Source: a virus
Taxonomy: Duplodnaviria > Caudoviricetes
Length of the DNA: 64,000 nucleotides
IMG/VR virus record: IMGVR_UViG_3300008116_000002
Strand: one strand, 5' to 3'
Shown here: positions 1 to 64,000 of the stretch, piece after piece
How positions within the stretch are numbered: position 1 is the stretch's first letter
How the letters are laid out: each line of letters starts with the position of its first letter
Translations under genes and position numbers: made by a program
Notes under the pieces: generated by a model
Databases searched by the model: none
What the model saw: only the letters and a program-made list of their open reading frames with translations
Told to the model about the DNA's origin: nothing

Positions 1-85
1 AATTTCTTTAGGCGAAACCGCATCTAGAAATTTAGCGGGGAAACCATCGGGTACTATTAAATTATCAGACCTATGGAACAAATCT
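1..85 (+). repeat. Direct repeat copy 1 (shared N-terminal adhesin module), partner 2452..2536
   Basis: Manual alignment 76/85 nt identical; most differences at third codon positions. Confidence 0.9.
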
Positions 86-1039
86 AGCATCATTACAATT
101 GCAATAGGGTTCCTTACAAATACAGATTCTACTTTTCAAAATCGGGGCAATAATTTAGATGGTCTAAACTTTTCTACAGAAACTACTATAGATCCCGCTG
201 CACAACTAGGTGCCAGACGAGGACATAGCGGAGCGAACTCCAGAACTAAAGGTTATGCAGCCGGCGGATATTCTGGGTGGGAAGGATGGGGAGCGTTCGG
301 TTCGCAGACTGTAACCTCGGCAGTAGATGGTTTAGTTTTTGCAACTCAAACAGCATTTACTACATCTGCTACTGCAGGTGCAAGAGGGGAATACGGAGCT
401 ACAAATTCTGAAACACGAGGATTTTGGGCGGGAGGAGCTAATTATAGTCGAGTAGTCACAAGCCTTGTTGATGGCATTAACTTTAGTACGGAGACTACAT
501 TATCTACGTCCGCTTCAATTAGAGCCAGATATACTGTGCAAGGAGTTTCATCTGCATCTAGAGGATATTACGCCGGTGGAAATAATTTTGGTGCGGGATA
601 CGGAATAGATTTTAATGAAATAGATGGTGTTATTTTTAGCAGTCTTACCTCAGTCGATCCATCTGCCGCATTAGCTACTACAAGGGGGCACACCGCCGGA
701 ATAAATTCTAATACAAAAGGATATTGGTGCGGTGGAGGTATTAATGACAGATCTCAGGCCCAGTCTTATTCAGAAATAGATGGTATAGACTTTGCTTCGG
801 AAACTTCGATCAATCCTGCGGTAGGACTATCGGTATCTAGAAGAGCCGCGGCAGGATTAAATTCTAGCACAAGGGGGTATGTATGCGGAGGATTTAATCA
901 GGCTCCTTGGCTTGCTGCACCCTTACGAGAAATTGATGGTATACTTTTCTCTTCAGAAACTCAGATAAATCCATCTGCCGCGTTAGTTATTGGAAAAGAT
1001 CGTATGGCTTCTTTTCAAGATTATGGTAATAACCCCTAA
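2..1039 (+). CDS. Tail-fibre tip / receptor-binding protein with about six kelch-like beta-propeller blades (5' truncated by window edge)
   Basis: Frame open from nt 2 (ISLGETASRNLAGKPSGTIKLSDLWNKSS...) and in frame with the 536..1039 ORF; six repeats of pattern [IVL]DG-x-F-x-[ST]ET...NS-x-T[RK]GY-x-[AC]GG; N-terminus shared with the gp38-like adhesin at 2360. Confidence 0.7.
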   Translation: MSLGETASRNLAGKPSGTIKLSDLWNKSSIITIAIGFLTNTDSTFQNRGNNLDGLNFSTETTIDPAAQLGARRGHSGANSRTKGYAAGGYSGWEGWGAFGSQTVTSAVDGLVFATQTAFTTSATAGARGEYGATNSETRGFWAGGANYSRVVTSLVDGINFSTETTLSTSASIRARYTVQGVSSASRGYYAGGNNFGAGYGIDFNEIDGVIFSSLTSVDPSAALATTRGHTAGINSNTKGYWCGGGINDRSQAQSYSEIDGIDFASETSINPAVGLSVSRRAAAGLNSSTRGYVCGGFNQAPWLAAPLREIDGILFSSETQINPSAALVIGKDRMASFQDYGNNP

Positions 1040-1047
1040 GGAGATTT

Positions 1048-1719
1048 ATGAAAACAAAAACTGAATTAACAGTACAAACAGATAATATTGATAATGTACT
1101 TAAAGAAATACAAGATGCTTTTTATGACATTCCGTTTGAAAACTCAGAATTTCAAACTGAAAATTTTGTTTTAGCTGCTCAAATTACACCTGAAAGAGCG
1201 TATAGAGCGTTGGGTCTTCGTATGTACAAAAAATTATTGGCTGTTCAGGAATCCATAATTGGAATAGAAAGAGCGAAAATTGAAGAAGAAGAAATACTTG
1301 AAACACTAAAGGATCCTACGGTTAGTAATTTTCAAAAAAGAAAACTTAGACTTGACTTAAAGTTAAGAGAAATAAATCAACCCTTTTTAGAAAAATTATT
1401 AAATGACGCCATTGTGGAATTAAATATCTTATATAGACATTTTAAAGCTTTACCGAGATATACTAGACAAGAATTTGAAACCGGCGAAAAAAGACATTTT
1501 CTTGAGACAAGTAAACGAGCATTGATGGGAATTTCGAGCCATTCTGAATCTCTGTTTAATATTGAACATGATATAAATGCTTTACTTAATTTCGAAAAAG
1601 AATTTTCTGCATTGCCCTCATCTAAAAGACATTTACTTCAAGAATTAACAGAAAAAACTATGACGAACTATCTGCAGGATTTAAATACGCCAAAAGATAT
1701 TTTGCGAATTAAAAATTAA
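1048..1719 (+). CDS. Hypothetical coiled-coil protein, possible assembly chaperone of the upstream fibre tip
   Basis: 223-aa ORF with RBS (AAGGAG), charged helical composition; function inferred from position only. Confidence 0.5.
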   Translation: MKTKTELTVQTDNIDNVLKEIQDAFYDIPFENSEFQTENFVLAAQITPERAYRALGLRMYKKLLAVQESIIGIERAKIEEEEILETLKDPTVSNFQKRKLRLDLKLREINQPFLEKLLNDAIVELNILYRHFKALPRYTRQEFETGEKRHFLETSKRALMGISSHSESLFNIEHDINALLNFEKEFSALPSSKRHLLQELTEKTMTNYLQDLNTPKDILRIKN

Positions 1720-1727
1720 AGGTAAAA

Positions 1728-2054
1728 ATGACAACCCCAGCAAGTCCAACTCAACTGGCAGAAGTAGAAGCAGAAAATAAATCTGATACGATATTAGAGG
1801 AGAAAATATCAGACGAACTATTTGAGGAATTTGCCAACAAAGGATGGTTGGCTTTTAAACCTGAACCAACAGTTCTTCCAAAACCTCCTCCACCAAAAAA
1901 TGATGAGTTATATATCTGGGACGAAACTATTGAAAATTGGGTCGCAATTAAATCTAAAAATGACTCAGACGCGACAAATATTGAAGATGCTGTTAAGGAA
2001 GAATTAATAGTTCAACCTGAAGAAGAATTTTTATATTTTAAAATAGAAGACTAA
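1728..2054 (+). CDS. Acidic hypothetical protein with tail-fibre-assembly-like motif
   Basis: PKPPPPKNDELYIWDETIENW resembles the P-x-P...Y-x-WDE-xxx-W motif common in small fibre-associated proteins. Confidence 0.45.
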   Translation: MTTPASPTQLAEVEAENKSDTILEEKISDELFEEFANKGWLAFKPEPTVLPKPPPPKNDELYIWDETIENWVAIKSKNDSDATNIEDAVKEELIVQPEEEFLYFKIED

Positions 2055-2079
2055 CTATTTTTAAACTAAAAGGCGTATT

Positions 2080-2331
2080 ATGAAAACATATAAAGTTTTT
2101 GATCCATATAATGGATTATACTCCGATGCTAGCACATTAGAAGACCTTAAAAAAATACTAGCAGAAAAAGCGTGGGAAGCTTTTTTAAAAATTACTAACA
2201 ATAATCCTTATACAATAGTAGAAGTTGATGAGCAAGGAAACGAAACTTGGAAAACTATGAAAGGGGAACCTATGATATCCCCCGAAGAAATAAAGAACAT
2301 GATAGAAAAATCATTACATTCCCGTAGATAA
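2080..2331 (+). CDS. Hypothetical protein (83 aa) upstream of adhesin
   Basis: ORF with RBS-like AAGGCG, tight operon spacing. Confidence 0.55.
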   Translation: MKTYKVFDPYNGLYSDASTLEDLKKILAEKAWEAFLKITNNNPYTIVEVDEQGNETWKTMKGEPMISPEEIKNMIEKSLHSRR

Positions 2332-2359
2332 TTTTTAGACTAAACTAGAGAGAATTTAT

Positions 2360-3514
2360 ATGGCAACTCCTGCAGGGACTCCCAGTAGCCCACTTAGAAT
2401 CGACCTTGCAAGACACGTTGGTGTTGAGATAGGAAGGTCTGCTACTACACAAGTTTCTTTGGGCGAAACCGCAACTAGAAATTTAGCAGGCAAACCATCC
2501 GGTACCATTAAATTATCAGACCTATGGAGTAAATCTTCAGAAATACTTGTAACTATAAGTGCAGATATAGTCAATCATACAATTAATATTTCTTCTATAC
2601 CCGGATATGTGGCGGGTAAAACTAATATAAGAATAAAAGTAAATCCTGGAGTATACGTGTACTCTACTTCTACCTCTATTCCCGCATTGACCATAACTGG
2701 AGCAACTACGGGAGATAATATTATTTTAGAAAATAATGGTTACATAATGGGTAAGGGCGGCGGTGGAGGAGATGCTAGAGGAGGTAGACCGCTAGGATAT
2801 ACTGTTCCCGGTACTCCAGGTGGACCTGCCATAAGTTTAACATATCCGGCAGCTACTATGTCAATCGCTACTACAAATGGTTACATTGCAGGCGGAGGCG
2901 GGGGTGGAGGATGTGGTGTGGGGGAATACGCGTATGGCGGAGGTGGTGCAGGTGGAGGTGAAGGGGGAGGGCGGAGAGCCCTTGCTAGTACCGCCACATA
3001 CCCCCCTTACACAGGAGGAGATGTGGCGGGCGGATTGCCAGGTAGAGTAGGAAGTAATGGTCCCGTTTTTTATGTCTCCTGGGATGCAAGTTGGGCAGCA
3101 TCGGGTGGAGGTGGCGGTAGAATTTTACCAGGTAATCGAACTCCGGGAAATCCAATTACATGGCTAGGGCGCACACCTGGAGATCCAGATTGGACTCCTA
3201 CGTATACAGGATTAGGTGGTACAGGAGGTCAAGCCGGAGGATCTGGAGGAACCCAAGCTTGGGTTGGATCTCCTACTACTGGAGGTTACGGTGGTGCTTC
3301 AGGTGAGGTAGGACAAAGCGGTCTGCCGGGCGGAGTAGGAGGTGCCGGCGGTGGGGGAGGTGGTTGGGGTGCGAGCGGAGGTGCGGGTGCGGGACAAATT
3401 GGATTTTATCTCGCAACTCCTGGTGGAAGCGGAGGTCAAGCAATTACTCTAAATGGTAAAGCGGTAACCTTTATAGGTCCCACAACCGGTAGAATATTTG
3501 GAGCGATATCCTAA
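2360..3514 (+). CDS. gp38-like glycine-rich tail-fibre adhesin (polyglycine II sandwich type)
   Basis: Motif order NNGYIMGKGGGGG, GGPAISL, NGYIAGGGGGGG and C-terminal GGQAI...GRIFGAIS parallels T2/T6-type gp38 adhesins; Gly runs separated by aromatic-rich loops. Confidence 0.75.
   Translation: MATPAGTPSSPLRIDLARHVGVEIGRSATTQVSLGETATRNLAGKPSGTIKLSDLWSKSSEILVTISADIVNHTINISSIPGYVAGKTNIRIKVNPGVYVYSTSTSIPALTITGATTGDNIILENNGYIMGKGGGGGDARGGRPLGYTVPGTPGGPAISLTYPAATMSIATTNGYIAGGGGGGGCGVGEYAYGGGGAGGGEGGGRRALASTATYPPYTGGDVAGGLPGRVGSNGPVFYVSWDASWAASGGGGGRILPGNRTPGNPITWLGRTPGDPDWTPTYTGLGGTGGQAGGSGGTQAWVGSPTTGGYGGASGEVGQSGLPGGVGGAGGGGGGWGASGGAGAGQIGFYLATPGGSGGQAITLNGKAVTFIGPTTGRIFGAIS
2452..2536 (+). repeat. 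Direct repeat copy 2 (shared N-terminal adhesin module), partner 1..85
   Basis: Encodes VSLGETATRNLAGKPSGTIKLSDLWSKS versus ISLGETASRNLAGKPSGTIKLSDLWNKS. Confidence 0.9.
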
Positions 3515-3519
3515 TTCTA

Positions 3520-3548
3520 TTGACTTTTATTTGAAACTATATTATACT
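3520..3548 (+). promoter_or_regulatory. sigma70-type promoter (early/middle)
   Basis: TTGACT (3520-3525), 17-nt spacer, TATACT (3543-3548). Confidence 0.8.
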
Positions 3549-3553
3549 ATGAT

Positions 3554-4210
3554 ATGTTTACACATATAGATCAATCAAATTTACCAAAATTAAAACGAGT
3601 CACTAATGACGATGGTTCTCGTTTATACGAAACGCCCACCGGCGAAAAATATCCTTCGGTTACTACAATAACAGGACTCCTAAAAAGAGATATAATTTTA
3701 GAATGGCGCAAAAGAGTAGGTGATCAAGAAGCCAACAAAATTAGTTCAACCGCGGCAAGACGAGGAACTAGAATTCACACCCTATGTGAAAAATATCTAA
3801 GTAACGAAGAAATCAATCCCACTATTTTTGATTCTCAAAATTGGAATGAACTTAAAGAATATCTAGATAAGATAAACAATATTCATGTTTTAGAAAAGCC
3901 TTTATTTTCTCATCATCTTCAGATTGCAGGTACCGTTGACTGCATCGCAGAATATAACGGTAAGCTTGCAGTTATAGATTTTAAAACATCTAAACGAAAT
4001 AAAACTAAAGAAGATATCCATGATTACTTTATGCAATGCTCTGCATATTCTGTAGCATACGAGGAAATGACAGGAATACCTGTACCGAATATTCTAATAC
4101 TAATTTCAACAGATGAATATGGTGTTCTTCCTTTTGCGGAGAAAAGAGATGCATGGATTTCAGAATTTATTAAACTTAGAGAAAAATATAGACAAATACA
4201 TAAAATTTAG
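3554..4210 (+). CDS. PD-(D/E)XK (Cas4-like) exonuclease of T4-like phages
   Basis: YPSVTTI, RGTRIH, IAGTVDCIAEYNGKLAVIDFKTS, YFMQCSAY motifs. Confidence 0.85.
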   Translation: MFTHIDQSNLPKLKRVTNDDGSRLYETPTGEKYPSVTTITGLLKRDIILEWRKRVGDQEANKISSTAARRGTRIHTLCEKYLSNEEINPTIFDSQNWNELKEYLDKINNIHVLEKPLFSHHLQIAGTVDCIAEYNGKLAVIDFKTSKRNKTKEDIHDYFMQCSAYSVAYEEMTGIPVPNILILISTDEYGVLPFAEKRDAWISEFIKLREKYRQIHKI

Positions 4211-4221
4211 ATTTCGTAATT

Positions 4222-4512
4222 ATGTTCACTGATGCTTATATTTTTCTTAAAAATGACTATAAATCTTTTCCTCTTAGATTTATAGTTGAGACAACATGTT
4301 GGATAGCTGTAGTTATTAATACTATACTAATTACAATCTACGTACCGAATGTGCCCTGGTTGATTTGCTATCCAATTTGGATTGTTGCTTGTATATTTGG
4401 TATGTGGACTTCCTATACTAGAGGATATTCTGTAGGCATTATGAGCTGTGCTGTTTATGCAATAATTGACGCAATAGGACTATATAGATATTTAGCAGTA
4501 ACTAGTATTTGA
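4222..4512 (+). CDS. Small membrane protein
   Basis: 96 aa with three to four hydrophobic stretches. Confidence 0.6.
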   Translation: MFTDAYIFLKNDYKSFPLRFIVETTCWIAVVINTILITIYVPNVPWLICYPIWIVACIFGMWTSYTRGYSVGIMSCAVYAIIDAIGLYRYLAVTSI

Positions 4513-4519
4513 ATTGTTG

Positions 4520-4834
4520 TAACTCCTTCAAAGTGAAGGCATTCTGGACGGCGGTTCAATTCCGCCCACCTCCACCATAAGCATTCTAAACTGGCCGCAG
4601 GATCGGAGAAGGTTGAAAGCGGATTAGCTACCGCAAAGTAAACTGGAGATCAAGAATGCTTTTGATGGGGGTGACCTGGTTTCGACAGGGTGAGATAGCA
4701 GAGACGGCAACACGTCAGGCGATCGACGTTAATGAAGCAAATATAGTAATCGCAAACGACGAGTACTACGCATTAGCAGCCTAAACGCTGCTTAGGGTTC
4801 GGTGGGTTCCTCGTAACAGAATACCCACCATTTT
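4520..4834 (+). ncRNA. ssrA: Circularly permuted (two-piece) tmRNA
   Basis: Acceptor piece with T-arm GGCGG-TTCAATT-CCGCC and CACCTCC-A-CCA ending at 4577 lies upstream of the 5' piece GGGGGTG at 4667; the 7-bp acceptor stem has G3:U70; CAGGGTG pairs with CATTCTG; tag frame GCA AAC GAC GAG TAC TAC GCA TTA GCA GCC TAA (ANDEYYALAA, 4752-4784); terminal hairpin 4801-4829. Outer ends approximate. Confidence 0.93.
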
Positions 4835-4848
4835 AAAAAGGATAATAT

Positions 4849-5451
4849 ATGTCTTTTAAAACTGAATTATATGAAGTAGTAAAAAATGCTGTGCCAGAAG
4901 AACTTCTTAAGTTTGTCAATATGGAATTAGAATTATTGAAGAAGGTTAATTATCTATCCAACGGGGTAGATGAATCCAATACTACTTTCTTTCAGGACGA
5001 TCAATGTAAAAATTCTTTTCCGTGGTATAGTGCTTTTTGTACAGAAACACTTGGTCTATACCTACAGCCAAAAATAGAAGAAGTCACAGGTAAAACTCTT
5101 TATCCAACTTATACCTATATGAGGCTTTACTACACTGGTTCAGATATGGCAAGGCATACTGATAGACCAAGTTGTGAGTATTCTGCAACCATTTGTATAT
5201 CTAATGACCCTGAACCTTGGGAAATTTATTTTGAGAACTTAAAGGGCAAGGAGAAGGCAATTTATTTACAGCCTGGTGATATGATCGTTTATAAAGGTGA
5301 TATATTACCTCATTGGAGAAACGAATATAAGGGCAACAGACAAGCGCAGGTATTCACACACTTTGTAGATGCTAACGGTAAATATAGAGATTATATTTAC
5401 GATCGCAGACCATACTTAGGTTTTCCTTCAAACCCTAGAAACACTAGATAA
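4849..5451 (+). CDS. 2OG-Fe(II) oxygenase
   Basis: HxD (ARHTDRPSCEYSATICI), distal His (LPHWR) and QVFTHFV strand typical of phage 2OG oxygenases. Confidence 0.85.
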   Translation: MSFKTELYEVVKNAVPEELLKFVNMELELLKKVNYLSNGVDESNTTFFQDDQCKNSFPWYSAFCTETLGLYLQPKIEEVTGKTLYPTYTYMRLYYTGSDMARHTDRPSCEYSATICISNDPEPWEIYFENLKGKEKAIYLQPGDMIVYKGDILPHWRNEYKGNRQAQVFTHFVDANGKYRDYIYDRRPYLGFPSNPRNTR

Positions 5452-5452
5452 T

Positions 5453-5986
5453 ATGAGCACACTAAAAGAACTGACTTGGGAAAAACATAAAGAAGCGGAA
5501 GACCAACCCTTTATAAAATCTATTTTTAAAGGCCAAGTTGATAAGGATCAGTATACAGATTATCTCTATCAGCTTAGGATTTTATATACGAAATTAGAAA
5601 TTCTTGGCGATGGTTTAGGTATCTTCGATGGGATGGAAGATCTAAAAAGAGCTAAAGCTATTACTTTAGATTATGCAGAACTTGCGAACGGACATACTCA
5701 GTTCCATGTTATTCGCAATTCTACTTTAGATTATTTAGATTATCTTAATACTATTCAAGATAACAAAGACAAAGTAATGGCACACATCTATGTTCGTCAT
5801 ACCGGAGATCTATTCGGAGGACAAGCCTTAGCTAAACTTTTACCTGGGCCCAATAATATGTTTAAGTTTGAAGACATACCTAATCTGGTACAAAAGATTC
5901 GTTCTAAAATTGATGTATCGATGGCACCTGAAGCTAACAGAGCTTTTGATTTTAATATTAGCATGATCAAAGAATATAATGTCTGA
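5453..5986 (+). CDS. ho1: Heme oxygenase
   Basis: N-terminal LKELTWEKHKEAE (proximal His) and HIYVRHTGDLFGGQ signature. Confidence 0.9.
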   Translation: MSTLKELTWEKHKEAEDQPFIKSIFKGQVDKDQYTDYLYQLRILYTKLEILGDGLGIFDGMEDLKRAKAITLDYAELANGHTQFHVIRNSTLDYLDYLNTIQDNKDKVMAHIYVRHTGDLFGGQALAKLLPGPNNMFKFEDIPNLVQKIRSKIDVSMAPEANRAFDFNISMIKEYNV

Positions 5987-6665
5987 TACATTTGAGGTTT
6001 GGCCTAGAGCCAGAGAGTTAGCAGATAAGATTATATCTCGTTTTAATTCTTATGAGCGAGAGGATATTAATCCTGAGTATGAGATACACGTAGATAATTT
6101 TACGTGGAAAAATTACTTATGGAAGTCTGAAAAATTTAAAAGAGCTCACATAGAAATTGTAGACGCCTCTGAAACTAAAAAGATGTGGGTTATGCATATG
6201 TGCATTTATCCTCATTATAATTCTTCTGATCCAATATTTGGTTTTGATATTGTCTGCGGTAAAAATAAAATTACTGGGGCTTTTCACGATTTCTCTTTTA
6301 TTGGATTATCTGATCTTTATAATTGGTTTCAAGGAACCATGCTAAATGTTAAATGGTCTAAACCAAGAGATCTTCCTGATTGGGCAAAGAAGATCTTTAG
6401 TCCAGCAATGCTAGCAGCAGGAAACATTCAAACCGAAGAAGAGTTTAATCAATTGGAAAAAGTCGTTATAGACAATCTTGATTATTACCTTTATAATGTA
6501 GGTAAAGTAGTAACAGGTTCTGATTTTTCTTCGAGGCATGATCATTATTGTAAGAATCAGAAATTAAACCCACACACTCCTGCCATGATGGAAACTTTTG
6601 GTGTTGATAAACAGGTTTTTGCGAAATTTATGGACGAAGTTTTATTCCCAGAGAAACATGGATAA
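5979..6665 (+). CDS. Ferredoxin-dependent bilin reductase, PcyX/PcyA-like
   Basis: FKRAHIEIVD, MHMCIYP, PIFGFDIVCG, GAFHDFS, YCKNQKLNPHT and C-terminal EVLFP motifs; overlaps the heme oxygenase stop. Confidence 0.88.
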   Translation: MSDTFEVWPRARELADKIISRFNSYEREDINPEYEIHVDNFTWKNYLWKSEKFKRAHIEIVDASETKKMWVMHMCIYPHYNSSDPIFGFDIVCGKNKITGAFHDFSFIGLSDLYNWFQGTMLNVKWSKPRDLPDWAKKIFSPAMLAAGNIQTEEEFNQLEKVVIDNLDYYLYNVGKVVTGSDFSSRHDHYCKNQKLNPHTPAMMETFGVDKQVFAKFMDEVLFPEKHG

Positions 6666-6924
6666 AGAAATAGAATACATTTTAACAGACAGTTTAATTA
6701 TAACCAAAAAATTTAGATCACCCAATGAGTTTTCTTTACATATTGAAGAGAGGGTTTTGAGAGAAAAAATAGGATATATGGATGCGGTTATTCAATATTG
6801 TGAGGAAGTAGATATAGATATTGAATCCATATCTAAATTAATTAATCAGTCTCTAAAAGATAAAATACAGAATGAGGCTGAAGAAAATAACTTTATGAAA
6901 CGTAGAGGAAAATTGCCCCTGTGA
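6658..6924 (+). CDS. gp33: Late transcription co-activator gp33
   Basis: FSLHIEE...GYMDAVIQYCEEVDIDIESISKLINQSLKDKIQNEAEENNF...KLPL; start taken at ATG 6658 rather than 6598. Confidence 0.85.
   Translation: MDKEIEYILTDSLIITKKFRSPNEFSLHIEERVLREKIGYMDAVIQYCEEVDIDIESISKLINQSLKDKIQNEAEENNFMKRRGKLPL
6812..6895 (+). repeat. 84-bp perfect inverted repeat, copy inside gp33 (partner 8961..9044)
   Basis: Base-by-base comparison shows 6812..6895 equals the reverse complement of 8961..9044. Confidence 0.95.
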
Positions 6925-7532
6925 TTATGGATGAGTTCTCAGTGTATAAAATGTATATTGCTTTAAAGCTGCATTTTACTACAGATAATTATGATATAAC
7001 TAAAAGAAACGGAAAGGTGAGAGCTAGTAGAGATGCCTTTAATAAAAGAAAAGATCTTTTCTCTATAAGAAAAATAGCTAAGTCTTATTCCGATGAGGAA
7101 GTTGCTAATTTTTTAATTTCAAATTTTGTATCAGGTAATCGTTGGGGTGGGGTATTTGATTCTGATGCGGGGAAAACATACCTTGAATGGAAAGGTAAGA
7201 TGGAAAGCCTTTCCTACATATTTACTAATGAACTAGATAATCTGATAATGGAGTTGGAATCTCAAAAAATTAGTTTAGCTGATTCCTTTCAGATCACAAA
7301 AGCCCAGCATCCATATATATTGAAGGCTTATTTGAGAAATACTATATCTCTGGAAACTCTAACTATCATAGAAAAGGTTATGCCTTTTGTAGAAACTTTT
7401 GATAGTAAATTATCTGCAGATTTAGTATGGCCGGATGTTTCTAGACTTATTAAAAAGTATAAACCATTTTTAAAAATTGACAAAGAAAAGTACAATGGAA
7501 TATTCGAATCAAGATGTGGAACTGGATATTAA
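6921..7532 (+). CDS. gp59: Helicase loader gp59
   Basis: VYKMYIALKLHFTTDNYD...RKDLF...FLISNF...W; conserved gp33-gp59-gp32 synteny. Confidence 0.85.
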   Translation: MIMDEFSVYKMYIALKLHFTTDNYDITKRNGKVRASRDAFNKRKDLFSIRKIAKSYSDEEVANFLISNFVSGNRWGGVFDSDAGKTYLEWKGKMESLSYIFTNELDNLIMELESQKISLADSFQITKAQHPYILKAYLRNTISLETLTIIEKVMPFVETFDSKLSADLVWPDVSRLIKKYKPFLKIDKEKYNGIFESRCGTGY

Positions 7533-7728
7533 TACCAGAAAAATTAAAGAACTTGAAAAAGAACTATATGTCACAAGAGAATTATTAACCAATTGTATAG
7601 ATTCACTAAAAGAAACTCAAAGATTTATTATGAAACTCGCATATAATCAATCTGAGATTACTAAAAGGGTTTCATCTTGGCCCTATATTGTGGTGTCGTC
7701 ATCAAAAGACGATGATGAAGAAGTTTAA
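7495..7728 (+). CDS. Hypothetical coiled-coil protein
   Basis: ORF overlapping the gp59 end; start ATG 7495 or TTG 7477. Confidence 0.5.
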   Translation: MEYSNQDVELDINTRKIKELEKELYVTRELLTNCIDSLKETQRFIMKLAYNQSEITKRVSSWPYIVVSSSKDDDEEV

Positions 7729-7751
7729 TAGTAGGAGAGTAAAATTTAACT

Positions 7752-7940
7752 ATGTCAGTTAAGAAAAAGAACTTTGATCTCGACAGAGAGAAAAAAATTA
7801 AAAACGTTCGGCAAAAAAATGTGCTAGACAAGCACAGAAAATTAATATATAATATTGCATCATCCAAGAACATTGTTTCTGAAGATGATGACGAATTAGA
7901 TTATGTGTATGCAACTGATACAAAAATCAAACGTCGTTAA
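7752..7940 (+). CDS. Hypothetical protein (62 aa)
   Basis: ORF with AGGAG RBS, basic N-terminus and acidic patch. Confidence 0.55.
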   Translation: MSVKKKNFDLDREKKIKNVRQKNVLDKHRKLIYNIASSKNIVSEDDDELDYVYATDTKIKRR

Positions 7941-7978
7941 TACATCGTTTATACAACGCTTATACAAGGAGTACTATT

Positions 7979-8905
7979 ATGGCATTTCAGTCATTATCTG
8001 ATTTAAGAAAATCTCGTGGCGGTTTCGACAAACTAATGAAGGAAGTCGAAAAGATTGCAAGCCCACAAGGAGAATCAAGAGCTGACGATCGCTTCTGGCA
8101 ACCAGAGGTAGACAAGGCAGGTAACGGTTACGCTGTTATTCGATTCTTAGCCCCACCTAAAGGAGAAGAACTACCCTGGGTTCGTATTTGGAATCATGGT
8201 TTCCAAGGACCTACAGGAAAGTGGTATATTGAAAATTCTCTTACTACACTAAATAAAACAGATCCCGTTTCAGAATATAATACTGAATTGTGGAACTCTG
8301 GGTCTGAAGCGAATAAGGAAATTGCTCGTAAGCAAAAGCGTAAGCTAACTTATATCGCAAATATTATGATTGTCAAGGATCCTGCTCATCCAGAGAACGA
8401 AGGTAAAGTATTTCTTTACAAGTTCGGTAAGAAGATCTGGGATAAGATTAAAGATCTAGCAGATCCACAATTTGAAGACGAGAAGCCAATCAATGTATTT
8501 GACTTCTGGGAAGGGGCAAACTTCAAATTGAAGATTCGTAATGTAGAAGGCTATCGTAATTACGATAAGTCTGAATTTGAATCGCCTAGTGCTTTATCTG
8601 AAGATGATTCTGCAATTGAGGAAATTTGGGGTAAGCAATACTCGTTACTTCAGTTCCTCGATGAAAAGAATTTTAAATCCTATGACGAATTGAAGAAGAA
8701 ATTCGATATGGTTATGGGACTTGCAGGTGGCACTATTTCTACTAAGAAAGCTGAAGATACTTACTTAGATGAGGAATTCGAATCTGCTCCAAAGGTACAA
8801 GCAACTGCTGCGCCTAAGCAGGTTGAAAAGGCACCTAAGAAGGAAGTAGACTTTGACGACGATGATGAGTCTTTGTCCTACTTCGCTAAATTAGCTGAAG
8901 ATTAA
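7979..8905 (+). CDS. gp32: Single-stranded DNA-binding protein gp32
   Basis: DDRFWQPEVDKAGNGYAVIRFL, WYIENSLTT, GANFKLKIR and acidic tail ending SYFAKLAED. Confidence 0.96.
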   Translation: MAFQSLSDLRKSRGGFDKLMKEVEKIASPQGESRADDRFWQPEVDKAGNGYAVIRFLAPPKGEELPWVRIWNHGFQGPTGKWYIENSLTTLNKTDPVSEYNTELWNSGSEANKEIARKQKRKLTYIANIMIVKDPAHPENEGKVFLYKFGKKIWDKIKDLADPQFEDEKPINVFDFWEGANFKLKIRNVEGYRNYDKSEFESPSALSEDDSAIEEIWGKQYSLLQFLDEKNFKSYDELKKKFDMVMGLAGGTISTKKAEDTYLDEEFESAPKVQATAAPKQVEKAPKKEVDFDDDDESLSYFAKLAED

Positions 8906-8932
8906 AAAAAAGCCCGCTTCGGCGGGCTTTTT
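8904..8932. terminator. Bidirectional intrinsic terminator with UUCG loop
   Basis: A8-GCCCGC-TTCG-GCGGGC-T5 between convergent genes. Confidence 0.92.
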
Positions 8933-8941
8933 ATTTCATTC

Positions 8942-8960
8942 TAATTTAGTAATTCCGTCT
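8942..8960 (+). repeat. 19-bp direct repeat of tape-measure coding sequence (partner 10208..10226)
   Basis: TAATTTAGTAATTCCGTCT occurs at both positions. Confidence 0.9.
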
Positions 8961-9044
8961 TAAAGTTATTTTCTTCAGCCTCATTCTGTATTTTATCTTT
9001 TAGAGACTGATTAATTAATTTAGATATGGATTCAATATCTATAT
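8961..9044 (-). repeat. 84-bp perfect inverted copy of gp33 coding sequence
   Basis: Reverse complement identical to 6812..6895; overlaps the last codons and stop of the 605-aa ORF. Confidence 0.95.
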
Positions 9045-10849
9045 ATCGAACCATATCTTCGCACAAAATCTTTAAAATTCTCATTTGTATTTTCAGATGT
9101 CGACGAATTTGGAGTTACTGTTGTTGAATTTTTTCCAGAATCGCCTTGGCCTAAAATGTTATTGGTAACATTGTTAACTGTGCCACTAAATTTTTCTTTT
9201 GTATAATCAATAAGTTCTTCACTTAGCTTAGTTGTATCTTCTATAGTCTTTGCTAGGGCTGTACCTAGTCCGGGAGCAAGATTAATTTTCTGATCTTGTA
9301 TTGTTATTTCGCCTAATTGATCTAAAAACGGCACTATCTTTTTCTCGATATCTTCCTTAGAAAGAAAATCTAGATTGTCTGAAAATTTTTCTAATGCTTC
9401 ATTTGCTTCTTTTAGTAATTTATTGAATGCGCCTTGATTCTGCAATTCATCATATTCTTGTCGCAGTTTTGCTTCTTCATTTTTCTGTGCTATAATATCT
9501 TTTTCTCTTTGTTCGGCTTCATCTAGTTTCGCCATTTGTCCTTCGGTGAGTTTCTGCCCATTTATCATTCCACCTTGAGATTTAACCCATCTTGCATATT
9601 GCCCTTCGGTCCATTTCGTTCCGTCACCCAACGGGCTATCTAGATAACGTATATCTCCCATTGTACCTCTAACATCATAGGTTTCACCTGGAGCTAAATC
9701 TCTACTAGCATTAAAAGGCCCAGGCATATTTCCGAATAATGATCTATTAGAAGGCGAATACGGACTTCCGAATAATCTACTAGTATTTCTCGCGCCTTTA
9801 TTTGGCAAACCCCCTTTAACAATATCCTCAATAGTTGCATCTGGATCATCAGGTAATAACATAGTAAGTCCTAATGCAGCTAATGCCCCCGCAAGCCCTC
9901 TTCCTGCACCACCTGGAGAAAATCTACTAGGTCTTCCTGTTCTAACATTCTCGGCATCTACAACTCGAGGACCATACTTTCCTTCATTCCAGGGGAAACG
10001 CGATTTGTAATTTGGGTCGAAGGGTGCGCCTCTGCCCGGACCTTCCAATAGAAGGCGGTTACCTCCTGGTCTTGTTGTGGGGCGGGTGCCTCCTCCGCTC
10101 GGGTTCTTTCCATCAGGAGGTAGGACAACAGGAGGCTGGCCCCCAGGTTTCTGTCCACCAGGGAAATTGGCCCCAGGCATTCCAGGAATCGTAGGAAATA
10201 ATCTAGATAATTTAGTAATTCCGTCTACTAATTTATCGAACCCATTAAGTAAACCTTTAAAACCGGACATTAAAGTACTTGATAATAAAGAGATCGCACC
10301 AACTATTCCTGCAAGAAGAATTTTACCTAAGCCAGATAACATTCCTCCAGATGCGCCGCCGCCCATATCTAAACCCGACATTCTTCTAGCAATAGCTTCG
10401 GCAAGCTTTTCTCTCTCAATTGCACGTTTAGAATCTGTACTTTGCCTAGCTATAAAATCTATATTTCTAGCTTGTCTTTCGGTTATATCCCTAAGTGCGC
10501 TCATTTCCTCCATCATTTTTTGTTGATATTTAGATGGGCCGAATACCTTACTAAATAAATTTGTAAAGAACCCTTTATCGGGTTGCGCTTTACCTCCAAA
10601 GGATGAGCCGAAAGATCCCTTGCCCTTTCCTGCTAGATAACTTTTTATTTCTGAAATACCGCTACCAAGTTTAAAAACTTCCCTTTGTATATCTTTATTT
10701 TCTTTATTAGATGAAGATCTCCTATTCTTAAAGATTTCATCAGATATAGTATGCAATATCTTCGATTGTTCTCGAAGACTATCATTTTGTGCCTTTAGGC
10801 TATCTATGATAACTCTATCGGTTGGGTTCAACTTATCGAAAGGTAACAT
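9032..10849 (-). CDS. Putative tail tape-measure / baseplate hub protein (gp29 analogue)
   Basis: 605 aa, N-terminal coiled coil, Gly-rich hydrophobic segments (GGMLSGLGKILLAGIVGAISLL, GLAGALAALGLTMLL); directly downstream of gp26/gp51; size similar to T4 gp29. Assignment is positional. Confidence 0.55.
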   Translation of the reverse strand: MLPFDKLNPTDRVIIDSLKAQNDSLREQSKILHTISDEIFKNRRSSSNKENKDIQREVFKLGSGISEIKSYLAGKGKGSFGSSFGGKAQPDKGFFTNLFSKVFGPSKYQQKMMEEMSALRDITERQARNIDFIARQSTDSKRAIEREKLAEAIARRMSGLDMGGGASGGMLSGLGKILLAGIVGAISLLSSTLMSGFKGLLNGFDKLVDGITKLSRLFPTIPGMPGANFPGGQKPGGQPPVVLPPDGKNPSGGGTRPTTRPGGNRLLLEGPGRGAPFDPNYKSRFPWNEGKYGPRVVDAENVRTGRPSRFSPGGAGRGLAGALAALGLTMLLPDDPDATIEDIVKGGLPNKGARNTSRLFGSPYSPSNRSLFGNMPGPFNASRDLAPGETYDVRGTMGDIRYLDSPLGDGTKWTEGQYARWVKSQGGMINGQKLTEGQMAKLDEAEQREKDIIAQKNEEAKLRQEYDELQNQGAFNKLLKEANEALEKFSDNLDFLSKEDIEKKIVPFLDQLGEITIQDQKINLAPGLGTALAKTIEDTTKLSEELIDYTKEKFSGTVNNVTNNILGQGDSGKNSTTVTPNSSTSENTNENFKDFVRRYGSIYRY

Positions 10850-10852
10850 GTA

Positions 10853-11050
10853 TTATCCCTTAAATGCTTTTTGTTTCAATTTTTCGTTTTGTTCGCTAAT
10901 GTGTTCTATAAGCATAGTGACGTAAATATCTCTTTCCCATGGTAACATATTTTCTATTTCAGTTAACGAATAATTATGACTATTCATTAATGAAAAATTT
11001 AACTTATAATAGTTAAGAAGACCCTCATGAGAAAGAGTTAAACGAAAAAA
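10853..11050 (-). CDS. gp51: gp51-like baseplate hub assembly frame (probably reached by -1 frameshift from gp26; not in ORF track)
   Basis: Translates FFRLTLSHEGLLNYYKLNFSLMNSHNYSLTEIENMLPWERDIYVTMLIEHISEQNEKLKQKAFKG*; YSLTEIENMLPWERDIY is the short gp51 signature of marine/freshwater T4-like phages; first ATG (10987) has no RBS. Confidence 0.8.
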   Translation of the reverse strand, partial: FFRLTLSHEGLLNYYKLNFSLMNSHNYSLTEIENMLPWERDIYVTMLIEHISEQNEKLKQKAFKG

Positions 11051-11730
11051 TTTTGTAGACCTTCTAATTTAACTTCATTCTTAGTTCCACACTTACTACA
11101 ATTTTGCTCAACAGTTTGAGTAATTTTTGGCATGGTAACAAAGAATTTTTCTAACTTTTCAAACTGACTTCTTGAAAAAGAATTAACAAATTCTATTAAC
11201 TCTTCTTTTGTATAATCTGTGTATTGTTGCTCATCTGTAAATACCACTTTGATACAGGATGACAGCATCTCTACAATGTTTTCCGAATTAAAATTTTCAT
11301 ATATTGATGCGATTTCATCAAAAACAGGATATCTCATCTCCAATCCAATAGTATCAGTAATTAAAATTTTGGTAGTATGCTCAGAATTTTTTTTAACTTC
11401 TGCCCGAGTAATATCTAATTCAAATTCAATCTTATTTTCACAATTATTACAAGTTAAAGTTAAGGAAGTTTTTTCTCCTATTGATTTCGCTCTAATATTA
11501 ATGAACAAATATTCAATATCAAAATTAGGAAGTTCTTTAACTTTTAGTTTATTAAATGTACAAACATCTACTAAATCTGTAACTATTTTATAAATTTCTT
11601 CAGAATCCGACTCTAATGCGGTTAAGAGAATTTTATATTCTTTAACTAAGAATGGTCTATATTTTACTTTTTCTTCGGTAGAAGGTAAAATCAATTCATA
11701 GGTTGGTGTTTCTAATTTAGGTAAAGCCAT
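11038..11730 (-). CDS. gp26: Baseplate hub subunit gp26
   Basis: MALPKLETPTYELILPS...YRPFLVKEYKILL, FDIEYLFINIRAKSIGE, two CxxC pairs, EGLQNFF end. Confidence 0.9.
   Translation of the reverse strand: MALPKLETPTYELILPSTEEKVKYRPFLVKEYKILLTALESDSEEIYKIVTDLVDVCTFNKLKVKELPNFDIEYLFINIRAKSIGEKTSLTLTCNNCENKIEFELDITRAEVKKNSEHTTKILITDTIGLEMRYPVFDEIASIYENFNSENIVEMLSSCIKVVFTDEQQYTDYTKEELIEFVNSFSRSQFEKLEKFFVTMPKITQTVEQNCSKCGTKNEVKLEGLQNFFV
11044..11053 (-). promoter_or_regulatory. Candidate programmed -1 ribosomal frameshift site
   Basis: gp26 frame CAA AAT TTT TTC GTT TAA contains overlapping X-XXY-YYZ heptamers A-AAT-TTT and T-TTT-TTC; the -1 frame is the gp51-like frame. Confidence 0.65.
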
Positions 11731-11744
11731 GTTATGTCCTCAAT

Positions 11745-12578
11745 TTATGGTATCGTTTCAATGTCTGGAGATAGTATAGGCCCATCTCCTAAACCGCTTT
11801 CTACTCTGTTTGGTTGCTCTCGACGTATTCTAATACTACGGTCGTCTTCAGTTTCTCCCTCAAGATATTCTGTATCTCGTCTTACTGTGTTTGCTATAAT
11901 ACCTCTTTCAGTGTTTATACTTGGCAATGATCCCCTTTCATCAGTATTTTCTAAGATACTCTTTAGTAAAGGATTATTGGTATTTACAACTTGTTGCTCC
12001 CATACTTCAGGATACCTAACCGCATTAGGAATCTTATGATAAGGAAACCATCTTCTATACGAAAAGGTAACATTTAGTTTGTGTACTTGATTTTGTGTAC
12101 TATTGTTAAGATCAAGTAAAGCCACGCTTCTAGGAAAAGCATCTTCCAATGTTATCGCATATGTGATATTATCTTTTTCGTCTAACTGAAATATAGTAAT
12201 AGGTACGGTATAATTATCTGCATAATGCACAAAATATTGAAACGGGTCTACGATTATATTAGTCCAAGCATCAAAAAATCCTTTTACATCCATATCCGTA
12301 TCAAGCAAAAATGTCATAGTTATACCTTCTCCTCCATACTCAGAATTAAAAGGTCTTTGATATGCTGGTCCGTATACTCTTTGCTGTTTAACACCTATTG
12401 TTTTAGATGGCAAATTTGCGGATTCGCAAAATAGGCTTATCAATCTGTTAGTCCAAATAGTCTGCGTAAGATCTGCCAAACCTTTTGGCGTTGGAAAGGA
12501 TATTTCAAATCTATTAGGTTTAGCTAATCCTCTAATTCTTACTTCAGTTTGAAAATCGCTTATAGAAAAATTTGCCAT
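11745..12578 (-). CDS. gp54: Baseplate tail-tube initiator, gp54-like (gp19 paralogue)
   Basis: GLAKPNRFEISF, FCESANLPSK, ITMTFLLD, AFPRSV...KLNVTFSYRRW. Confidence 0.7.
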   Translation of the reverse strand: MANFSISDFQTEVRIRGLAKPNRFEISFPTPKGLADLTQTIWTNRLISLFCESANLPSKTIGVKQQRVYGPAYQRPFNSEYGGEGITMTFLLDTDMDVKGFFDAWTNIIVDPFQYFVHYADNYTVPITIFQLDEKDNITYAITLEDAFPRSVALLDLNNSTQNQVHKLNVTFSYRRWFPYHKIPNAVRYPEVWEQQVVNTNNPLLKSILENTDERGSLPSINTERGIIANTVRRDTEYLEGETEDDRSIRIRREQPNRVESGLGDGPILSPDIETIP

Positions 12579-12581
12579 TTG

Positions 12582-13151
12582 TTATTTGTACTTTCTTTTA
12601 GTGTTTTTCCAAACCTTGCCCATACTTTGTTGTTTAAATCCTTCAACCGGTAGCATGCTGGCGGTTTCCCAATCGGCAAAATTTACTTTCAGGAATCTAC
12701 TTCGCAATTGCGTATTAAGATATCGTTTTACGCAAGCAGTCGCAGCTAAAAATCTTGAAGAACTATTTAGTATTTGCCAGGATATTTTAATTTTAGTATT
12801 TTCGTCGACTCTGCTATCTGTGGCTAATTTTTTTAAATCTCCCAACAACTTAAATCTTGCGCCGTATGGAAGATAGTGCAGATTAATTCCTATAAATCCG
12901 TCAGCAGTTTTGGAGAAAGGAAGAACTAATGGGACGGTATCATAATAGGGTAATACGTTTTTATATTTTGGATCATATAAAAACATATACATATATCCAG
13001 GAGTAACCACATTTGATAATCTTTGTCCGCGTATCAGTTGTTGCCCCGTTAGTCCTGAGGATAAATTTATGACAGTGTTTTTATACCAGCGAAAAGCTTT
13101 ATCCTGGTCACCCTTCTGCATTCTAATCTGAGTAAAGATATTTTCAGCCAT
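12582..13151 (-). CDS. gp2: DNA end protector protein gp2
   Basis: MFLYDPKYK-x-LPYYD-x-PLVLPF...FIGINLHYLP, CVKRYL. Confidence 0.9.
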   Translation of the reverse strand: MAENIFTQIRMQKGDQDKAFRWYKNTVINLSSGLTGQQLIRGQRLSNVVTPGYMYMFLYDPKYKNVLPYYDTVPLVLPFSKTADGFIGINLHYLPYGARFKLLGDLKKLATDSRVDENTKIKISWQILNSSSRFLAATACVKRYLNTQLRSRFLKVNFADWETASMLPVEGFKQQSMGKVWKNTKRKYK

Positions 13152-13599
13152 TTGCGATTCCTAAATCTTTTTCGGTTAAAATCATAAATTTCATATTACG
13201 GTCCTCACAAAATTCAAAGGCTGCTTTCCACTTAGCTTCATTTACCCCATATTGAAAAACTTCATCTATAAATTTTTTGGTTTTTCTGGCAGGGATCTGC
13301 GGGGGTTTCGTAAATCTTTCAGGCTTAATTTCTATTAAATATTTCTCCGCAATTCCCCGTTTGTTTTTAATCTTAATATAAAAGTCTACGAAATACCTAT
13401 GTACTTTTTTATCAATGGGGGAAACGTAGGGAACAATGACGATCTCAGAACCCCATTCCTGAACGGATGAATTCAAATCGCACCATTTCATAAACCTAAG
13501 TTCCCATAGAGAGCGATAAACAATATTAGTCACATCTCCCTTGTATTTCGAAGGATTTTTCGGTCTAAACTTCCCTTTGTAAGTTTTGGTGTACAACAT
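13144..13599 (-). CDS. gp4: Head completion nuclease gp4
   Basis: YKGKFRPKNPSKYKGD...YRSLWE...WGSE...HRYFVDF...EIKP. Confidence 0.93.
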   Translation of the reverse strand: MLYTKTYKGKFRPKNPSKYKGDVTNIVYRSLWELRFMKWCDLNSSVQEWGSEIVIVPYVSPIDKKVHRYFVDFYIKIKNKRGIAEKYLIEIKPERFTKPPQIPARKTKKFIDEVFQYGVNEAKWKAAFEFCEDRNMKFMILTEKDLGIANG

Positions 13600-13603
13600 T
13601 TCC

Positions 13604-13635
13604 TATAAATAATATTAGATTCAACAATATTTATT
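13604..13635. promoter_or_regulatory. Divergent T4-type late promoters
   Basis: TATAAATA on + (13604-13611) toward gp48; AATAAATA on - (13628-13635) toward gp4. Confidence 0.7.
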
Positions 13636-13642
13636 AAAGAAA

Positions 13643-14812
13643 ATGGCAAAAGGTATCTACGATCCCGAAAAAGATTCCGTTGACAGTATACGAAAGAAAT
13701 ACGAAGCGGAATATAAAAATCAGTTCAAGGGTGCGTACAATATAGGAACCCATGAATACCCTGAGGGGCTTCGGGTAAAACCGGATCTTCAGCACTACGT
13801 GGCGTTCTATATTAACGTCAGAGAAAAGAGCTCGACGTCGATTATTCAATCCAGAAGAAATCCTTTTGAGGATTATGTTGTAGATGAAAAAACTCAAAAA
13901 GAAATTGACGCTATTGCCGCACAATCGAGGACCGGTAGAATAACTCAAGCGGATGCGGAGTCCGCAGTAGCAACCGCAAAAAACTATGCAGGTAGGATAG
14001 TTGCGGGTGCGACCTTAATAGGGGCGGGATTAAGCTCCGGTATACGAGGCGCAGGAAAAGCACTGATCCCAGCAACTTTAGCGGGGGGTGTCACGTCAGT
14101 AGTCACAAATATGATAGATAATGCAAATTTTCAGGCATTCAAATCTGGTAGAACTTCTAGATTAAAGGATGTCATAACATTAAACATAGAAGAAAGGCCT
14201 TCGGTAAGATATGGCGTTAATTATACCAACTCTGATGTGGCTGGCTTACTTGGACTGGGTGGAATCTTTATTCAAGGTTCCGCGGCTCTAACAGCTAAAA
14301 ATTTAAAAAATGCCGAACCTGAATTACAAGCTAGATTTCTAAGTGAGTTAGCTAGAATTCCTTCTCTTGGTCAGGGCGGAGGCATTATTAATGATCTAAG
14401 AGAATTATCATCAAGAACAAAAACCAATCCATTTCGGGAAACTTTGTTTGAATCGGTTAATTATAGAAGTTTTACTTTTAGATATAGATTTTTTCCAAAA
14501 AGTGTTTCCGAAAGTCGAAGAATAAAAGATATAATACAATTATTTAAGATACACATGCATCCTGAATTAACTGCACAAAAATTGTTCTATGTTTATCCTT
14601 CAGAATTTGATATACAATATTTCTACAAAGATAAAGAAAATGATTACCTACATAAATTTACTCGATGCGCACTAACAGATATGGCAGTCGATTACGGTGG
14701 CGAACAGTTTTCTACGTTTCAAGATGGTGCCCCAGTTGAAGTAGGATTATCGTTGACGTTTACAGAATTAGAAAGTTTAACTTCCGGAGCTATTGATTCC
14801 TATGGCTATTGA
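13643..14812 (+). CDS. gp48: Baseplate tail-tube cap gp48
   Basis: NPFRETLFESVNYRSFTFRYRFFPKS, YPSEFDIQY, CALTDMAVDY, LTFTELE. Confidence 0.88.
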   Translation: MAKGIYDPEKDSVDSIRKKYEAEYKNQFKGAYNIGTHEYPEGLRVKPDLQHYVAFYINVREKSSTSIIQSRRNPFEDYVVDEKTQKEIDAIAAQSRTGRITQADAESAVATAKNYAGRIVAGATLIGAGLSSGIRGAGKALIPATLAGGVTSVVTNMIDNANFQAFKSGRTSRLKDVITLNIEERPSVRYGVNYTNSDVAGLLGLGGIFIQGSAALTAKNLKNAEPELQARFLSELARIPSLGQGGGIINDLRELSSRTKTNPFRETLFESVNYRSFTFRYRFFPKSVSESRRIKDIIQLFKIHMHPELTAQKLFYVYPSEFDIQYFYKDKENDYLHKFTRCALTDMAVDYGGEQFSTFQDGAPVEVGLSLTFTELESLTSGAIDSYGY

Positions 14813-15410
14813 TTTCTTTTCAGATTTTCCGAAAATATCATATACTATAGATGACTATGAAACTAGACAAGTTGTCGTGGACATATTTAAGCGAGTTATC
14901 TTATCTAAAGAATATTTAGACAATTCCTTATATTTTGAAGAATATGATGTTTTGCATGGAGAAACGCCCGAGGAAGTTTCCTATAGATTTTATGGCACAA
15001 CGAATTTAAACTGGGTAATTTTAATGTTTAATAATATTATGGATCCTCGTTTTGAATGGCCTGTTTCAGAAGAAACCTTATATAAAATTACAGAGAAAAA
15101 GTACGGAGCAGCTCAAAACGTATTTGCTATTAATCGAGCAAAAAATAATAAAGGTTATATCGTTGAGACGTTCTTTATTCTTACAGAAGATTCTACACAC
15201 GAAGAACCTATAAGATTACTTGTAGAAAATCCAACAGATGAGGGTATCAATACTCCAATCGCATATCAGGATTCTACAGAAATTGCAGACTATGAAAGTA
15301 ATTTTGAAGTTGAAACTGAAAAAAATGAAAAGAATAGAAGTATTAAAATACTAAAACCTGCAGTAGTACAAGAAGTTATTTCTAACTATAAAAAATTAAT
15401 TACTATTTAA
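14802..15410 (+). CDS. gp53: Baseplate wedge subunit gp53
   Basis: FFSDFPKISY, GETPEEVSYRFYG...WVILMFNNIMDPRFEWP, NEKNRSIKILKP. Confidence 0.9.
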   Translation: MAIDFFSDFPKISYTIDDYETRQVVVDIFKRVILSKEYLDNSLYFEEYDVLHGETPEEVSYRFYGTTNLNWVILMFNNIMDPRFEWPVSEETLYKITEKKYGAAQNVFAINRAKNNKGYIVETFFILTEDSTHEEPIRLLVENPTDEGINTPIAYQDSTEIADYESNFEVETEKNEKNRSIKILKPAVVQEVISNYKKLITI

Positions 15411-16768
15411 TGGCCGCTCCACTAGAAGAAATCTTAGATGTACCCGGGCAGGTTCAAATTGATAACCTTGTTCTAATATCTTTTAGAAAGAATACCTACC
15501 TAAATATTACAGATTATCTTATAGAATTAAATCTTTTTGAAAGTATTTTTAATCCATTTGTAACTGGAGAAATACTTTTAACAGATAGTAGAAATTTAAT
15601 TCGAGCATTCGGGCTTGTTGGTGGAGAGTACTTATCAGTTACGTTAAGAACTCCTACATTTTCTTCGGATAAAGGTATTTCAAAAATTTTTAAAATATCT
15701 TCATTAGAAGATAAAACATATATTAAAGACGGAGGTACTTTAATATACAAATTGACTTTTACTTCTATAGAAATGTTTCAGGATTTATTGAATCCAATTT
15801 ATAGAGCATACGAAGGAAAACCTGAAGAAATAATAAAAAACTTATATGAAGAATATTTGATGACAAATCGTAATATTCGCCTTTCCGGAGAACCAGTTGC
15901 GGACATAAAAACTCCGTTAACCTTTTTCGGGGAAACCTCTAATACGTTAAAATTTGTTAGTCCGGGTTGGTCACCCCTACAGTGTATAAATTGGACGTGT
16001 AGTAAAACATTGCCGGCAAACGGAAAAAGCGCAAATTTTTTATTTTGGGAAACAACTAAAGGATTCTATTTTGGAAATTTAGATACCATACTTAATAGAC
16101 CTGAGGTATCTTCGATAGGAAATTATGTATATTCTTCTCCAAAAATAGTAACCACCGATGAGGATGATATTGCGAATTTAAGCTTTATGTTTAATATACG
16201 ATCATTAACCGTGCCGAAAGTTTTTGATCAATTACAAAATTTAATGTATGGTTATATTTCAAATAGGGTAATTGACGTAGATATTATTAATAAGGTATAT
16301 GAAACTATAGATTATGATCATGGCACCAATTTTAATAACTATTCTCATTTAGAAAAAAAAGAAGCGGTTCCTTTTTTCGACGATACTGTTGAAAGTAACC
16401 CGGCTACCTACAGAAAAGTAAATTTTTCTAATCCAGGATTGCACACCGGATTTCTGAAAAATTTTAGTGAGCGAGAAAAAAATATCTGGGGAAATAGAAG
16501 ATCTAACGTGTTGGAACTGAATAATTTTAGAATGGAATTAGTAATTCCAGGAAGAACAGATATTGAGTGCGGGCAAACAATGTATGTTAGATTGCCTAAA
16601 AAAGATCCTGGGGGATTAACTCAAGAAAATAAAACATTATATCAAGATGACGATATGTATTCTGGGTATTATTTAATAACTAGTTTAAATCATAAAATTA
16701 ATCCAAGAACTCATTTTATTACTATGACAGTAACTAAAGATAGTTTATCATATGAGGTACTTAAATAA
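15410..16768 (+). CDS. Baseplate hub protein (gp27-like)
   Basis: Position between gp53 and gp5; FESIF-x-PF-x-TG, FLFWETTKGFYF, IPGRTDIECG, SGYYLITSLNH. Confidence 0.7.
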   Translation: MAAPLEEILDVPGQVQIDNLVLISFRKNTYLNITDYLIELNLFESIFNPFVTGEILLTDSRNLIRAFGLVGGEYLSVTLRTPTFSSDKGISKIFKISSLEDKTYIKDGGTLIYKLTFTSIEMFQDLLNPIYRAYEGKPEEIIKNLYEEYLMTNRNIRLSGEPVADIKTPLTFFGETSNTLKFVSPGWSPLQCINWTCSKTLPANGKSANFLFWETTKGFYFGNLDTILNRPEVSSIGNYVYSSPKIVTTDEDDIANLSFMFNIRSLTVPKVFDQLQNLMYGYISNRVIDVDIINKVYETIDYDHGTNFNNYSHLEKKEAVPFFDDTVESNPATYRKVNFSNPGLHTGFLKNFSEREKNIWGNRRSNVLELNNFRMELVIPGRTDIECGQTMYVRLPKKDPGGLTQENKTLYQDDDMYSGYYLITSLNHKINPRTHFITMTVTKDSLSYEVLK

Positions 16769-19302
16769 TGGTAGAATTTATTTGGTGGGTTGGTGTAGTT
16801 GAAGATAGAAATGACCCCGAAAAACTAGGTAGGTGCAAGGTTAGAATTTTTGGTTATCATACTGAGGATAAAACTATACTACCAACAGACGATTTGCCTT
16901 GGGCGATTCCAATACAGCCGATAAATTCTGCATCGGTTTCGGGGATAGGTTTTACTCCAGTCGGAATTGTAACTGGAACTTGGGTCACCGGTTGGTTTTT
17001 AGATGGCGAGGATAAGCAACAACCTGTTATGTTGGGAACTATTCCTGGAAAAACTCCTGCCAGAGAAGAAGCGAAAGAAAAACAAAAACAGGACTCTGCG
17101 GACGATACAGTATTAAAGGATAATACGGGAAGTCCAATATACGAAGAGAGCGGTAACTTCATTTTTAAAAGCGCAGAGGTAACAAGTTTAAGAAATTCGT
17201 TTGATCCTTTAAAACCTACAGATATTGATATTCTTTTTAATAGTATTGCAAATAAAGTATCGTCTAATAATCAAACTAAGATCGGTACCAATAATGAATT
17301 AGGAAAATATCAATTTACGATATCTGATTTAATGGTGTTAGGATATTTGAGACTACCTTCTGATGGGAATATACTAAAAGAAATAGTTGACGATAGATCA
17401 TTTTGGGTCGGTTTAAATGGAATAACATCTAAGCAGGAATTTTTATCAAACAGGCTTCTTCAAGAAGAAGCAATGTTAAGATTAACTAAATCTAATTACG
17501 ATAAATTAATTTCTTTGGATAAAATTTCTACAAAAGATGATCCTAAAGTAATTGCAGGATTTTTAGCAAGTGCACACGTATTTGGGGTAACTGGTGCAGA
17601 CGATTTAGAAAGAAAAGATGCCTACGGTAGACAAGCAAAAGAATTTTTTAATTTGGGTGTAGTATCGCTTGGCGGGAATTTAAATACTGATATAGATATC
17701 AAATATTCTGAAGTTGAAAATTATTTACCTGAAATAAATGACGGCAATATTACAAATGAGGACCTAGCATTGAGCCCAGGATTTTCTGATCCAAACAGAA
17801 AATATCCAAAGTATGAGTATGAAGGATTATCCGACATTAATAAACTAGCAGTAGGTAACAGGTCGCATCTGTTATTTAAAATAAAAGAAGCACAAAAAAC
17901 AGAAAACATACAAATAGGTAGAGCGGAAAAACGTTGGAGTGAGCCCGAGCCTGCATATGCTGCGTCATATCCATATAATCAAGTAATTGAAACTGAAGCA
18001 GGGCATGTAATAGAACTTGACTCTACTCCTAACGCAGAAAGAATACACATATTTCATAAAAAAGGTACCTATATAGAAATAGATGTAAACGGCACTATGG
18101 TAAGAAAAGTATTAGGCGATAACTATGAAGTTTTAGATCGTAATAATTTTGTATATGTTAAAGGTGCGAATAATTTAACTGTAGAAGGCAAAACTTCAAT
18201 TTATGTAAAAGATAATGCCGTCATTGAGGTTGATGGAGACGTATCTGTAACAGGTCACAGAGATGCGGTAGTTCAAGCTGCTAGAAACTTAGCTGTTTCT
18301 GGAAAAAATTTGGTGTTATCAGGAAAAGATGGAGTTAATATAGTTTCGGATGGAGCTATTAATTTGCAGGCAGGAAGCGATATAAACATAAACTCCAAAA
18401 ATAATTTGTCTCTGCAGGCAACAGGTACAATTAGCATAAAGGCATCCATTAACTTATTAATGGATGCAATACTAGTTAAGACGCAGATGGGAGCAAACTT
18501 TGTTAAAGATTTGGTTATTCGAGCATTTGATCCTCCGGAATTAAGAAATCCCGTTAGATCTTCAGTTCCTGTTTTAGAAAGAACAAGTTTTTTTCAGGAA
18601 GATTTATTATTTGATGCAGGGGAAGAAGAGGGGGATGAATGGAGACGAAATAGAGAAGCAACAGGTGAGACATCTAAATTTCTTAAAGTGCGCTGGGAAT
18701 TACCACCACAAGGAAAATCTTATCGTTCTACACAACCTAGTACCCGCGTATCATGTGATGTTTGTAATCAGTTTGGAAGAATGTTTCCTAGATCATTTAA
18801 ACTATCAAAAAATTTCACAATAGAACATATGTTAACTGGGGACTGGGCTCCTCAAAAAGTACAAGCACAACGAGGATTGTCGGAAAAGCAAATTGTTTGT
18901 AATGCAATGCAAATTGCAGAAAATTGTCTCGAACCATTACTTAAAAGGTATCCAAGGTTAAAAATTACCAGTTGGTTTCGAGATGTTAATATTTTAGACG
19001 AAAACGGAAAATCTGTTGGTATGAGCGACCATGGATTAGCTGCAGCAGTCGACATACAAGTTAATAATCTTTCTTTGCAAGATCATCTTTCTGTTGCGCA
19101 CTGGTGTCTAAGCAATATACCTTATAGACAACTTCTTTTTGAGTATAAATTATATCCAGGTAGTGCAGATCCAAGAACTGCATGGATTCATATTGCGTTA
19201 TTATTGGATGAAAATGGAAAAATTATTGAGTCTTCAAAACCTCCAGTGCAGACATGGCAAGATGATCGCCCAATACTTGTAGGTCTTCCTGTTGATGTTT
19301 AA
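16768..19302 (+). CDS. gp5: Baseplate central spike gp5 with lysozyme-like insert and C-terminal peptidase M15 domain
   Basis: OB-fold WWVGVVEDRNDPEKLGRCKVRI; YPYNQVIETEAGHVIELDSTPNAERI; beta-helix repeats; SDHGLAAAVD and WIHIA zinc motifs. Confidence 0.9.
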   Translation: MVEFIWWVGVVEDRNDPEKLGRCKVRIFGYHTEDKTILPTDDLPWAIPIQPINSASVSGIGFTPVGIVTGTWVTGWFLDGEDKQQPVMLGTIPGKTPAREEAKEKQKQDSADDTVLKDNTGSPIYEESGNFIFKSAEVTSLRNSFDPLKPTDIDILFNSIANKVSSNNQTKIGTNNELGKYQFTISDLMVLGYLRLPSDGNILKEIVDDRSFWVGLNGITSKQEFLSNRLLQEEAMLRLTKSNYDKLISLDKISTKDDPKVIAGFLASAHVFGVTGADDLERKDAYGRQAKEFFNLGVVSLGGNLNTDIDIKYSEVENYLPEINDGNITNEDLALSPGFSDPNRKYPKYEYEGLSDINKLAVGNRSHLLFKIKEAQKTENIQIGRAEKRWSEPEPAYAASYPYNQVIETEAGHVIELDSTPNAERIHIFHKKGTYIEIDVNGTMVRKVLGDNYEVLDRNNFVYVKGANNLTVEGKTSIYVKDNAVIEVDGDVSVTGHRDAVVQAARNLAVSGKNLVLSGKDGVNIVSDGAINLQAGSDININSKNNLSLQATGTISIKASINLLMDAILVKTQMGANFVKDLVIRAFDPPELRNPVRSSVPVLERTSFFQEDLLFDAGEEEGDEWRRNREATGETSKFLKVRWELPPQGKSYRSTQPSTRVSCDVCNQFGRMFPRSFKLSKNFTIEHMLTGDWAPQKVQAQRGLSEKQIVCNAMQIAENCLEPLLKRYPRLKITSWFRDVNILDENGKSVGMSDHGLAAAVDIQVNNLSLQDHLSVAHWCLSNIPYRQLLFEYKLYPGSADPRTAWIHIALLLDENGKIIESSKPPVQTWQDDRPILVGLPVDV

Positions 19303-19316
19303 GAATATTTTACCCC

Positions 19317-19324
19317 AATAAATA
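19317..19324 (+). promoter_or_regulatory. Late promoter variant AATAAATA upstream of gp25
   Basis: One mismatch to TATAAATA, in the intergenic gap. Confidence 0.55.
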
Positions 19325-19330
19325 TCTAAT

Positions 19331-19729
19331 ATGGCCACTTCTAGAGCAACTAAAAAGTTTGTAGATTTAGATCTTTCTTTTAAGGTGAACCCTTTCACCA
19401 AAGATCTTTATCTAAAAACGGATGAGGAAGCAGTTAAAACTGCGGTAAAACATCTCATTCTAACTAAAAATTTTGAGAGACCTTTTAGACCAGAAATAGG
19501 CACACAAGTTACTGCATTGATGTTTGAGAATTTTACGTCTGCAGTAAAAATTGCAATGGAACGAACAATACGTGAAACTATAGAAAAATATGAACCAAGA
19601 GTTAGATTAGTCGATATAAAAATAACTGAAAATTTAGATGATAATGATTTAACTGTGACTATAGTATTCACCTTAAAAAATACGGATACTCCTATAACGA
19701 TATCCACATTACTAAGTAGAGTAAGATAA
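19331..19729 (+). CDS. gp25: Baseplate wedge subunit gp25
   Basis: DLDLSFKVNP...AVKTAVKHLILT...ERPFRPEIG...YEPRV. Confidence 0.93.
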   Translation: MATSRATKKFVDLDLSFKVNPFTKDLYLKTDEEAVKTAVKHLILTKNFERPFRPEIGTQVTALMFENFTSAVKIAMERTIRETIEKYEPRVRLVDIKITENLDDNDLTVTIVFTLKNTDTPITISTLLSRVR

Positions 19730-21571
19730 ATGGCAAACTATAGAATTTCGGAATTAGATTTTGATGAGATCAAAATCAATCTAAAACAATTCTTAACAAA
19801 TTATAGAGATAAGAATAATAATCTTATTTTTAAAGATTATGATTTTGAAGCATCCAGTCTGTCTATTCTTTTAGATATTTTATCTTATAACACATATTAT
19901 AACGCATACCTTGCCAATATGGTTGCAAATGAGATGTTTTTAGATTCTGCAAGCAAAAGAGAATCTGCAGTTTCAATCGCAAAACATCTAGGATATACTC
20001 CAATATCTTACAGAAGTGCAAGAGCAAAAATCTCTTTTGTTGCGGATACTCCCCAAGGAAGTCCTGCTACACTTACACTACCAAAATTTTCAGCATTCAC
20101 TACTACTGTAGATGGTGTGTTATTTGCCTTTTCTAATTTAGATTCTGTTACAGTAAGACCAACTGAGGGTAGATATATTTTTAATGATGTAACTATAGTA
20201 GAAGGAGAACCTCTAAGTTATACTTATAGAGTAGATGTATCTGGACCAGGCGAAAAATATGCAATTCCTAACTTAAATATTGATACCACAACTATAAGAA
20301 TAACAGTACAAAACTCTTACTCTGATACTACGCAAACGGTTTATACCAGGGCAGGAAACTTAGATGGTTTAACGGGAGAATCTTTAGTATACTTCTTAGA
20401 AGAAAATCCAACCGGAAATTATGAAATCTTTTTCGGTGACGGTGTACTAGGTAAAAAATTAATATCAGGTAATTTGGTAAAGATAGAATATTTAGTTAGC
20501 AATGGTTCGGTTTGCAACGTATCAAGCGAAATCGAACAAATATTCAATATATCTACTGTAGTAAATAACCTAAGAGTATCCTCTCCGATTATTGCGACTG
20601 AAAATTCTACGGGCGGAGATGAGCCTGATACCTTAGACGAAATTAAATTTAAGGCTCCTAGATTCTTATCATCATTTAATAGAGCAGTCACTGCAAATGA
20701 TTATAAGTCAGTAATAGAGGCAAATTATCCTTTAGTGGAATCCGTATCTGTTTGGGGTGGAGAAGAAAATGATCCGCCTAAATATGGTAAGGTCATAATT
20801 TCATTAAAACCATATTCAGGATATACTATTAATCAGGAATTAAAAGACAAAATATCTAATGAGATTCTTTTAGATCGCAAGGTAATGTCAATTGTTCCAG
20901 AATTTGTGGATCCTAATTATCTCTATATTACTTTAGATATTAAGGTTAAATTTGACGCTAAAAATTCTAGATATACAATTTCAGAATTAGAATCTTTGAC
21001 CAGGAATACTGTGCAGGAGTATTTTAGATTTGAACTACAAAAGTTTAATAAGCCCTTTATATATTCTAAGTTATCTAAACAAATAGATGCTTTAGATAAT
21101 TCAATCATAGGAAATTTAAGTTCCTTTAGAGTCCAAAAAAGAATCAACCCCATAGTAAATGGTAATAATGGATATACAGGAACAACTTTAATAAAATTTG
21201 CTAATAAACTAGTTTCAGGTACTCTGCAATCTACAGGATTTTATTATAAAATAAATGAAACCATATTCTCTGTTTATATGAAGGATGTATTAACATCTCA
21301 GGATACTGGGACTGTTAATTTATATGATTTAATTAATGATGGTTTATTAGTTTCAAATATAGGCACAGTAAATTATTCCGCCGGCACGGTTTCTATTCCT
21401 TCTTTAGTACCTGCAGGATTTTATGAAAATGCAACAGATATTAGAATATCATCTAAAATACAGGATTTAGATATTACATCTTCTAAGGATTTAATATTAG
21501 TTATTGATGACAGCATCTCGAATGTTTTAATTAAACGTGCTGCAGGATTAACAATAAACATTACTACGTAA
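19730..21571 (+). CDS. gp6: Baseplate wedge subunit gp6
   Basis: ELDFDEIK, DYDFEAS, EMFLDSA, RAVTANDY, SVWGGEENDPPKYGKV. Confidence 0.95.
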   Translation: MANYRISELDFDEIKINLKQFLTNYRDKNNNLIFKDYDFEASSLSILLDILSYNTYYNAYLANMVANEMFLDSASKRESAVSIAKHLGYTPISYRSARAKISFVADTPQGSPATLTLPKFSAFTTTVDGVLFAFSNLDSVTVRPTEGRYIFNDVTIVEGEPLSYTYRVDVSGPGEKYAIPNLNIDTTTIRITVQNSYSDTTQTVYTRAGNLDGLTGESLVYFLEENPTGNYEIFFGDGVLGKKLISGNLVKIEYLVSNGSVCNVSSEIEQIFNISTVVNNLRVSSPIIATENSTGGDEPDTLDEIKFKAPRFLSSFNRAVTANDYKSVIEANYPLVESVSVWGGEENDPPKYGKVIISLKPYSGYTINQELKDKISNEILLDRKVMSIVPEFVDPNYLYITLDIKVKFDAKNSRYTISELESLTRNTVQEYFRFELQKFNKPFIYSKLSKQIDALDNSIIGNLSSFRVQKRINPIVNGNNGYTGTTLIKFANKLVSGTLQSTGFYYKINETIFSVYMKDVLTSQDTGTVNLYDLINDGLLVSNIGTVNYSAGTVSIPSLVPAGFYENATDIRISSKIQDLDITSSKDLILVIDDSISNVLIKRAAGLTINITT

Positions 21572-21572
21572 A

Positions 21573-22949
21573 ATGGTAATTAAAGTTTTCGATACAAAAG
21601 ATCTTTTGGGCCCTTTAAAAATATTGGGTGTATCTAAGCCTGATACTTTTGCGGGATATAGAGAAGGGTGGTTTTACCCTCTTTATACAACCAGAGGGGA
21701 GGCAATTCAAGAAGATCTAGATAGAGGCGGTAAGGGAATTTATAGAGTACTAACTTTCTACAATAGAAAGGGAGAATTTTATATACCTGAAAGTTTCATC
21801 AATATAGGTGAAGCGAAGGATCCCTTAATTTATACGGTGCATCAAGGAGACGGTGCCGAAAATCCTTTTAAACGAGTACAAAATAGATTATCGCTTTTAA
21901 TAGAAGAACAACTTCCGGATTTTATACAAACAGACTATTCTATGTTTGTAACATTTTTAAAAGCATATTATGAATTTTTAGAACAGAATAATGAAGCTCA
22001 AGAAGTTCTGCAGGATATAACTAAGTATTCGGATATAGATAAAACCTCAAGTGATTTAATAACCAAATTTATTAAAAATTATGCATATGACATACCACAA
22101 TCAAGCATATCAAATAATAGATTTTTAGTAAAGAAAATAAGAGAAATCTACAGCAAAAAAGGAACAGAGCCAGCATATGAAATGCTATTCAACATTTTAT
22201 ATAAAGAATCTATTAGTTTCTTCTATCCATACGAGGTGGTGCTAAAGCCTTCCACAGGAAAATGGACTAAACGATTTGTTCTAAGAGTTCAGCAAACAAA
22301 TCCAACACAAAATATTTTTGGTTTTGAAGATACTGAAATTATAGGGAAGACTTCTAAAGCAAGAGCAATAGTTAGTAAGGTAATTAAAATAGATTTACGA
22401 GGATATGAGGTTTATGAATTAGTTTTAGATTCAACAAGTTTATTCGGAGAGTTTTTAAGAGATGAAGAAATTGAGGCAACTAAAACAATTCTATTAAGTA
22501 ACGAAAATTATTCTGTAGCTCCACTTAGTGCTAAGGTATATTCTATACTAAGTAAAATTGATATTATAGACGGAGGGGTGGGGTATAGTAAAGGACACCC
22601 AATAACAGTAACTGATGCTACAGGAGTTTTGGCAACAGTTAAAGTTAATAGTGTAAATAGATTCGGTACTATTACTGGATTTGATATAATAGAACCAGGT
22701 GTAAATTATAGTGTTAATTGTGTAGTTAGCGCCGGTCTTCCTACTGCACAGTTAAAAGGAACCTATTCTTTTTATCGAGGTGCTGTGACAGTAACATTCC
22801 CCGAGCAGCATGGATTATCTAAAGGGAAACACCTAAGTGTAAATTACACTGGTAATATTTTCAGTCCTTTAGATAATACTTCACATACCGCAACTATTAC
22901 GTCAATACCTAACGTAAGAACAATTAGATTTAGATATCCTGGATTTTAA
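21573..22949 (+). CDS. Baseplate wedge gp7-like protein, N-terminal part
   Basis: LIEEQLPDFI...FVTFLKAYYEFLE, IREIYSKKGTEPAYEMLF, VLKPSTGKW. Confidence 0.7.
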   Translation: MVIKVFDTKDLLGPLKILGVSKPDTFAGYREGWFYPLYTTRGEAIQEDLDRGGKGIYRVLTFYNRKGEFYIPESFINIGEAKDPLIYTVHQGDGAENPFKRVQNRLSLLIEEQLPDFIQTDYSMFVTFLKAYYEFLEQNNEAQEVLQDITKYSDIDKTSSDLITKFIKNYAYDIPQSSISNNRFLVKKIREIYSKKGTEPAYEMLFNILYKESISFFYPYEVVLKPSTGKWTKRFVLRVQQTNPTQNIFGFEDTEIIGKTSKARAIVSKVIKIDLRGYEVYELVLDSTSLFGEFLRDEEIEATKTILLSNENYSVAPLSAKVYSILSKIDIIDGGVGYSKGHPITVTDATGVLATVKVNSVNRFGTITGFDIIEPGVNYSVNCVVSAGLPTAQLKGTYSFYRGAVTVTFPEQHGLSKGKHLSVNYTGNIFSPLDNTSHTATITSIPNVRTIRFRYPGF

Positions 22950-22951
22950 AA

Positions 22952-25900
22952 ATGTCTGACAAAAATTTAAAAGAATATATAGTAACTCTACATAGTTACG
23001 AACACCTAGATAGTTTCTATGAGGATATGGAAACACCGGGTGGTAACCTATATATTCCTGATCGGGCAGTGGATTTAGTTAATCGTAGACCCATAAGTCG
23101 AAATACTCACTATTTACTTACAGAAGAAGAAGCTCGTTTAATCAGACAGGATCCAAGAGTTTTAGATGTGGATATTCCTGTTGACCATAATCCTCTTACA
23201 GTTAGGAGTTATTCTTGGTCACAAACCAATACTTTTAGTCCGCAGCTGCCGCCTTCAACGACGGATAAAAATTGGGGGCTTCTTTATTCAACCTCAGAAA
23301 CAATAAACAGTTCTTTAGATAGTTTTTCTTCGGTTTCCGCTACTGTAACCAGACCTTTTTCGGGAAAAAATGTAGATTTGGTTATGGCTGAATCAACTAT
23401 TAAGAAAAATCACGCAGAATTTGCTAAAAACGCTGATGGGACAGGCGGATATAGAACTATAGAAACCAATTGGTATGGATACGGTCTTGGTTCGCCCCCA
23501 ACAGTTACACCTCAAGAAACCTCACCATATAATTATAGTTATGTCGGATTTCATGCAACCCATACCGCAGGTACTGCAGCGGGGAATACTCAGGGCTGGG
23601 CGAAAGATTGTAATATCCATTTTAATGTTCCAATTTATGCAGGATCTTTTCCAAATTATCAGGGCCCCTGGGATTATATTAGAACATGGCATAGCTGGAA
23701 AAAAGTTAATGCTATAAATCCAAATACAGGAATACATAATCCTACAGTTGTTTCTTTAAGTACAAACGTTAGAACAAAACTTTTTACCTTTGGATTGGGA
23801 ACGATACATTATAGGGGAGTATCATATCCTGGTCCTTGGGCTCGTAATCCTTCTCGCACAGATCGAGACAATCCGGGGGCATGGACTAACGGAACTGTAA
23901 GTTTAGCGGATGTAGGTTTTAGAGAAGTAAGGTCTGACGATAATATACTTTGGTATGTATTCGCTGGGCAAAGCATGGTTGCAGAAAATGCTGATTTAAC
24001 TGACGCGATTAATGATGGGGTAATTATAGTTCAATCTGCAGGTAATCATTCTTCTAAGGTGGTGCGCCCAGGCGATCCAGATTATAATAATTATGTTATT
24101 GCCTTAGATGATGGCAAAACCTATTATCAAAATAGAAATGAATGGACAGCAGATGTTATTGCAGTTGGCAATCATACTGCCGCAAGAAGACTAGGATATA
24201 CCACAGATACTGGACCTGCTATTACGATTTGGGCCCCTGGCACAAACATTATCTCCTCAATATCAGACAGTGCAGAAAGAAATGAGTTTTCTGATCCGCG
24301 CGGATTAAACAATGATAAGTTGCTCTCAATATCTGGTACTAGCATGGCAGCGCCGCAGGTCGGCGGAGTTCTTGCCTGTTTGGCAGAACTGTGGCCTTCG
24401 GCGACGCAATCGCAAATGAAGAATTTTATTCTAACTCATGCTAGAAGTAGAATGACTAGTTCTGCGTTTACTATCTTTCCAAACACCCTTTCATATAGAG
24501 ATTCAGATACAACAGATAAAACTTTATATTATCCAAATTTTAGTTTTAGTGTTTCTCCGAACAAATCTTCAGTGTCATCTGATGAAATAGTTGTTATTAA
24601 CATAACAGGTTCTATAGATTCACCCCTTACCTGGGAATCTTGGTCAGCAAAATATAACATTCCCCAAGATGAGGGACAACTTGTTGCGGCTGCATTATAC
24701 ACTAATAACAACTTGTTAGGAAATTATGGACCTTCATCTACTCCTTTTTATGGTTTGTATAGAGAACCAGATGCCGAAGGGTTAGCATATTGGCATAGTC
24801 AATGGATAGCAAGTGGTAAAAATCTTGAGACAGTTAAGCCCGCATTTGCTCTAGGAATACCTTCAAGTGATACTATAGATTATGCAAGAATTAGAACTAA
24901 TTCGAAGACCTTTTTAGAAACCAACAACGGTAGTGTTTTTTACGATGGTGCTTTCGATTTGCCTGTTGGGTCTAGAGTATATCTTACAGAAGAAGGTAAT
25001 GCAACTGCACAGGATTTTATTGATGGATTAACTAAAATTCCTGTAACTATTACTGGACCAGTTACTACTGTTACTCGCAAAGTCAGCCCGAATAGAACAA
25101 CATCAAGAACAAGTACTTTAAAATTACGCACAGGTGGATATTCTGGCACTGTACAAGCAACTGCTTCTTCTATATCTATTATAGGAGTTGCACCACCTCC
25201 CCCTCCACCCGTTGTATCTACTTATAGTTTCGGAGGTATTCCGACCTCAATCAATGAGGGAGCTACAGGAACATTTAATGTAAATACAACTAACGTAGAT
25301 AATGGTACAACTTTATATTGGACAATTAATAATGGTACCTCAGTAAATGCGGATTTTACCGCAGTTTCAGGATCCTTAATTATTAATGGTAATACTGGGT
25401 CATTTACAATAACACCAACTGCTGATAATTCTACAGAAGGAAATCAAACCTTTACCGTTCAACTTAGAACAGGTAGTATATCTGGAACAATTGTTGCAAC
25501 AAGTTCTAGTGTAACTATAAATGATACTAGTTTAAATCCTGCGCCTGCAACACCTACATATGGATTTAGTTTGGTTCCTTCTGCGATTTCAGAAGGAAGC
25601 GCTGAAACATTCGGTGCAACTACAACTAACGTAAGTAATGATACAACTTTATATTGGACAATTAGCCATGGCACAACAGTAAGTGCGGATTTTAGCGCTT
25701 CGTCGGGATCATTTACCATAACAAATAATCAGGGATCCTTTTCAATAACACCTATAGCGGATAACACAACTGAAGGTCCTCAGGTTTTCACAGTTCAACT
25801 TAGAACAGGTAGTATATCTGGAACAGTTGTTGCCACAAGTTCTAGTGTTACCGTAACTGATTCAAGTACCACGCCTCCACCATCTACGCCCATTTATCAA

Positions 25901-26116
25901 TTTCCTGGAGAAATTCCTACATCCATAGATGAGGGAGATAGCATTACGTATAATTTTTCAACAACGAACGTACCGAATAATACAACTTTATACTGGACAA
26001 TTGCACATACAAGCACAGATGCTTCAGATTTTTTAGAAACATCTGGGACATTTACTGTAACAAACAACTCTGGGTCGTTTATAGTAAGACCTAAATCGGA
26101 TGCGACACCCGGTTAA
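22952..26116 (+). CDS. Subtilisin-like (S8) protease with prodomain, DUF4214-like insert and Ig/Calx-beta-like repeats
   Basis: HATHTAGTAAG, SAGN, SGTSMAAPQV; repeats of about 110 aa (INEG...TTNV-x-NGTTLYWTI...DF...SG...G-x-F-x-I-x-P-x-AD...EG-x-QTF). Confidence 0.85.
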   Translation: MSDKNLKEYIVTLHSYEHLDSFYEDMETPGGNLYIPDRAVDLVNRRPISRNTHYLLTEEEARLIRQDPRVLDVDIPVDHNPLTVRSYSWSQTNTFSPQLPPSTTDKNWGLLYSTSETINSSLDSFSSVSATVTRPFSGKNVDLVMAESTIKKNHAEFAKNADGTGGYRTIETNWYGYGLGSPPTVTPQETSPYNYSYVGFHATHTAGTAAGNTQGWAKDCNIHFNVPIYAGSFPNYQGPWDYIRTWHSWKKVNAINPNTGIHNPTVVSLSTNVRTKLFTFGLGTIHYRGVSYPGPWARNPSRTDRDNPGAWTNGTVSLADVGFREVRSDDNILWYVFAGQSMVAENADLTDAINDGVIIVQSAGNHSSKVVRPGDPDYNNYVIALDDGKTYYQNRNEWTADVIAVGNHTAARRLGYTTDTGPAITIWAPGTNIISSISDSAERNEFSDPRGLNNDKLLSISGTSMAAPQVGGVLACLAELWPSATQSQMKNFILTHARSRMTSSAFTIFPNTLSYRDSDTTDKTLYYPNFSFSVSPNKSSVSSDEIVVINITGSIDSPLTWESWSAKYNIPQDEGQLVAAALYTNNNLLGNYGPSSTPFYGLYREPDAEGLAYWHSQWIASGKNLETVKPAFALGIPSSDTIDYARIRTNSKTFLETNNGSVFYDGAFDLPVGSRVYLTEEGNATAQDFIDGLTKIPVTITGPVTTVTRKVSPNRTTSRTSTLKLRTGGYSGTVQATASSISIIGVAPPPPPPVVSTYSFGGIPTSINEGATGTFNVNTTNVDNGTTLYWTINNGTSVNADFTAVSGSLIINGNTGSFTITPTADNSTEGNQTFTVQLRTGSISGTIVATSSSVTINDTSLNPAPATPTYGFSLVPSAISEGSAETFGATTTNVSNDTTLYWTISHGTTVSADFSASSGSFTITNNQGSFSITPIADNTTEGPQVFTVQLRTGSISGTVVATSSSVTVTDSSTTPPPSTPIYQFPGEIPTSIDEGDSITYNFSTTNVPNNTTLYWTIAHTSTDASDFLETSGTFTVTNNSGSFIVRPKSDATPG
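24629..24949 (+). repeat. DUF4214-like domain copy 1 (partner 30616..30936)
   Basis: 76/107 aa identical to copy 2 by manual alignment; LY...REPDAEGLAYW motif. Confidence 0.85.
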
Positions 26117-26142
26117 AAAAAGTAACTAAGGGAGATATTTCT

Positions 26143-27732
26143 TTGGCAGCTCAAACATTTGTAATTCAAGTTAGAACGGGTGGGGTCACTGGACCTGTTA
26201 TTGCCACAAGTCCTACTATTACATTAAATGATACTAGTACCGTATCTTCTCCTTATACGTTAACTACCAGTGCAAGCGAAATAAATGAAGGCTCTGAAGT
26301 AACTATTAGTGTTTATACTGTTGGTCTACCAAACGGAACTCTGTTACCATATACAATTTCTGGATCAGGAATAGACTTAGATGATTTCGTTGGATTAACA
26401 TCCTTATCTGGTTCTTTTAGAATAACAAATAATTTTGGAAGCGTAAGGTTAGTTCTAAAAAATGATCTAAAAACTGAATTAGATGAAACGCTAACATTAA
26501 CATTGACCAGTACAGGAAATAATGAGAGCATTAATGTAATTATACGAGATACGTCTAAGACTACTAGCTTAGCAAACTTTTTTGTCAGTTCCCCGGTATC
26601 AGTAGTAGAAGAAGGTCAGGTTGCGAGATTTGATATTAGAGCAACTAATTTAGAACCAGGTACAGTTGTTCCTTATAGAATTTTAGGTATATCCCAAGAG
26701 GATTTAACTGGAGATTCCCAAACTGTAGGATATGTAACTTTTGTATCGGGTGCAGTTGAGGGAGAAACTTATGCAAATGTAAGTTTGTCAATATATGAGG
26801 ATTTTATAACTGAGGGACCTGAAAGTATAGTTTTACTTTTAGAACCAAGTTTTCCTTATACGTTACAATTATCTTCAACCATTTCAATAAAGGACACTAC
26901 TCTTAATCCCGGACCTACGTATAGTATAACTGCAAATAAAAATAGAGTATTCGAAAATGATACTATAGTATTTACGTTAGTCGCAACAAATGTACCAGCG
27001 GGTGGTATTGTTCCTTGGCAAATTGCAGAATTCGAACCAGACACTCCCGAAATAACTGTAAGCGATTTTTCGGGCATAACTAGCCTTACCGGAAACTTCC
27101 CTCCTCTGGTAGAAATTTCTACAGGGGTTTTTAGCTCAAATATAACTTTATCTATACGAGATGATTTAGTTTTTGAACAGTCTGAATATTTTTATGTGTT
27201 TATACCAGGCACAAGAATAGGTTCTCAGGTTGTAGAAATTATAGATTCAGGTAATACATTAATAACATCCGACGCTACTTTTTCCGGAAATATATTGGTT
27301 AATTTTTTAGACCCCGCGGTGTTACGGGCAAATTTAGGTAGTTTAGCTTCGGGGGTTAGTTATTGGCAAGACACCACAGGACTAATCTCAGAGAATATGG
27401 TTATACAAGGAAAAACGCCATATGCAACTGAAGACTCCTTGGCATTGTATCAACCATTTTCTTACGTAATACGCTCAAAAGTTTCTATAGAAGAGTGGAG
27501 AGACTCAATAAAGGCTCTATTGCACCCCGCAGGAATGGTTATTTTTGGGGAAATAAATAATGAAACAACTACGGAAAACTTGTTAAGTTTAGAGGTTAAA
27601 GCAGTTTCTGATTCCACAATACGAACACAGGATTCCTTAACTATAGATGATACGGAAGTAAATGCAAGTACAACATCTATAGGTGGCTCAAATGTAACTG
27701 TAGATTCTCTGACATTTTCCTTTAATCTTTAA
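26143..27732 (+). CDS. gp7-like protein, C-terminal part, with Ig/Calx-beta-like repeats
   Basis: TTG start with GGGAG RBS; ends with the YQPFSYVIRS...W...LLHPAGMVIFGEI motif typical of gp7 C-termini. Confidence 0.7.
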   Translation: MAAQTFVIQVRTGGVTGPVIATSPTITLNDTSTVSSPYTLTTSASEINEGSEVTISVYTVGLPNGTLLPYTISGSGIDLDDFVGLTSLSGSFRITNNFGSVRLVLKNDLKTELDETLTLTLTSTGNNESINVIIRDTSKTTSLANFFVSSPVSVVEEGQVARFDIRATNLEPGTVVPYRILGISQEDLTGDSQTVGYVTFVSGAVEGETYANVSLSIYEDFITEGPESIVLLLEPSFPYTLQLSSTISIKDTTLNPGPTYSITANKNRVFENDTIVFTLVATNVPAGGIVPWQIAEFEPDTPEITVSDFSGITSLTGNFPPLVEISTGVFSSNITLSIRDDLVFEQSEYFYVFIPGTRIGSQVVEIIDSGNTLITSDATFSGNILVNFLDPAVLRANLGSLASGVSYWQDTTGLISENMVIQGKTPYATEDSLALYQPFSYVIRSKVSIEEWRDSIKALLHPAGMVIFGEINNETTTENLLSLEVKAVSDSTIRTQDSLTIDDTEVNASTTSIGGSNVTVDSLTFSFNL

Positions 27733-27738
27733 TAAATA
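27731..27738 (+). promoter_or_regulatory. Late promoter variant AATAAATA upstream of gp8
   Basis: One mismatch to consensus, 4 nt before the ATG. Confidence 0.5.
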
Positions 27739-27742
27739 ATAG

Positions 27743-29047
27743 ATGCCGAATTTAGTCACAAAACAATTTAAAATAAGTAATTCAAAGAATTTCATAGAAC
27801 AATTTTCAAGTTCTAGTGGAAATTCTTTGTATATGTTTTTAGCCAAACCTAGCGCTTGGGCGCCCGAGTCTGACACCCCGCCCGACCCTACAGATACTCA
27901 AAGAGATTATGCTAAGATTTGGGATGAGATTATAGCATTCAAAAAAATATCACCAGCGAATATTGTGAATGTAATTCGGAGGGTAAATTGGGTAGAGAAC
28001 ACGATTTACTCCGAATACGATAACGAAGATTTTAATCTTTTAAGTAAAGATTTCTTTGTCCTTAATAGAGAACTTGACGTATATAAATGTATCAGTAACA
28101 ATAATGGATCCCCTTCTAGAGTGGAACCTACGGGTAAAAGTTTAAATATTTTTATTACATCAGATGGTTACAAATGGAAATATTTGTATAGTATTTCTAA
28201 TTCCGATAGATTAAAGTTTCTAACAGATAATTGGATGCCTGTTAGAAAAAATGACGATGTTGCCTCAGTTGCAATAGATGGTGGCATAGAAAATATTAAG
28301 TTATATTCTGGAGGGATTGATTATTCCGCAAGAGCAAGAGTAATTGTAGAGGGTGATGGCATATCTGCTAATGTCGGAACTAGACAAAGCTTAGGCGTAA
28401 TATATGATTTCGTATATCTTAACAGTGGTAGTAAATATAGATTCGCAAATGCGTATGTTTTAGATAGTGGAAATTCTCAGGGAAGAGGAGCAAACATACG
28501 AGCAATTATAAGCCCTATAGGTGGACATGGTTCAGATCCAATTTCAGAATTGGGAGCCCATTACATAATGATTAATGCAGTAACAGAATATAATGAAGGC
28601 ATTGGAGATTTTCCTGCAGGATTTACTTACAGAAAATTGGGACTAATAAAGAACCCAAAAAGTACTTCCGGTCAGGTGGCGAACGTATTAACATTAAGTG
28701 GTTTATCTGGAATATCTCTATCTAATGTAAATGGTATATTTTTAAATAACGAATTTATAGAGGGTATAACATCCTCCGCAAATGCCTTTGCAGTTACATC
28801 TAATGTAGTTTCGGGTAATGGTTTTGTTAGATATGTACAAGTAATAGATTTAACTAAAAACTTTGGTTCTTTTACTATCGGTGAAAATATTATAGGAAAA
28901 ACTTCTGGGGCGACTGCTAGAGTAGCAAATGTTTTAAGTGCGGAAGTTATTTCAGATACGGGTGAGATTTTTTATATAGAAAATAGAATACCAATAACTA
29001 AATCTCCAGATCAGACAGATAGTTTACATCTTGTACTAGAATTTTAA
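27743..29047 (+). CDS. gp8: Baseplate wedge subunit gp8
   Basis: DFFVLNRELDVYKCISNNNG, SDGYKWKYLYSI, PIGGHGSDPISELGA, YIENR-x-PI. Confidence 0.92.
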   Translation: MPNLVTKQFKISNSKNFIEQFSSSSGNSLYMFLAKPSAWAPESDTPPDPTDTQRDYAKIWDEIIAFKKISPANIVNVIRRVNWVENTIYSEYDNEDFNLLSKDFFVLNRELDVYKCISNNNGSPSRVEPTGKSLNIFITSDGYKWKYLYSISNSDRLKFLTDNWMPVRKNDDVASVAIDGGIENIKLYSGGIDYSARARVIVEGDGISANVGTRQSLGVIYDFVYLNSGSKYRFANAYVLDSGNSQGRGANIRAIISPIGGHGSDPISELGAHYIMINAVTEYNEGIGDFPAGFTYRKLGLIKNPKSTSGQVANVLTLSGLSGISLSNVNGIFLNNEFIEGITSSANAFAVTSNVVSGNGFVRYVQVIDLTKNFGSFTIGENIIGKTSGATARVANVLSAEVISDTGEIFYIENRIPITKSPDQTDSLHLVLEF

Positions 29048-29058
29048 GGAAAAATAAA

Positions 29059-32000
29059 ATGGCAGTAGATACTAGCGTTTCTCCATATTTCGATGATTTT
29101 AACGATTCCAAAAATTATGTTAGGGTTCTCTATAAACCCGGCGTCGCGGTACAAGCTAGAGAATTAACTCAAACACAGACTATACTTCAAAATCAGATTA
29201 AGTCTGTAGGTAATTTTTTATTTAAAGATGGTGCCAAGGTAACGGGCCCTAAACCTTCAGTTAATCTTGATGCTAGAACAGTTAAATTAAAACCTAATGA
29301 TTCTAGCGGGCAGGCTTTAAATTTAAATAACTTACTTAATACCTTTGTTACTGCGACTAATTCTGATGTATTGGGTTATGTAGATTTTGTTTTTACTGCG
29401 GATGATCCTAACATAGGCGACCCTCCCAGTGTAGTTATATCTTTAAAAAGATTTAATTCTACCAACGATGGAATGTTTGATCAAAATACAGAATTAAGTT
29501 TTTACCTAGATTATACTGATGCTTTACTTAAAAACGCACCGAACTATACTGCAGTTACGGCTGAAGATATAACTAAAAACGCATCAACAACTTTAAGTGC
29601 ATTTTCTTCAACTGCACTGTTAGATAATCCAAGTACAATTATTCAAGTTGGAGATCTTTTAGTTCATCCTGGATTAACTAAAAAGGTGTATGTTACTGCA
29701 CTTACAAGCACAACTCAAATTGAATTAAGTGAGGCTCCGGGAGTTACTTTTGGTAGCGAAAACGTTTCGTATGTCAATAAAGCAACTAATCCTACTTCCA
29801 TCTTTATTCAAGATGATGCGACTTTTTATAAATCGGGATTTTTCGTAAAATCAAATACTCAAAGTATTGTTCCAGATAAAAATACATCATATCCCACAAA
29901 GTTGATCGCATTTCTAAGTGATCAACAAATTATAACTAGTAATGATGACGCTAGCCTTTTAGATCCTGCACTTGAAAACTCAAATTATTTAGCACCAGGC
30001 GCGGATAGATTAAAAGTAGATTTAAATTTGGCCAGCTTAGATGTCATCGACGGACAAGCTACAGAAGATTCTCAAAATTTAATTCCTCTTTTGTTTTTTA
30101 ACAGAGGAAAAATAGAGTACATAACTGAAATTTCTAATGACGCAGAATTAGACAGAAAACTTGCGGAAAGAACATACGACGAATCGGGTAGTTACGTAGT
30201 AACGCCTTTTCAAATTATGCCCGAAAATACACTGGAGGAAGATAGTAACTTAGAGTTTACCATATCACCAGGCAAAGCGTATGTTGGTGGATATATGGTT
30301 AGAACCATCGATGCCACACGAATTACCGTACCTAAACCAACAGCAACTGAAACTAAAACTAATCACAACATTAATACCACGTATGGAAGTTATTTTAGAG
30401 TAAAAACGGTAACAAACTCTCTAACCAATCCTGCTGATCTTGAAGCAGCCTCAATGTTTTTAGAGTTACATAACGTAGAAAACCCTACAAGTACATCTTC
30501 TTTAGTTGGAATTATTTCATTTAAAAATTTAGAGTATGATACCTTTGTAAGCGGTGACTCTCCAGAGTATAAATTATTTTTCCATAGCTATTCTCCATCT
30601 AAAGATGTTCCTGCAACTTGGGATGCTTGGTCTGCGAAGTATAACATTCCTGCAGACGAAGGCAAATATATTGCAGATCAGTTATATACCAATAATGACT
30701 TATTAGGTAATTTTGGACCAGCATCGACTCCCTTTTATGGATTATTTAGAGAACCTGATACCGCGGGGGTGGCATTTTGGCACGGGGAATGGATTAAAAG
30801 CGGCAAAGATATTGCGAAAGTTAAAGCAGCATTTGCCTTAGCGATTCCTGCAGCAGATACAGCAGATTATGCAAGGGTAAGAACTAATTCTAAATCTTTT
30901 TTAGAAACATTAAATGGTAGTGTTTTTTATGATGGGTTACTTAATGTTAGAAAGATTAAAAGTATTATAGGGGTTGCCAACAATTTAACTAGCCAAGGCA
31001 CAAGTGCTACCTATAGCTCACCTTTCTTTAAAGCACTAATTTCAACCAGCGGAGTGGCGCAGAATGGTGACACTATTATCTTCGATAAGGATAAGCCTTC
31101 AGATAGTTTAGTTTATCCTATCAATAAAACATACATAAAACGTGTAGATAAAATTAGAACTATCTACAATAAGGTTGTTAAAAATGCGGTCTTTGCCGGA
31201 GGAACATTCTCTACAACATTATCTTTGCCCGAAACTTTCGCATTGGGGGATGGCACGATACCTCCTAGTACAGCAAGAGCAAATTTTACTGTTCTTGTTA
31301 AATCTGGAGCAACAGCTTCCATAAAACTGGGAGCTTTCAATTTTGAGACAGGAACGGTAACCATATCAGGAGATGCAGCAACATTAACTATTGATACCGG
31401 TGATGCTACATTTACTGGTTTAGCAGATGTTAGTTTAACTGTAGAAAATGATGAGACAGTTCCAAGGGTAAAAACTTTAGTAGAAAATCAGGCAAAGTTA
31501 ATAGATGTTGAACTAGCAGATCTTAAATATTCATTATTAAAATCAGACATTTTTTCTTTTGGTGGCGCACATAAGATATCTGATCCTACTCTTTATACTG
31601 GAGCGTGGAGTTCCTCTACAAACTATGATTATGATAAAATAGTACATTATTTAGGATCAGTATATAAAGCTAAACTTCCAACGTATAATGTTTCCCCTGC
31701 ATACTCAAATGCTTGGGCAATAGTAGAAAAAGAAGAAGCTTCCAGATACACATTCGATAATGGTCAGCGTGATAGTTTTTATGATCATGGCACAGTAACC
31801 TACGTAGGATCCGCAACCCCACCCGGTAATGTTCTAATAACATTCTCATACTTTACTCATACAGGGGATGGTCCTATTGTGGTTCAATCATACCCTGAAG
31901 ATATGTATACTAGAATTCCTGTATATCGTTCAGTTATTGATGCCAAAGATTATACTTTAAGAGATTGTATAGATTTTAGACCGAGAAGAGCAGATGATTC

Positions 32001-33666
32001 TAATTATCAAGATTTCTCTGCTGCGGTTATTCCTAACTCTTCGATATTGACAGAAATAGATGTTACTTATTATATTGGTAGAAAAGATAAAATTTATGTA
32101 ACAAACAATTTACAAAACTTTGATTCTCCCTATAACAAATTTTACTTAGAAATAGGTAAGGAAACTGCAAATCCTACTGATCCTGCGGACACTTCGGATC
32201 TATCTAAATTAAGTATTGCAACTTTAGAAATTCCTCCTTACGTTACAAATTCGTTTGACGTAAAAGTTACATACGAAGATAATAAACGTTTTACTATGCG
32301 AGACATCGCACAGCTTGAAAACTTAACTATTAGTTTAGATAAAGCTGTAAAACTTCAAGCTATAGAAATTGCTATTTTAAAATCCACAACAACAAATGAT
32401 GACGGTGAGGCATTATTAAAAACAGGTATTTTAGTTGAAGATTTTAAAGACTTTAATTCCGCAGATTTAGCTAGTGGTTATTTTTCTGTAGCAATTGACA
32501 CAGATGAGGGAGAATGTTTCCCAAATTTTGGTGCATGGAATTTGGATTTAGGATTGCTTGAAGACACAGATATTTTTATGTTCAATGATATTATAACTAA
32601 GAAATATACTGAGGAGTTATATGTATCTAATTTGGAAGCTAATAATGAAATTTTTGTAAATCCAGGCGGCGTCAATGACGGTAAAGGTAGAGCAGAAATT
32701 TCTAAGAAAAATAGTTTTAGAGTAAACATATTATTGGCAGGTGGCCTATTAATAGGTGGATATATTGCATATAAAACTGCAGCGGCTCTTACAGCAAAAG
32801 CAACATTTGGCGCAGCAGTTACTGGATATACAGATTATGCTTTAATTGCTGCATACCAAGGAGAATCTACGTTAAGTATTGCATGGGGAGCGGCTAAGGA
32901 GTTAGGATACGCAGTTCTTGATGCATTTAAATCTATAGATGGAATAATGTCTGTGGTTTCTTGGCCATATAAAGCAGCCAAATTAGGAGTGGAGTGGGTA
33001 TACAATGCTTTCACCGGAGGTGCTTCTAGTGTGGTACCGGGCACATATGCCGCTGGCACAGAATTAGGAGCGTCATTGTTTGGTGATGCTGCCTGGGCAT
33101 CCGCAAAAACAGGGTTTGAATTAGTTGGTAATGCTTTGAGTAATATTTTTAATCAGCCTATAGGGGTTACCGCAACTGAAGTATATAATGGTTTAGGGTT
33201 TATATCTTCAGGTGCAGTATCAGCTACATGGGGAGCATTGTCAATTGGCGCAGATTTTGTTGCAGCAAAAACAGCAGGCGTGCCTATCATAGGTGCAGCA
33301 ACAAAAGCTATTGCAGCAGGTGTAGCTAAGGCAACTTCATATTTGTTAGGCGCTCCCGTGTTAGTACAAGTTGCAGCAGTTGCCGCAATAGTTTATGTTG
33401 GAGCAAAAGTAGTTTCTTGGGTTTGGAAAGGATTGAAGAAATTATTTTCGGATGTAAACATGAAAGAGAAAATTATATTTAAGAAAAAAATGCCGAATGG
33501 TTTAAATCTATACGAATTTGAATATAAGAAAGAGTTTAAATCCATTGCGGGGTATGGTAGATACGAAGGATACATTGCACAAGAAGTGGAAAAGAGATAT
33601 CCAAAAGCAGTACAAATTGAAAGTAATGGTTATAAATCTGTAAATTATTCTTTAATAGGAACATAG
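29059..33666 (+). CDS. VrlC/DUF4815-like large virion protein, N-terminal part, ending in a hydrophobic segment and S74 chaperone
   Basis: SPYFDDF...LYKPGVAVQARELTQ-x-Q, APGADRLK, LAERTYDESG-x-YV, DCIDFRP, RFTMRDI, KTGILVEDF; C-terminal SDVNMK...IAQEVEKRYPKAV...GYKSVNYS. Confidence 0.8.
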   Translation: MAVDTSVSPYFDDFNDSKNYVRVLYKPGVAVQARELTQTQTILQNQIKSVGNFLFKDGAKVTGPKPSVNLDARTVKLKPNDSSGQALNLNNLLNTFVTATNSDVLGYVDFVFTADDPNIGDPPSVVISLKRFNSTNDGMFDQNTELSFYLDYTDALLKNAPNYTAVTAEDITKNASTTLSAFSSTALLDNPSTIIQVGDLLVHPGLTKKVYVTALTSTTQIELSEAPGVTFGSENVSYVNKATNPTSIFIQDDATFYKSGFFVKSNTQSIVPDKNTSYPTKLIAFLSDQQIITSNDDASLLDPALENSNYLAPGADRLKVDLNLASLDVIDGQATEDSQNLIPLLFFNRGKIEYITEISNDAELDRKLAERTYDESGSYVVTPFQIMPENTLEEDSNLEFTISPGKAYVGGYMVRTIDATRITVPKPTATETKTNHNINTTYGSYFRVKTVTNSLTNPADLEAASMFLELHNVENPTSTSSLVGIISFKNLEYDTFVSGDSPEYKLFFHSYSPSKDVPATWDAWSAKYNIPADEGKYIADQLYTNNDLLGNFGPASTPFYGLFREPDTAGVAFWHGEWIKSGKDIAKVKAAFALAIPAADTADYARVRTNSKSFLETLNGSVFYDGLLNVRKIKSIIGVANNLTSQGTSATYSSPFFKALISTSGVAQNGDTIIFDKDKPSDSLVYPINKTYIKRVDKIRTIYNKVVKNAVFAGGTFSTTLSLPETFALGDGTIPPSTARANFTVLVKSGATASIKLGAFNFETGTVTISGDAATLTIDTGDATFTGLADVSLTVENDETVPRVKTLVENQAKLIDVELADLKYSLLKSDIFSFGGAHKISDPTLYTGAWSSSTNYDYDKIVHYLGSVYKAKLPTYNVSPAYSNAWAIVEKEEASRYTFDNGQRDSFYDHGTVTYVGSATPPGNVLITFSYFTHTGDGPIVVQSYPEDMYTRIPVYRSVIDAKDYTLRDCIDFRPRRADDSNYQDFSAAVIPNSSILTEIDVTYYIGRKDKIYVTNNLQNFDSPYNKFYLEIGKETANPTDPADTSDLSKLSIATLEIPPYVTNSFDVKVTYEDNKRFTMRDIAQLENLTISLDKAVKLQAIEIAILKSTTTNDDGEALLKTGILVEDFKDFNSADLASGYFSVAIDTDEGECFPNFGAWNLDLGLLEDTDIFMFNDIITKKYTEELYVSNLEANNEIFVNPGGVNDGKGRAEISKKNSFRVNILLAGGLLIGGYIAYKTAAALTAKATFGAAVTGYTDYALIAAYQGESTLSIAWGAAKELGYAVLDAFKSIDGIMSVVSWPYKAAKLGVEWVYNAFTGGASSVVPGTYAAGTELGASLFGDAAWASAKTGFELVGNALSNIFNQPIGVTATEVYNGLGFISSGAVSATWGALSIGADFVAAKTAGVPIIGAATKAIAAGVAKATSYLLGAPVLVQVAAVAAIVYVGAKVVSWVWKGLKKLFSDVNMKEKIIFKKKMPNGLNLYEFEYKKEFKSIAGYGRYEGYIAQEVEKRYPKAVQIESNGYKSVNYSLIGT
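30616..30936 (+). repeat. DUF4214-like domain copy 2 (partner 24629..24949)
   Basis: LY...REPDTAGVAFW; see copy 1. Confidence 0.85.
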
Positions 33667-33667
33667 C

Positions 33668-35401
33668 ATGGCGACAGAATCTAGTTCTGCAGTAACATCT
33701 TCCAGGGACACGGACATACCAGTTTTTGCTGGTTCGGAAATACTGTCCTTCGTTGTTTCAGAAATGCCCCCAGGCATAAAAATTTATACTTATGTAAATG
33801 GTATTAATCTTACTCCCTTTACTGGACCTGTTACTACGGGGGCAACAATAGGACAAGAGATTGTGACTGATCAATTAGGTAGTGCGCAAGGATATCTTTA
33901 TATACCTAGCACAGAAGGTCAGTATAAATTTCTTGCAGGTGAGATTAGATTGACGTTTGGCGATAGTCCAGACGGAATTCAAAATTGTAAATATACTTCT
34001 GAAACTACCTTAATGAATCATGGTTTGAGTCTTGTTGATACAGAACAAGGTGGGACAATTTCTTTAAGAAGAACTGAGAAATTTAGAACTTCAGTTTCGG
34101 GAAGTTCTGGAGAAGAGGATACTTCTTTAAACAGATTAAATCCGTTGTCCCAAAGTTTTACTGTTGATGAGGTAAGATATCCGTTAGGCGTTGTTGTTAC
34201 GGGCGTAGGATTATTTGTCAGTCAAAAAGATGATAAATTACCGCTTGGGGTAGAATTGCGTCCTATGGATAAAGGTGCGCCATCTACAACAGAGTATTTT
34301 TCCGGAACATCTGTATTTTTACCTCCCTCCAGTATACCAGAACCTCCTGAACCTGGAAAAAATATTACTCCTACAGATTTTACATTTAGACATCCAATCT
34401 ATCTAAAACCAGGGGAATATGCGTTTTCAGTTTTAACGAAGTCTAATAAGTACAAGTTATATAGTGCAACAACTGCAGATGGAAAGAAAGTAAAAAATCC
34501 TTTCGCTGGAAAATTATTTAAGGCGCAAAATACTGGAGGATGGGTTGGCGATGTCAATGAGGATTTAACTTTTTATCTAAGAAAAGCTAAATTTGATACA
34601 GGCACTATAACTTTTGAAATGATTACGCCTGACCTTGCAGAAATTGATTATAACAGGTTGCGTTTATTAAGTACAGAAGTTGGTTTAGGTGATACTGCAT
34701 ATGCAAGTTATAAATTACAAACTACTGAAGATAGTGCCACAAGAGATAAGACAGAGTTTCAACCAATTGTTCCGGGGGATACTGTAGATTTAACAGGCAG
34801 ACAAAGTGTAAAAAATGTAGGCGATATTAAACTTCAAATATCACTAACTACAAAAAGCGAAGATGTTTCCCCAATTTTAGATAGACAATTATTAAAAGCA
34901 CAAATATTTAGAAATAATATTACGGCTTATTCTAGTGACGTATCTGCCTCTGAATTAAAAGCTGGGCATGGATCTGCAAGATCAAGATATATTAGCAAAG
35001 TAGTGTCTTTAGCAGAAGGATTCGATTCTACGGGGTTAGAAGTTAGATTAGATGTTAATAGAAAAATTGGTACGGATATAGAAGTTTTTGGTAGAGTTTT
35101 ATCCAGAAAAGACAAAGCATTTGATACAGGTATTTTATCTAGACCATGGGTTCTTATGCCGTTAGTTTCTCCATCGTCAAAATCCTTTGCGGGAACTGAC
35201 GACGATTCTTTTACGCAAGAAATTTATAGACTTCTTGAACCCTCTTTAGAATATACTGTAAATAAAACTATAGCTACTGGAGTAATTGAGCCTGAGGATC
35301 ACGATGATTTTGCCCACTATCAAATAAAGATAATTTTTTATGCAAGTAATCCAGTATATTTACCAAAGATAAGAAAACTGGTAGCAACTTCTTTACTATA
35401 A
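33668..35401 (+). CDS. VrlC/DUF4815-like protein, C-terminal part
   Basis: NPLSQSF...GVVVTGVGLF...DDKLPL...P-x-YLKPGEYAF, EDLTFYLRKAKF, PKIRKL. Confidence 0.7.
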   Translation: MATESSSAVTSSRDTDIPVFAGSEILSFVVSEMPPGIKIYTYVNGINLTPFTGPVTTGATIGQEIVTDQLGSAQGYLYIPSTEGQYKFLAGEIRLTFGDSPDGIQNCKYTSETTLMNHGLSLVDTEQGGTISLRRTEKFRTSVSGSSGEEDTSLNRLNPLSQSFTVDEVRYPLGVVVTGVGLFVSQKDDKLPLGVELRPMDKGAPSTTEYFSGTSVFLPPSSIPEPPEPGKNITPTDFTFRHPIYLKPGEYAFSVLTKSNKYKLYSATTADGKKVKNPFAGKLFKAQNTGGWVGDVNEDLTFYLRKAKFDTGTITFEMITPDLAEIDYNRLRLLSTEVGLGDTAYASYKLQTTEDSATRDKTEFQPIVPGDTVDLTGRQSVKNVGDIKLQISLTTKSEDVSPILDRQLLKAQIFRNNITAYSSDVSASELKAGHGSARSRYISKVVSLAEGFDSTGLEVRLDVNRKIGTDIEVFGRVLSRKDKAFDTGILSRPWVLMPLVSPSSKSFAGTDDDSFTQEIYRLLEPSLEYTVNKTIATGVIEPEDHDDFAHYQIKIIFYASNPVYLPKIRKLVATSLL

Positions 35402-35402
35402 T

Positions 35403-35609
35403 ATGTCAGATAGATTTTTACAAATTGAAGATAATCCTGATTATATAAAGGATACTGAAAACAATGCCATTTTAAATACGAATATACATGCAGTTCATGA
35501 GTATAAACAAAAGAAAAAACAAACGGCAACTATTCGAAGAATGGAACAAGAAATAAATACATTGAAAGAAGAGTTATCTAAAATTAAAAATCATTTAAAT
35601 TTAAGTTAA
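35403..35609 (+). CDS. Small conserved T4-like protein after VrlC
   Basis: IEDNPDYIKDTENNAILNTN plus C-terminal coiled coil. Confidence 0.65.
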   Translation: MSDRFLQIEDNPDYIKDTENNAILNTNIHAVHEYKQKKKQTATIRRMEQEINTLKEELSKIKNHLNLS

Positions 35610-35613
35610 AATC

Positions 35614-37233
35614 ATGCCATCACAAAGAAATTTTTCAAACGTAAATGTAGGTACCTCTCCTAATAGCGGAGATGGAGATCTTTTACGAGATGCATTTACA
35701 AAGGTAAATGAAAACTTTTATTCTTTGTATTCCGGAGGGCAATTTTTAGGGTTTCCTACAGATGGTAGACTTACTCCAGGATATACTTGGGCAAATGATA
35801 AAGATACAGGTATGTATCGTTTAGGTCCAGGTAGAATTGGATTTACTCTAAACGGGTCGGACTCTTTAAATTTAAATGAGGATGGTACTATTACATGGTT
35901 TAGCGCCCCCTTAGCTACGCAAGGATATGTTAATTCTCAGTTAACAAATTTTACCGGCGGAGTTAGTGCAGCTAATATCACAGTTGTTGTGGGTACAACC
36001 TCAGCGAATGTTACTGTAAATGGCGTTCCAGTGGTTTCTTCGTTACCCACTTTAGGCAACCACGAAGGTCGAATAGTATTTTTTAATGGTGATGTTTGGA
36101 TATTTACTGGTTATCCTACCGGCAATGGTGGAGGATTACCGGCAAACCCGGGAATCGCTAGATTGGCAGGATCGGATTATAGATGGGTGAGATTCAGAGG
36201 TGACAATGCGATTCCAATTGGTACAGTTAAACCAGAAACTGCGCCCGAGGGAACTATCTTTTATGAAACCGGCAATGCCAAACCATACCTATTTTTATCA
36301 GGTTCATGGAGAACTTTATCCAGCGTAATAACATCAAGTGCACCCTCTGGTTTAGAAGTGTTAGTTTCTTTACCGGCAACAGGTAGTCCAGATAATTATT
36401 CAGGAAGAACGGTTGTTGTTGGAAGCATTGCTTATATCTTCATAAGCGGTCAATGGAGAACTTTAAGTAGTTACGTATCAGGCGCGGGTGGTTCGGGTGG
36501 TATTAGTTTTGGAACTTCTTTACCTGCTACAGCAAACGTTGGAGAATTGTTTAGAGTAACGGCAGGTTCTGCGACACTTCCGGGATTATACATTTATGAT
36601 ACAACTTGGAAATCTATTCCTCAATATACCGCAAATACAGTAATTGCTAGAATTCCGACTCTTGCAGCTTTGCCAACAGATACAACTTATTATAATCCCG
36701 GCGATTTAGTTATTGTTGGTTCAGCAACATATATTTTAAATACGACAAAAACTTCTTGGGATTTCTTTACACCTAATAGCGGTTCGGGCACTATTACTGG
36801 CATTGCGCTAAACCCAAATCAAGTAGGTACTACAGAATTAGCTGCAAATGCAGTGACTGCCGCGAAGATTGCATCAAATACAATTATTAGTTCAAAACTA
36901 GTAAGTAATACTTTAACCACAAGAGAGTTTGCGGATAATTCCGTCACATCTGCAAAATTGGCAGCAAACTCTATAACAACAAGCAAAATTCAAGATAATT
37001 CTATTACTGGTGAAAAGATTGCCGCTAACACTATTAATGGTGCTAAAATAGTTTCTGGAACTATTGGTAGATCTCAGTTAGCACCAAATGTATTCACAGG
37101 TGTAACCGTTAGCGCAAATAATCTAGCTGAAATTTCGTTAAACTTAGGAACTATAACGTCGGGAGTTTTAAGATCATCAGATAATAGATTTGTAATAGAT
37201 TTGAATAATAAATCAATTAGAATAGAATTGTAA
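35614..37233 (+). CDS. Tail fibre with gp9/gp10-like baseplate anchor
   Basis: NVGTSPNSGDGDLLRDAFTKVNENF anchor motif; knob repeats; C-terminal 10-residue repeats (ADNSVTSAKL type). Confidence 0.7.
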   Translation: MPSQRNFSNVNVGTSPNSGDGDLLRDAFTKVNENFYSLYSGGQFLGFPTDGRLTPGYTWANDKDTGMYRLGPGRIGFTLNGSDSLNLNEDGTITWFSAPLATQGYVNSQLTNFTGGVSAANITVVVGTTSANVTVNGVPVVSSLPTLGNHEGRIVFFNGDVWIFTGYPTGNGGGLPANPGIARLAGSDYRWVRFRGDNAIPIGTVKPETAPEGTIFYETGNAKPYLFLSGSWRTLSSVITSSAPSGLEVLVSLPATGSPDNYSGRTVVVGSIAYIFISGQWRTLSSYVSGAGGSGGISFGTSLPATANVGELFRVTAGSATLPGLYIYDTTWKSIPQYTANTVIARIPTLAALPTDTTYYNPGDLVIVGSATYILNTTKTSWDFFTPNSGSGTITGIALNPNQVGTTELAANAVTAAKIASNTIISSKLVSNTLTTREFADNSVTSAKLAANSITTSKIQDNSITGEKIAANTINGAKIVSGTIGRSQLAPNVFTGVTVSANNLAEISLNLGTITSGVLRSSDNRFVIDLNNKSIRIEL

Positions 37234-37234
37234 A

Positions 37235-37882
37235 ATGTTAGGTCATAATGTTTCTGATGAATTATTACAATTATTAGAAGTTGAGAAAAGATTAGAATTG
37301 ACTCAACGAGAGGGAAAACTTTTTAAAAGAGCAAATGATGAAAATACTGTAGCAGTATTATTGAAAAAAGATAATTCCGAAATATCTAAATTGACTTTAG
37401 AAGAAAGATCAGAAATGAATCACTCTAAAGTCATTTTCGTAACTATAGGGTCATCTAAAAACTTTTCAGAAGTTTTTATACCTAATAGATATTTTGAAGA
37501 TTTTAGTTATGAGGGAAGACCTTTTATACATGGGATGTTTGATTGTTACACGTTAGTCAGAGATTATTATAAAAGAAAATTTAATATCTTTTTACCAACT
37601 AATATACAAAGAGATTGGGAGTGGTGGAATAAAGGAGAGAATCTTTATTTAGAAAATGCTAAAAATTGTTTATTCGAGGAAGTAGAAGATATTAAAAAGC
37701 ATGATGTCTTACTTATGAAAATTAATAGTCCAGTACCAAATCATGCTGCAATTTATTTAGGGGAAGGAAAAATACTGCATCATATGGCTGGTAGATTTTC
37801 CACAATACAGAATTTAACTTTTTCCTACAAACAAAAAATTTCAATAATTTATAGAAATAATTTATTAAAAAATGTCAACTAA
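37235..37882 (+). CDS. NlpC/P60 protein resembling lambda tail protein K
   Basis: GRPFIHGMFDCYTLVRDYY, GENLYLEN, DVLLM...PNHAAIYLGEGKILHH. Confidence 0.85.
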   Translation: MLGHNVSDELLQLLEVEKRLELTQREGKLFKRANDENTVAVLLKKDNSEISKLTLEERSEMNHSKVIFVTIGSSKNFSEVFIPNRYFEDFSYEGRPFIHGMFDCYTLVRDYYKRKFNIFLPTNIQRDWEWWNKGENLYLENAKNCLFEEVEDIKKHDVLLMKINSPVPNHAAIYLGEGKILHHMAGRFSTIQNLTFSYKQKISIIYRNNLLKNVN

Positions 37883-38402
37883 TGTTTTATGGGCGGGTAC
37901 CGTATCTGGTAGAAAAATAGTTTCTATCTTTAATAATCCGGACGGACAAACCGGAAGTAATGTTCCTTTGAATAATCCTTTACCAAATTTAAATAGAATT
38001 TATTTTGATTCTAGATTTGAATATCTTAGTATAACTTCAAAAACAGAATTTATTCAAGCATATCCATCTATAGATGTAAATACTGATCCAAATAATAACA
38101 AAGGCAAAGAGGCTTCAGAATACCCAAAACAGGGAACCAATACTTACACTATATTTAGACATAATTTGGGATATCCTCCTGCCGTTGTAGTAATAGATTA
38201 CGATACGAGGGAATTAATAGGATCCAATATGTTTGTTCAAAATTTAGATAATAACTCTTATAGAACAGCGACTCTTATGGTAGATACTACAAACGTATAT
38301 TTGAAAGAAAAATATTTCGTACGAAGAGTAGGATTGCCCGCAATAACTAGAAGATATACTTTACTAATTTTTGAAAATACTGCACAGGTAACTTTAGTAT
38401 AA
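37872..38402 (+). CDS. Hypothetical tail-associated protein
   Basis: 176-aa ORF in fibre operon; IYFDSRFEYL and FRHNLGYPP motifs. Confidence 0.55.
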   Translation: MSTNVLWAGTVSGRKIVSIFNNPDGQTGSNVPLNNPLPNLNRIYFDSRFEYLSITSKTEFIQAYPSIDVNTDPNNNKGKEASEYPKQGTNTYTIFRHNLGYPPAVVVIDYDTRELIGSNMFVQNLDNNSYRTATLMVDTTNVYLKEKYFVRRVGLPAITRRYTLLIFENTAQVTLV

Positions 38403-38404
38403 TC

Positions 38405-39577
38405 ATGTCTAAATACTTAATTAATTTAACCGCAAATTTAGTCACTTTAGGTAATGTATTCACCACGGAAAGAAGTTATTTGTATAAAAATCCTGAACAA
38501 TATTACGCAGGATCATCTTTTGCATTCACTAAAACGTTGTATGTACCCGAACTTAGAGTATTTCAGGAAACGTTAGAAGGATTATCTATAACAAATTTTA
38601 CGCAAATTCCTTTGCGGGAAAGTTTACCTCCAGATATACCGTTTTCTGGACCTTTTTTGCAAAACTATTCTGCAGATGGCACTCTAAATACTTCATCATT
38701 CATTAACTTATTATTAATTGATAAGCCACCTCTTAGAACAGGATTTTTCGATTTTTATGTTAATGGATATATATTCTCAGGGCTTATAACTAAACTTACG
38801 CAGTATAAACATTATAATTGGCAACAGGATGGTTCTAAATATAGTTATATAGAGCAACCAGTACCATTAGGATATGGTATACAAATAAGTTCTAACCAAT
38901 TATATACTGCAGAACTAGAATCCGACGGAAGTTATTCTTTGTTCCCCACCCCCTTATTTTTATTTTTATCGAGTTTAACTGGAAATGAAGAAATACTTTC
39001 ATCTGCTTCTAACTTAGATCCAAACACATATACTAATAATATACCCGGGTTACCTGAAGGCACTACTTTAGATTCTTTTCCTATAAGTAATACTATAGGT
39101 TCCTTACCGATAAGTTTATTCTATATTTCTGAGGCAGATGCTTTAAGATATATTGCATCATATCCAAATCTAATAGAAAGTGTCGGAAATAGTCCTACTG
39201 TAGGACAACAACTTTATGCGTCTGCTACAAGTAACAAAGAAATAACGTTCGATCCAATTTCATATCTGAACAAATATTCTGACGTTAGGCAATTATATGG
39301 ATATGATACTTATGGTGCGACTGTACATTATATAACGATAGGGTATTATCAGGGAAGAACAATAGATAATGCTAGCTCAGAAAATACTTTAACTGGCGGT
39401 TTATATGATGAGCGAAATAGTGCTATTGATTTAACTAATAATTTAATAATTTGGCCTGAGGGTGAGACAATAGTTCCCTTGGGAGCCGGATTATCATACA
39501 AATATAATACGAGAACATATTTTTTAAATACCTCAGTTGAATTAGAAGGTAATTTAAAATATTTGGGAGTTCATTGA
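38405..39577 (+). CDS. Virion protein with bacterial surface-protein-like repeat
   Basis: YIASYPNLIESVG and FDPISYLNKYSDV...ATVHYITIGYYQGR repeats at 39149-39358. Confidence 0.55.
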   Translation: MSKYLINLTANLVTLGNVFTTERSYLYKNPEQYYAGSSFAFTKTLYVPELRVFQETLEGLSITNFTQIPLRESLPPDIPFSGPFLQNYSADGTLNTSSFINLLLIDKPPLRTGFFDFYVNGYIFSGLITKLTQYKHYNWQQDGSKYSYIEQPVPLGYGIQISSNQLYTAELESDGSYSLFPTPLFLFLSSLTGNEEILSSASNLDPNTYTNNIPGLPEGTTLDSFPISNTIGSLPISLFYISEADALRYIASYPNLIESVGNSPTVGQQLYASATSNKEITFDPISYLNKYSDVRQLYGYDTYGATVHYITIGYYQGRTIDNASSENTLTGGLYDERNSAIDLTNNLIIWPEGETIVPLGAGLSYKYNTRTYFLNTSVELEGNLKYLGVH

Positions 39578-40059
39578 TGAGTATTATTATAGAGAAAGAT
39601 AATTTTTTGATAACCGATGGTTTAGGTAAAACTAAATTTTCTTTAGATAGAAGAATTCCTCACATTATTTACAATTTACCTGGACTTAATACAATACCTA
39701 GAATTACAGAAGCAGACCCAACCGCATCTAATATTGAAAGAACTGATGAGATAATTCTTATCAATAATACGTTAATAAATACTGATGATTATTTTATTCT
39801 TCCATTTATATCTATAAATGGGGGATACGCAGATTCGGGCGATGCCGTAATTAATGCGACAGGATCAACTGTACTTAGAATCATAAAGCAGCCAAGTTCT
39901 GGAGAATTTTTAGGTTCTAGTATTTTAACTTTTAAAGTAGAACCTGAAACTTTAAAAATTGTATGTAAACATAGTTTCGAAAGAAAAGGATATACCAATA
40001 TAGAAGGGGATGACCCGATTGTTATATCCTACAGAGTATACTACGGGAGATTTTCATGA
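39574..40059 (+). CDS. Hypothetical tail-associated protein
   Basis: 161-aa ORF, coupled start/stop. Confidence 0.55.
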   Translation: MMSIIIEKDNFLITDGLGKTKFSLDRRIPHIIYNLPGLNTIPRITEADPTASNIERTDEIILINNTLINTDDYFILPFISINGGYADSGDAVINATGSTVLRIIKQPSSGEFLGSSILTFKVEPETLKIVCKHSFERKGYTNIEGDDPIVISYRVYYGRFS

Positions 40060-40274
40060 CACTACAAGTGACGAATTTATCAGTTAACTATTTAGAAGAC
40101 TTTACTAAGATTACCTTAGAAGTTTATACGATGCAAGGTACCGTAGAAAAATTAAAAGATAAATTAATTCTAACACTGCCCGGTAAATATAATTCTATTA
40201 ACGATACTTTAATGGAAGAAGTCGAAAAAGAATTAGTAAAAAACGGATTTAATTACACACCTTTGGTAAACTAA
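40056..40274 (+). CDS. Hypothetical protein (72 aa)
   Basis: ATGA overlap with the upstream stop. Confidence 0.5.
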   Translation: MTLQVTNLSVNYLEDFTKITLEVYTMQGTVEKLKDKLILTLPGKYNSINDTLMEEVEKELVKNGFNYTPLVN

Positions 40275-40276
40275 AA

Positions 40277-41848
40277 ATGGTTACACAAGTTAACAGCCTT
40301 GCCTCTCAACTAGCCTTTGTAGATAAAATACGAGGTAGAAGAAGATCTATAACTGAAACTATAAGATTAGTAAATTCTATTGCAGCAAACACTGCATACG
40401 TAGAACAATTTGGAGCAATCGGTAATGGCACCACAGATGATTCTGCTGCATTTCAATCAGCGATTGATAGTCTTGGTACTACCGGCGGAAAGATAATTTT
40501 ATCTAATGATAGGGTTTATCGTATAGCATCAAATATAACGATCAAACCAAGTTGCCATCTTGAAGGGCAACAAAATATGATTGGTAGTAATGGTTATAAT
40601 TATTTTACCAATTATAATGCAATAGGTGGTTCTATTCGCTTAGATTCTAGAGCAACTATTAATATGAGATCTGGCTCTAGTATAAGCAAGATGTTGATTA
40701 GGCAAAGTAATTTAAATTATCTAAGTCCTACTTCTTTTGCCGGAACAGCTATTACTATATCAGGATCCATAACTAATCTTGGTAATACTGCAATAGCCGC
40801 GGATGATACCAGTGTCAGCGATGTTATGATACTAGGATTTAATCAGGCGATTTTTGCGAATAACTCTCAGCGTTTGCGAGTTACCCAATGTAATATTGAT
40901 TCTAATAACGGTATCCTAGTTAATTCCGCATATGATGTGCCTGTTATTAATCGTGTACATTGCTGGCCTTTTGCAACTATAGCAGCAGTAGCCAGAGGGT
41001 GGGCACCGAATCCTGGTGGTAACGCATTGACCAGAGTTGGTACTGCGTACAAGTTTCAGAATACTGTAGATTGGGGTAAAATTACTGATAGTTTTTCGTA
41101 CGGATATCAACGAGGATTTTGGGTAGATAGTAGTAATAGTTGCGAACTTACAGGTTGCGGCGCCGATAATGTACCCGAAGCCGGAGCTGGAGGTACAGGC
41201 CAAAGTGGAGATATTGGATTCTTAGTTACAGGCGGTAGTACAGATACATTATTAACTAATTGCCAATCTGCAAGTAATGAAAAAGGGTTTTATATTAACA
41301 CGTTGAACAATCTACCCACTCAACTTACTAATTGCGTAGGTTGGTATAATAGAGACCATGGAGTACTAGTAGAAGGTGGCGATGTCACAGTACTTGGGGG
41401 AATTTATAGAAATAGTCAGTATGGAATTAAGGTTGATAGTGCTTCTAGTAATATAAATCTGCAGACAATTAGATTTAGCGATATTAGTACGAAACCTGTA
41501 TTTAGTGCGGGGCCTTCCATAATTATGGAAGGAATTCATTTTGAAAATTGGACCAACAGTTCTCCTGCAATTTTCCCAACATCTAATATCACTGTTCCTG
41601 TTAGCAATGTACTAACTATTCCGAATGAGGGCAAATTCTTTAACGTAACCAGTGCTAGCGGTTTGGGTAACGTACAATATGGATGGCCGGGTAGAACTGT
41701 AACTTTTAAATTTAATTCCAATATTATAGTGTTACAATCAACGGGCGATGCCGGAGGAATTAATTTGAAATCCACTGCAAATACTATGGTATTAACTAAC
41801 GGCACCTTAACGATAGTTAGTGACGGTACTTCTTGGTATGAAACCTAA
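40277..41848 (+). CDS. Pectate-lyase-like beta-helix protein (tailspike / depolymerase)
   Basis: VEQFGAIGNGTTDDSAAFQSAID...GGKIIL motif followed by beta-helix rungs. Confidence 0.8.
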   Translation: MVTQVNSLASQLAFVDKIRGRRRSITETIRLVNSIAANTAYVEQFGAIGNGTTDDSAAFQSAIDSLGTTGGKIILSNDRVYRIASNITIKPSCHLEGQQNMIGSNGYNYFTNYNAIGGSIRLDSRATINMRSGSSISKMLIRQSNLNYLSPTSFAGTAITISGSITNLGNTAIAADDTSVSDVMILGFNQAIFANNSQRLRVTQCNIDSNNGILVNSAYDVPVINRVHCWPFATIAAVARGWAPNPGGNALTRVGTAYKFQNTVDWGKITDSFSYGYQRGFWVDSSNSCELTGCGADNVPEAGAGGTGQSGDIGFLVTGGSTDTLLTNCQSASNEKGFYINTLNNLPTQLTNCVGWYNRDHGVLVEGGDVTVLGGIYRNSQYGIKVDSASSNINLQTIRFSDISTKPVFSAGPSIIMEGIHFENWTNSSPAIFPTSNITVPVSNVLTIPNEGKFFNVTSASGLGNVQYGWPGRTVTFKFNSNIIVLQSTGDAGGINLKSTANTMVLTNGTLTIVSDGTSWYET

Positions 41849-41858
41849 GGTAAGATAA

Positions 41859-42191
41859 ATGGCTTCTACAAAAAATTTAGTAATAGATAAGGGAACTACT
41901 TTTGTCGAGTATATTAATTATTTAGACAATAGTAAAAATCCTATATCTTTACAAGGTTATACCGTTGCGGGTCAAATGCGCAGATCGTTTTACACGGCAA
42001 ATGCTATAACTTTCACTGCTAACATTGTTGATGCCGCAAATGGGAATGTTCAAATTTCTTTGACGGCGTCAGAAACAGCAAATATAAAAGATGGCAGATA
42101 TGTGTATGATGTTGAGGCAACAAGCAATGCTACGGTTAAAAGAATAATAGAAGGTTTGGTAACAGTATACCCCGGAGTTACAAATGTCTAA
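41859..42191 (+). CDS. Conserved small virion protein upstream of neck genes
   Basis: NLVIDKGTTF...GNVQISLT...GRYVYDVE...RIIEGLVTVYPGVT. Confidence 0.7.
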   Translation: MASTKNLVIDKGTTFVEYINYLDNSKNPISLQGYTVAGQMRRSFYTANAITFTANIVDAANGNVQISLTASETANIKDGRYVYDVEATSNATVKRIIEGLVTVYPGVTNV

Positions 42192-42927
42192 GGTAACCAA
42201 CAGAGAACAATTAAGAGATTACTGCCTAAGAAGATTGGGTAGCCCTGTCATTGAAATTAACATTGACGATGATCAAATTGAAGATCGTATTGATGACGCA
42301 TTCCAATTCTACAGAGAATATCATTATGATGCAGTAGAATTAGTTTATTTGAAGCATGAAATTACTACAGAAAATTTAGCCAATGGCTATATTGAAATGA
42401 GCGATGCAGTTGTCGGAGTGAATAATATTTTTCCGTTTACTAATAAAACTACAGGAAATAATTTATTCAGCCTTCAATATCAAATTTTAATTAATGATCT
42501 TTACAGCCTAATGTCTACAGATTTAATTTATTATTATCAGGTTAAAAGACATATTGAACTATTGAGTCAGCTTTTATCAGGAACTAAACCGATTAGATTC
42601 AATCGTCATATGAATAGATTATTTGTAGATATGAGCTGGGATGATAATCTAGATGTAGGAGACTATATTATAGTAGAAGCATATCGAATCTTAGATCCCG
42701 AGACATATCGAGATGTTTACGATGATCGTTTCTTGAAGATGTATACTACTGCTTTAATTAAGAGACAATGGGGGGAGAATTTGAAGAAGTTCTCCGGAGT
42801 ACAACTCCCTGCAGGAGTAACAATTAATGCAGATAAAATTTATGACGAAGCAGTCGTTGAATTAAAACAGATTGAAGATGATATGCAGTCTAGCTTCGAA
42901 TTACCTGTGAACTTTTATACAGGATAA
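42184..42927 (+). CDS. gp13: Neck protein gp13
   Basis: REQLRDYCLRRLGSPVIEINIDDDQIEDRIDDA, KRQWGENLKKF-x-GVQLP. Confidence 0.93.
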   Translation: MSKVTNREQLRDYCLRRLGSPVIEINIDDDQIEDRIDDAFQFYREYHYDAVELVYLKHEITTENLANGYIEMSDAVVGVNNIFPFTNKTTGNNLFSLQYQILINDLYSLMSTDLIYYYQVKRHIELLSQLLSGTKPIRFNRHMNRLFVDMSWDDNLDVGDYIIVEAYRILDPETYRDVYDDRFLKMYTTALIKRQWGENLKKFSGVQLPAGVTINADKIYDEAVVELKQIEDDMQSSFELPVNFYTG

Positions 42928-42949
42928 TTATTAACAGGGTACATAGCAG

Positions 42950-42978
42950 AGTCTAATACCTGGTCAATAGAAAGTCAA
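42950..42978 (-). promoter_or_regulatory. sigma70-type promoter antisense to the late operon
   Basis: Minus strand TTGACT (42978-42973), 17 nt, TAGACT (42955-42950); a second TTGACC lies in the spacer. Confidence 0.65.
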
Positions 42979-42985
42979 TACTTTT

Positions 42986-43729
42986 ATGCCTACAGTTAAC
43001 CAATATTTTCAATCGGGAAGAAGTATTGGGGTTGCCTCTGAGCAAAACCTTTATGAGGATTTGATTATAGAATCCATGAAGATTTATGGGTTCGAGGTTT
43101 ACTATCTACCTAGAAAACCTGCAGGGTATGATGATATTCTAACTGAGAATACTGGAAATTATTATGAAAACGCATATCCCATTGAAATGTATATGGAAAA
43201 TGTACAGGGGTTTCAGGGCGAGGGCGAACTGCTAACTAAGTTTGGTTTGGAAATTAGAGATTCGGCAAATTTTGTAGTTGCAAGAAAACGATGGTCGGAA
43301 ACGATAGGTAGTACGGGCAACTCTATACTACCAGAAAGACCCGCTGAAGGAGATTTAATTTATTTTCCTTTAACCAAAGGTATTTTTGAGATACGAAAGG
43401 TTGATGGGCATGAACCTTTTTATCAGATAGGCAAGTTATACACATTCAAGTTATATTGCGAATTGATGCAGTTCTCCAATGAAAGATTTAATACAGGAGT
43501 TGCTGAGATAGATGAAATTGCTGCAGGATTTGATCTTGGTGTTGATAATTTTGAGTTGGTACAAGAAAATGACGAAAGTATATTGCTTGAAACTAATGAG
43601 TTAACACCTATGATACAAGAAGGATATACTTCAGATAAACCGTTTGTTCTTGCAGATAATGAAAAATTCGAAAAAGAAAAAGATTCGGTTTTAGATTTTA
43701 CTGAAAAAAATCCGTTTGGAGATATTTAA
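42986..43729 (+). CDS. gp14: Neck protein gp14
   Basis: EQNLYEDLIIESMKIYG, LTKFGLEIRD, RPAEGDLIYFP, PFYQIGK, FTEKNPFG. Confidence 0.93.
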   Translation: MPTVNQYFQSGRSIGVASEQNLYEDLIIESMKIYGFEVYYLPRKPAGYDDILTENTGNYYENAYPIEMYMENVQGFQGEGELLTKFGLEIRDSANFVVARKRWSETIGSTGNSILPERPAEGDLIYFPLTKGIFEIRKVDGHEPFYQIGKLYTFKLYCELMQFSNERFNTGVAEIDEIAAGFDLGVDNFELVQENDESILLETNELTPMIQEGYTSDKPFVLADNEKFEKEKDSVLDFTEKNPFGDI

Positions 43730-44475
43730 TGTTAGATCAAAGATACTATTGGGGAACAGTTAGAAAGGCAATCGTTGCGTTTGGTAATATGTTTAATAAT
43801 ATTACCATCGAAAAGAAGGGGCCTAATAATACAACTATTGTTCAAAGAGTACCCTTATCGTATTCTCCTAAACAAAAGTTTTTAGCAAGAATAAATCAAC
43901 AACCAAATGTTGATAAAGCTAGCATGCAGGTAATTTTGCCTCGCATGGGGTTTGAAATGGTTGCAATGGATTATGATCCTAACAGAAAAATTAGTCCCCT
44001 GCAACAAACTAGATCTCTAAGTGGTTCTACAACTGCAAGTACTCAGTATGCACCTACTCCTTATAATCTTACAGTTTTACTTTACATCTATGCAAGAAAT
44101 CAGGACGATGGTCTGCAAATAATAGAACAAATTTTACCGTATTTTAATCCTGATTATAATTTAACGTTAAAGGCAATACCCGAATTAAATATTCAGAATG
44201 ATCTACCTATACTTTTAAATACTATAGGATTTGAGGATGATTATGAGGGAGATTTTACTACAAGAAGATCTGTAACTTGGACGTTGGGATTTACTGTAAA
44301 ATTAAACTTCTATGGCCCTATTACCAAAACAGGAATCATCAAGAAAGTTATTGCAAATACTTTTGATAATAAGGATTTAACTAATCAAAGACAAAAAATT
44401 ACTGTACAAACTAATCCTAATACTGCAAATGTATCTGATGATTATAGTTATTTAGAAGTGTTTGAAGATTTTTAA
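43729..44475 (+). CDS. gp15: Tail sheath stabiliser gp15
   Basis: YYWGTVRKAIVAFGNMFN, VPLSYSPKQKFLAR, LPRMGFEM, QIIEQILPYFNP. Confidence 0.93.
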   Translation: MLDQRYYWGTVRKAIVAFGNMFNNITIEKKGPNNTTIVQRVPLSYSPKQKFLARINQQPNVDKASMQVILPRMGFEMVAMDYDPNRKISPLQQTRSLSGSTTASTQYAPTPYNLTVLLYIYARNQDDGLQIIEQILPYFNPDYNLTLKAIPELNIQNDLPILLNTIGFEDDYEGDFTTRRSVTWTLGFTVKLNFYGPITKTGIIKKVIANTFDNKDLTNQRQKITVQTNPNTANVSDDYSYLEVFEDF

Positions 44476-44477
44476 AA

Positions 44478-44903
44478 ATGAAAAACTTAAAAAAATTAGA
44501 TTCGTTATTTGACCTTGATCCGATGCCAGAATCATCTTCAGAATTAATTGTTCCTGAAAAAATGAATAGTAATAAATCATTGGATCAGGAGGATGACTAT
44601 CAACTAGCAAGACAAACTCTGAGAAAATTAATTCTAAAGGGGGATGATACTTTAGATAATTTAATAGAGTTATCTAAAAATTCTGAGACTCCGAGGCATT
44701 ACGAAGTTGCTGGACAGTTTATCAAAACATTATCTGATGTGTCTAAAGACTTACTTGCACTCCAAAAACAAGTTAAGGATTTAGAAGTACAAGATTCTCC
44801 TAACCATATTAATACTCAGAATAACGTAGTATTTGCGGGGTCAACTAATGATCTTATGAAACTGCTAGGCAAAAAAGATAATGGCAAGTCAATCGACCAA
44901 TAA
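44478..44903 (+). CDS. gp16: Terminase small subunit gp16
   Basis: DDYQLARQTL, TPRHYEVAGQ, NNVVFAGSTNDLMK. Confidence 0.9.
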   Translation: MKNLKKLDSLFDLDPMPESSSELIVPEKMNSNKSLDQEDDYQLARQTLRKLILKGDDTLDNLIELSKNSETPRHYEVAGQFIKTLSDVSKDLLALQKQVKDLEVQDSPNHINTQNNVVFAGSTNDLMKLLGKKDNGKSIDQ

Positions 44904-46557
44904 AAAGATTTCATACAACGGTAATCCAAATCTAAAACAAATTGGAACCGTAATATCCTATACCTCTGAGCAGGTTGCGGAATTAATGAAATGTATTTCG
45001 GATCCAATTTATTTTATAGAAACATATTGCCAAATTGTTTCTTTAGATAAGGGTTTAATCCCTTTTAAACTTTATGATTGCCAAAAACGAAAAGTAGATT
45101 TAATATTAAACAATCGTAGAGTTATATTAATGGAAGGTAGACAGCAGGGCAAAACAATTACGTCTGCTGCTTGTATACTTTGGTATACTTTATTCCAACC
45201 GAATAAAACGGTTGCTATTCTAGCCAACAAGTCTGCCGCTGCTCGAGAAGTTCTTTATCGTTATGAGATGATGTATGAACTTCTTCCTATGTGGATGCAA
45301 CAAGGTGTTAAGACATTTAACAAAGGTGATATTGAATTAGAAAATGGTTCAAGAATATTTACTGCGGCAACAAGTTCTTCGGGTATTCGAGGTAAATCTG
45401 TAAACTGGTTGTATATTGATGAAGCTGCAATTATTCCGAATAACGTAGCAGAGGACTTCTTCACTTCGGTTTATCCTGTAGTATCTGCGGGTGAAACTAC
45501 AAAAATTCTTCTAACATCTACTCCATTGGGATATAATCACTTCTGGAAATTCTGGAATGAAGCAGAGCAAGGGCTTAATGGATTCGTTCCAATGTTTATT
45601 CATTACAGCGAAATACCTGGCAGAGATGAAAAGTGGGCAGAAGAACAAAGATCTATTCTAGGTGAACTGAAATTTAATCAGGAAGTTCTATGTAAGTTCC
45701 TTGGATCATCTAACACACTTATCAATCCTGATACGATTGGTAGAATGTCACATAAACAACCTATTCACACCTATGAGGGTTTGTCTGTTTATGAGGAACC
45801 TGAGGAAGAACATATCTACATGCTAGTTGCAGATACTTCTAGAGGAGTCGGTGGAGATTATTGTGCATTCTCAGTAATGGATATCACTAAGTATCCATAT
45901 CGTGTAGTTGCAAAGTATAGAAATAATAGAATCAGTCCCTTATTATATCCGAATATAATTCATAAGGTTGCTAAGGATTTTAACAAAGCATATTGTTTAA
46001 TAGAAATAAACGACAACGGTCAGCAAGTCGCAGATTCTCTATATACCGATCTAGAATATGAAAATGTATTCTTTGTCGGAAGCAATTCAAAATCTGGGCA
46101 GTTTTTGTCCGGAGGGTTCTCACCTGGCGCTACACTTGGTGTAAGAACGACCAAACTGGTTAAGCGTTTAGGATGTACTGCCTTTAAGAGTCTCGTTGAA
46201 AATAATAAATTACTAATCCATGATGCAGATATAATTAGTGAGATATCTACGTTCATAGAAGTTCGTGGACTCTATAAAGCGGATGAGGGATATCACGATG
46301 ATCTGGTGATGACTCTGGTGCTATTTGCCTGGGCCACAAATGAGGCATTCTTTAAGGACTTGACGGATACTAATTTAAGAAAAATACTATATGAGGAACA
46401 GTTTAAACAAATTGAGGAGAATCTTACTCCATTTGGGGAACTAGATGAGGGTCCTACGGAGAGGACAACCGTAGAAATTGAAGCTGGGGATATGTGGTTC
46501 AAAGACGGTAGAGAAGATATGAATAAAACTATACTAAATTGGCTGGAAAAAGTCTAA
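44881..46557 (+). CDS. gp17: Terminase large subunit gp17
   Basis: YNGNPNLK, GRQQGKT (Walker A), YIDEAA (Walker B), TSTPLG, HDDLVM. Confidence 0.97.
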   Translation: MASQSTNKKISYNGNPNLKQIGTVISYTSEQVAELMKCISDPIYFIETYCQIVSLDKGLIPFKLYDCQKRKVDLILNNRRVILMEGRQQGKTITSAACILWYTLFQPNKTVAILANKSAAAREVLYRYEMMYELLPMWMQQGVKTFNKGDIELENGSRIFTAATSSSGIRGKSVNWLYIDEAAIIPNNVAEDFFTSVYPVVSAGETTKILLTSTPLGYNHFWKFWNEAEQGLNGFVPMFIHYSEIPGRDEKWAEEQRSILGELKFNQEVLCKFLGSSNTLINPDTIGRMSHKQPIHTYEGLSVYEEPEEEHIYMLVADTSRGVGGDYCAFSVMDITKYPYRVVAKYRNNRISPLLYPNIIHKVAKDFNKAYCLIEINDNGQQVADSLYTDLEYENVFFVGSNSKSGQFLSGGFSPGATLGVRTTKLVKRLGCTAFKSLVENNKLLIHDADIISEISTFIEVRGLYKADEGYHDDLVMTLVLFAWATNEAFFKDLTDTNLRKILYEEQFKQIEENLTPFGELDEGPTERTTVEIEAGDMWFKDGREDMNKTILNWLEKV

Positions 46558-46568
46558 AAGCTGATAAT

Positions 46569-46576
46569 TATAAATA
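46569..46576 (+). promoter_or_regulatory. T4 late promoter upstream of gp18
   Basis: TATAAATA. Confidence 0.8.
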
Positions 46577-46630
46577 AATAGAAATTCAAAATTATAGAGA
46601 TATATCTATAAAATTATCAAGGAGAAGAAG

Positions 46631-49285
46631 ATGGCATTTCAGCTTTCACCTGGCGTTTTAGTTACCGAAGAGGATAGAAGCACGGTAGTTCCTTCGGTCG
46701 CAACTACTGCTGGAGCATTTTCGGGAGCCTTTGTATGGGGGCCTGTTGGGGAAGTAACTACCGTAGATTCTGAGGGTAAGTTAGTAGAGATTTTTGGTAA
46801 ACCGAATGATACAACTGCGGGATATTTTTTCACTGCAGCAAACTTTTTGTCGTATGGAAATAATTTGCAAGTTGTACGCAATGTTAATAGGGCATCTGCA
46901 AGAAATGCAGTTTCGGAACCAAATGGTTCTGTAGGACCCGTAACTATAACATCCGCACCATATATTTTTACTAGTGCGGGCACAGTAACAGTAACATTTG
47001 AAGCTTCACCTACAGGAAATACTGCAACAGGAAATGTAACACTTACAGCGGAAGGACGACTTCTTTCAGTTGACATTTCGGAGCCAGGGTTTGGATATAG
47101 TACTCCTCCTACCGTATCTTTAACAGGGTTGAGTCCATCAGCGACAACTGCAGTTCTAGGTGGCGGAAGAGTTGAGGAGATTAATGTAGTAAATTCTGGT
47201 AACAACTATACTACACTATCTAATATCGTAATACAGAATCAAGATTCTACTTTTGCAAGTGCAAACTTAGATGTGCATTTTAAATTAAGAGACATTCAAA
47301 TTAGTAACGGTGGAACTAATTACGGCCCTGCTGAGACAGGGTGTAACGTAGTTATCAGCGGAGGCATTTTAGTTCCAGGTGGAGCTCATGCAACAGCAAC
47401 ACCGATCGTCACAGGAAATGTAATTACTGGTTTTACTATTACCAGCAGCGGCAATGGTTATATTAGTGCACCCAATGTCATCATCAATCGTTTAGATGGC
47501 AACACCGGAACAGAAGCAGTCCTTACTGCTAATTTAGGATATGGTATTATCAACAAAATTACTGTTCTAAACAAAGGTGCGGGCGGATATAATTTTACAC
47601 CTAACGTCACTATCAATAGAAATAACAGTTTAGGTGGAACTGTTGCAACTGCTAATGTGAGAATTGCAGCGCCAATTAATACCATTACCGTTAATGGTAA
47701 TGTTACTATTAACTATGTTCCAAATGTAACAATTATTCCTGCAGCTGGAGATTTGCAATATATTACAAGTAATGCTGCAGCGATTGCCTCTCTTGGGTAT
47801 AGTATAGCAAGTGTTAACGTAATAAACCCTGGTTCGGGCTATGATGATGCCCCAACTGTCTCAATCACAAGCCCTTCCGGAAACGCAAGCGCGACCGCAA
47901 GTGTAGTATTTGATGTACCATTAATTGAAAACTTCGATGATTGGTTATCCAATCATAGTACTGGTGGATTTAGTTACGGTACATTTGCTGCTAAATACCC
48001 AGGTACTTTAGGCAACGGAATTAGAGTTTCTATGGCGGATGTTGCCACATATGATGGCTGGACATTCGCAGGTCAATTCAATTCTGCTCCTCGAACATCT
48101 GCTAGCGTATCTGCAAAAGGTGGAACGGATGACGAATTACATGTGATAGTTATTGACGCATTTGGTACATGGACAGGTTCTCCGGGGGCAGTGCTTGAGA
48201 AATTCTCATTTTTATCTAAAGCTCAGGATGCGAAAAATTCGGACCAATCTACAAACTATTACAAGGATGTGATATCCAATCAATCTAAGTATATTTGGGT
48301 AATAGACCACCCATCTGATACGACGAATTGGGGTTCCAGTGGTGCAGTTAATTATGACACTCTTACTTCGGTTTCTAATAGGCTGTTATCTGGCGGGGTA
48401 TCTTCAGATGGCATATCTACCGCAAATGTTTTAGATGGATATAGTCTGTTCGCTAATGATGAATTATATGATGTTTCGTTGATTCCTATGGGACCAACAA
48501 CAATTGCTGCTGCAGTTAATCAGGTAATTAACATTGCTGAAACTAGAAGAGATTGTGTAGTATTCTCGTCTCCTCCATATACAGATGTTGTTAATACTAC
48601 AGGTCAAGCTACAAAAATTACCACATACAGAGATACTTTAACAAGTTCCTCATTTGCTGTTCTTGATTCGGGATGGAAGTATCAGTACGATAGATATAAT
48701 GACAAGTACAGATATGTTCCTCTGAATGGAGATGTTGCTGGTCTTTCCGCAAGAACAGACTATATTGCGGATCCTTGGTTCTCTCCTGCGGGATATAATC
48801 GCGGTGTAATTAAGAACGTAGTTAAATTGGCTTGGTCTCCATCAAAGAATGATAGAGATACTCTTTACAAGAAGGGTGTAAATCCTGTAGTAACATTCCC
48901 AGGACAAGGCACATTGTTATTTGGTGATAAGACTCTTCTAGCAAGACCAAGTGCTTTTGATAGAATCAACGTTCGCAGATTGTTTATTGTATTAGAGAAA
49001 GCAATTGCTACTGCATCGAAGTTCCAATTGTTCGAGTTTAATGATAGTTTCTCGCAGGCACAGTTTAGAAATCTAGTTGAGCCATTCTTAAGAGACGTAC
49101 AGGGACGTCGAGGTATTACAGATTTCCGTGTAGTATGTGATGATACAAATAACACACCTGCAGTAATTGATCGCAATGAATTTGTTGCAGACATTTTCAT
49201 TAAGCCTGCAAGAGCAATCAACTTTATCCAGTTGAATTTTATTGCTACAAGATCTGGTGTGTCTTTCGAAGAAGTAGGCGCTTAA
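46631..49285 (+). CDS. gp18: Tail sheath protein gp18 with large internal repeat insertion
   Basis: MAFQLSPGVLVTE, WFSPAGYNRG, RINVRRLF, FIKPARAINFIQLNF; 884 aa. Confidence 0.96.
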   Translation: MAFQLSPGVLVTEEDRSTVVPSVATTAGAFSGAFVWGPVGEVTTVDSEGKLVEIFGKPNDTTAGYFFTAANFLSYGNNLQVVRNVNRASARNAVSEPNGSVGPVTITSAPYIFTSAGTVTVTFEASPTGNTATGNVTLTAEGRLLSVDISEPGFGYSTPPTVSLTGLSPSATTAVLGGGRVEEINVVNSGNNYTTLSNIVIQNQDSTFASANLDVHFKLRDIQISNGGTNYGPAETGCNVVISGGILVPGGAHATATPIVTGNVITGFTITSSGNGYISAPNVIINRLDGNTGTEAVLTANLGYGIINKITVLNKGAGGYNFTPNVTINRNNSLGGTVATANVRIAAPINTITVNGNVTINYVPNVTIIPAAGDLQYITSNAAAIASLGYSIASVNVINPGSGYDDAPTVSITSPSGNASATASVVFDVPLIENFDDWLSNHSTGGFSYGTFAAKYPGTLGNGIRVSMADVATYDGWTFAGQFNSAPRTSASVSAKGGTDDELHVIVIDAFGTWTGSPGAVLEKFSFLSKAQDAKNSDQSTNYYKDVISNQSKYIWVIDHPSDTTNWGSSGAVNYDTLTSVSNRLLSGGVSSDGISTANVLDGYSLFANDELYDVSLIPMGPTTIAAAVNQVINIAETRRDCVVFSSPPYTDVVNTTGQATKITTYRDTLTSSSFAVLDSGWKYQYDRYNDKYRYVPLNGDVAGLSARTDYIADPWFSPAGYNRGVIKNVVKLAWSPSKNDRDTLYKKGVNPVVTFPGQGTLLFGDKTLLARPSAFDRINVRRLFIVLEKAIATASKFQLFEFNDSFSQAQFRNLVEPFLRDVQGRRGITDFRVVCDDTNNTPAVIDRNEFVADIFIKPARAINFIQLNFIATRSGVSFEEVGA

Positions 49286-49300
49286 TAGGAGTATAAAGAA

Positions 49301-49888
49301 ATGGCAATCCCATTTAATGTAGATAGATTTAAAGCTGAACTAACGAACGGCGGAGCGAGGCCAAACCAATTCGCCGTTCAATTGACGTTCCCAAACTATG
49401 TTGTGGCAAGAGCAGCCGCTGTAAATAAAGCTCCGTTTTTAGTTACTGCTTCAGAATTACCTGGTCAATCGATTGGTGTGACTCCTGTTTATTACAGAGG
49501 TCGCCTAATTAAAATGGCAGGTGATAGAGAGTTTGCTCCATTCAGTTGCACAGTTCTAAACGATTCTAGCTTTACTATTAGAACAGCATTAGAACAATGG
49601 ATGAATGGTATTGAGAATTTAAGAAACAAAACTGGCGCATTACAGCCATCTCAATATCAGACAGATATGTTTATTTCTCAATTAGACAGAAATGGTGCAG
49701 TTCTGAAACAATATAAATTATACGGTGTATTCCCAACAGATATTGGTGCAGTACCATTAGACTTTGGTACTAATGATCAGATATCTTCTTTTGGTGTAAC
49801 GTTCCAATATCAGACTTTTGAGGCAACTAATACACCAGCAAGTCAATTGATAAACGCTATTACATCTTTAGGCGGAGTAGCGGTTTAA
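49301..49888 (+). CDS. gp19: Tail tube protein gp19
   Basis: GGARPNQF, LPGQSIG...YRGR-x-IKMAGDREF, QLDRNG, FPTDIGAVPLD. Confidence 0.95.
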   Translation: MAIPFNVDRFKAELTNGGARPNQFAVQLTFPNYVVARAAAVNKAPFLVTASELPGQSIGVTPVYYRGRLIKMAGDREFAPFSCTVLNDSSFTIRTALEQWMNGIENLRNKTGALQPSQYQTDMFISQLDRNGAVLKQYKLYGVFPTDIGAVPLDFGTNDQISSFGVTFQYQTFEATNTPASQLINAITSLGGVAV

Positions 49889-49908
49889 TATTATAAAGTG
49901 ATTAAATA

Positions 49909-51441
49909 ATGGCCATTAAACTATTTGGTTTTACTATTGCTCGTGAAGACGAGGATATTGATAAAAAGAATCAGGCGTTTGCCACGCCTGTTCCTGACGA
50001 CGGTGCCACTACTATTCAAACCAGCGGATTTAATGCTGGAGGATATTTTGGTACCTATGTTGACATGGATGCCACTGCTAAATCTGAGGCAGAATTAATT
50101 ACCAGATATAGAGAGGCATCCGCATATTCTGATTGTTCCGCAGCAGTAGATGAAATTGTCACTGAGGCAATTGCCGCGGTGGATGACGAACAACCGGTGC
50201 AAATTAATCTTGACAATGTAGATGTTGCTGATGATATTAAAGAAACTATAGAAAATGAATTTGAGAAAATTCTGCAGCTCCTAGAATTTAATAATAAGGG
50301 CCATGACATTTTTAGAAGATGGTATATTGACGGAAGAATATATTATCAAAAAGTAATTGATATGAAAAACCCTAAGCGTGGGGTTATGGAACTAATTCAA
50401 TTAGATCCTAGAAAAATAAGAAAAATTAAAGAAGTAAAAAGAGAAAAAGATAAAGAAACTAATATAGATAAGATTAAATCTATAGAAGAATATTTTATCT
50501 ATAATGATAAAGGGATTAATTACAATCCTAATTTTTCTTATTCTTCAACAGTAAACCAAGGATTAAGAATTTCCACAGACTCGATAGCATATGCGCCATC
50601 TGGGTTAATGGATTTAGAAAAGAATGTAGTTGTTGGGCATTTGCATAAAGCAATTAAGCCTGTAAATCAATTAAAGATGATGGAAGATGCGGTAGTCATT
50701 TATAGATTGGCTAGAGCACCCGAAAGAAGAATATTTTATATTGATGTTGGTAATTTACCAAAGATTAAAGCCGAGCAGTATCTAAAAGATATTATGGCTC
50801 GCTATAGAAACAAGGTTGTTTACGACTCTAACACAGGTGAGATTAGAGACGATAGAAAATTTATGTCGATGCTTGAGGATTTTTGGTTACCGCGCAGAGA
50901 AGGTGGTAAAGGAACAGAAATTAGTACTTTGCCTGGTGGAGAAAGCTTAGGTCAAATTGATGATGTAAATTATTTTCAAAATAAATTATACCAGGCATTA
51001 AACGTTCCTGTTTCAAGAATGCAACCTCAGCAAGGCATTTCTTTTGGTAGAGCAACTGAGATAACAAGAGACGAATTAAAATTTGCCAAGTTTGTGTCAA
51101 GACTTCGCAAAAAGTTTAACGTAATATTTGACGACATTCTAAAAACTCAATTAGTTTTGAAGGGTGTTATAAATGAAAAAGACTGGGCAATTATTGGAGA
51201 AAAGATTCAATATAAGTATGCCCAGGATCAGTATTTTGAGGAAATGAAGGCTGCGGAAAATTATAGAAATCAAATCGATTTATTAAATTTAGCGCAACCA
51301 TACGTAGGAATATATTTTAGTCAAAGATTTATTATGAAAAATGTTTTAAGAATGTCTGATAAAGATATTCAAACTATGAAGTCGGAGATAGAAAATGAAC
51401 CACCTCCGCCTCAAATAAATACTGAGCAAACCGGACAATAA
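49909..51441 (+). CDS. gp20: Portal protein gp20
   Basis: RRWYIDGR, MMEDAVVIYRLARAPERRIFYIDVGNLPK, EDFWLPRREGGKGTEI. Confidence 0.97.
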   Translation: MAIKLFGFTIAREDEDIDKKNQAFATPVPDDGATTIQTSGFNAGGYFGTYVDMDATAKSEAELITRYREASAYSDCSAAVDEIVTEAIAAVDDEQPVQINLDNVDVADDIKETIENEFEKILQLLEFNNKGHDIFRRWYIDGRIYYQKVIDMKNPKRGVMELIQLDPRKIRKIKEVKREKDKETNIDKIKSIEEYFIYNDKGINYNPNFSYSSTVNQGLRISTDSIAYAPSGLMDLEKNVVVGHLHKAIKPVNQLKMMEDAVVIYRLARAPERRIFYIDVGNLPKIKAEQYLKDIMARYRNKVVYDSNTGEIRDDRKFMSMLEDFWLPRREGGKGTEISTLPGGESLGQIDDVNYFQNKLYQALNVPVSRMQPQQGISFGRATEITRDELKFAKFVSRLRKKFNVIFDDILKTQLVLKGVINEKDWAIIGEKIQYKYAQDQYFEEMKAAENYRNQIDLLNLAQPYVGIYFSQRFIMKNVLRMSDKDIQTMKSEIENEPPPPQINTEQTGQ

Positions 51442-51450
51442 GGAGTTATA

Positions 51451-51750
51451 GTGGATAATCCAATTAGAAACATGGTAGATAATATTCTAGCAAACAAAGA
51501 AGCAGAAGCCTTGGGTAATTTTGAAGCTGCGATTGCGGATAAAATGAATGACGCCTTAGAAATTAGAAAGCAGGAAGTTGCTTCAAGCCTAGGTGAATCG
51601 AATCTAACAGACAAGATTAATAAGGTTGCAGAATTTATAGGTGACCTTGTTACAGGTGAGGCCGGTAGAAAAGCCGCAGAAAAAATGAACCAAAAGAAAG
51701 ATGATAAGCAGCCTGCACAACCAACTCAACAACCTGCAAAAAGCCAATGA
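51451..51750 (+). CDS. Prohead core protein (gp67-like)
   Basis: GTG start with GGAG RBS; directly after portal; DKMNDALEIRKQEVA. Confidence 0.6.
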   Translation: MDNPIRNMVDNILANKEAEALGNFEAAIADKMNDALEIRKQEVASSLGESNLTDKINKVAEFIGDLVTGEAGRKAAEKMNQKKDDKQPAQPTQQPAKSQ

Positions 51751-54002
51751 AATCATTTAATCGTTTAAGAGAAGAATCGCTGGAAGAAAAGTTAAAAGCA
51801 TCTGATCCTACAGGAAAATGGATCAGCGATTTTGTTCATAGCGATAATCCTAAATTTGCCGGCAAGAGCAAAAAAGAACGTATTCGTATGGCACTTGGTG
51901 CATCTTATGCTGCCAAACGACAGAACGAAGATAACAATCACATTGTAGAAGCAACACATCGCATTGGTTTAACAGTTACCGACCCTAACCATCCTATGGT
52001 CAGCAAGCGCAAAGAAACCATACAGAAGACTGTGCGTATGCCAGGTGAGGATCGAGAAAATGCCATCAAACGTGCCATTGCTCATTATCGTCGCAAGGGC
52101 TACAAGGTACATGATCATCACTACATTGGTACTGTGAATGAAGAAGTTGAACTTATTGAAAAATATACTGAAAACGATATTGCCAATGGCGGTACAGTTA
52201 TATACAAGCACCAAGGCAAACATTATATGAGCAAGGTGTCGCATAAAACCGGTGCTGGCGCTGGTACTAAAATTCATACTACATCTGCTCTGGGTCATGT
52301 TGTGCCTCTGCACCACGTAGTTTCAACAGATGCATCTGATTGGAACACTTATAAGAACAGACCTGTAAAAGAAGAAGTTGAACAGATTGATGAGTTAAAA
52401 AGATCTACTTTAGCTAGTTATGCCAACAAAGCAGAAAAATCATATCATTCAACTAGCGATGCTAAAACTAAAGCTAAGCGCGATGTTGGATTAGATAGAG
52501 CTGATAGAAAAATAGAAAAGAAAGATAATGCTAAAAATCCATTTAATGAAAATATAGAACAAATTGACGAGTTAAAAAGATCTACTCTCGCTAGTTATGC
52601 GGGTAAAGCAAGTAAAGAGGTTGCCAAATCTCAAAGCTATGCGGCCAAATTTAAAAAAGATTCAGAATTTGAAAGAGACGTTGGGCATCCTTCCAGAGCT
52701 CGTGTATTAGATAAAGAAAGAGATGTAGAATTAAAGCATGCAAAGAAAAGACAAGCTGGCTTTGATAAAGCTCTGACTCGTTTAGCTAAGGAAGAGTCAG
52801 AGCATATACAAGAGGGCGGTTTTGATATTCCAGAAATTCCAAGAGCACCGACCCCAAAGCCTGCACCAAAAGATAAAAATAAAATTGCTGAGGGTTCAAC
52901 ACAAGACAAGTTATATCAACAGCATCAAGCTATTCGCACTGCTAACAAAAGACCAAATCCTGAATATTATAAAGAGCTCGGAATGGCATATGATATTAAG
53001 GATGACAAAGAAAGAATGGCGAAACAAGCTGAAATTAAAAAGAAATATAAAGTAGAAGGCGCTCAATTAGATCAGTTAAAGACTATGCGAGATGATCCTA
53101 AGTGGCAAGAAAATCCTGAGCATAAAGCACAATTAGATAAACGATTTAAGATGGCTAAGGATAGAGCAGACTTAGACAAAGGCGAGGTTGTAGATCCTGC
53201 AGGTAAACCTGTACCCGTTCTTACTCCTGATAAGTTTAAAGAGAAAAATCCTAACTTTATGAAAGAGGAAGGTGATTATCCTCATCAGGGAGTTGGAGTG
53301 AGTAGAAGTATGCAAATGGCTGCGGACATTGCTCGCCAAAAAGCAAGAACTTCTATGATGCAATCCAAATATGGGAACGAGTTTCAGGATAAAGCAATTC
53401 CGGATTATGATGAAGATAAGATGGATTTAAAACCTGGAACCGCACCTGGTACATATCAGGCTACAGTTAGAATGAGAGAAAGAATGAAACAAGAAAGTTT
53501 CTCTTCTCTTAGAAATAAAATTGCTGAAGCTAAAAAAATGAAAGGTGAAGATCCTTGTTGGGATGACTACAAAATGATCGGAACCAAAACGAAAAATGGT
53601 AGAGAAGTTCCTAATTGTGTCCCGAAGGAAAGTGTAGCTGAAGGTAAAGAAGAACAAGAATATGATTATGAGGGAGACATGGCAATGTCTGATTTGCGTT
53701 CAATTTTACACAACGCAAAAACAGTACATGATATGTTAGAACCAAACACAAATATTCCTGAGTGGTGCCAGTCTAAAATTACTTTAGCAGAGGATTATAT
53801 TTCGACCGTGGCAAATTATATGAGAGGTGAGATGACCGAGGAAGCTATTCTTGAGGCATCTAAACCTGGACTATATGCAAATATTCATGCTAAGAGAAAA
53901 AGAATAGCAAAGGGATCCGGTGAGCGTATGAGAAAACCTGGTACCAAAGGAGCTCCTACTGCACAAGCATTTAAAGACTCAGCAAAGACAGCTAAAAAAT
54001 AA
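51747..54002 (+). CDS. Highly charged modular head/internal protein (gp68 position)
   Basis: 751 aa, K/E-rich, modules separated by [ILV]-x-E or EE motifs; internal duplication EQIDELKRSTLASYA. Confidence 0.6.
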   Translation: MKSFNRLREESLEEKLKASDPTGKWISDFVHSDNPKFAGKSKKERIRMALGASYAAKRQNEDNNHIVEATHRIGLTVTDPNHPMVSKRKETIQKTVRMPGEDRENAIKRAIAHYRRKGYKVHDHHYIGTVNEEVELIEKYTENDIANGGTVIYKHQGKHYMSKVSHKTGAGAGTKIHTTSALGHVVPLHHVVSTDASDWNTYKNRPVKEEVEQIDELKRSTLASYANKAEKSYHSTSDAKTKAKRDVGLDRADRKIEKKDNAKNPFNENIEQIDELKRSTLASYAGKASKEVAKSQSYAAKFKKDSEFERDVGHPSRARVLDKERDVELKHAKKRQAGFDKALTRLAKEESEHIQEGGFDIPEIPRAPTPKPAPKDKNKIAEGSTQDKLYQQHQAIRTANKRPNPEYYKELGMAYDIKDDKERMAKQAEIKKKYKVEGAQLDQLKTMRDDPKWQENPEHKAQLDKRFKMAKDRADLDKGEVVDPAGKPVPVLTPDKFKEKNPNFMKEEGDYPHQGVGVSRSMQMAADIARQKARTSMMQSKYGNEFQDKAIPDYDEDKMDLKPGTAPGTYQATVRMRERMKQESFSSLRNKIAEAKKMKGEDPCWDDYKMIGTKTKNGREVPNCVPKESVAEGKEEQEYDYEGDMAMSDLRSILHNAKTVHDMLEPNTNIPEWCQSKITLAEDYISTVANYMRGEMTEEAILEASKPGLYANIHAKRKRIAKGSGERMRKPGTKGAPTAQAFKDSAKTAKK

Positions 54003-54011
54003 GAGGTAATT

Positions 54012-54395
54012 ATGCCAGTAGTTAAAACAGTTCTTAAGAAAGTTAGGCAGCAAGCCGGTATTAAATTAATCGGTGACGGTACTGCTACTATTACTTCTTT
54101 GGATTTAAAATTAGCAGATGAAACTGTAGATCAACCTAATGTGAAGATAACAGTTACTGGCGCGATGTGGACTGCTCCAGGGCCGGTGCCAATTATTATG
54201 ACACGAGATGGTGTTGTTACTCAATACTTCAACGGCAATGATAATTGGTCAATGACTCAGACATTAGGATTTCCTGATACTGCAAATGCCAGTGCAAATA
54301 TTTCAGTTGCGATGCCTGCAAACTCTATGATTTACTTACACCTAACTAAGTTAGATGGATTTGACGAACCGAATCAACAAATTTTACCTAGGTAA
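54012..54395 (+). CDS. Conserved hypothetical protein upstream of gp21
   Basis: 127-aa ORF with GAGG RBS. Confidence 0.6.
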   Translation: MPVVKTVLKKVRQQAGIKLIGDGTATITSLDLKLADETVDQPNVKITVTGAMWTAPGPVPIIMTRDGVVTQYFNGNDNWSMTQTLGFPDTANASANISVAMPANSMIYLHLTKLDGFDEPNQQILPR

Positions 54396-54400
54396 GAACT

Positions 54401-55051
54401 ATGAAACTAATTAAAGAAACGGCGCATGAATTAAAATATCTTGTCGAAGAAAATAAAAACGGCGGCAAGAATGTTTTTATCGAAGGTATTTTTGCCCAAT
54501 CAGATAAAAAAAATAAAAATAACAGAACTTACGGCAAATCTATTATGGAGCGTGAGGTAGAAAAGTACCAAGAGCTTATCGGTCAAAAGAGATCGTTAGG
54601 TGAATTGGGACACCCTGATAATCCATCTATTAACCTACACCAGGTATCACATCTAATTACTTCTCTAAACATGGAAGGTAACGATGTAATTGGTAGAGCT
54701 AAAATTTTAGAAACACCTATGGGAACCATCGCAAAGAACTTAATTGAGAATGGTGTACAATTGGGTGTATCTACTAGAGGTTTGGGTTCGTTAAAAATGA
54801 ACTCGGAGGGCGTCAACGAAGTGCAGGATGATTTTCATCTAGCAACCGTTGATATTGTGGCTGACCCATCTGCCCCGGATGCTTTTGTACAAGGCATTAT
54901 GGAATCCGCAGAATGGATACTAGATAATGGCGTTTGGAAGGCGGTGCATATTGAAGCTGCCCAAAAACAAATTAGAAAGACTTCTAGTAAAAATCTAGAA
55001 GAGGAAAAATTAAAAATATTTGAGCAATTCTTATCTCATCTGTCTAGATAA
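54401..55051 (+). CDS. gp21: Prohead protease gp21
   Basis: FIEGIFAQ, SLGELGHP, GVSTRGLGS, DIVADPSAPDAFV. Confidence 0.96.
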   Translation: MKLIKETAHELKYLVEENKNGGKNVFIEGIFAQSDKKNKNNRTYGKSIMEREVEKYQELIGQKRSLGELGHPDNPSINLHQVSHLITSLNMEGNDVIGRAKILETPMGTIAKNLIENGVQLGVSTRGLGSLKMNSEGVNEVQDDFHLATVDIVADPSAPDAFVQGIMESAEWILDNGVWKAVHIEAAQKQIRKTSSKNLEEEKLKIFEQFLSHLSR

Positions 55052-55058
55052 CTAGAAT

Positions 55059-55066
55059 TATAAATA
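55059..55066 (+). promoter_or_regulatory. T4 late promoter upstream of gp22
   Basis: TATAAATA. Confidence 0.8.
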
Positions 55067-55101
55067 ATGATTGAGTATATTCATACAGTTAGGAGACTCT
55101 A

Positions 55102-56265
55102 ATGTCAGTAGAAAGCAAAATTAAGGAATTGCTAGGACGCGTGGATGTGAAAGCTTCGTTGAACGAAGCCGAGCAAATGGGCGCATCTAGTGTAAGTAAA
55201 GATTCCTCAATCAGTCCTAAAAATAGTGGAGATTCTTCTTCGCCTAAACAGGGTGATTCCGAAGACGCATCCTACGAGGAAAGAAACGAAAAGGACGCCA
55301 ACCAGGGCGCAATTACAGCAAAGGGTATTTCTAAAAATACTATTGCTATGAAGGCACCTGTAGGAGACGCTCCTAACTTCACTACAGTTCAAGGCACACC
55401 GAACCTAGGTGCTGATTGGCCGGCTATTCCAATGAATTCAGGAATTCGCGAGGAAGAAGAAGTCGAGGAAGAAGAAATTATCATCGAAGATGATGAGGTA
55501 ACAGATGAAACTGTTGCTGAGGATACAGAAGAAAATCTGCAGGTAGATATTTCCGCAATCTTTGGCGAAGATCTTTCCGAAGAGTTTAAGCAAAAAGCAA
55601 GCTCCATTTTCGAAGCAGCAGTTATTGCTAAAGTAAATGACGAAATGGAAAGAGTAACTCAGGCTTTAGAAGAAAGATATTCTGCGGAGTTTGAAGAATA
55701 CAAAGAAGGTATTGTTGAGAAGGTTGACGCATACCTAAACTATGTAGTTGAGAACTACATGGAAGAAAACAAACTTGCAGTTGAACAGGGACTACGTACA
55801 GAAATCGCTGAAGATTTCATGGCTGGTCTCAAGGTACTCTTTAAAGAACATTACATTGAAGTGCCTGAAGAAAAATATGATGTGATAGGTGATCTACAGA
55901 GCAAGGTAACAGAGTTAGAAGAAGGTCTAAACTATCAACTAGAGCAAAACGTTTCTTTAAATGCAGAAGTAATTTCTCTAAGAAAAAATGCTATCGTTGC
56001 TGAAATGAGCAAAGATCTAGCACATACTGATGCTAAGAGACTGTCAAAGCTTCTAGAAGGCGTTGACTTCGATAACGAAGGACTTTACAAGGAAAAGGTT
56101 GCTGTTATTAAAGAAAATTATTTCTCAGTAACAGACATTAAAAAGCCATCAGAAATGATGACACAACCTTTACTGGAAGAAACTACCGTTCAAGAAAGCT
56201 TTGAATCTAACGATGCTGTATCTTCGTATGCTAAAGCCTTATCAAGAACAATTAAAAGAGTATAA
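55102..56265 (+). CDS. gp22: Prohead scaffold gp22
   Basis: LSEEFKQKASSIFEAAV, VDAYLNYVVE, FKEHYIEVPEEK. Confidence 0.92.
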   Translation: MSVESKIKELLGRVDVKASLNEAEQMGASSVSKDSSISPKNSGDSSSPKQGDSEDASYEERNEKDANQGAITAKGISKNTIAMKAPVGDAPNFTTVQGTPNLGADWPAIPMNSGIREEEEVEEEEIIIEDDEVTDETVAEDTEENLQVDISAIFGEDLSEEFKQKASSIFEAAVIAKVNDEMERVTQALEERYSAEFEEYKEGIVEKVDAYLNYVVENYMEENKLAVEQGLRTEIAEDFMAGLKVLFKEHYIEVPEEKYDVIGDLQSKVTELEEGLNYQLEQNVSLNAEVISLRKNAIVAEMSKDLAHTDAKRLSKLLEGVDFDNEGLYKEKVAVIKENYFSVTDIKKPSEMMTQPLLEETTVQESFESNDAVSSYAKALSRTIKRV

Positions 56266-56267
56266 CT

Positions 56268-56275
56268 TATAAATA
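56268..56275 (+). promoter_or_regulatory. T4 late promoter upstream of gp23
   Basis: TATAAATA. Confidence 0.8.
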
Positions 56276-56304
56276 CATATAAGTTGTAAAAAAAGGAGAA
56301 TCAA

Positions 56305-57597
56305 ATGTTTTTATCCGAGAACTATCAAAAGAAATGGGAAGCGATCCTAGATCACCCAGATCTTCCACAAATTAAAGATTCTTACAAGCGTGCTGTTACC
56401 GCAGTATTGCTAGAGAATCAGGAAAAGTCTTTACGTGAAGAGCGTCAAGCACTATTCGAAACCCCAGTAAATAACATCAGCGCAACTGATGGTATTCAAA
56501 AGTATGACCCAATTCTTATTGGTCTAGTACGTCGTGCAATGCCTAACCTAATGGCTTATGACATTTGCGGCGTTCAGCCAATGACAGGTCCTACTGGACT
56601 AATTTTTGCGATGAGATCGCTATACGGCGGAACAACAGATACACGTGCTAATACCAGCACTCGTACTGAAGCATTGTTCAACGAAGCTAACACAAGCTTC
56701 TCCGGCGATTTCACAAACGCAACAGGCAACAATCCAGTTGACGGCACATATAACATAGGTCGCCCAATTAGCACCGGCACAATGGAAGCTAAGAGTGACT
56801 ATGCTGAAATGTCGTTCTCGATCGATAAGACAACAGTTACTGCTAAGTCACGTGCATTAAAGGCTGAGTACACTGTTGAATTGGCACAAGACTTAAAAGC
56901 AATTCATGGTCTTGATGCTGAGGCAGAACTATCGAACATCCTCTCGCAAGAGTTTATGTTTGAAATCAACCGCGAGATTGTTCGTACAATCTACAAAGTT
57001 GCTAAAGCAGGTTCGCCATCGACAGCAACTGCTGGAACTTTCGACTTAGACATCGATTCAAACGGACGTTGGTCTGTTGAGCGTTTCAAAGGTCTTCTAT
57101 TCAATATCGAACGTGATGCTAACCACATTGCTCAAGATACTCGTAGAGGAAAAGGTAACTTCATCGTTTGCTCCGCAGACGTTGCAAGTGCATTAGCTAT
57201 GTCGGGCGTTCTAGATTACGCTCCAGCATTAAGCACAAACCTAAATGTCGACGACACTGGCAATACTTTCGCAGGTGTTCTAAACGGTCGCTATCGTGTT
57301 TACATCGACCCATATTCGGCTAACCTAGGTGCAAGCAACCAGTTCTACATGGTTGGTTACAAAGGCGCAAGCCCATATGATGCAGGTATGTTCTATTGCC
57401 CATATGTTCCTCTACAAATGGTACGTGCAATTGATCCTAACAGCTTCCAGCCAAAGATCGGCTTCAAGACACGTTACGGTCTAATTGCTAACCCATATGT
57501 AACATCGGCAAATGGTTTATCGGATTCGGATGCAGATAATTTTACTGCAGATCGTAACCAATACTACCGTCGTACAAAGGTTGTTAACCTAATGTAA
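56305..57597 (+). CDS. gp23: Major capsid protein gp23
   Basis: GVQPMTGPTGLIFAMR, KSRALKAEYT-x-ELAQDLKAIHGLDAE, FYCPYVPLQM, FQPKIGFKTRYG. Confidence 0.98.
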   Translation: MFLSENYQKKWEAILDHPDLPQIKDSYKRAVTAVLLENQEKSLREERQALFETPVNNISATDGIQKYDPILIGLVRRAMPNLMAYDICGVQPMTGPTGLIFAMRSLYGGTTDTRANTSTRTEALFNEANTSFSGDFTNATGNNPVDGTYNIGRPISTGTMEAKSDYAEMSFSIDKTTVTAKSRALKAEYTVELAQDLKAIHGLDAEAELSNILSQEFMFEINREIVRTIYKVAKAGSPSTATAGTFDLDIDSNGRWSVERFKGLLFNIERDANHIAQDTRRGKGNFIVCSADVASALAMSGVLDYAPALSTNLNVDDTGNTFAGVLNGRYRVYIDPYSANLGASNQFYMVGYKGASPYDAGMFYCPYVPLQMVRAIDPNSFQPKIGFKTRYGLIANPYVTSANGLSDSDADNFTADRNQYYRRTKVVNLM

Positions 57598-57621
57598 TAA
57601 ACCGACGTTAAGATCGGACTT

Positions 57622-57647
57622 AAGGGGGAAGAAATTCCCCCTTTTTT
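57622..57647 (+). terminator. Intrinsic terminator after gp23
   Basis: AAGGGGGAA-GAAA-TTCCCCCTT followed by a T run. Confidence 0.88.
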
Positions 57648-57662
57648 ATTGTATTACGCGGC

Positions 57663-57670
57663 TATAAATA
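57663..57670 (+). promoter_or_regulatory. T4 late promoter upstream of gp3
   Basis: TATAAATA. Confidence 0.8.
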
Positions 57671-57692
57671 ATAGTAATAAGTAAGGAGAAGT

Positions 57693-58280
57693 ATGGCGTT
57701 TACTGCAAATATTGGCGAAATTAAACAGAGCTTAGTAAGCAGCGTTGCAACAACGTATGATTATCTAAGACCAAACGCCTTTAGATTTAGTATTAAGGAT
57801 TTGCCAAGAACTTCCTTTACTTGTCAATCCGCAAATCTTCCAGATATGCAATTAGGATTTGCAACACAACCTACACCTTTTGTTGACATTCCTACAATAG
57901 GTGATAAAATAAACTTCGGAGAATTCACCATCAGATTTTTGGTTTCCGAGGATATGTCAAATTATTTAGAATTGTATCGTTGGTTATTAGCTCTTGGATT
58001 TCCAAATGATTATAATCAATTTAAAGCTTTTACCGAAAAACGGCCAAGTAGATTTCCATTTGTTACTAAATTAAATGGACAGGAAGAAGTTTTGGCATAC
58101 TCGGATGGTACTTTGACTATTTTAGACTCGACAAATAATCCTAAAGTTAATATAATATTTAAAAATCTGTTCCCTATATCATTGCAAAGTTTAGATTTTG
58201 ATATCGCATCACAAACCGTAGAATACTTTACTGCAATTGCCACATTTAAGTATACATTTTTCGAAGTAGAACCTTTATAA
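57693..58280 (+). CDS. gp3: Tail completion protein gp3
   Basis: YLRPNAFRF, CQSANLP, FLVSEDMSNYLELYRW, FKNLFPISL. Confidence 0.9.
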   Translation: MAFTANIGEIKQSLVSSVATTYDYLRPNAFRFSIKDLPRTSFTCQSANLPDMQLGFATQPTPFVDIPTIGDKINFGEFTIRFLVSEDMSNYLELYRWLLALGFPNDYNQFKAFTEKRPSRFPFVTKLNGQEEVLAYSDGTLTILDSTNNPKVNIIFKNLFPISLQSLDFDIASQTVEYFTAIATFKYTFFEVEPL

Positions 58281-58295
58281 TAAATTGGAGTTATT

Positions 58296-59174
58296 ATGAA
58301 TAAAAAAGTAAAACCAATGCCGTTGCCTTCTATTCCTCAGTTGCCAAAAGCAGGAGAAGCACAGCAAGCTCAAAACCAGGGACGTCTTGAAGTAAAAATT
58401 GATGATTTGAGAAAAGAAAGAATTTTCATTGCAACTCCTTGCTATGGAGGCCAACTAACTGAGGCGTATTTTAGATCGACAATTCGACTTCTAACATTCT
58501 GCAATCAACATCAAATTCCTGTAGCATTCGGAACGATTGCAAATGAATCTTTAGTTACCCGTGCAAGAAATGTACTTGTAGCATATTTTCTACAAAGCAA
58601 CTTTACCCGCCTAATGTTCATTGATGCGGATATTGAATTTCAACTTGAAGATGTTATCAAGTTAATTGCACATGACAAAGATGTTGTTGTTGGTGCATAT
58701 CCTAAGAAAGGTGTTAATTGGCAGCGTATTCGTGAAAGCGTACGAGGAACACATGATTCTTTAGATGATAAGCAAATTGCTTCTTTTGGGAGTGACTATG
58801 CTATTAATTTTAAATTCATTAATCGTGATGCAAAACAGATTGCTATTGAGAACGGTCTAATTCGTTTACATGACGGTGCAACAGGCTTCATGATGATTAA
58901 GCGCGAAGTCATTGATAAAATGATTGAAGCATATCCTGAACTTAAATACAACAACGATCTAAATACTCCTAAAGAATTGGATCCCCACTTCTATGCTTTC
59001 TTCGACACAATGATCGATCCGAAAGACAAGCGTTATCTTTCTGAGGATTATACCTTCAGCCGTAGATGGCAAGACATCGGCGGAGAAATTTGGCTTGATC
59101 CTTCAATCTCCCTAAACCACTATGGTTCATTCAACTTCCAAGGTAATCCTTCGCAAATTATTCAAGTAGGATAA
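58296..59174 (+). CDS. GT-A fold glycosyltransferase-like protein
   Basis: IFIATPCYGG, ESLVTRARN, FIDADI (DxD), YLSEDYTF, LNHYG. Confidence 0.7.
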   Translation: MNKKVKPMPLPSIPQLPKAGEAQQAQNQGRLEVKIDDLRKERIFIATPCYGGQLTEAYFRSTIRLLTFCNQHQIPVAFGTIANESLVTRARNVLVAYFLQSNFTRLMFIDADIEFQLEDVIKLIAHDKDVVVGAYPKKGVNWQRIRESVRGTHDSLDDKQIASFGSDYAINFKFINRDAKQIAIENGLIRLHDGATGFMMIKREVIDKMIEAYPELKYNNDLNTPKELDPHFYAFFDTMIDPKDKRYLSEDYTFSRRWQDIGGEIWLDPSISLNHYGSFNFQGNPSQIIQVG

Positions 59175-59175
59175 T

Positions 59176-59616
59176 ATGAAACTTACTGATCTGCAGCAAG
59201 CTTGGGCAGAGGATTGTAAAATAGATGAAATGAATCTTGGAAAGGAGTCCGCAAGGACTCCTAATCTACATTCTAAGTATTTAAATTATCTAACTTCTAC
59301 CCGGCTTAATTTAAGAAAAGCTGAATCAGATTATTTTAATATGAGGCGGCTTAAGTACAAATACTATCGGGGCGAACTTACTCAAGAAGAGCTTGTAGAT
59401 ACAGGATGGGTACAGTGGCAAGGAAACAAACCATTAAAAAATGAAATGGACGAGTTTCTGCAATGCGATAAAGACTTAATTGAATTGCAGGATAAAATTG
59501 AATATTTCAAAACAGTACTATATCAGTTGGAACAAATTATTCGTTCCTTAAATAGTAGAACATGGGATATTAAAAACTGCATCGAGTGGAACAAATTTAC
59601 TAGCGGTATGATTTAA
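59176..59616 (+). CDS. uvsY: Recombination mediator UvsY
   Basis: WAEDCKID...PNLHSKYL...YKYYRGE...IKNCIEW-x-KF-x-SG. Confidence 0.92.
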   Translation: MKLTDLQQAWAEDCKIDEMNLGKESARTPNLHSKYLNYLTSTRLNLRKAESDYFNMRRLKYKYYRGELTQEELVDTGWVQWQGNKPLKNEMDEFLQCDKDLIELQDKIEYFKTVLYQLEQIIRSLNSRTWDIKNCIEWNKFTSGMI

Positions 59617-61103
59617 TGACAGCAGAAGATATCATAGTAGTTAAAAAAGACGAAGTACATGTAAAAGTTTATTGTGAGCCTTCTATTGCACAAGAACTTA
59701 ATGATTACTTCTCCTTTGATGTACCGGGAGCAAAATTTCATCCATTGTACAAATCTCGTATGTGGGATGGTAAGGTTAGATTGTTCTCAATGTTTACCAA
59801 AGAAATATATGCTGGTCTAAAAGATTATGTAGAGACATTTGCGAAGGAAAGAGAATATTCTTATAAAGATGCAGTAACTCCTGTATTCAAAGATCCTGTT
59901 ACATATGAAGATATAGAACAGTTCTGCAAAGAATTAAATCTCGCTTCTAGAGGACAACCTATCGAAATACGAGAATACCAAATAGAAGCGGTATATAGAG
60001 CTATTGCAGATGGAAGAAGATTATTGCTTTCACCAACTGGTTCAGGTAAGTCTTTAATCATATATTGCTTAATTCGATGGCATGAAAAGTTTGGTCGAAG
60101 ACAAGTAATTCTTGTTCCTACTACCTCATTAGTTGAACAGATGTATTCAGACTTTCAAGACTATTCTTCAATTAATGGTTGGAAGGCATCTAATCATTGC
60201 CATAGAATTTATGGTGGCCATGAAAAATCAAATGAGTTTGATGTAGTTATTAGTACATGGCAATCTTTATATAAATTACCAAAAAGTTTCTTTGAAGGGT
60301 TTCAAACAATATATGGCGACGAAGCTCATTTATTCAAGGCAAAGTCCTTAACCAGTATTCTAAATAAATGTACAGGTTCTCCTTACCGCATTGGCACAAC
60401 AGGAACTTTGGATGGAACTAAAACTCACAGATTAGTTCTTGAGGGAATATTTGGGCCTGTTCTAAAAGTCACAACAACAAAACAACTTATTTCTGATAAG
60501 ACTTTAGCTGATCTTAAAATTTTTAATATTATTTTAGAATATCCTGACGAAATAAAAAAAGCGGTTAAGAAGAATACCTATCAAGAAGAAATGGACTTTC
60601 TTGTTCAACATGAACCAAGAAATAAGTTTATACGAAATCTTGCATTGAAACAAACTAATAATACCTTAGTACTTTTTCAGTTTGTAGAAAAACACGGCAA
60701 AGCTCTTTTTGAAATGATACAACAAAAAGAGCCCGAAAGAAAAGTGTTTTTTGTATATGGTGGAACAGATGCAGAGCAAAGAGAGGAAATACGAGGATTG
60801 ACAGAGAAAGAAAAGAATGCTATTATTGTGGCATCATATGGAACATTTTCTACGGGGATAAATATTAAAAACCTACATAGCATAATTTTTGCTTCTCCTT
60901 CAAAGTCTCGTATACGTAATTTGCAATCTATTGGTCGAGGTTTGCGAACAAGTGAAAATAAAGAAGCTTGTACTTTATATGATATCGGTGATGATTTAAC
61001 TTGGAAAACGAAAAAGAATTATACCTTATTACATATGATAGAAAGAATTAAAATTTATAATGATGAACACTTCAATTATAAAATCATAAAGGTATCATTA
61101 TAA
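59616..61103 (+). CDS. uvsW: RNA-DNA / DNA-DNA helicase UvsW
   Basis: SPTGSGKS, STWQS, GDEAH, GTTGT, ASYGTFSTGINI, QSIGRGLR. Confidence 0.96.
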   Translation: MTAEDIIVVKKDEVHVKVYCEPSIAQELNDYFSFDVPGAKFHPLYKSRMWDGKVRLFSMFTKEIYAGLKDYVETFAKEREYSYKDAVTPVFKDPVTYEDIEQFCKELNLASRGQPIEIREYQIEAVYRAIADGRRLLLSPTGSGKSLIIYCLIRWHEKFGRRQVILVPTTSLVEQMYSDFQDYSSINGWKASNHCHRIYGGHEKSNEFDVVISTWQSLYKLPKSFFEGFQTIYGDEAHLFKAKSLTSILNKCTGSPYRIGTTGTLDGTKTHRLVLEGIFGPVLKVTTTKQLISDKTLADLKIFNIILEYPDEIKKAVKKNTYQEEMDFLVQHEPRNKFIRNLALKQTNNTLVLFQFVEKHGKALFEMIQQKEPERKVFFVYGGTDAEQREEIRGLTEKEKNAIIVASYGTFSTGINIKNLHSIIFASPSKSRIRNLQSIGRGLRTSENKEACTLYDIGDDLTWKTKKNYTLLHMIERIKIYNDEHFNYKIIKVSL

Positions 61104-61603
61104 TGGAACAATCAAACGTCGTACTCATAAAATTAATAACAGGCGAAAATGTTGTCTGCGAAACAAATGAGGATTGCGATTCTTATATCGAAAAAAAGTT
61201 TATTGATATCTACAATCCTGTGTTGGTAAATGTTTTAAGAATGCCAAGGGGAACTAATCTTGTAGAATCCTATATTATGATGCCCTGGGTAGGATTCGCA
61301 AAAACAGATTTTTGTAGAATAGCTGCAGATAAAGTTATTACTTTAGTAGATGTAGAAGATGGTATACGAGATAACTATATAGATTTTGTAGAAAGACGTA
61401 AAGAAGAACAGGAGGAGGATTCTGAGGATGAAGGCGGTGTTAAGTTTTTAGAATCCCCAAATGAAACAGAAATGGAAATTGAAGAATTTCTTGAACAAGC
61501 CTTAGAAAAATTAGGAGATAACCTTGAAGAAGACGAAGAATACGATGGAAGAGAAGATTCCTATTTTGGAAGAGTTAGAAGAAGTACAAGAACTCTCCAC
61601 TAA
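61103..61603 (+). CDS. Conserved hypothetical protein between uvsW and gp55
   Basis: IKLITGENVVC...MMPW core with acidic tail; conserved T4-like synteny. Confidence 0.65.
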   Translation: MEQSNVVLIKLITGENVVCETNEDCDSYIEKKFIDIYNPVLVNVLRMPRGTNLVESYIMMPWVGFAKTDFCRIAADKVITLVDVEDGIRDNYIDFVERRKEEQEEDSEDEGGVKFLESPNETEMEIEEFLEQALEKLGDNLEEDEEYDGREDSYFGRVRRSTRTLH

Positions 61604-62150
61604 GCAACCTGCAGAGCCTGCTCATTATGTAGACAATAAAAAGTTTTTACAGGCTCTTATAGACTACAGAAAATTAATAGATGCAGCCAATGCTGCAGGT
61701 GAAGAAATTCCTAGAGTTCCTGATTATATAGGTGAGTGCTTTGTTAAGATTGCTACACACTTATCATATAAATCAAACTTCATTAATTACACTTTCCGAG
61801 ATGATATGATTTCGGACGGCATAGAAAATTGTTTAACTGCCGCCGCAAAATTTGATCCTTCAAAATCATCCAATCCATTTGCTTATTATACCCAAATCAT
61901 TTATTTTGCCTTTATTCGTAGAATACAAAAAGAGAAAAAGCATCAGGCGACTAAATACAAAATAATTGAAAACTTAGATTTAGATTCAATTATTCAACAA
62001 AATGATGACAGCGAATCTGCAAGACAATTGATAGAGTTTTTGAAAAAACAATTGGATGGAATCGATCCCGAAAAAAGAGAAACTCCTGCTCAAACCAAAG
62101 CTAGAAAAAAGAAACAGTCTGAACCATCTATGGACTTTTTGGATGAATAA
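61524..62150 (+). CDS. gp55: Late sigma factor gp55
   Basis: HYVDNKKF, YIGECFVKIATHLSYKSNF-x-NY, DMISDGIENC, NPFAYYTQIIYFAF-x-RRIQKEKK; start TTG 61524 or ATG 61545. Confidence 0.95.
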   Translation: MKKTKNTMEEKIPILEELEEVQELSTKQPAEPAHYVDNKKFLQALIDYRKLIDAANAAGEEIPRVPDYIGECFVKIATHLSYKSNFINYTFRDDMISDGIENCLTAAAKFDPSKSSNPFAYYTQIIYFAFIRRIQKEKKHQATKYKIIENLDLDSIIQQNDDSESARQLIEFLKKQLDGIDPEKRETPAQTKARKKKQSEPSMDFLDE

Positions 62151-62153
62151 TAT

Positions 62154-62750
62154 ATGGATCATGATTTAGAATTTGAGAAGCAATATTGGAATACTTGCGT
62201 TAATACTTTTTATGAGGACAAGAAGCAGTATACATATGCTAGTTATATGGGATTAACTAGAATGTGGGATAGTTTTGATGTACAACATAAAACCATTCTG
62301 GATATTGGTGGCGGTCCTAGTAGTATGCTTTTGCGATGCGTAAATTTAAAAAAAGGAAAGATAGTAGATCCCATAGATTATCCGCAATGGACAAAAGATA
62401 GATATGCAATTCATAATGTAGATGTTGAAGTAAACTATGGTGAAAATATAAATGAAAAAGGTTGGGATGAGGTTTGGATATATAATTGTTTACAACATGT
62501 TGAAAGTCCAGAAAAAATATTATTGAATGCGTTGAAGGCGGGAAAATTACTAAGACTTTTTGAATGGATAAACATTCCTCCGCATCCCGGACATCCTCAC
62601 GAGTTGACTTCTTCACTATTTTATAATATACTTACGGATGTTACTAAAACTAAATACTCCAGTGTAGTGAATCTTTGGGACGAGCCTTCGGCTTGTTATG
62701 GTGAAGCTTTTTATGATGTTTTTGAATCGTTAATATATGAGCAAAATTAA
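62154..62750 (+). CDS. Class I SAM-dependent methyltransferase
   Basis: ILDIGGGPSS (motif I), VDP, YNCLQHV...P. Confidence 0.75.
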   Translation: MDHDLEFEKQYWNTCVNTFYEDKKQYTYASYMGLTRMWDSFDVQHKTILDIGGGPSSMLLRCVNLKKGKIVDPIDYPQWTKDRYAIHNVDVEVNYGENINEKGWDEVWIYNCLQHVESPEKILLNALKAGKLLRLFEWINIPPHPGHPHELTSSLFYNILTDVTKTKYSSVVNLWDEPSACYGEAFYDVFESLIYEQN

Positions 62751-63591
62751 AGTATCTGAATTATTTTATTCTATCCAAGGTGAGGGGCGTTATATGGGCG
62801 TCCCTTCAATCTTTCTTAGAACCTTCGGTTGTAATTTTACATGCGATGGATTTGGTGTACCGAAAGGATTTGTAAATCATGCGCGAGACATTGTCGCCAA
62901 AGACGTTCATCTTTATAAGACTTATAAAGAGCTTCCTCTTGTATCCACTGGTTGTGATTCATACGCTAGTTGGGATCCTCGTTTCAAGCATCTTTCTCCC
63001 GTTCTATCTTGTGACAGTGTTGCCGAGGCAATTGTCGAACTACTTCCACACAAAGAGTGGAAAGACGAACATCTAGTTATTACGGGTGGAGAACCCTTAT
63101 TGGGTTGGCAAAAAGCATACCCACTATTGTTAGAGCATCCTAAGATGAAAAATTTGGATGAACTAACTTTTGAGACTAATGGTACTCAGCGTTTGAATCC
63201 TGAGTTAGAAGAATATCTATTTCAGGAATGGACTCGGTTTGGTCGAGACTATGATAAGTTAACTTTTTCAGTATCGCCTAAATTATCGGTATCGGGTGAA
63301 TCAAAAGAAGATGCTTTGAAACCTGAAGTAATTAAACAGTATCAGGATGTAGGATATACTTATCTAAAGTTTGTTGTGGCTTCGGAAGAGGATTTAAATG
63401 AAGCTGAAGAATGGATTGAGGAATATAAAAAGGCAGGCTTTAGTGGCCCAGTATATTTTATGCCGGTAGGTGGAGTCGAATCTGTTTACGTCTTAAATAA
63501 TAAGAAGGTGGCAGAGTTGGCGTTGAAAAGAGGTTATAGGTATTCTGATAGATTGCAGGTGCCTTTATTTAAAAATGAATGGGGCACTTAA
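62737..63591 (+). CDS. queE: 7-carboxy-7-deazaguanine synthase (radical SAM)
   Basis: ELFYSIQGEG...FLRTFGCNFTC...CDS, VITGGEPLL, FETNGT, SPKL, RLQV. Confidence 0.9.
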   Translation: MSKIKVSELFYSIQGEGRYMGVPSIFLRTFGCNFTCDGFGVPKGFVNHARDIVAKDVHLYKTYKELPLVSTGCDSYASWDPRFKHLSPVLSCDSVAEAIVELLPHKEWKDEHLVITGGEPLLGWQKAYPLLLEHPKMKNLDELTFETNGTQRLNPELEEYLFQEWTRFGRDYDKLTFSVSPKLSVSGESKEDALKPEVIKQYQDVGYTYLKFVVASEEDLNEAEEWIEEYKKAGFSGPVYFMPVGGVESVYVLNNKKVAELALKRGYRYSDRLQVPLFKNEWGT

Positions 63592-63768
63592 ATGTATGAA
63601 ACTCATAAACGAACTTTTTTAAGAGCAGTAACTTGGAGAATAGTTGCTACTCTTGTTACTGCAATATGGACAGGATTAAGCGGAGCCATTATTATAAACA
63701 TTTTTATGACAGTGGCACACTATATACATGAACGGGCATGGCTCAAGGTGAAGTGGGGAAGATTTTAA
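63592..63768 (+). CDS. DUF2061-like small membrane protein (not in ORF track)
   Basis: METH-like start MYETHKRTFLRAVTWRIVATLVT...HYIHERAWLKVKWG. Confidence 0.75.
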   Translation: MYETHKRTFLRAVTWRIVATLVTAIWTGLSGAIIINIFMTVAHYIHERAWLKVKWGRF

Positions 63769-64000
63769 ATGAGATATTCTTTTCAGGAGTTTGATGAAGA
63801 TATACATTATCTAGTTAAACAAATAGAACAATCTTCAAAAAAATATGATTATGTGGTTGGTATTAAACGAGGTGGTCTAATACCCGCAGTTTGTATCTCT
63901 AATGCATTAAAGGTTCCATTATATAGTTTATCTTGGTCTACTAGAGATTTTCCATATAGTGATACTCATAATTCAGCTCTTGCCCCACTCTCAAAAATAC
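63769..64000 (+). CDS. Purine (xanthine-guanine type) phosphoribosyltransferase, 3' truncated by window edge
   Basis: MRYSFQEFDEDI...VVGIKRGGLIPAVCISNAL matches the type I PRTase N-terminal [AI]RGG motif; PRPP loop lies outside the window. Confidence 0.65.
   Translation, partial: MRYSFQEFDEDIHYLVKQIEQSSKKYDYVVGIKRGGLIPAVCISNALKVPLYSLSWSTRDFPYSDTHNSALAPLSKI

Follow-up and report, generated by a model that had tools for sequence, protein, structure and literature searches.

In the 64,000-nt stretch of phage DNA analysed here (the window), the sequence that lies behind the gp32 terminator, at the very 3' end of the tape-measure-like tail gene, is best understood as a young templated ('patchwork') insertion of ~97-103 nt, specific to one lineage, which would have arisen by a multi-step template switch at a module boundary and is probably neutral. 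We assign a probability of roughly 78% to this reading. A template-switch scar was among the interpretations offered in the initial annotation of this DNA, and it fits: the patch draws on two donors of the same genome, is identical to both and is absent from relatives.

The window is part of a ~213-kb T4-like phage of freshwater metagenomes, as judged from the longest contig carrying its proteins and from the sample types. On the plus strand it encodes heme oxygenase, bilin reductase, gp33, gp59, two small open reading frames (ORFs) and gp32; the minus-strand genes run towards gp32 and comprise gp4, gp2, a gp48-like tube protein, gp26-like and gp51-like genes and a 605-aa ORF. The features relevant to the patch are the following.

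6598..6924, plus strand: gene of the late-transcription co-activator gp33, the donor (Pfam PF16805 Trans_coact, 1e-23; phrog_254)
6812..6895, plus strand: donor segment of gp33 (arm 1), residues ...DIDIESISKLINQSLKDKIQNEAEENNF of the 88-aa protein, ending just before the conserved C-terminal tail
6921..7532, plus strand: gp59 helicase loader, within the repeat-bounded segment (Pfam/PHROGs naming holds)
7979..8905, plus strand: gp32 single-strand DNA-binding protein, within the repeat-bounded segment (Pfam/PHROGs naming holds)
8907..8932, both directions: two-way intrinsic terminator common to gp32 and the tail gene, kept in all relatives
8933..8941, minus strand: native spacer by the terminator, GAATGAAAT in minus sense, found in the relative L017 too
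8942..8960, minus strand: 19-nt direct copy of the tail gene's internal site 10208-10226 (19/19)
8961..9044, minus strand: 84-nt inverted copy of gp33 6812-6895 (arm 2); the minus strand reads as gp33 sense
8944..9054, minus strand: by-product ORF of 37 aa (47 aa if started at 9084) with a 28-residue gp33 fragment in frame, labelled Trans_coact by gene callers
9045..9052, minus strand: GGTTCGAT (minus sense), the last native-frame tail-gene bases ahead of the copy, equal to internal site 10235-10242 (8/8)
9032..10849, minus strand: 605-aa tape-measure-like gene in gp29 position, with its stop TGA 9032-9034 in the gp33 copy
10208..10242, minus strand: internal donor site of the tail gene, encoding GFDKLVDGITKL, conserved in relatives

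The probable start of gp33 is ATG 6658, which gives 88 aa, and 88-aa homologues are abundant; a phmmer search of gp33 against PDB sequences gave no match. At the DNA level the C-terminal half of gp33 is ~90% conserved even among distant relatives. The terminator has an 11-pair stem with six G-C pairs and a TTCG loop, preceded by an A-run and followed by a T-run. The 605-aa ORF has no family in Pfam or PHROGs, and 'tape-measure-like' is a lead based on its position after the gp26/gp51-like genes together with an Atlas feature search in which a T4_Tape_measure (PF25671) cluster scores 0.91. The middle of the protein is Gly/Pro-rich, and there is one hydrophobic stretch. Against the window, the lineage members L010-L014 show 0 to 3 base differences over the 3.8-8.8 kb fetched per assembly (JGI, ENA, NCBI), and the lineage of this ~213-kb freshwater phage looks very clonal and widely sampled.

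The composition of the patch, as first described from the letters alone, was borne out on checking. The 8961-9044 stretch is complementary to gp33 6812-6895 at 84 of 84 positions, 8942-8960 is identical to 10208-10226 inside the tape-measure-like ORF at 19 of 19, and the tail ORF does take its stop from the gp33 copy, the TGA lying inside it. Stretched to 8958, the arms of the inverted repeat measure 87 nt at 99% identity. No long inverted repeat other than the 84-mer exists in the 64-kb window, and further copied fragments, for which a self-dotplot had initially been proposed, do not stand out within it. An exact 84-mer is expected zero times by chance. Base shuffles of the window yield ~0.2 exact repeats of at least 19 nt per window, so that the 19-mer taken alone is borderline; because it abuts the 84-mer exactly and its source site matches 8 nt beyond the 84-mer as well, chance becomes negligible for the 19-mer too. 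Read on the minus strand, the order is native ...TATGGTTCGAT, 84 nt in gp33 sense, AGACGGAATTACTAAATTA (19 nt), GAATGAAAT and the terminator. The internal site has the order GGTTCGAT-AAATTAGT-AGACGGAATTACTAAATTA: its outer parts of 8 nt and 19 nt recur in the patch as the two flanks of the gp33 piece, and the 8 nt in between, AAATTAGT (10227-10234), are all that is skipped. Identical templates for all pieces are thus present in the same genome (84/84 in gp33; 19/19 and 8/8 in 10208-10242). The internal site is understood as donor, not recipient, because it is conserved in relatives. At the equivalent of 9045-9052 relatives have GGTTT(T/A)AT instead of the window's GGTTCGAT, and the bases at this left flank may also derive from the internal site.

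The patch is real DNA. At least 24 assembled contigs (JGI, ENA, NCBI, Logan) span the whole of it with the arrangement unchanged; the assemblies represent at least six samples, four repositories and different assemblers, some of the runs possibly being the window's own source. One JGI (L011), one ENA (L012) and two NCBI assemblies (L013, L014) match the window at 100% throughout the region, position and orientation of both copies included, and another NCBI assembly (L010) shows 3 differences in 5857 bases. The 605-aa product depends on the gp33-side junction and is found unaltered in 38 blocks of the collection, 12 of them with contigs of 0.2-1 Mb (24 contigs read). The 37-aa ORF (9054-8944), which crosses all three junctions, occurs exactly in 28 blocks (24 contigs read), the places shown being one ENA contig named k141_... 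and two NCBI assemblies. In the Logan unitigs of two deep metagenomes, runs X1 and X6, the four arm junctions stand at 54-59x and 396-431x, respectively, which is genome depth, and the 84-nt unitig stands at 127x and 791x, about twice the junction depth, as expected for two copies per genome. Competing arm junctions are not listed among the unitigs of either run.

Other contigs touch the locus as well. A loose contig end at 8960 is explained by the contig of the internal site itself. One contig, present in both DNA runs, follows the window from 8908 rightwards and has another hairpin-like sequence upstream (...CAACCCTTCGGTTG...); the terminator may have a second occurrence in the genome, or stand beside other sequence in a relative. 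Both runs also contain a minor contig (5.8x vs 59x; 20x vs 396x) in which 172 nt of gp32 (8142-8315) are swapped for an equal-length diverged stretch, and which seems to stem from a variant in the same community whose gp32 has a mosaic patch. At the contig end of NCBI GCA_031546645.1 (L013:5268-5397), gp33 has a markedly different N-terminal half that is still gp33-like (phrog_254). The break is at window position 6788, 24 nt upstream of arm 1, and the C-terminal half is 100% identical; gp33 is mosaic in this contig, or else the contig end is a chimera of phages that occur together.

Comparison with relatives argues for the insertion being a derived state. In the window the stops of gp32 and of the tail gene are separated by a gap of 126 nt. 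In every relative examined, from 46% protein identity to 92-95% DNA identity, the gap at the same site is only 20-38 nt and corresponds to the shared two-way terminator.

L001-L003, tail protein 46% identical: gap 22 nt
L004, 84% nt identity: gap 26 nt
L005-L008, ~84% nt identity: gap 21 nt
L017, 79% nt identity: gap 38 nt
Two contigs with gp33 P0018, gp33 99% identical in amino acids, sister contigs L015/L016 at 92-95% nt identity: gap 20 nt
L023-L025, gp33 91% identical in amino acids: gap 29-30 nt

In L009 (~90% nt identity) the tail stop codon abuts the terminator. An inverted repeat of at least 25 nt is absent from all relatives scanned and is present in L011, which belongs to the window's own lineage. 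As far as the compared sequences go, the patch is private to one nearly clonal lineage. Comparison of the gp32/tape-measure junction among relatives had been proposed at the outset, and the lack of the patch there speaks for a scar and against a control element. Exact-pattern scans of viral_contigs and metagenome_contigs returned no insertion-free allele and are uninformative, viral_contigs being without the inserted form too; a protein-based scan of metagenome_contigs found no relative and is likewise uninformative on the patch. The phages collection holds no close relative: gp32 alone matches, at ~70% nt identity, and tblastn with the tail protein gave none.

Relatives that are 79-95% identical through gp33-gp59-gp32 (L017, L015/L016 and an ERZ21966605 contig) have strongly diverged tape-measure genes, of 596 aa or 532-534 aa and with different C-termini. 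The DNA similarity of L017 to the window extends through gp32 and ends at the terminator, and the lineage with a 99%-identical gp33 has a 596-aa tail protein that is absent among the listed homologues of the 605-aa protein. Since relatives are alike in gp33-gp59-gp32 but diverged in the tail gene, the terminator region (8905-8940) is understood as a recombination boundary between replication and tail modules.

The ancestral end of the tail gene can be approached from the same relatives. The tail protein ends ...RRYGSIYRY-stop in the window and ...RR(H/Y)G(F/L)I(N/K)-stop in relatives, that is, one codon past the point where the gp33 copy begins. Set against ...RRYGSI plus copy in the window, the relatives' ends therefore imply that nearly everything from 9044 to the terminator spacer is extra. 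L004 has the native end GGTTTTATAAATTAA followed by the terminator, and L017 has ...TGAAATAAAAA beside the terminator in common with the window. From these two, the ancestral end was probably ...GGTTCGATAAATTAG, reading ...GGT TCG ATA AAT TAG (GSIN-stop), and the pre-insertion allele on the minus strand would have been ...GGTTCGATAAATTAGAATGAAAT.... An ancestral GSIN-stop end entails a 7-nt overlap, TAAATTA, at the return junction. The terminator-side 6-7 nt of 8942..8960 (TAAATTA) probably coincide with this native gene end, as junction microhomology. An insertion of the 84 nt alone, in frame, was also considered; its deletion gives ...GSIDGITKLE-stop with a TGA by the terminator, and it was dropped, closer relatives ending one codon after ...GSI.

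The insertion appears to be young. Arm 2 is identical to the phage's own gp33 at 84 of 84 positions and has 4 differences in 87 nt from the gp33 of the closest relative, L015/L016; strains within the lineage show at most 3 differences in 5857 nt. On this comparison the insertion is younger than the split from the 92-95% identical relatives. The perfect identity had initially been taken to mean that the patch is either very recent or actively maintained. The first part of this is upheld and the second is not: 0 differences in 84 nt need no homogenising mechanism, because the whole lineage is ~100% identical over many kb. One strain bears on the relation of the two arms. The gp33 variant P0020 (JGI 3300042691, 150.5-kb contig) has Ile changed to Asn in arm 1 (DIDNES; window 6820-6822), and the strain has the exact tail protein and, at the patch position, a 37-aa Trans_coact ORF, the latter known from its size and label, not its sequence. 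If arm 2 of this strain retains Ile, the copies are not being homogenised.

How the pieces would have come together can be outlined as an excursion of a growing strand. The strand would leave the tail-gene template, copy 84 nt from the opposite strand ~2.2 kb off, return 8 nt past its departure point, copy 19 nt there and rejoin the original site via a short overlap. This could have happened in one event with three or four switches or in two successive events; in the latter route, the internal site would first convert the gene end and the gp33 tract would then replace 8 nt. Most likely, replication or recombination-dependent repair would have stalled where gp32 and the tail gene converge on their terminator, a site made plausible by the GC-rich two-way terminator hairpin, the convergent transcription units and the mosaic module boundary in this phage group. 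T4-type phages replicate largely via recombination-dependent replication. First described in T4, this mode of replication counts as break-induced replication and readily undergoes template switching (PMC3678771), and the signature of MMBIR consists of templated insertions inverted with respect to a nearby template, the use of several templates and microhomology joins (PMC8421209). It is the product that is observed in the present case; the mechanism is what we infer from it.

Departure from and return to nearly the same template point, with 8 nt skipped, is found in the patch. The microhomology amounts to 7 nt (TAAATTA) at the return junction, a figure resting on the inferred ancestor, and to 0-1 nt at both ends of the gp33 piece. 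Homeology of the flanks at the gp33 junctions is not above that of random pairs, save for a hairpin-type match (p ~0.016): the native AGATATGGTTCGAT before the gp33 junction approximates the reverse complement of gp33 6820-6834, forming a ~15-bp quasi-palindrome, whose score was reached by 81 of 5000 random site pairs. The quasi-palindrome may have helped to bring the two sites together, and no simple switch path yields the product from it. That clear microhomology is seen at one junction only, and relative to an ancestor inferred from relatives 79-90% identical, counts against a template switch.

The patch resembles the templated insertions of FoSTeS/MMBIR (PMC8421209, PMC3678771) in having exact nearby templates in the same genome, more than one of them and one copied inverted; in the strand's return near its point of departure; in microhomology at one or more junctions; and in the absence of the insertion from sisters. 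It differs in that the main template is 2.2 kb away, not within ~100 bp, that the 84-nt tract is long and that two of three junctions are almost without microhomology; furthermore, the setting is a T4-like phage genome in nature and the process is known from its product alone. In the Ripley-type quasi-palindrome model for phage T4, ectopically templated mutagenesis occurs at imperfect direct or inverted repeats, the classic cases being changes of a few bases within short quasi-palindromes. The kind of phage is the same, and so is the principle of a donor elsewhere in the genome templating a complex one-step change, whereas the patch involves ~100 nt added and two donors. Differences at adenine positions, by which a diversity-generating retroelement would be recognised, are not found (0 differences in 84 nt), and an essential, conserved gene serves as donor in place of a non-coding template repeat.

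The same scar might have been formed by another route, with the pieces joined as RNA or cDNA, or as filler in the end joining of a double-strand break. All three pieces are mRNA-sense on the minus strand and two junctions lack microhomology, as such a route might leave them. However, the coincidence of orientation has a chance of ~1 in 4, and leaving the internal site to return 8 nt further on is typical of a polymerase excursion, so we regard this route as improbable.

Also unlikely is that recombination between the two 84-bp arms, whether through a dedicated enzyme or the homologous recombination of the phage itself, flips the ~2.06-kb segment with the gp33 tail, gp59 and gp32 between two isomers. 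Sporadic flipping is expected in that T4-type phages recombine avidly, ~50 bp of homology being enough for recombination in T4, and one contig fits it: in a 1352-nt Logan contig from a single run (L022, SRR7182495), 5787-6895 is joined to 9044-8718 reversed at 100% identity, which is the inverted-isomer junction. The contig encodes gp33 residues 1-79 followed by KTELLN (P0055), a hybrid on record in that contig only. Against this, the assembly used k=31, shorter than the 84-nt arm, so that the graph cannot phase the flanks of what is one short contig, and clipped dead ends at low depth can create such a join. All readable higher-k JGI, ENA and NCBI contigs show the window's orientation only. 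A recombinase (invertase) gene is present neither in nor beside the segment: besides the gp33 tail, gp59 and gp32 it contains two small ORFs, neither matching a family, and its neighbours are a bilin reductase gene and tail genes. The flipped form swaps the C-terminal tail of gp33, K..RGKLPL, nearly invariant in homologues, for KTELLN and should be defective, so that working genes are left in one orientation only. The invertible segment of the initial annotation is left without a recombinase and would cut off the gp33 tail. Inverted repeats bracketing a gene-bearing segment are shared with the Gin/Cin/Hin systems, but here an invertase gene is lacking, the arms are 84 bp of coding sequence instead of short recombination sites, inversion would damage an essential gene and phased assemblies show one orientation. 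We treat L022 as uninformative; occasional recombination between the arms is to be expected in a T4-like phage and would be deleterious. That the repeat is an active recombination substrate, with the L022 junction real and the segment flipped in at least 1% of replicating genomes, we consider very unlikely. If true, gp33 would be made without its conserved C-terminal tail and gp59 and gp32 would be placed behind the late tail operon, amounting to a stochastic brake on late transcription or to a standing genetic load tolerated by a widespread lineage.

A role in antisense control, initially proposed as well, would have a gp33-gp59-gp32 read-through transcript pair over 84 nt with gp33 mRNA, such that RNase III cutting or a block of translation tunes the co-activator. 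The geometry permits it, since the plus strand of the copy is antisense to gp33 and follows the terminator at 29 nt, and a duplex of 84 perfect base pairs would suit RNase III well. The proposal gains no support from the evidence and seems to us very improbable: a strong two-way terminator stands between gp32 and the copy, and the copy is conserved in no relative, being absent even where gp33 is 99% identical and throughout the range of 91-99% identity in which a complementary pair might have been kept together with its target. As no relative has the copy, control of gp33 in this phage group is independent of it. The 19-nt tail-gene piece and the skipped 8 nt, moreover, have no role in antisense control, whereas they are expected for a scar. 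In two metatranscriptome runs, Logan contigs extend over gp59-gp32 as far as 8842 and 8860, and 8905-9700 is without cover; since the contigs carry neither strand nor depth, this gap counts neither for nor against.

It is highly unlikely that the 37-aa (or 47-aa) ORF is a new small gene whose gp33 fragment competes with gp33 at RNA polymerase. The fragment lies in frame behind an ATG, matches positions 35-62 of the Trans_coact model and is called by gene callers in public assemblies. Its start, however, is within the tail gene in another frame, with no convincing ribosome-binding site by eye; it is without the N-terminal half and the conserved tail of gp33; and it occurs in this lineage only, nucleotide-identical to its donor, too young to have diverged from it and hence with no sign of selection. 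The ORF is probably not a gene. An assembly or amplification chimera, for which one might cite that inverted joins are typical of amplification chimeras and that several contigs end in or near the arms (L010, L013), was raised in the initial annotation and is refuted for practical purposes by the many independent assemblies spanning the patch, which agree base for base at all junctions in at least six samples, and by junction unitigs at full genome depth with the repeat at double depth in two runs.

We thus return to a templated insertion, made by template switching, as the preferred reading and consider what it would entail for the phage. The end of the tail protein, in the ancestor probably ...GSIN-stop, has become ...GSIYRY-stop, the 3' untranslated stretch is lengthened by ~100 nt, and the gp33 tail, gp59 and gp32 have come to lie between the arms of a perfect 84-bp inverted repeat. 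No regulatory role is suggested for the patch, which leaves knowledge of gp33 or gp32 regulation unchanged. It is probably neutral, or slightly costly since the repeat is a recombination substrate; hitch-hiking could have fixed a neutral patch in a widespread lineage, and a benefit is also possible. Practical consequences extend to annotation, in that gene callers tag the by-product ORF as a second 'late-transcription coactivator', and to assembly, in that short-k assemblies break at the 84-nt repeat or may misjoin there. The patch is an unusually clear new case of an already known type of mutational scar. As such, it would provide a natural example of how a T4-like phage gains new sequence by sloppy copying, in one event or a short series, the outcome being a new C-terminus for a structural gene, a small ORF built of transcription-factor sequence and, flanking two essential replication genes, a long inverted repeat.

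Follow-up and report, generated by a model that had tools for sequence, protein, structure and literature searches.

A single gp26-like gene of a T4-like phage with a candidate -1 ribosomal frameshift that would yield counterparts of T4 gp26 and gp51

The tail assembly chaperones of lambda (gpG/gpGT), HK97 (gp13), and P2 (E/E+E′) are made as a short and a C-terminally extended product, the longer one through a shift to the -1 frame within a few codons of the stop. Phage T4 was named as the exception to this G-T frameshifting in a 2016 review (PMC5009743). Both T4 gp26 and T4 gp51 have been listed among the hub assembly chaperones, and the T4 particle lacks gp51 (PMC3004832). In E. coli, U_UU.U_UU.C is a measured and efficient -1 shift motif, used by IS elements (PMC4066793).

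We analyzed a 64,000-nt stretch of DNA from a freshwater T4-like phage of the Caudoviricetes (IMG/VR record IMGVR_UViG_3300008116_000002), hereafter called the window, which contains one gp26 and one gp51 C-terminal domain. A first-pass annotation, made from the sequence alone, had proposed that a programmed -1 frameshift fuses the two, and had pointed to the 3′ end of the gp26-like gene, an upstream GAAGG, a -1 frame open reading frame (ORF), and an ATG in that frame that lacks a ribosome binding site. All of these elements are present, on the minus strand (Table 1). With a probability that we put at roughly 0.85, the gene makes both gp26 (230 aa) and a gp26-51 fusion (292 aa) by a -1 ribosomal slip, and the two forms would be the equivalents of T4 gp26 and gp51.

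Table 1. Features of the gp26/gp51 locus and its neighbors in the window
Feature	Coordinates	Strand	Basis or remark
gp26-like baseplate-hub assembly gene, zero-frame product 230 aa	11730..11038	minus	PF12322 T4_baseplate, phrog_150
-1 frame extension with gp51-like C-terminal domain	10853..11050	minus	phrog_634, phrog_150; colinear with the T4 gp51 C terminus
Putative slippery heptamer T_TTT_TTC	11050..11044	minus	X_XXY_YYZ phase, read from sequence
Heptamer codons: X (T of AAT); P-site TTT; A-site TTC	11050; 11049..11047; 11046..11044	minus	
Shine-Dalgarno-like GAAGG, ending 9 nt ahead of the heptamer	11064..11060	minus	Possible dnaX-type upstream stimulator
44-codon ORF from the first -1 frame ATG, of the type annotated "gp51" in records	10987..10853	minus	
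Weak 6-bp hairpin starting 5 nt past the heptamer, doubtful stimulator	11021..11038	minus	Minimum-free-energy fold
605-aa tape-measure-like gene, downstream; likely gp29 equivalent	9032..10849	minus	Position, size, atlas score
Tail-tube-like gene (gp54/tube-initiator type), 277 aa, upstream	11745..12578	minus	phrog_45

The gp26-like gene ends CAA AAT TTT TTC GTT TAA. The -1 frame is open from 11068 to 10853, opening six codons ahead of the heptamer and closing with a stop codon at 10855..10853, and its post-slip part, which would begin with CGT at 11044..11042, comprises 62 residues. The predicted long product consists of 230 zero-frame codons up to the TTC and these 62, giving a 292-aa fusion with the junction ...LQNFF/RLTLSHEG. 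Predicted tryptic peptides at the junction of the fusion are LEGLQNFFR and LTLSHEGLLNYYK, while the C-terminal end of the short form is LEGLQNFFV. Profile searches placed the two ORFs in one continuous family. The gp26-like ORF matched PF12322 T4_baseplate (E 2e-63; 214.4 bits, cut-off 24.5) and positions 5-232 of the 282 in phrog_150. The -1 ORF continued the match to the same PHROG at positions 229-277 and also matched phrog_634, the gp51 catalyst (E 5e-27). As expected of a programmed -1 frameshift site, the locus has an in-phase heptamer and a -1 frame that is selected as coding sequence and has no start of its own.

In the mechanism we propose, most ribosomes would read the gp26-like gene to its TAA and produce the 230-aa gp26. 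A fraction would move one base back on U_UUU_UUC while tRNA-Phe fills the P site at UUU and the A site at UUC. The two tRNAs would pair anew with the UUU UUU of the -1 frame, and translation of 62 further codons would then give the 292-aa gp26-51 fusion. The short form would resemble T4 gp26 and the long form T4 gp51.

We compared the gp26-gp51 junction across relatives, as the first-pass annotation had asked, and the outcome was the one predicted. In all 243 evaluable related loci, an in-phase T_TTT_TTN precedes the gp51 domain, which is always encoded in the -1 frame. The loci come from cyanophages, a pelagiphage, vibriophages, rhizobiophages, and Pseudomonas phage pf16, among others, and include isolates and metagenomes from many sequencing groups. 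The A-site codon is TTC in 210, TTT in 31, and TTG in two, and it stands one codon ahead of the zero-frame stop in 209 of the 243. The codon that supplies X differs in meaning (AAT, AGT, GAT, GCT, TCT, or ACT) and always ends in T. When the expectation was taken from the codon usage of each lineage and sequence clusters were treated as independent, the joint probability that all lineages keep X = T and a TTT P-site codon was 10^-5.8 when nine clusters (under 40% identity) were used and 10^-10.5 when 15 (under 50% identity) were used. By these figures the heptamer site is far beyond chance.

The heptamer was found in none of eight T4-type gp26 genes, which come from genomes with a separate, in-frame gene 51. 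These genes keep the G-L-K-E-F-F motif, coded by GAG TTC TTT or similar. The heptamer is thus conserved at synonymous positions beyond what codon usage predicts, and is lost in T4-type genes. The first-pass annotation had counted two overlapping heptamers, and only one of them held up. A_AAT_TTT is present in the window, where relatives carry CAG AAT, GAT, or AGT; because it is not conserved, we regard it as incidental and count T_TTT_TTC alone.

Homopolymer runs are prone to error, and the frame break could in principle reflect a sequencing or assembly mistake, or a decaying gene, with the true gene being a single in-frame ORF of 292 codons. We consider this hardly credible. The T6 run and the arrangement of frames are identical in independent freshwater metagenome contigs, so the run is not an assembly error, and the arrangement recurs throughout the 243 loci, with their mixed origins. 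A zero-frame stop occurs within 0-8 codons downstream of the heptamer in every one of them, and a short gp26 form is needed as well, as in T4.

We next consider whether the -1 frame is expressed from a start codon of its own. In GenBank records, the region downstream of gp26 has an annotation of its own, a short "baseplate hub assembly catalyst" of 44-61 aa, and in the window a 44-aa protein could begin at ATG 10987, with the -1 overlap being only compact packing. In a few lineages, such as P-SSM2 and vibriophages, an ATG does occur just past the gp26 stop. However, the first -1 frame ATG in the window lies 21 codons past the slip site, within the conserved domain, and no purine-rich Shine-Dalgarno sequence precedes it. 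Some relatives have Val or Ile in its place, and in 39 of 58 unique relatives the stretch from the slip site to the position of this ATG contains no in-frame start codon (ATG, GTG, or TTG). Annotated starts vary between records. Ahead of the ATG, variation in the -1 frame is concentrated in the third codon position (entropy 0.47, 0.26, and 1.05 at positions one to three), and both homology and coding-type conservation begin at the heptamer, ahead of any start codon. By this pattern of substitution, the -1 frame is already evolving as a protein-coding region before its first ATG is reached. The -1 phase in 243 of 243 loci is not the random phase of unlinked neighbors, and T4 has the domain only as a fusion to a gp26-like body. 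Thus, the absence of a conserved independent start, as first proposed, was borne out, and the 44-codon ORF is probably not an independent gene; that gp51 is a free-standing small protein seems to us improbable. The uniform phase and heptamer, together with the missing start, instead favor one gene with two products.

Two elements near the heptamer are candidate stimulators. Across 165 unique junctions, positions -17 to -6 pair with the anti-Shine-Dalgarno sequence at a mean of -6.9 kcal/mol, and the value is -4 kcal/mol or better in 90% of the junctions and in 9% of the windows taken elsewhere in those genes. This Shine-Dalgarno-like element coincides with a conserved Glu/Lys-Gly codon pair. 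Because the same codons are kept in the T4-type gp26 genes, which do not shift, the signal is inseparable from coding constraint. The GAAGG 9 nt upstream may help the slip. Downstream, the weak hairpin belongs to the minimum-free-energy fold of the window (z -1.5 to -2.8). No conserved downstream RNA structure was found in the clade of the window, where the consensus fold of 58 relatives is about 0 kcal/mol; among 13 distant phages, six have a stronger hairpin (z below -4) at that place.

Known cases of slippage by RNA polymerase involve runs of about 8-9 bases or more. If the polymerase added one U in the T6 run, a minority of mRNAs would carry gp26 and gp51 in one frame, and slippage at T or A runs is known to lead to such a result (PMC5009743). 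The site consists of a single repeated base (T6 in 210 loci, T7 in 31), but 6-7 bases make a short run for a polymerase to slip on efficiently. Moreover, run length is held at 6-7 with no drift to longer runs, and the X_XXY_YYZ phase is always kept. U_UU.U_UU.C has been measured as a ribosomal shift motif (PMC4066793), and the Shine-Dalgarno-like element stands at dnaX-like spacing. The sole metatranscriptome match (X20) spans 11076..11380, with the slip site outside it. We regard slippage during transcription as unlikely, if somewhat less so than a free-standing gp51, and infer that the slip would be ribosomal.

The first-pass annotation had stated that T4 gp51 combines a gp26-like N terminus with the C-terminal domain seen here, and profile searches agree: T4 gp51 matches PF12322 over residues 1-201 and phrog_634, the gp51-catalyst family, over its C-terminal part, and T4 gp26 matches PF12322 only. 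The fusion predicted for the window and T4 gp51 can be aligned over their full lengths, and the C terminus of T4 gp26 falls at the equivalent of the slip site. PF12322 is found at one locus each in Mosig, P-SSM2, Syn9, and pf16, and at two in T4, where the gp51 C-terminal domain occurs only fused to a gp26-like body. A subset of the Straboviridae that includes T4 encodes the short and long forms as separate paralogs. An unrooted tree, which does not give the order of events, resolved three clean clades: the PRF type, T4-type gp26, and T4-type gp51. Since PRF-type genes are spread over several families and also occur in some Straboviridae (vibriophage V05 and Cronobacter S13), their distribution suggests that the two-gene state is derived.

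We then asked how far the likeness to lambda G/GT extends. That a gp26/gp51-type pair acts in the manner of G/GT is, in our estimate, an evenly balanced proposition. In that role, the gp26 body common to both forms would hold the product of the neighboring tape-measure-like gene, and during hub and tube initiation the long form would use its helix-loop-helix tail to dock this product to a tube or hub partner; neither form would remain in the virion. Slightly more tentative is a broader reading in which gp26/gp51 are the missing tail assembly chaperone pair of T4-like phages and remote homologs of lambda G/GT, with the frameshift being ancestral and universal in long-tailed phages and the T4 subgroup alone having swapped it for a duplication. 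If so, the fast-evolving downstream gene would be the tape measure in cyanophages and pelagiphages.

The neighboring genes bear on this question. The product of the upstream gene matched the "tail tube" family phrog_45 (E 5e-40), and its relatives are annotated as baseplate tail tube initiator or tail tube. The 605-aa gene begins 3 nt past the -1 frame stop. Its product had no Pfam or PHROG match and no detectable homology to T4 gp29; a protein-atlas feature score of 0.91 to the PF25671 T4_Tape_measure cluster serves only as a lead. The syntenic gene in vibriophages, pf16, phiM19, and Syn9 matched tape-measure PHROGs (E 2e-10 to 1e-3). Small ORFs lie between gp51 and the large gene in some relatives, and genes 27 and 28 intervene in T4. 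A prediction of the complex between the 605-aa protein and gp26 scored 0.00, which the tool reported as no verdict, and we counted it neither way.

We also compared structures. An AlphaFold2 model of the 230-aa product (pLDDT 87.7) gave its best PDB matches over residues 1-93, to 3fgx (Z 8.0), 2ob9, the HK97 tail assembly chaperone (Z 7.3), and 3klu, B. subtilis YqbN (Z 6.9). These three stand 2-3 Z units above the remaining matches, which start at Z 5.0; Z values of 7-8 fall in the chance range of such searches. Foldseek returned nothing significant for this model in the PDB and the AlphaFold DB Swiss-Prot set (E 0.69). With E values up to 10 allowed, the gp26-like product matched no Pfam tail assembly chaperone family. 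A profile search of PDB sequences gave no link to a tail assembly chaperone, and hhalign against HK97 gp13 returned a probability of 0.3, with all gp13 relatives in IMG/VR at least 91% identical and too close for a useful profile. The C-terminal domain, folded alone, was modeled as a helix-loop-helix hairpin (pLDDT 85) whose matches were all helix-loop-helix structures of a generic kind (Z at most 5.4). The proposal that gp26/gp51 are the G/GT of the T4 lineage therefore fared unevenly: gene order and the HK97 resemblance (Z 7.3) speak for it, and the lack of a sequence link to chaperone families and of T4 gp29 homology in the 605-aa protein speaks against it.

We found no paper or GenBank record that describes a gp26/gp51 slip site, in agreement with the first-pass remark that none was known for T4-like phages. 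The T4 lineage may be no exception to the lambda G/GT tail-chaperone rule, because T4 makes the same pair from genes 26 and 51. Our results suggest that most T4-like phages use the frameshift and that T4 itself uses two genes. The gp51 domain is present in 606 phage records, and the frameshift would correct the annotation of hundreds of genomes in which "gp51" appears as an orphan of 44-61 aa, including those of marine cyanophages and pelagiphages. It would also give a testable role to T4 gp26 and gp51, two proteins whose part in building the hub has lacked a clear explanation since the 1970s, and offer a clean natural case of a recoded single gene and a duplicated pair as interchangeable solutions.

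Among described systems, E. coli dnaX and IS elements share with the window an X_XXY_YYZ heptamer and a Shine-Dalgarno-like element about 10 nt upstream, and U_UU.U_UU.C is among the motifs that IS elements use. Unlike these sites, the clade of the window has no strong conserved downstream hairpin, and whereas the shifted dnaX product is shorter, the shifted product predicted here is longer.

Like the products of lambda, HK97, and P2, those predicted for the window gene are a short protein and one extended at its C terminus, with the shift into the -1 frame placed a few codons ahead of the stop. The chaperone genes of these phages lie between tube and tape measure, and the window gene has a tube-like gene upstream and, downstream, a gene that is tape-measure-like by its position, its size, the atlas score, and the matches of syntenic genes in relatives. 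The T4 homologs of the window gene are, like lambda-type chaperones, assembly factors, with gp51 not in the virion. The model of the gp26 N-terminal domain resembles the HK97 chaperone structure at a Z score of 7.3, in the chance range, over 84 of 104 residues. Sequence and profile similarity to tail assembly chaperone families is absent, and gp26 is about twice the size of these chaperones, with a second alpha/beta unit and zinc-ribbon-type Cys pairs. The heptamers also differ, G_GGA_AAG in the lambda type and U_UUU_UUC in the window, and although the HK97 record annotates its frameshift, none of 15 single-gene gp26/gp51 records does so.

Closest among the described systems are T4 gp26 (208 aa) and gp51 (249 aa), which belong to the same family, PF12322, as the window gene. 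T4 gp26 shares its end point, G-L-x-x-F-F, with the short product, and T4 gp51 is colinear with the long product, including the C-terminal helix-loop-helix domain. In T4, however, the two are divergently transcribed paralogous genes without the heptamer (GAG TTC TTT), whereas the window would obtain both forms from one gene and a shift of frame.

At its 3′ end the gp26 ORF reads CAA AAT TTT TTC GTT TAA, and independent freshwater metagenome contigs repeated the window's DNA sequence here without differences. The gp26 ORF covers positions 5-232 of the 282 in PHROG 150 ("baseplate hub"), and the −1 frame, which opens six codons ahead of the T-run, matches positions 229-277 of that profile as well as PHROG 634 ("baseplate hub assembly catalyst", gp51; E 5e-27). 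As these are adjoining spans of one PHROG 150 profile, the zero and −1 frames hold consecutive parts of one protein family. A −1 slip at T_TTT_TTC would create the junction ...LQNFF-RLTLSHEG... in a 292-aa gp26-51 fusion. The first-pass annotation had described the frames, the slip site, and the internal ATG without a ribosome-binding site correctly; both overlapping heptamers it listed are present, but A_AAT_TTT is not conserved.

Coordinates of features in the window and in related loci (L-numbers, own coordinates)
Feature	Position	Strand	Remarks
gp26-like ORF, 230 codons	11730..11038	minus	PF12322 T4_baseplate, E 2e-63; PHROG 150
−1 frame, 71 codons	open 11068 to 10853	minus	PHROG 634 and PHROG 150 matches
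Slippery heptamer T_TTT_TTC	11050..11044	minus	X_XXY_YYZ phase
First ATG of −1 frame	10987	minus	21 codons past slip site, within conserved domain, without Shine-Dalgarno
Baseplate block	13643-21571	plus	divergent
Small intervening ORFs	L068-L070, L076, L080, L082 ~2380-2950; L001 2713-3115; L086 1717-2136; L091 1704-2123		
Cyanophage large post-gp51 gene	L085 (Syn9) 1713-3197; L095 1731-3168; L093 1730-3198		
T4 gene 26 stop/gene 25 start	L083 7803-7806		TAATG
KPV15 gene 51	L266 180-937	minus	CDS 575-937 and 180-503

We drew related loci from IMG/VR via four different gp26 queries and also compared 14 named phages that encode gp26 and gp51 in a single gene, including pelagiphage Mosig, Sinorhizobium phiM19, Rhizobium N34, two vibriophages, cyanophages S-CAM1, P-SSM2, Syn9, S-B68, and S-CREM1, Cronobacter S13, Pseudomonas pf16, and a Desulfovibrio phage record. 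Conservation of the heptamer and the −1 phase, which had been proposed as a check, was complete: at all 243 evaluable loci the gp51-type C-terminal domain (C-domain), located with a profile, lay in the −1 frame with respect to gp26, and an in-phase T_TTT_TTN was present (TTC, 210; TTT, 31; TTG, 2). The A-site codon was one codon ahead of the gp26 stop in 209/243 loci. The zero-frame codon supplying X differed in meaning (AAT, AGT, GAT, GCT, TCT, ACT) and ended in T in every case. Given each lineage's own codon usage, the chance of all lineages keeping T at X and the TTT P-site was 10^-5.8 with nine clusters (below 40% identity) and 10^-10.5 with fifteen (below 50% identity), figures somewhat overstated as clusters were taken as independent. 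Throughout the window's own clade AAAATTTTTTCG was unchanged, and third positions nearby varied freely. From these sequence comparisons, we take the junction to be a genuine recoding site that is deeply conserved and has escaped annotation to date; it is very probably a −1 ribosomal frameshift (probability roughly 0.85), by which one gene very probably makes the gp26 and gp51 equivalents.

We also looked for a conserved independent gp51 start. Some relatives encode Val or Ile where the window has the first −1 frame ATG, and in 39 of 58 unique relatives no ATG, GTG, or TTG occurs in frame ahead of that position. From the gp26 stop to this ATG, the three codon positions of the −1 frame varied by 0.47, 0.26, and 1.05, a signature of translated sequence. 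In distant phages, tblastn matches to the −1 frame start at query residues 1-7, which is the slip site, and the annotated "gp51" starts vary among records. Judged on sequence, the C-domain is probably not an independent gene.

Heptamers of this type shift in other settings: in E. coli, −1 shifting can be measured at U_UU.U_UU.C and U_UU.U_UU.U when no stimulator is present, the class H_HH.U_UU.Y ranks with the most efficient, and U_UU.U_UU.C is used by IS elements (PMC4066793). An SD-like element (GAAGG in the window, mostly GAGGG elsewhere) ends 9 nt ahead of the heptamer. Across 165 unique junctions its pairing with the anti-SD averaged −6.9 kcal/mol, and 90% of junctions reached −4 kcal/mol or better, a level attained by 9% of the other windows tested within these genes. 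Since the element overlaps a conserved Gly codon also kept by T4-type gp26 genes, whose genomes carry a separate in-frame gene 51, we infer only that it may aid the shift. A downstream hairpin is weak in the window and not conserved in its clade; of 13 distant phages, 6 carry stronger hairpins there. Polymerase slippage on the run of six Ts, the rival explanation, seems improbable; RNA contigs span 11076..11380 only, and the slip site falls outside them.

As the first-pass annotation had stated, T4 gp51 (249 aa) combines a gp26-like N terminus (PF12322, residues 1-201) with the C-terminal domain (PHROG 634, residues 147-246), and T4 gp26 (208 aa) consists of the PF12322 part only. A joint alignment showed the 14 phages' fusion products to be colinear with T4 gp51 over the junction, and the T4 gp26 C terminus (...RGLKEFFELL) fell exactly at the slip-site equivalent. 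Eight T4-type gp26 genes served as control (T4, avDM3, KPV15, MX01, fHyAci03, PSTCR6, PspYZU05, and one IMG/VR relative). All keep the G-L-K-E-F-F motif, and none has an in-phase heptamer; their codons there are GAG TTC TTT, GAA TTT GTT, and the like. Present in single-gene loci and absent from these eight, the heptamer thus tracks the lack of a separate long-form gene. Whole records of Mosig, P-SSM2, Syn9, and pf16 contain one PF12322 locus each and that of T4 two; the window has one gp26 and one C-domain. A maximum-likelihood tree gave three clean clades (single-gene type, T4-type gp26, and T4-type gp51) and, being unrooted, does not order duplication and frameshift. The single-gene type occurs in several families and some Straboviridae, a distribution that suggests the two-gene state is derived.

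Two T4-type loci had further features. In T4, the stop of gene 26 and the start of gene 25 overlap, and the record lists an internal product of gene 26, 26′ (95 aa); another member of this family thus arises in T4 via internal initiation. The KPV15 record divides gene 51 into two CDSs, both named "baseplate protein", with a stop after ...KFKNP and ~70 nt in between; this break could reflect an error in the sequence, inserted DNA, or a genuinely split gene.

On the minus strand, head-closure gp4 is followed by gp2, a tube-like gene, gp26/51, and a 605-aa gene starting 3 nt past the −1 frame stop. That this last gene is tape-measure-like, as first proposed, is supported by syntenic genes of vibriophages, pf16, phiM19, and Syn9, which match tape-measure PHROGs (E 2e-10 to 1e-3), but the 605-aa protein itself had no match in Pfam or PHROG and no detected similarity to T4 gp29; a language-model look-up (0.91 to the PF25671 T4_Tape_measure cluster) is a lead only. 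The large gene directly follows the gp51 frame in the window, unlike in several relatives, where small ORFs of 40-190 aa, either one or two, intervene. In cyanophages, the large gene (800-1100 aa) has endolysin or peptidase-type PHROG matches and weak tape-measure matches, which suggests that it encodes a tape measure incorporating a cell-wall hydrolase. The divergent baseplate block encodes a gp48-like tube cap, a gp53-like wedge subunit, a 452-aa tail protein (phrog_350), a gp5-like hub/lysozyme (844 aa), gp25, and gp6. Next to gp26/51 in the window, unlike in T4, we recognised no separate homologue of gp27 or gp28.

Freshwater and lake metagenomes from many studies contain positions 10600-11800 at full word share; at least eight runs with this sequence are labelled "fungus metagenome". 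In one metagenome run (X19), a variant strain with ~8% differences co-occurs with the window's phage.

We searched an AlphaFold2 model of gp26 (pLDDT 87.7) against 48,161 PDB representatives. The best match, 3fgx (Z 8.0), was followed by 2ob9, the tail assembly chaperone of HK97 (Z 7.3, 84/104 residues), and B. subtilis YqbN, 3klu (Z 6.9); all three cover residues 1-93 and lie within the range that such searches can give by chance, and the next match had Z 5.0. The gene for YqbN is of the XkdN type and precedes the tape measure gene of the skin prophage. A family is recognised under the name "XkdN-like tail assembly chaperone" (PMC11948020). The modeled likeness to the HK97 chaperone and YqbN is suggestive. 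For the C-domain, the model (pLDDT 85) shows a helix-loop-helix hairpin, which had generic structure matches only. Within the gp26 model, residues 11-113 and 121-223 look like two similar units, each a beta-hairpin with an R-x-P motif (KYRPF 24-28; MRYPV 132-136), helices, and a Cys-pair beta-hairpin (CNNC; CSKC); gp26 is possibly an internal duplication of a tail-assembly-chaperone-like module. The sole hhalign match to HK97 gp13 fell on the second R-x-P motif.

The proposal that gp26/gp51 correspond to G/GT, the lambda tail assembly chaperone pair whose long form arises by −1 frameshift, gains from gene order and these fold matches and loses from sequence and profile searches, which found no link between gp26 and tail assembly chaperones; we give it an even chance. 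None of 15 single-gene gp26/gp51 records examined annotates a frameshift, whereas the HK97 record does annotate its own. A full-text literature search found no description of a gp26/gp51 frameshift and no paper combining "baseplate hub assembly" and "frameshift". So far unannotated, the gp26/gp51 recoding is a variation on the known tail-chaperone frameshift theme.
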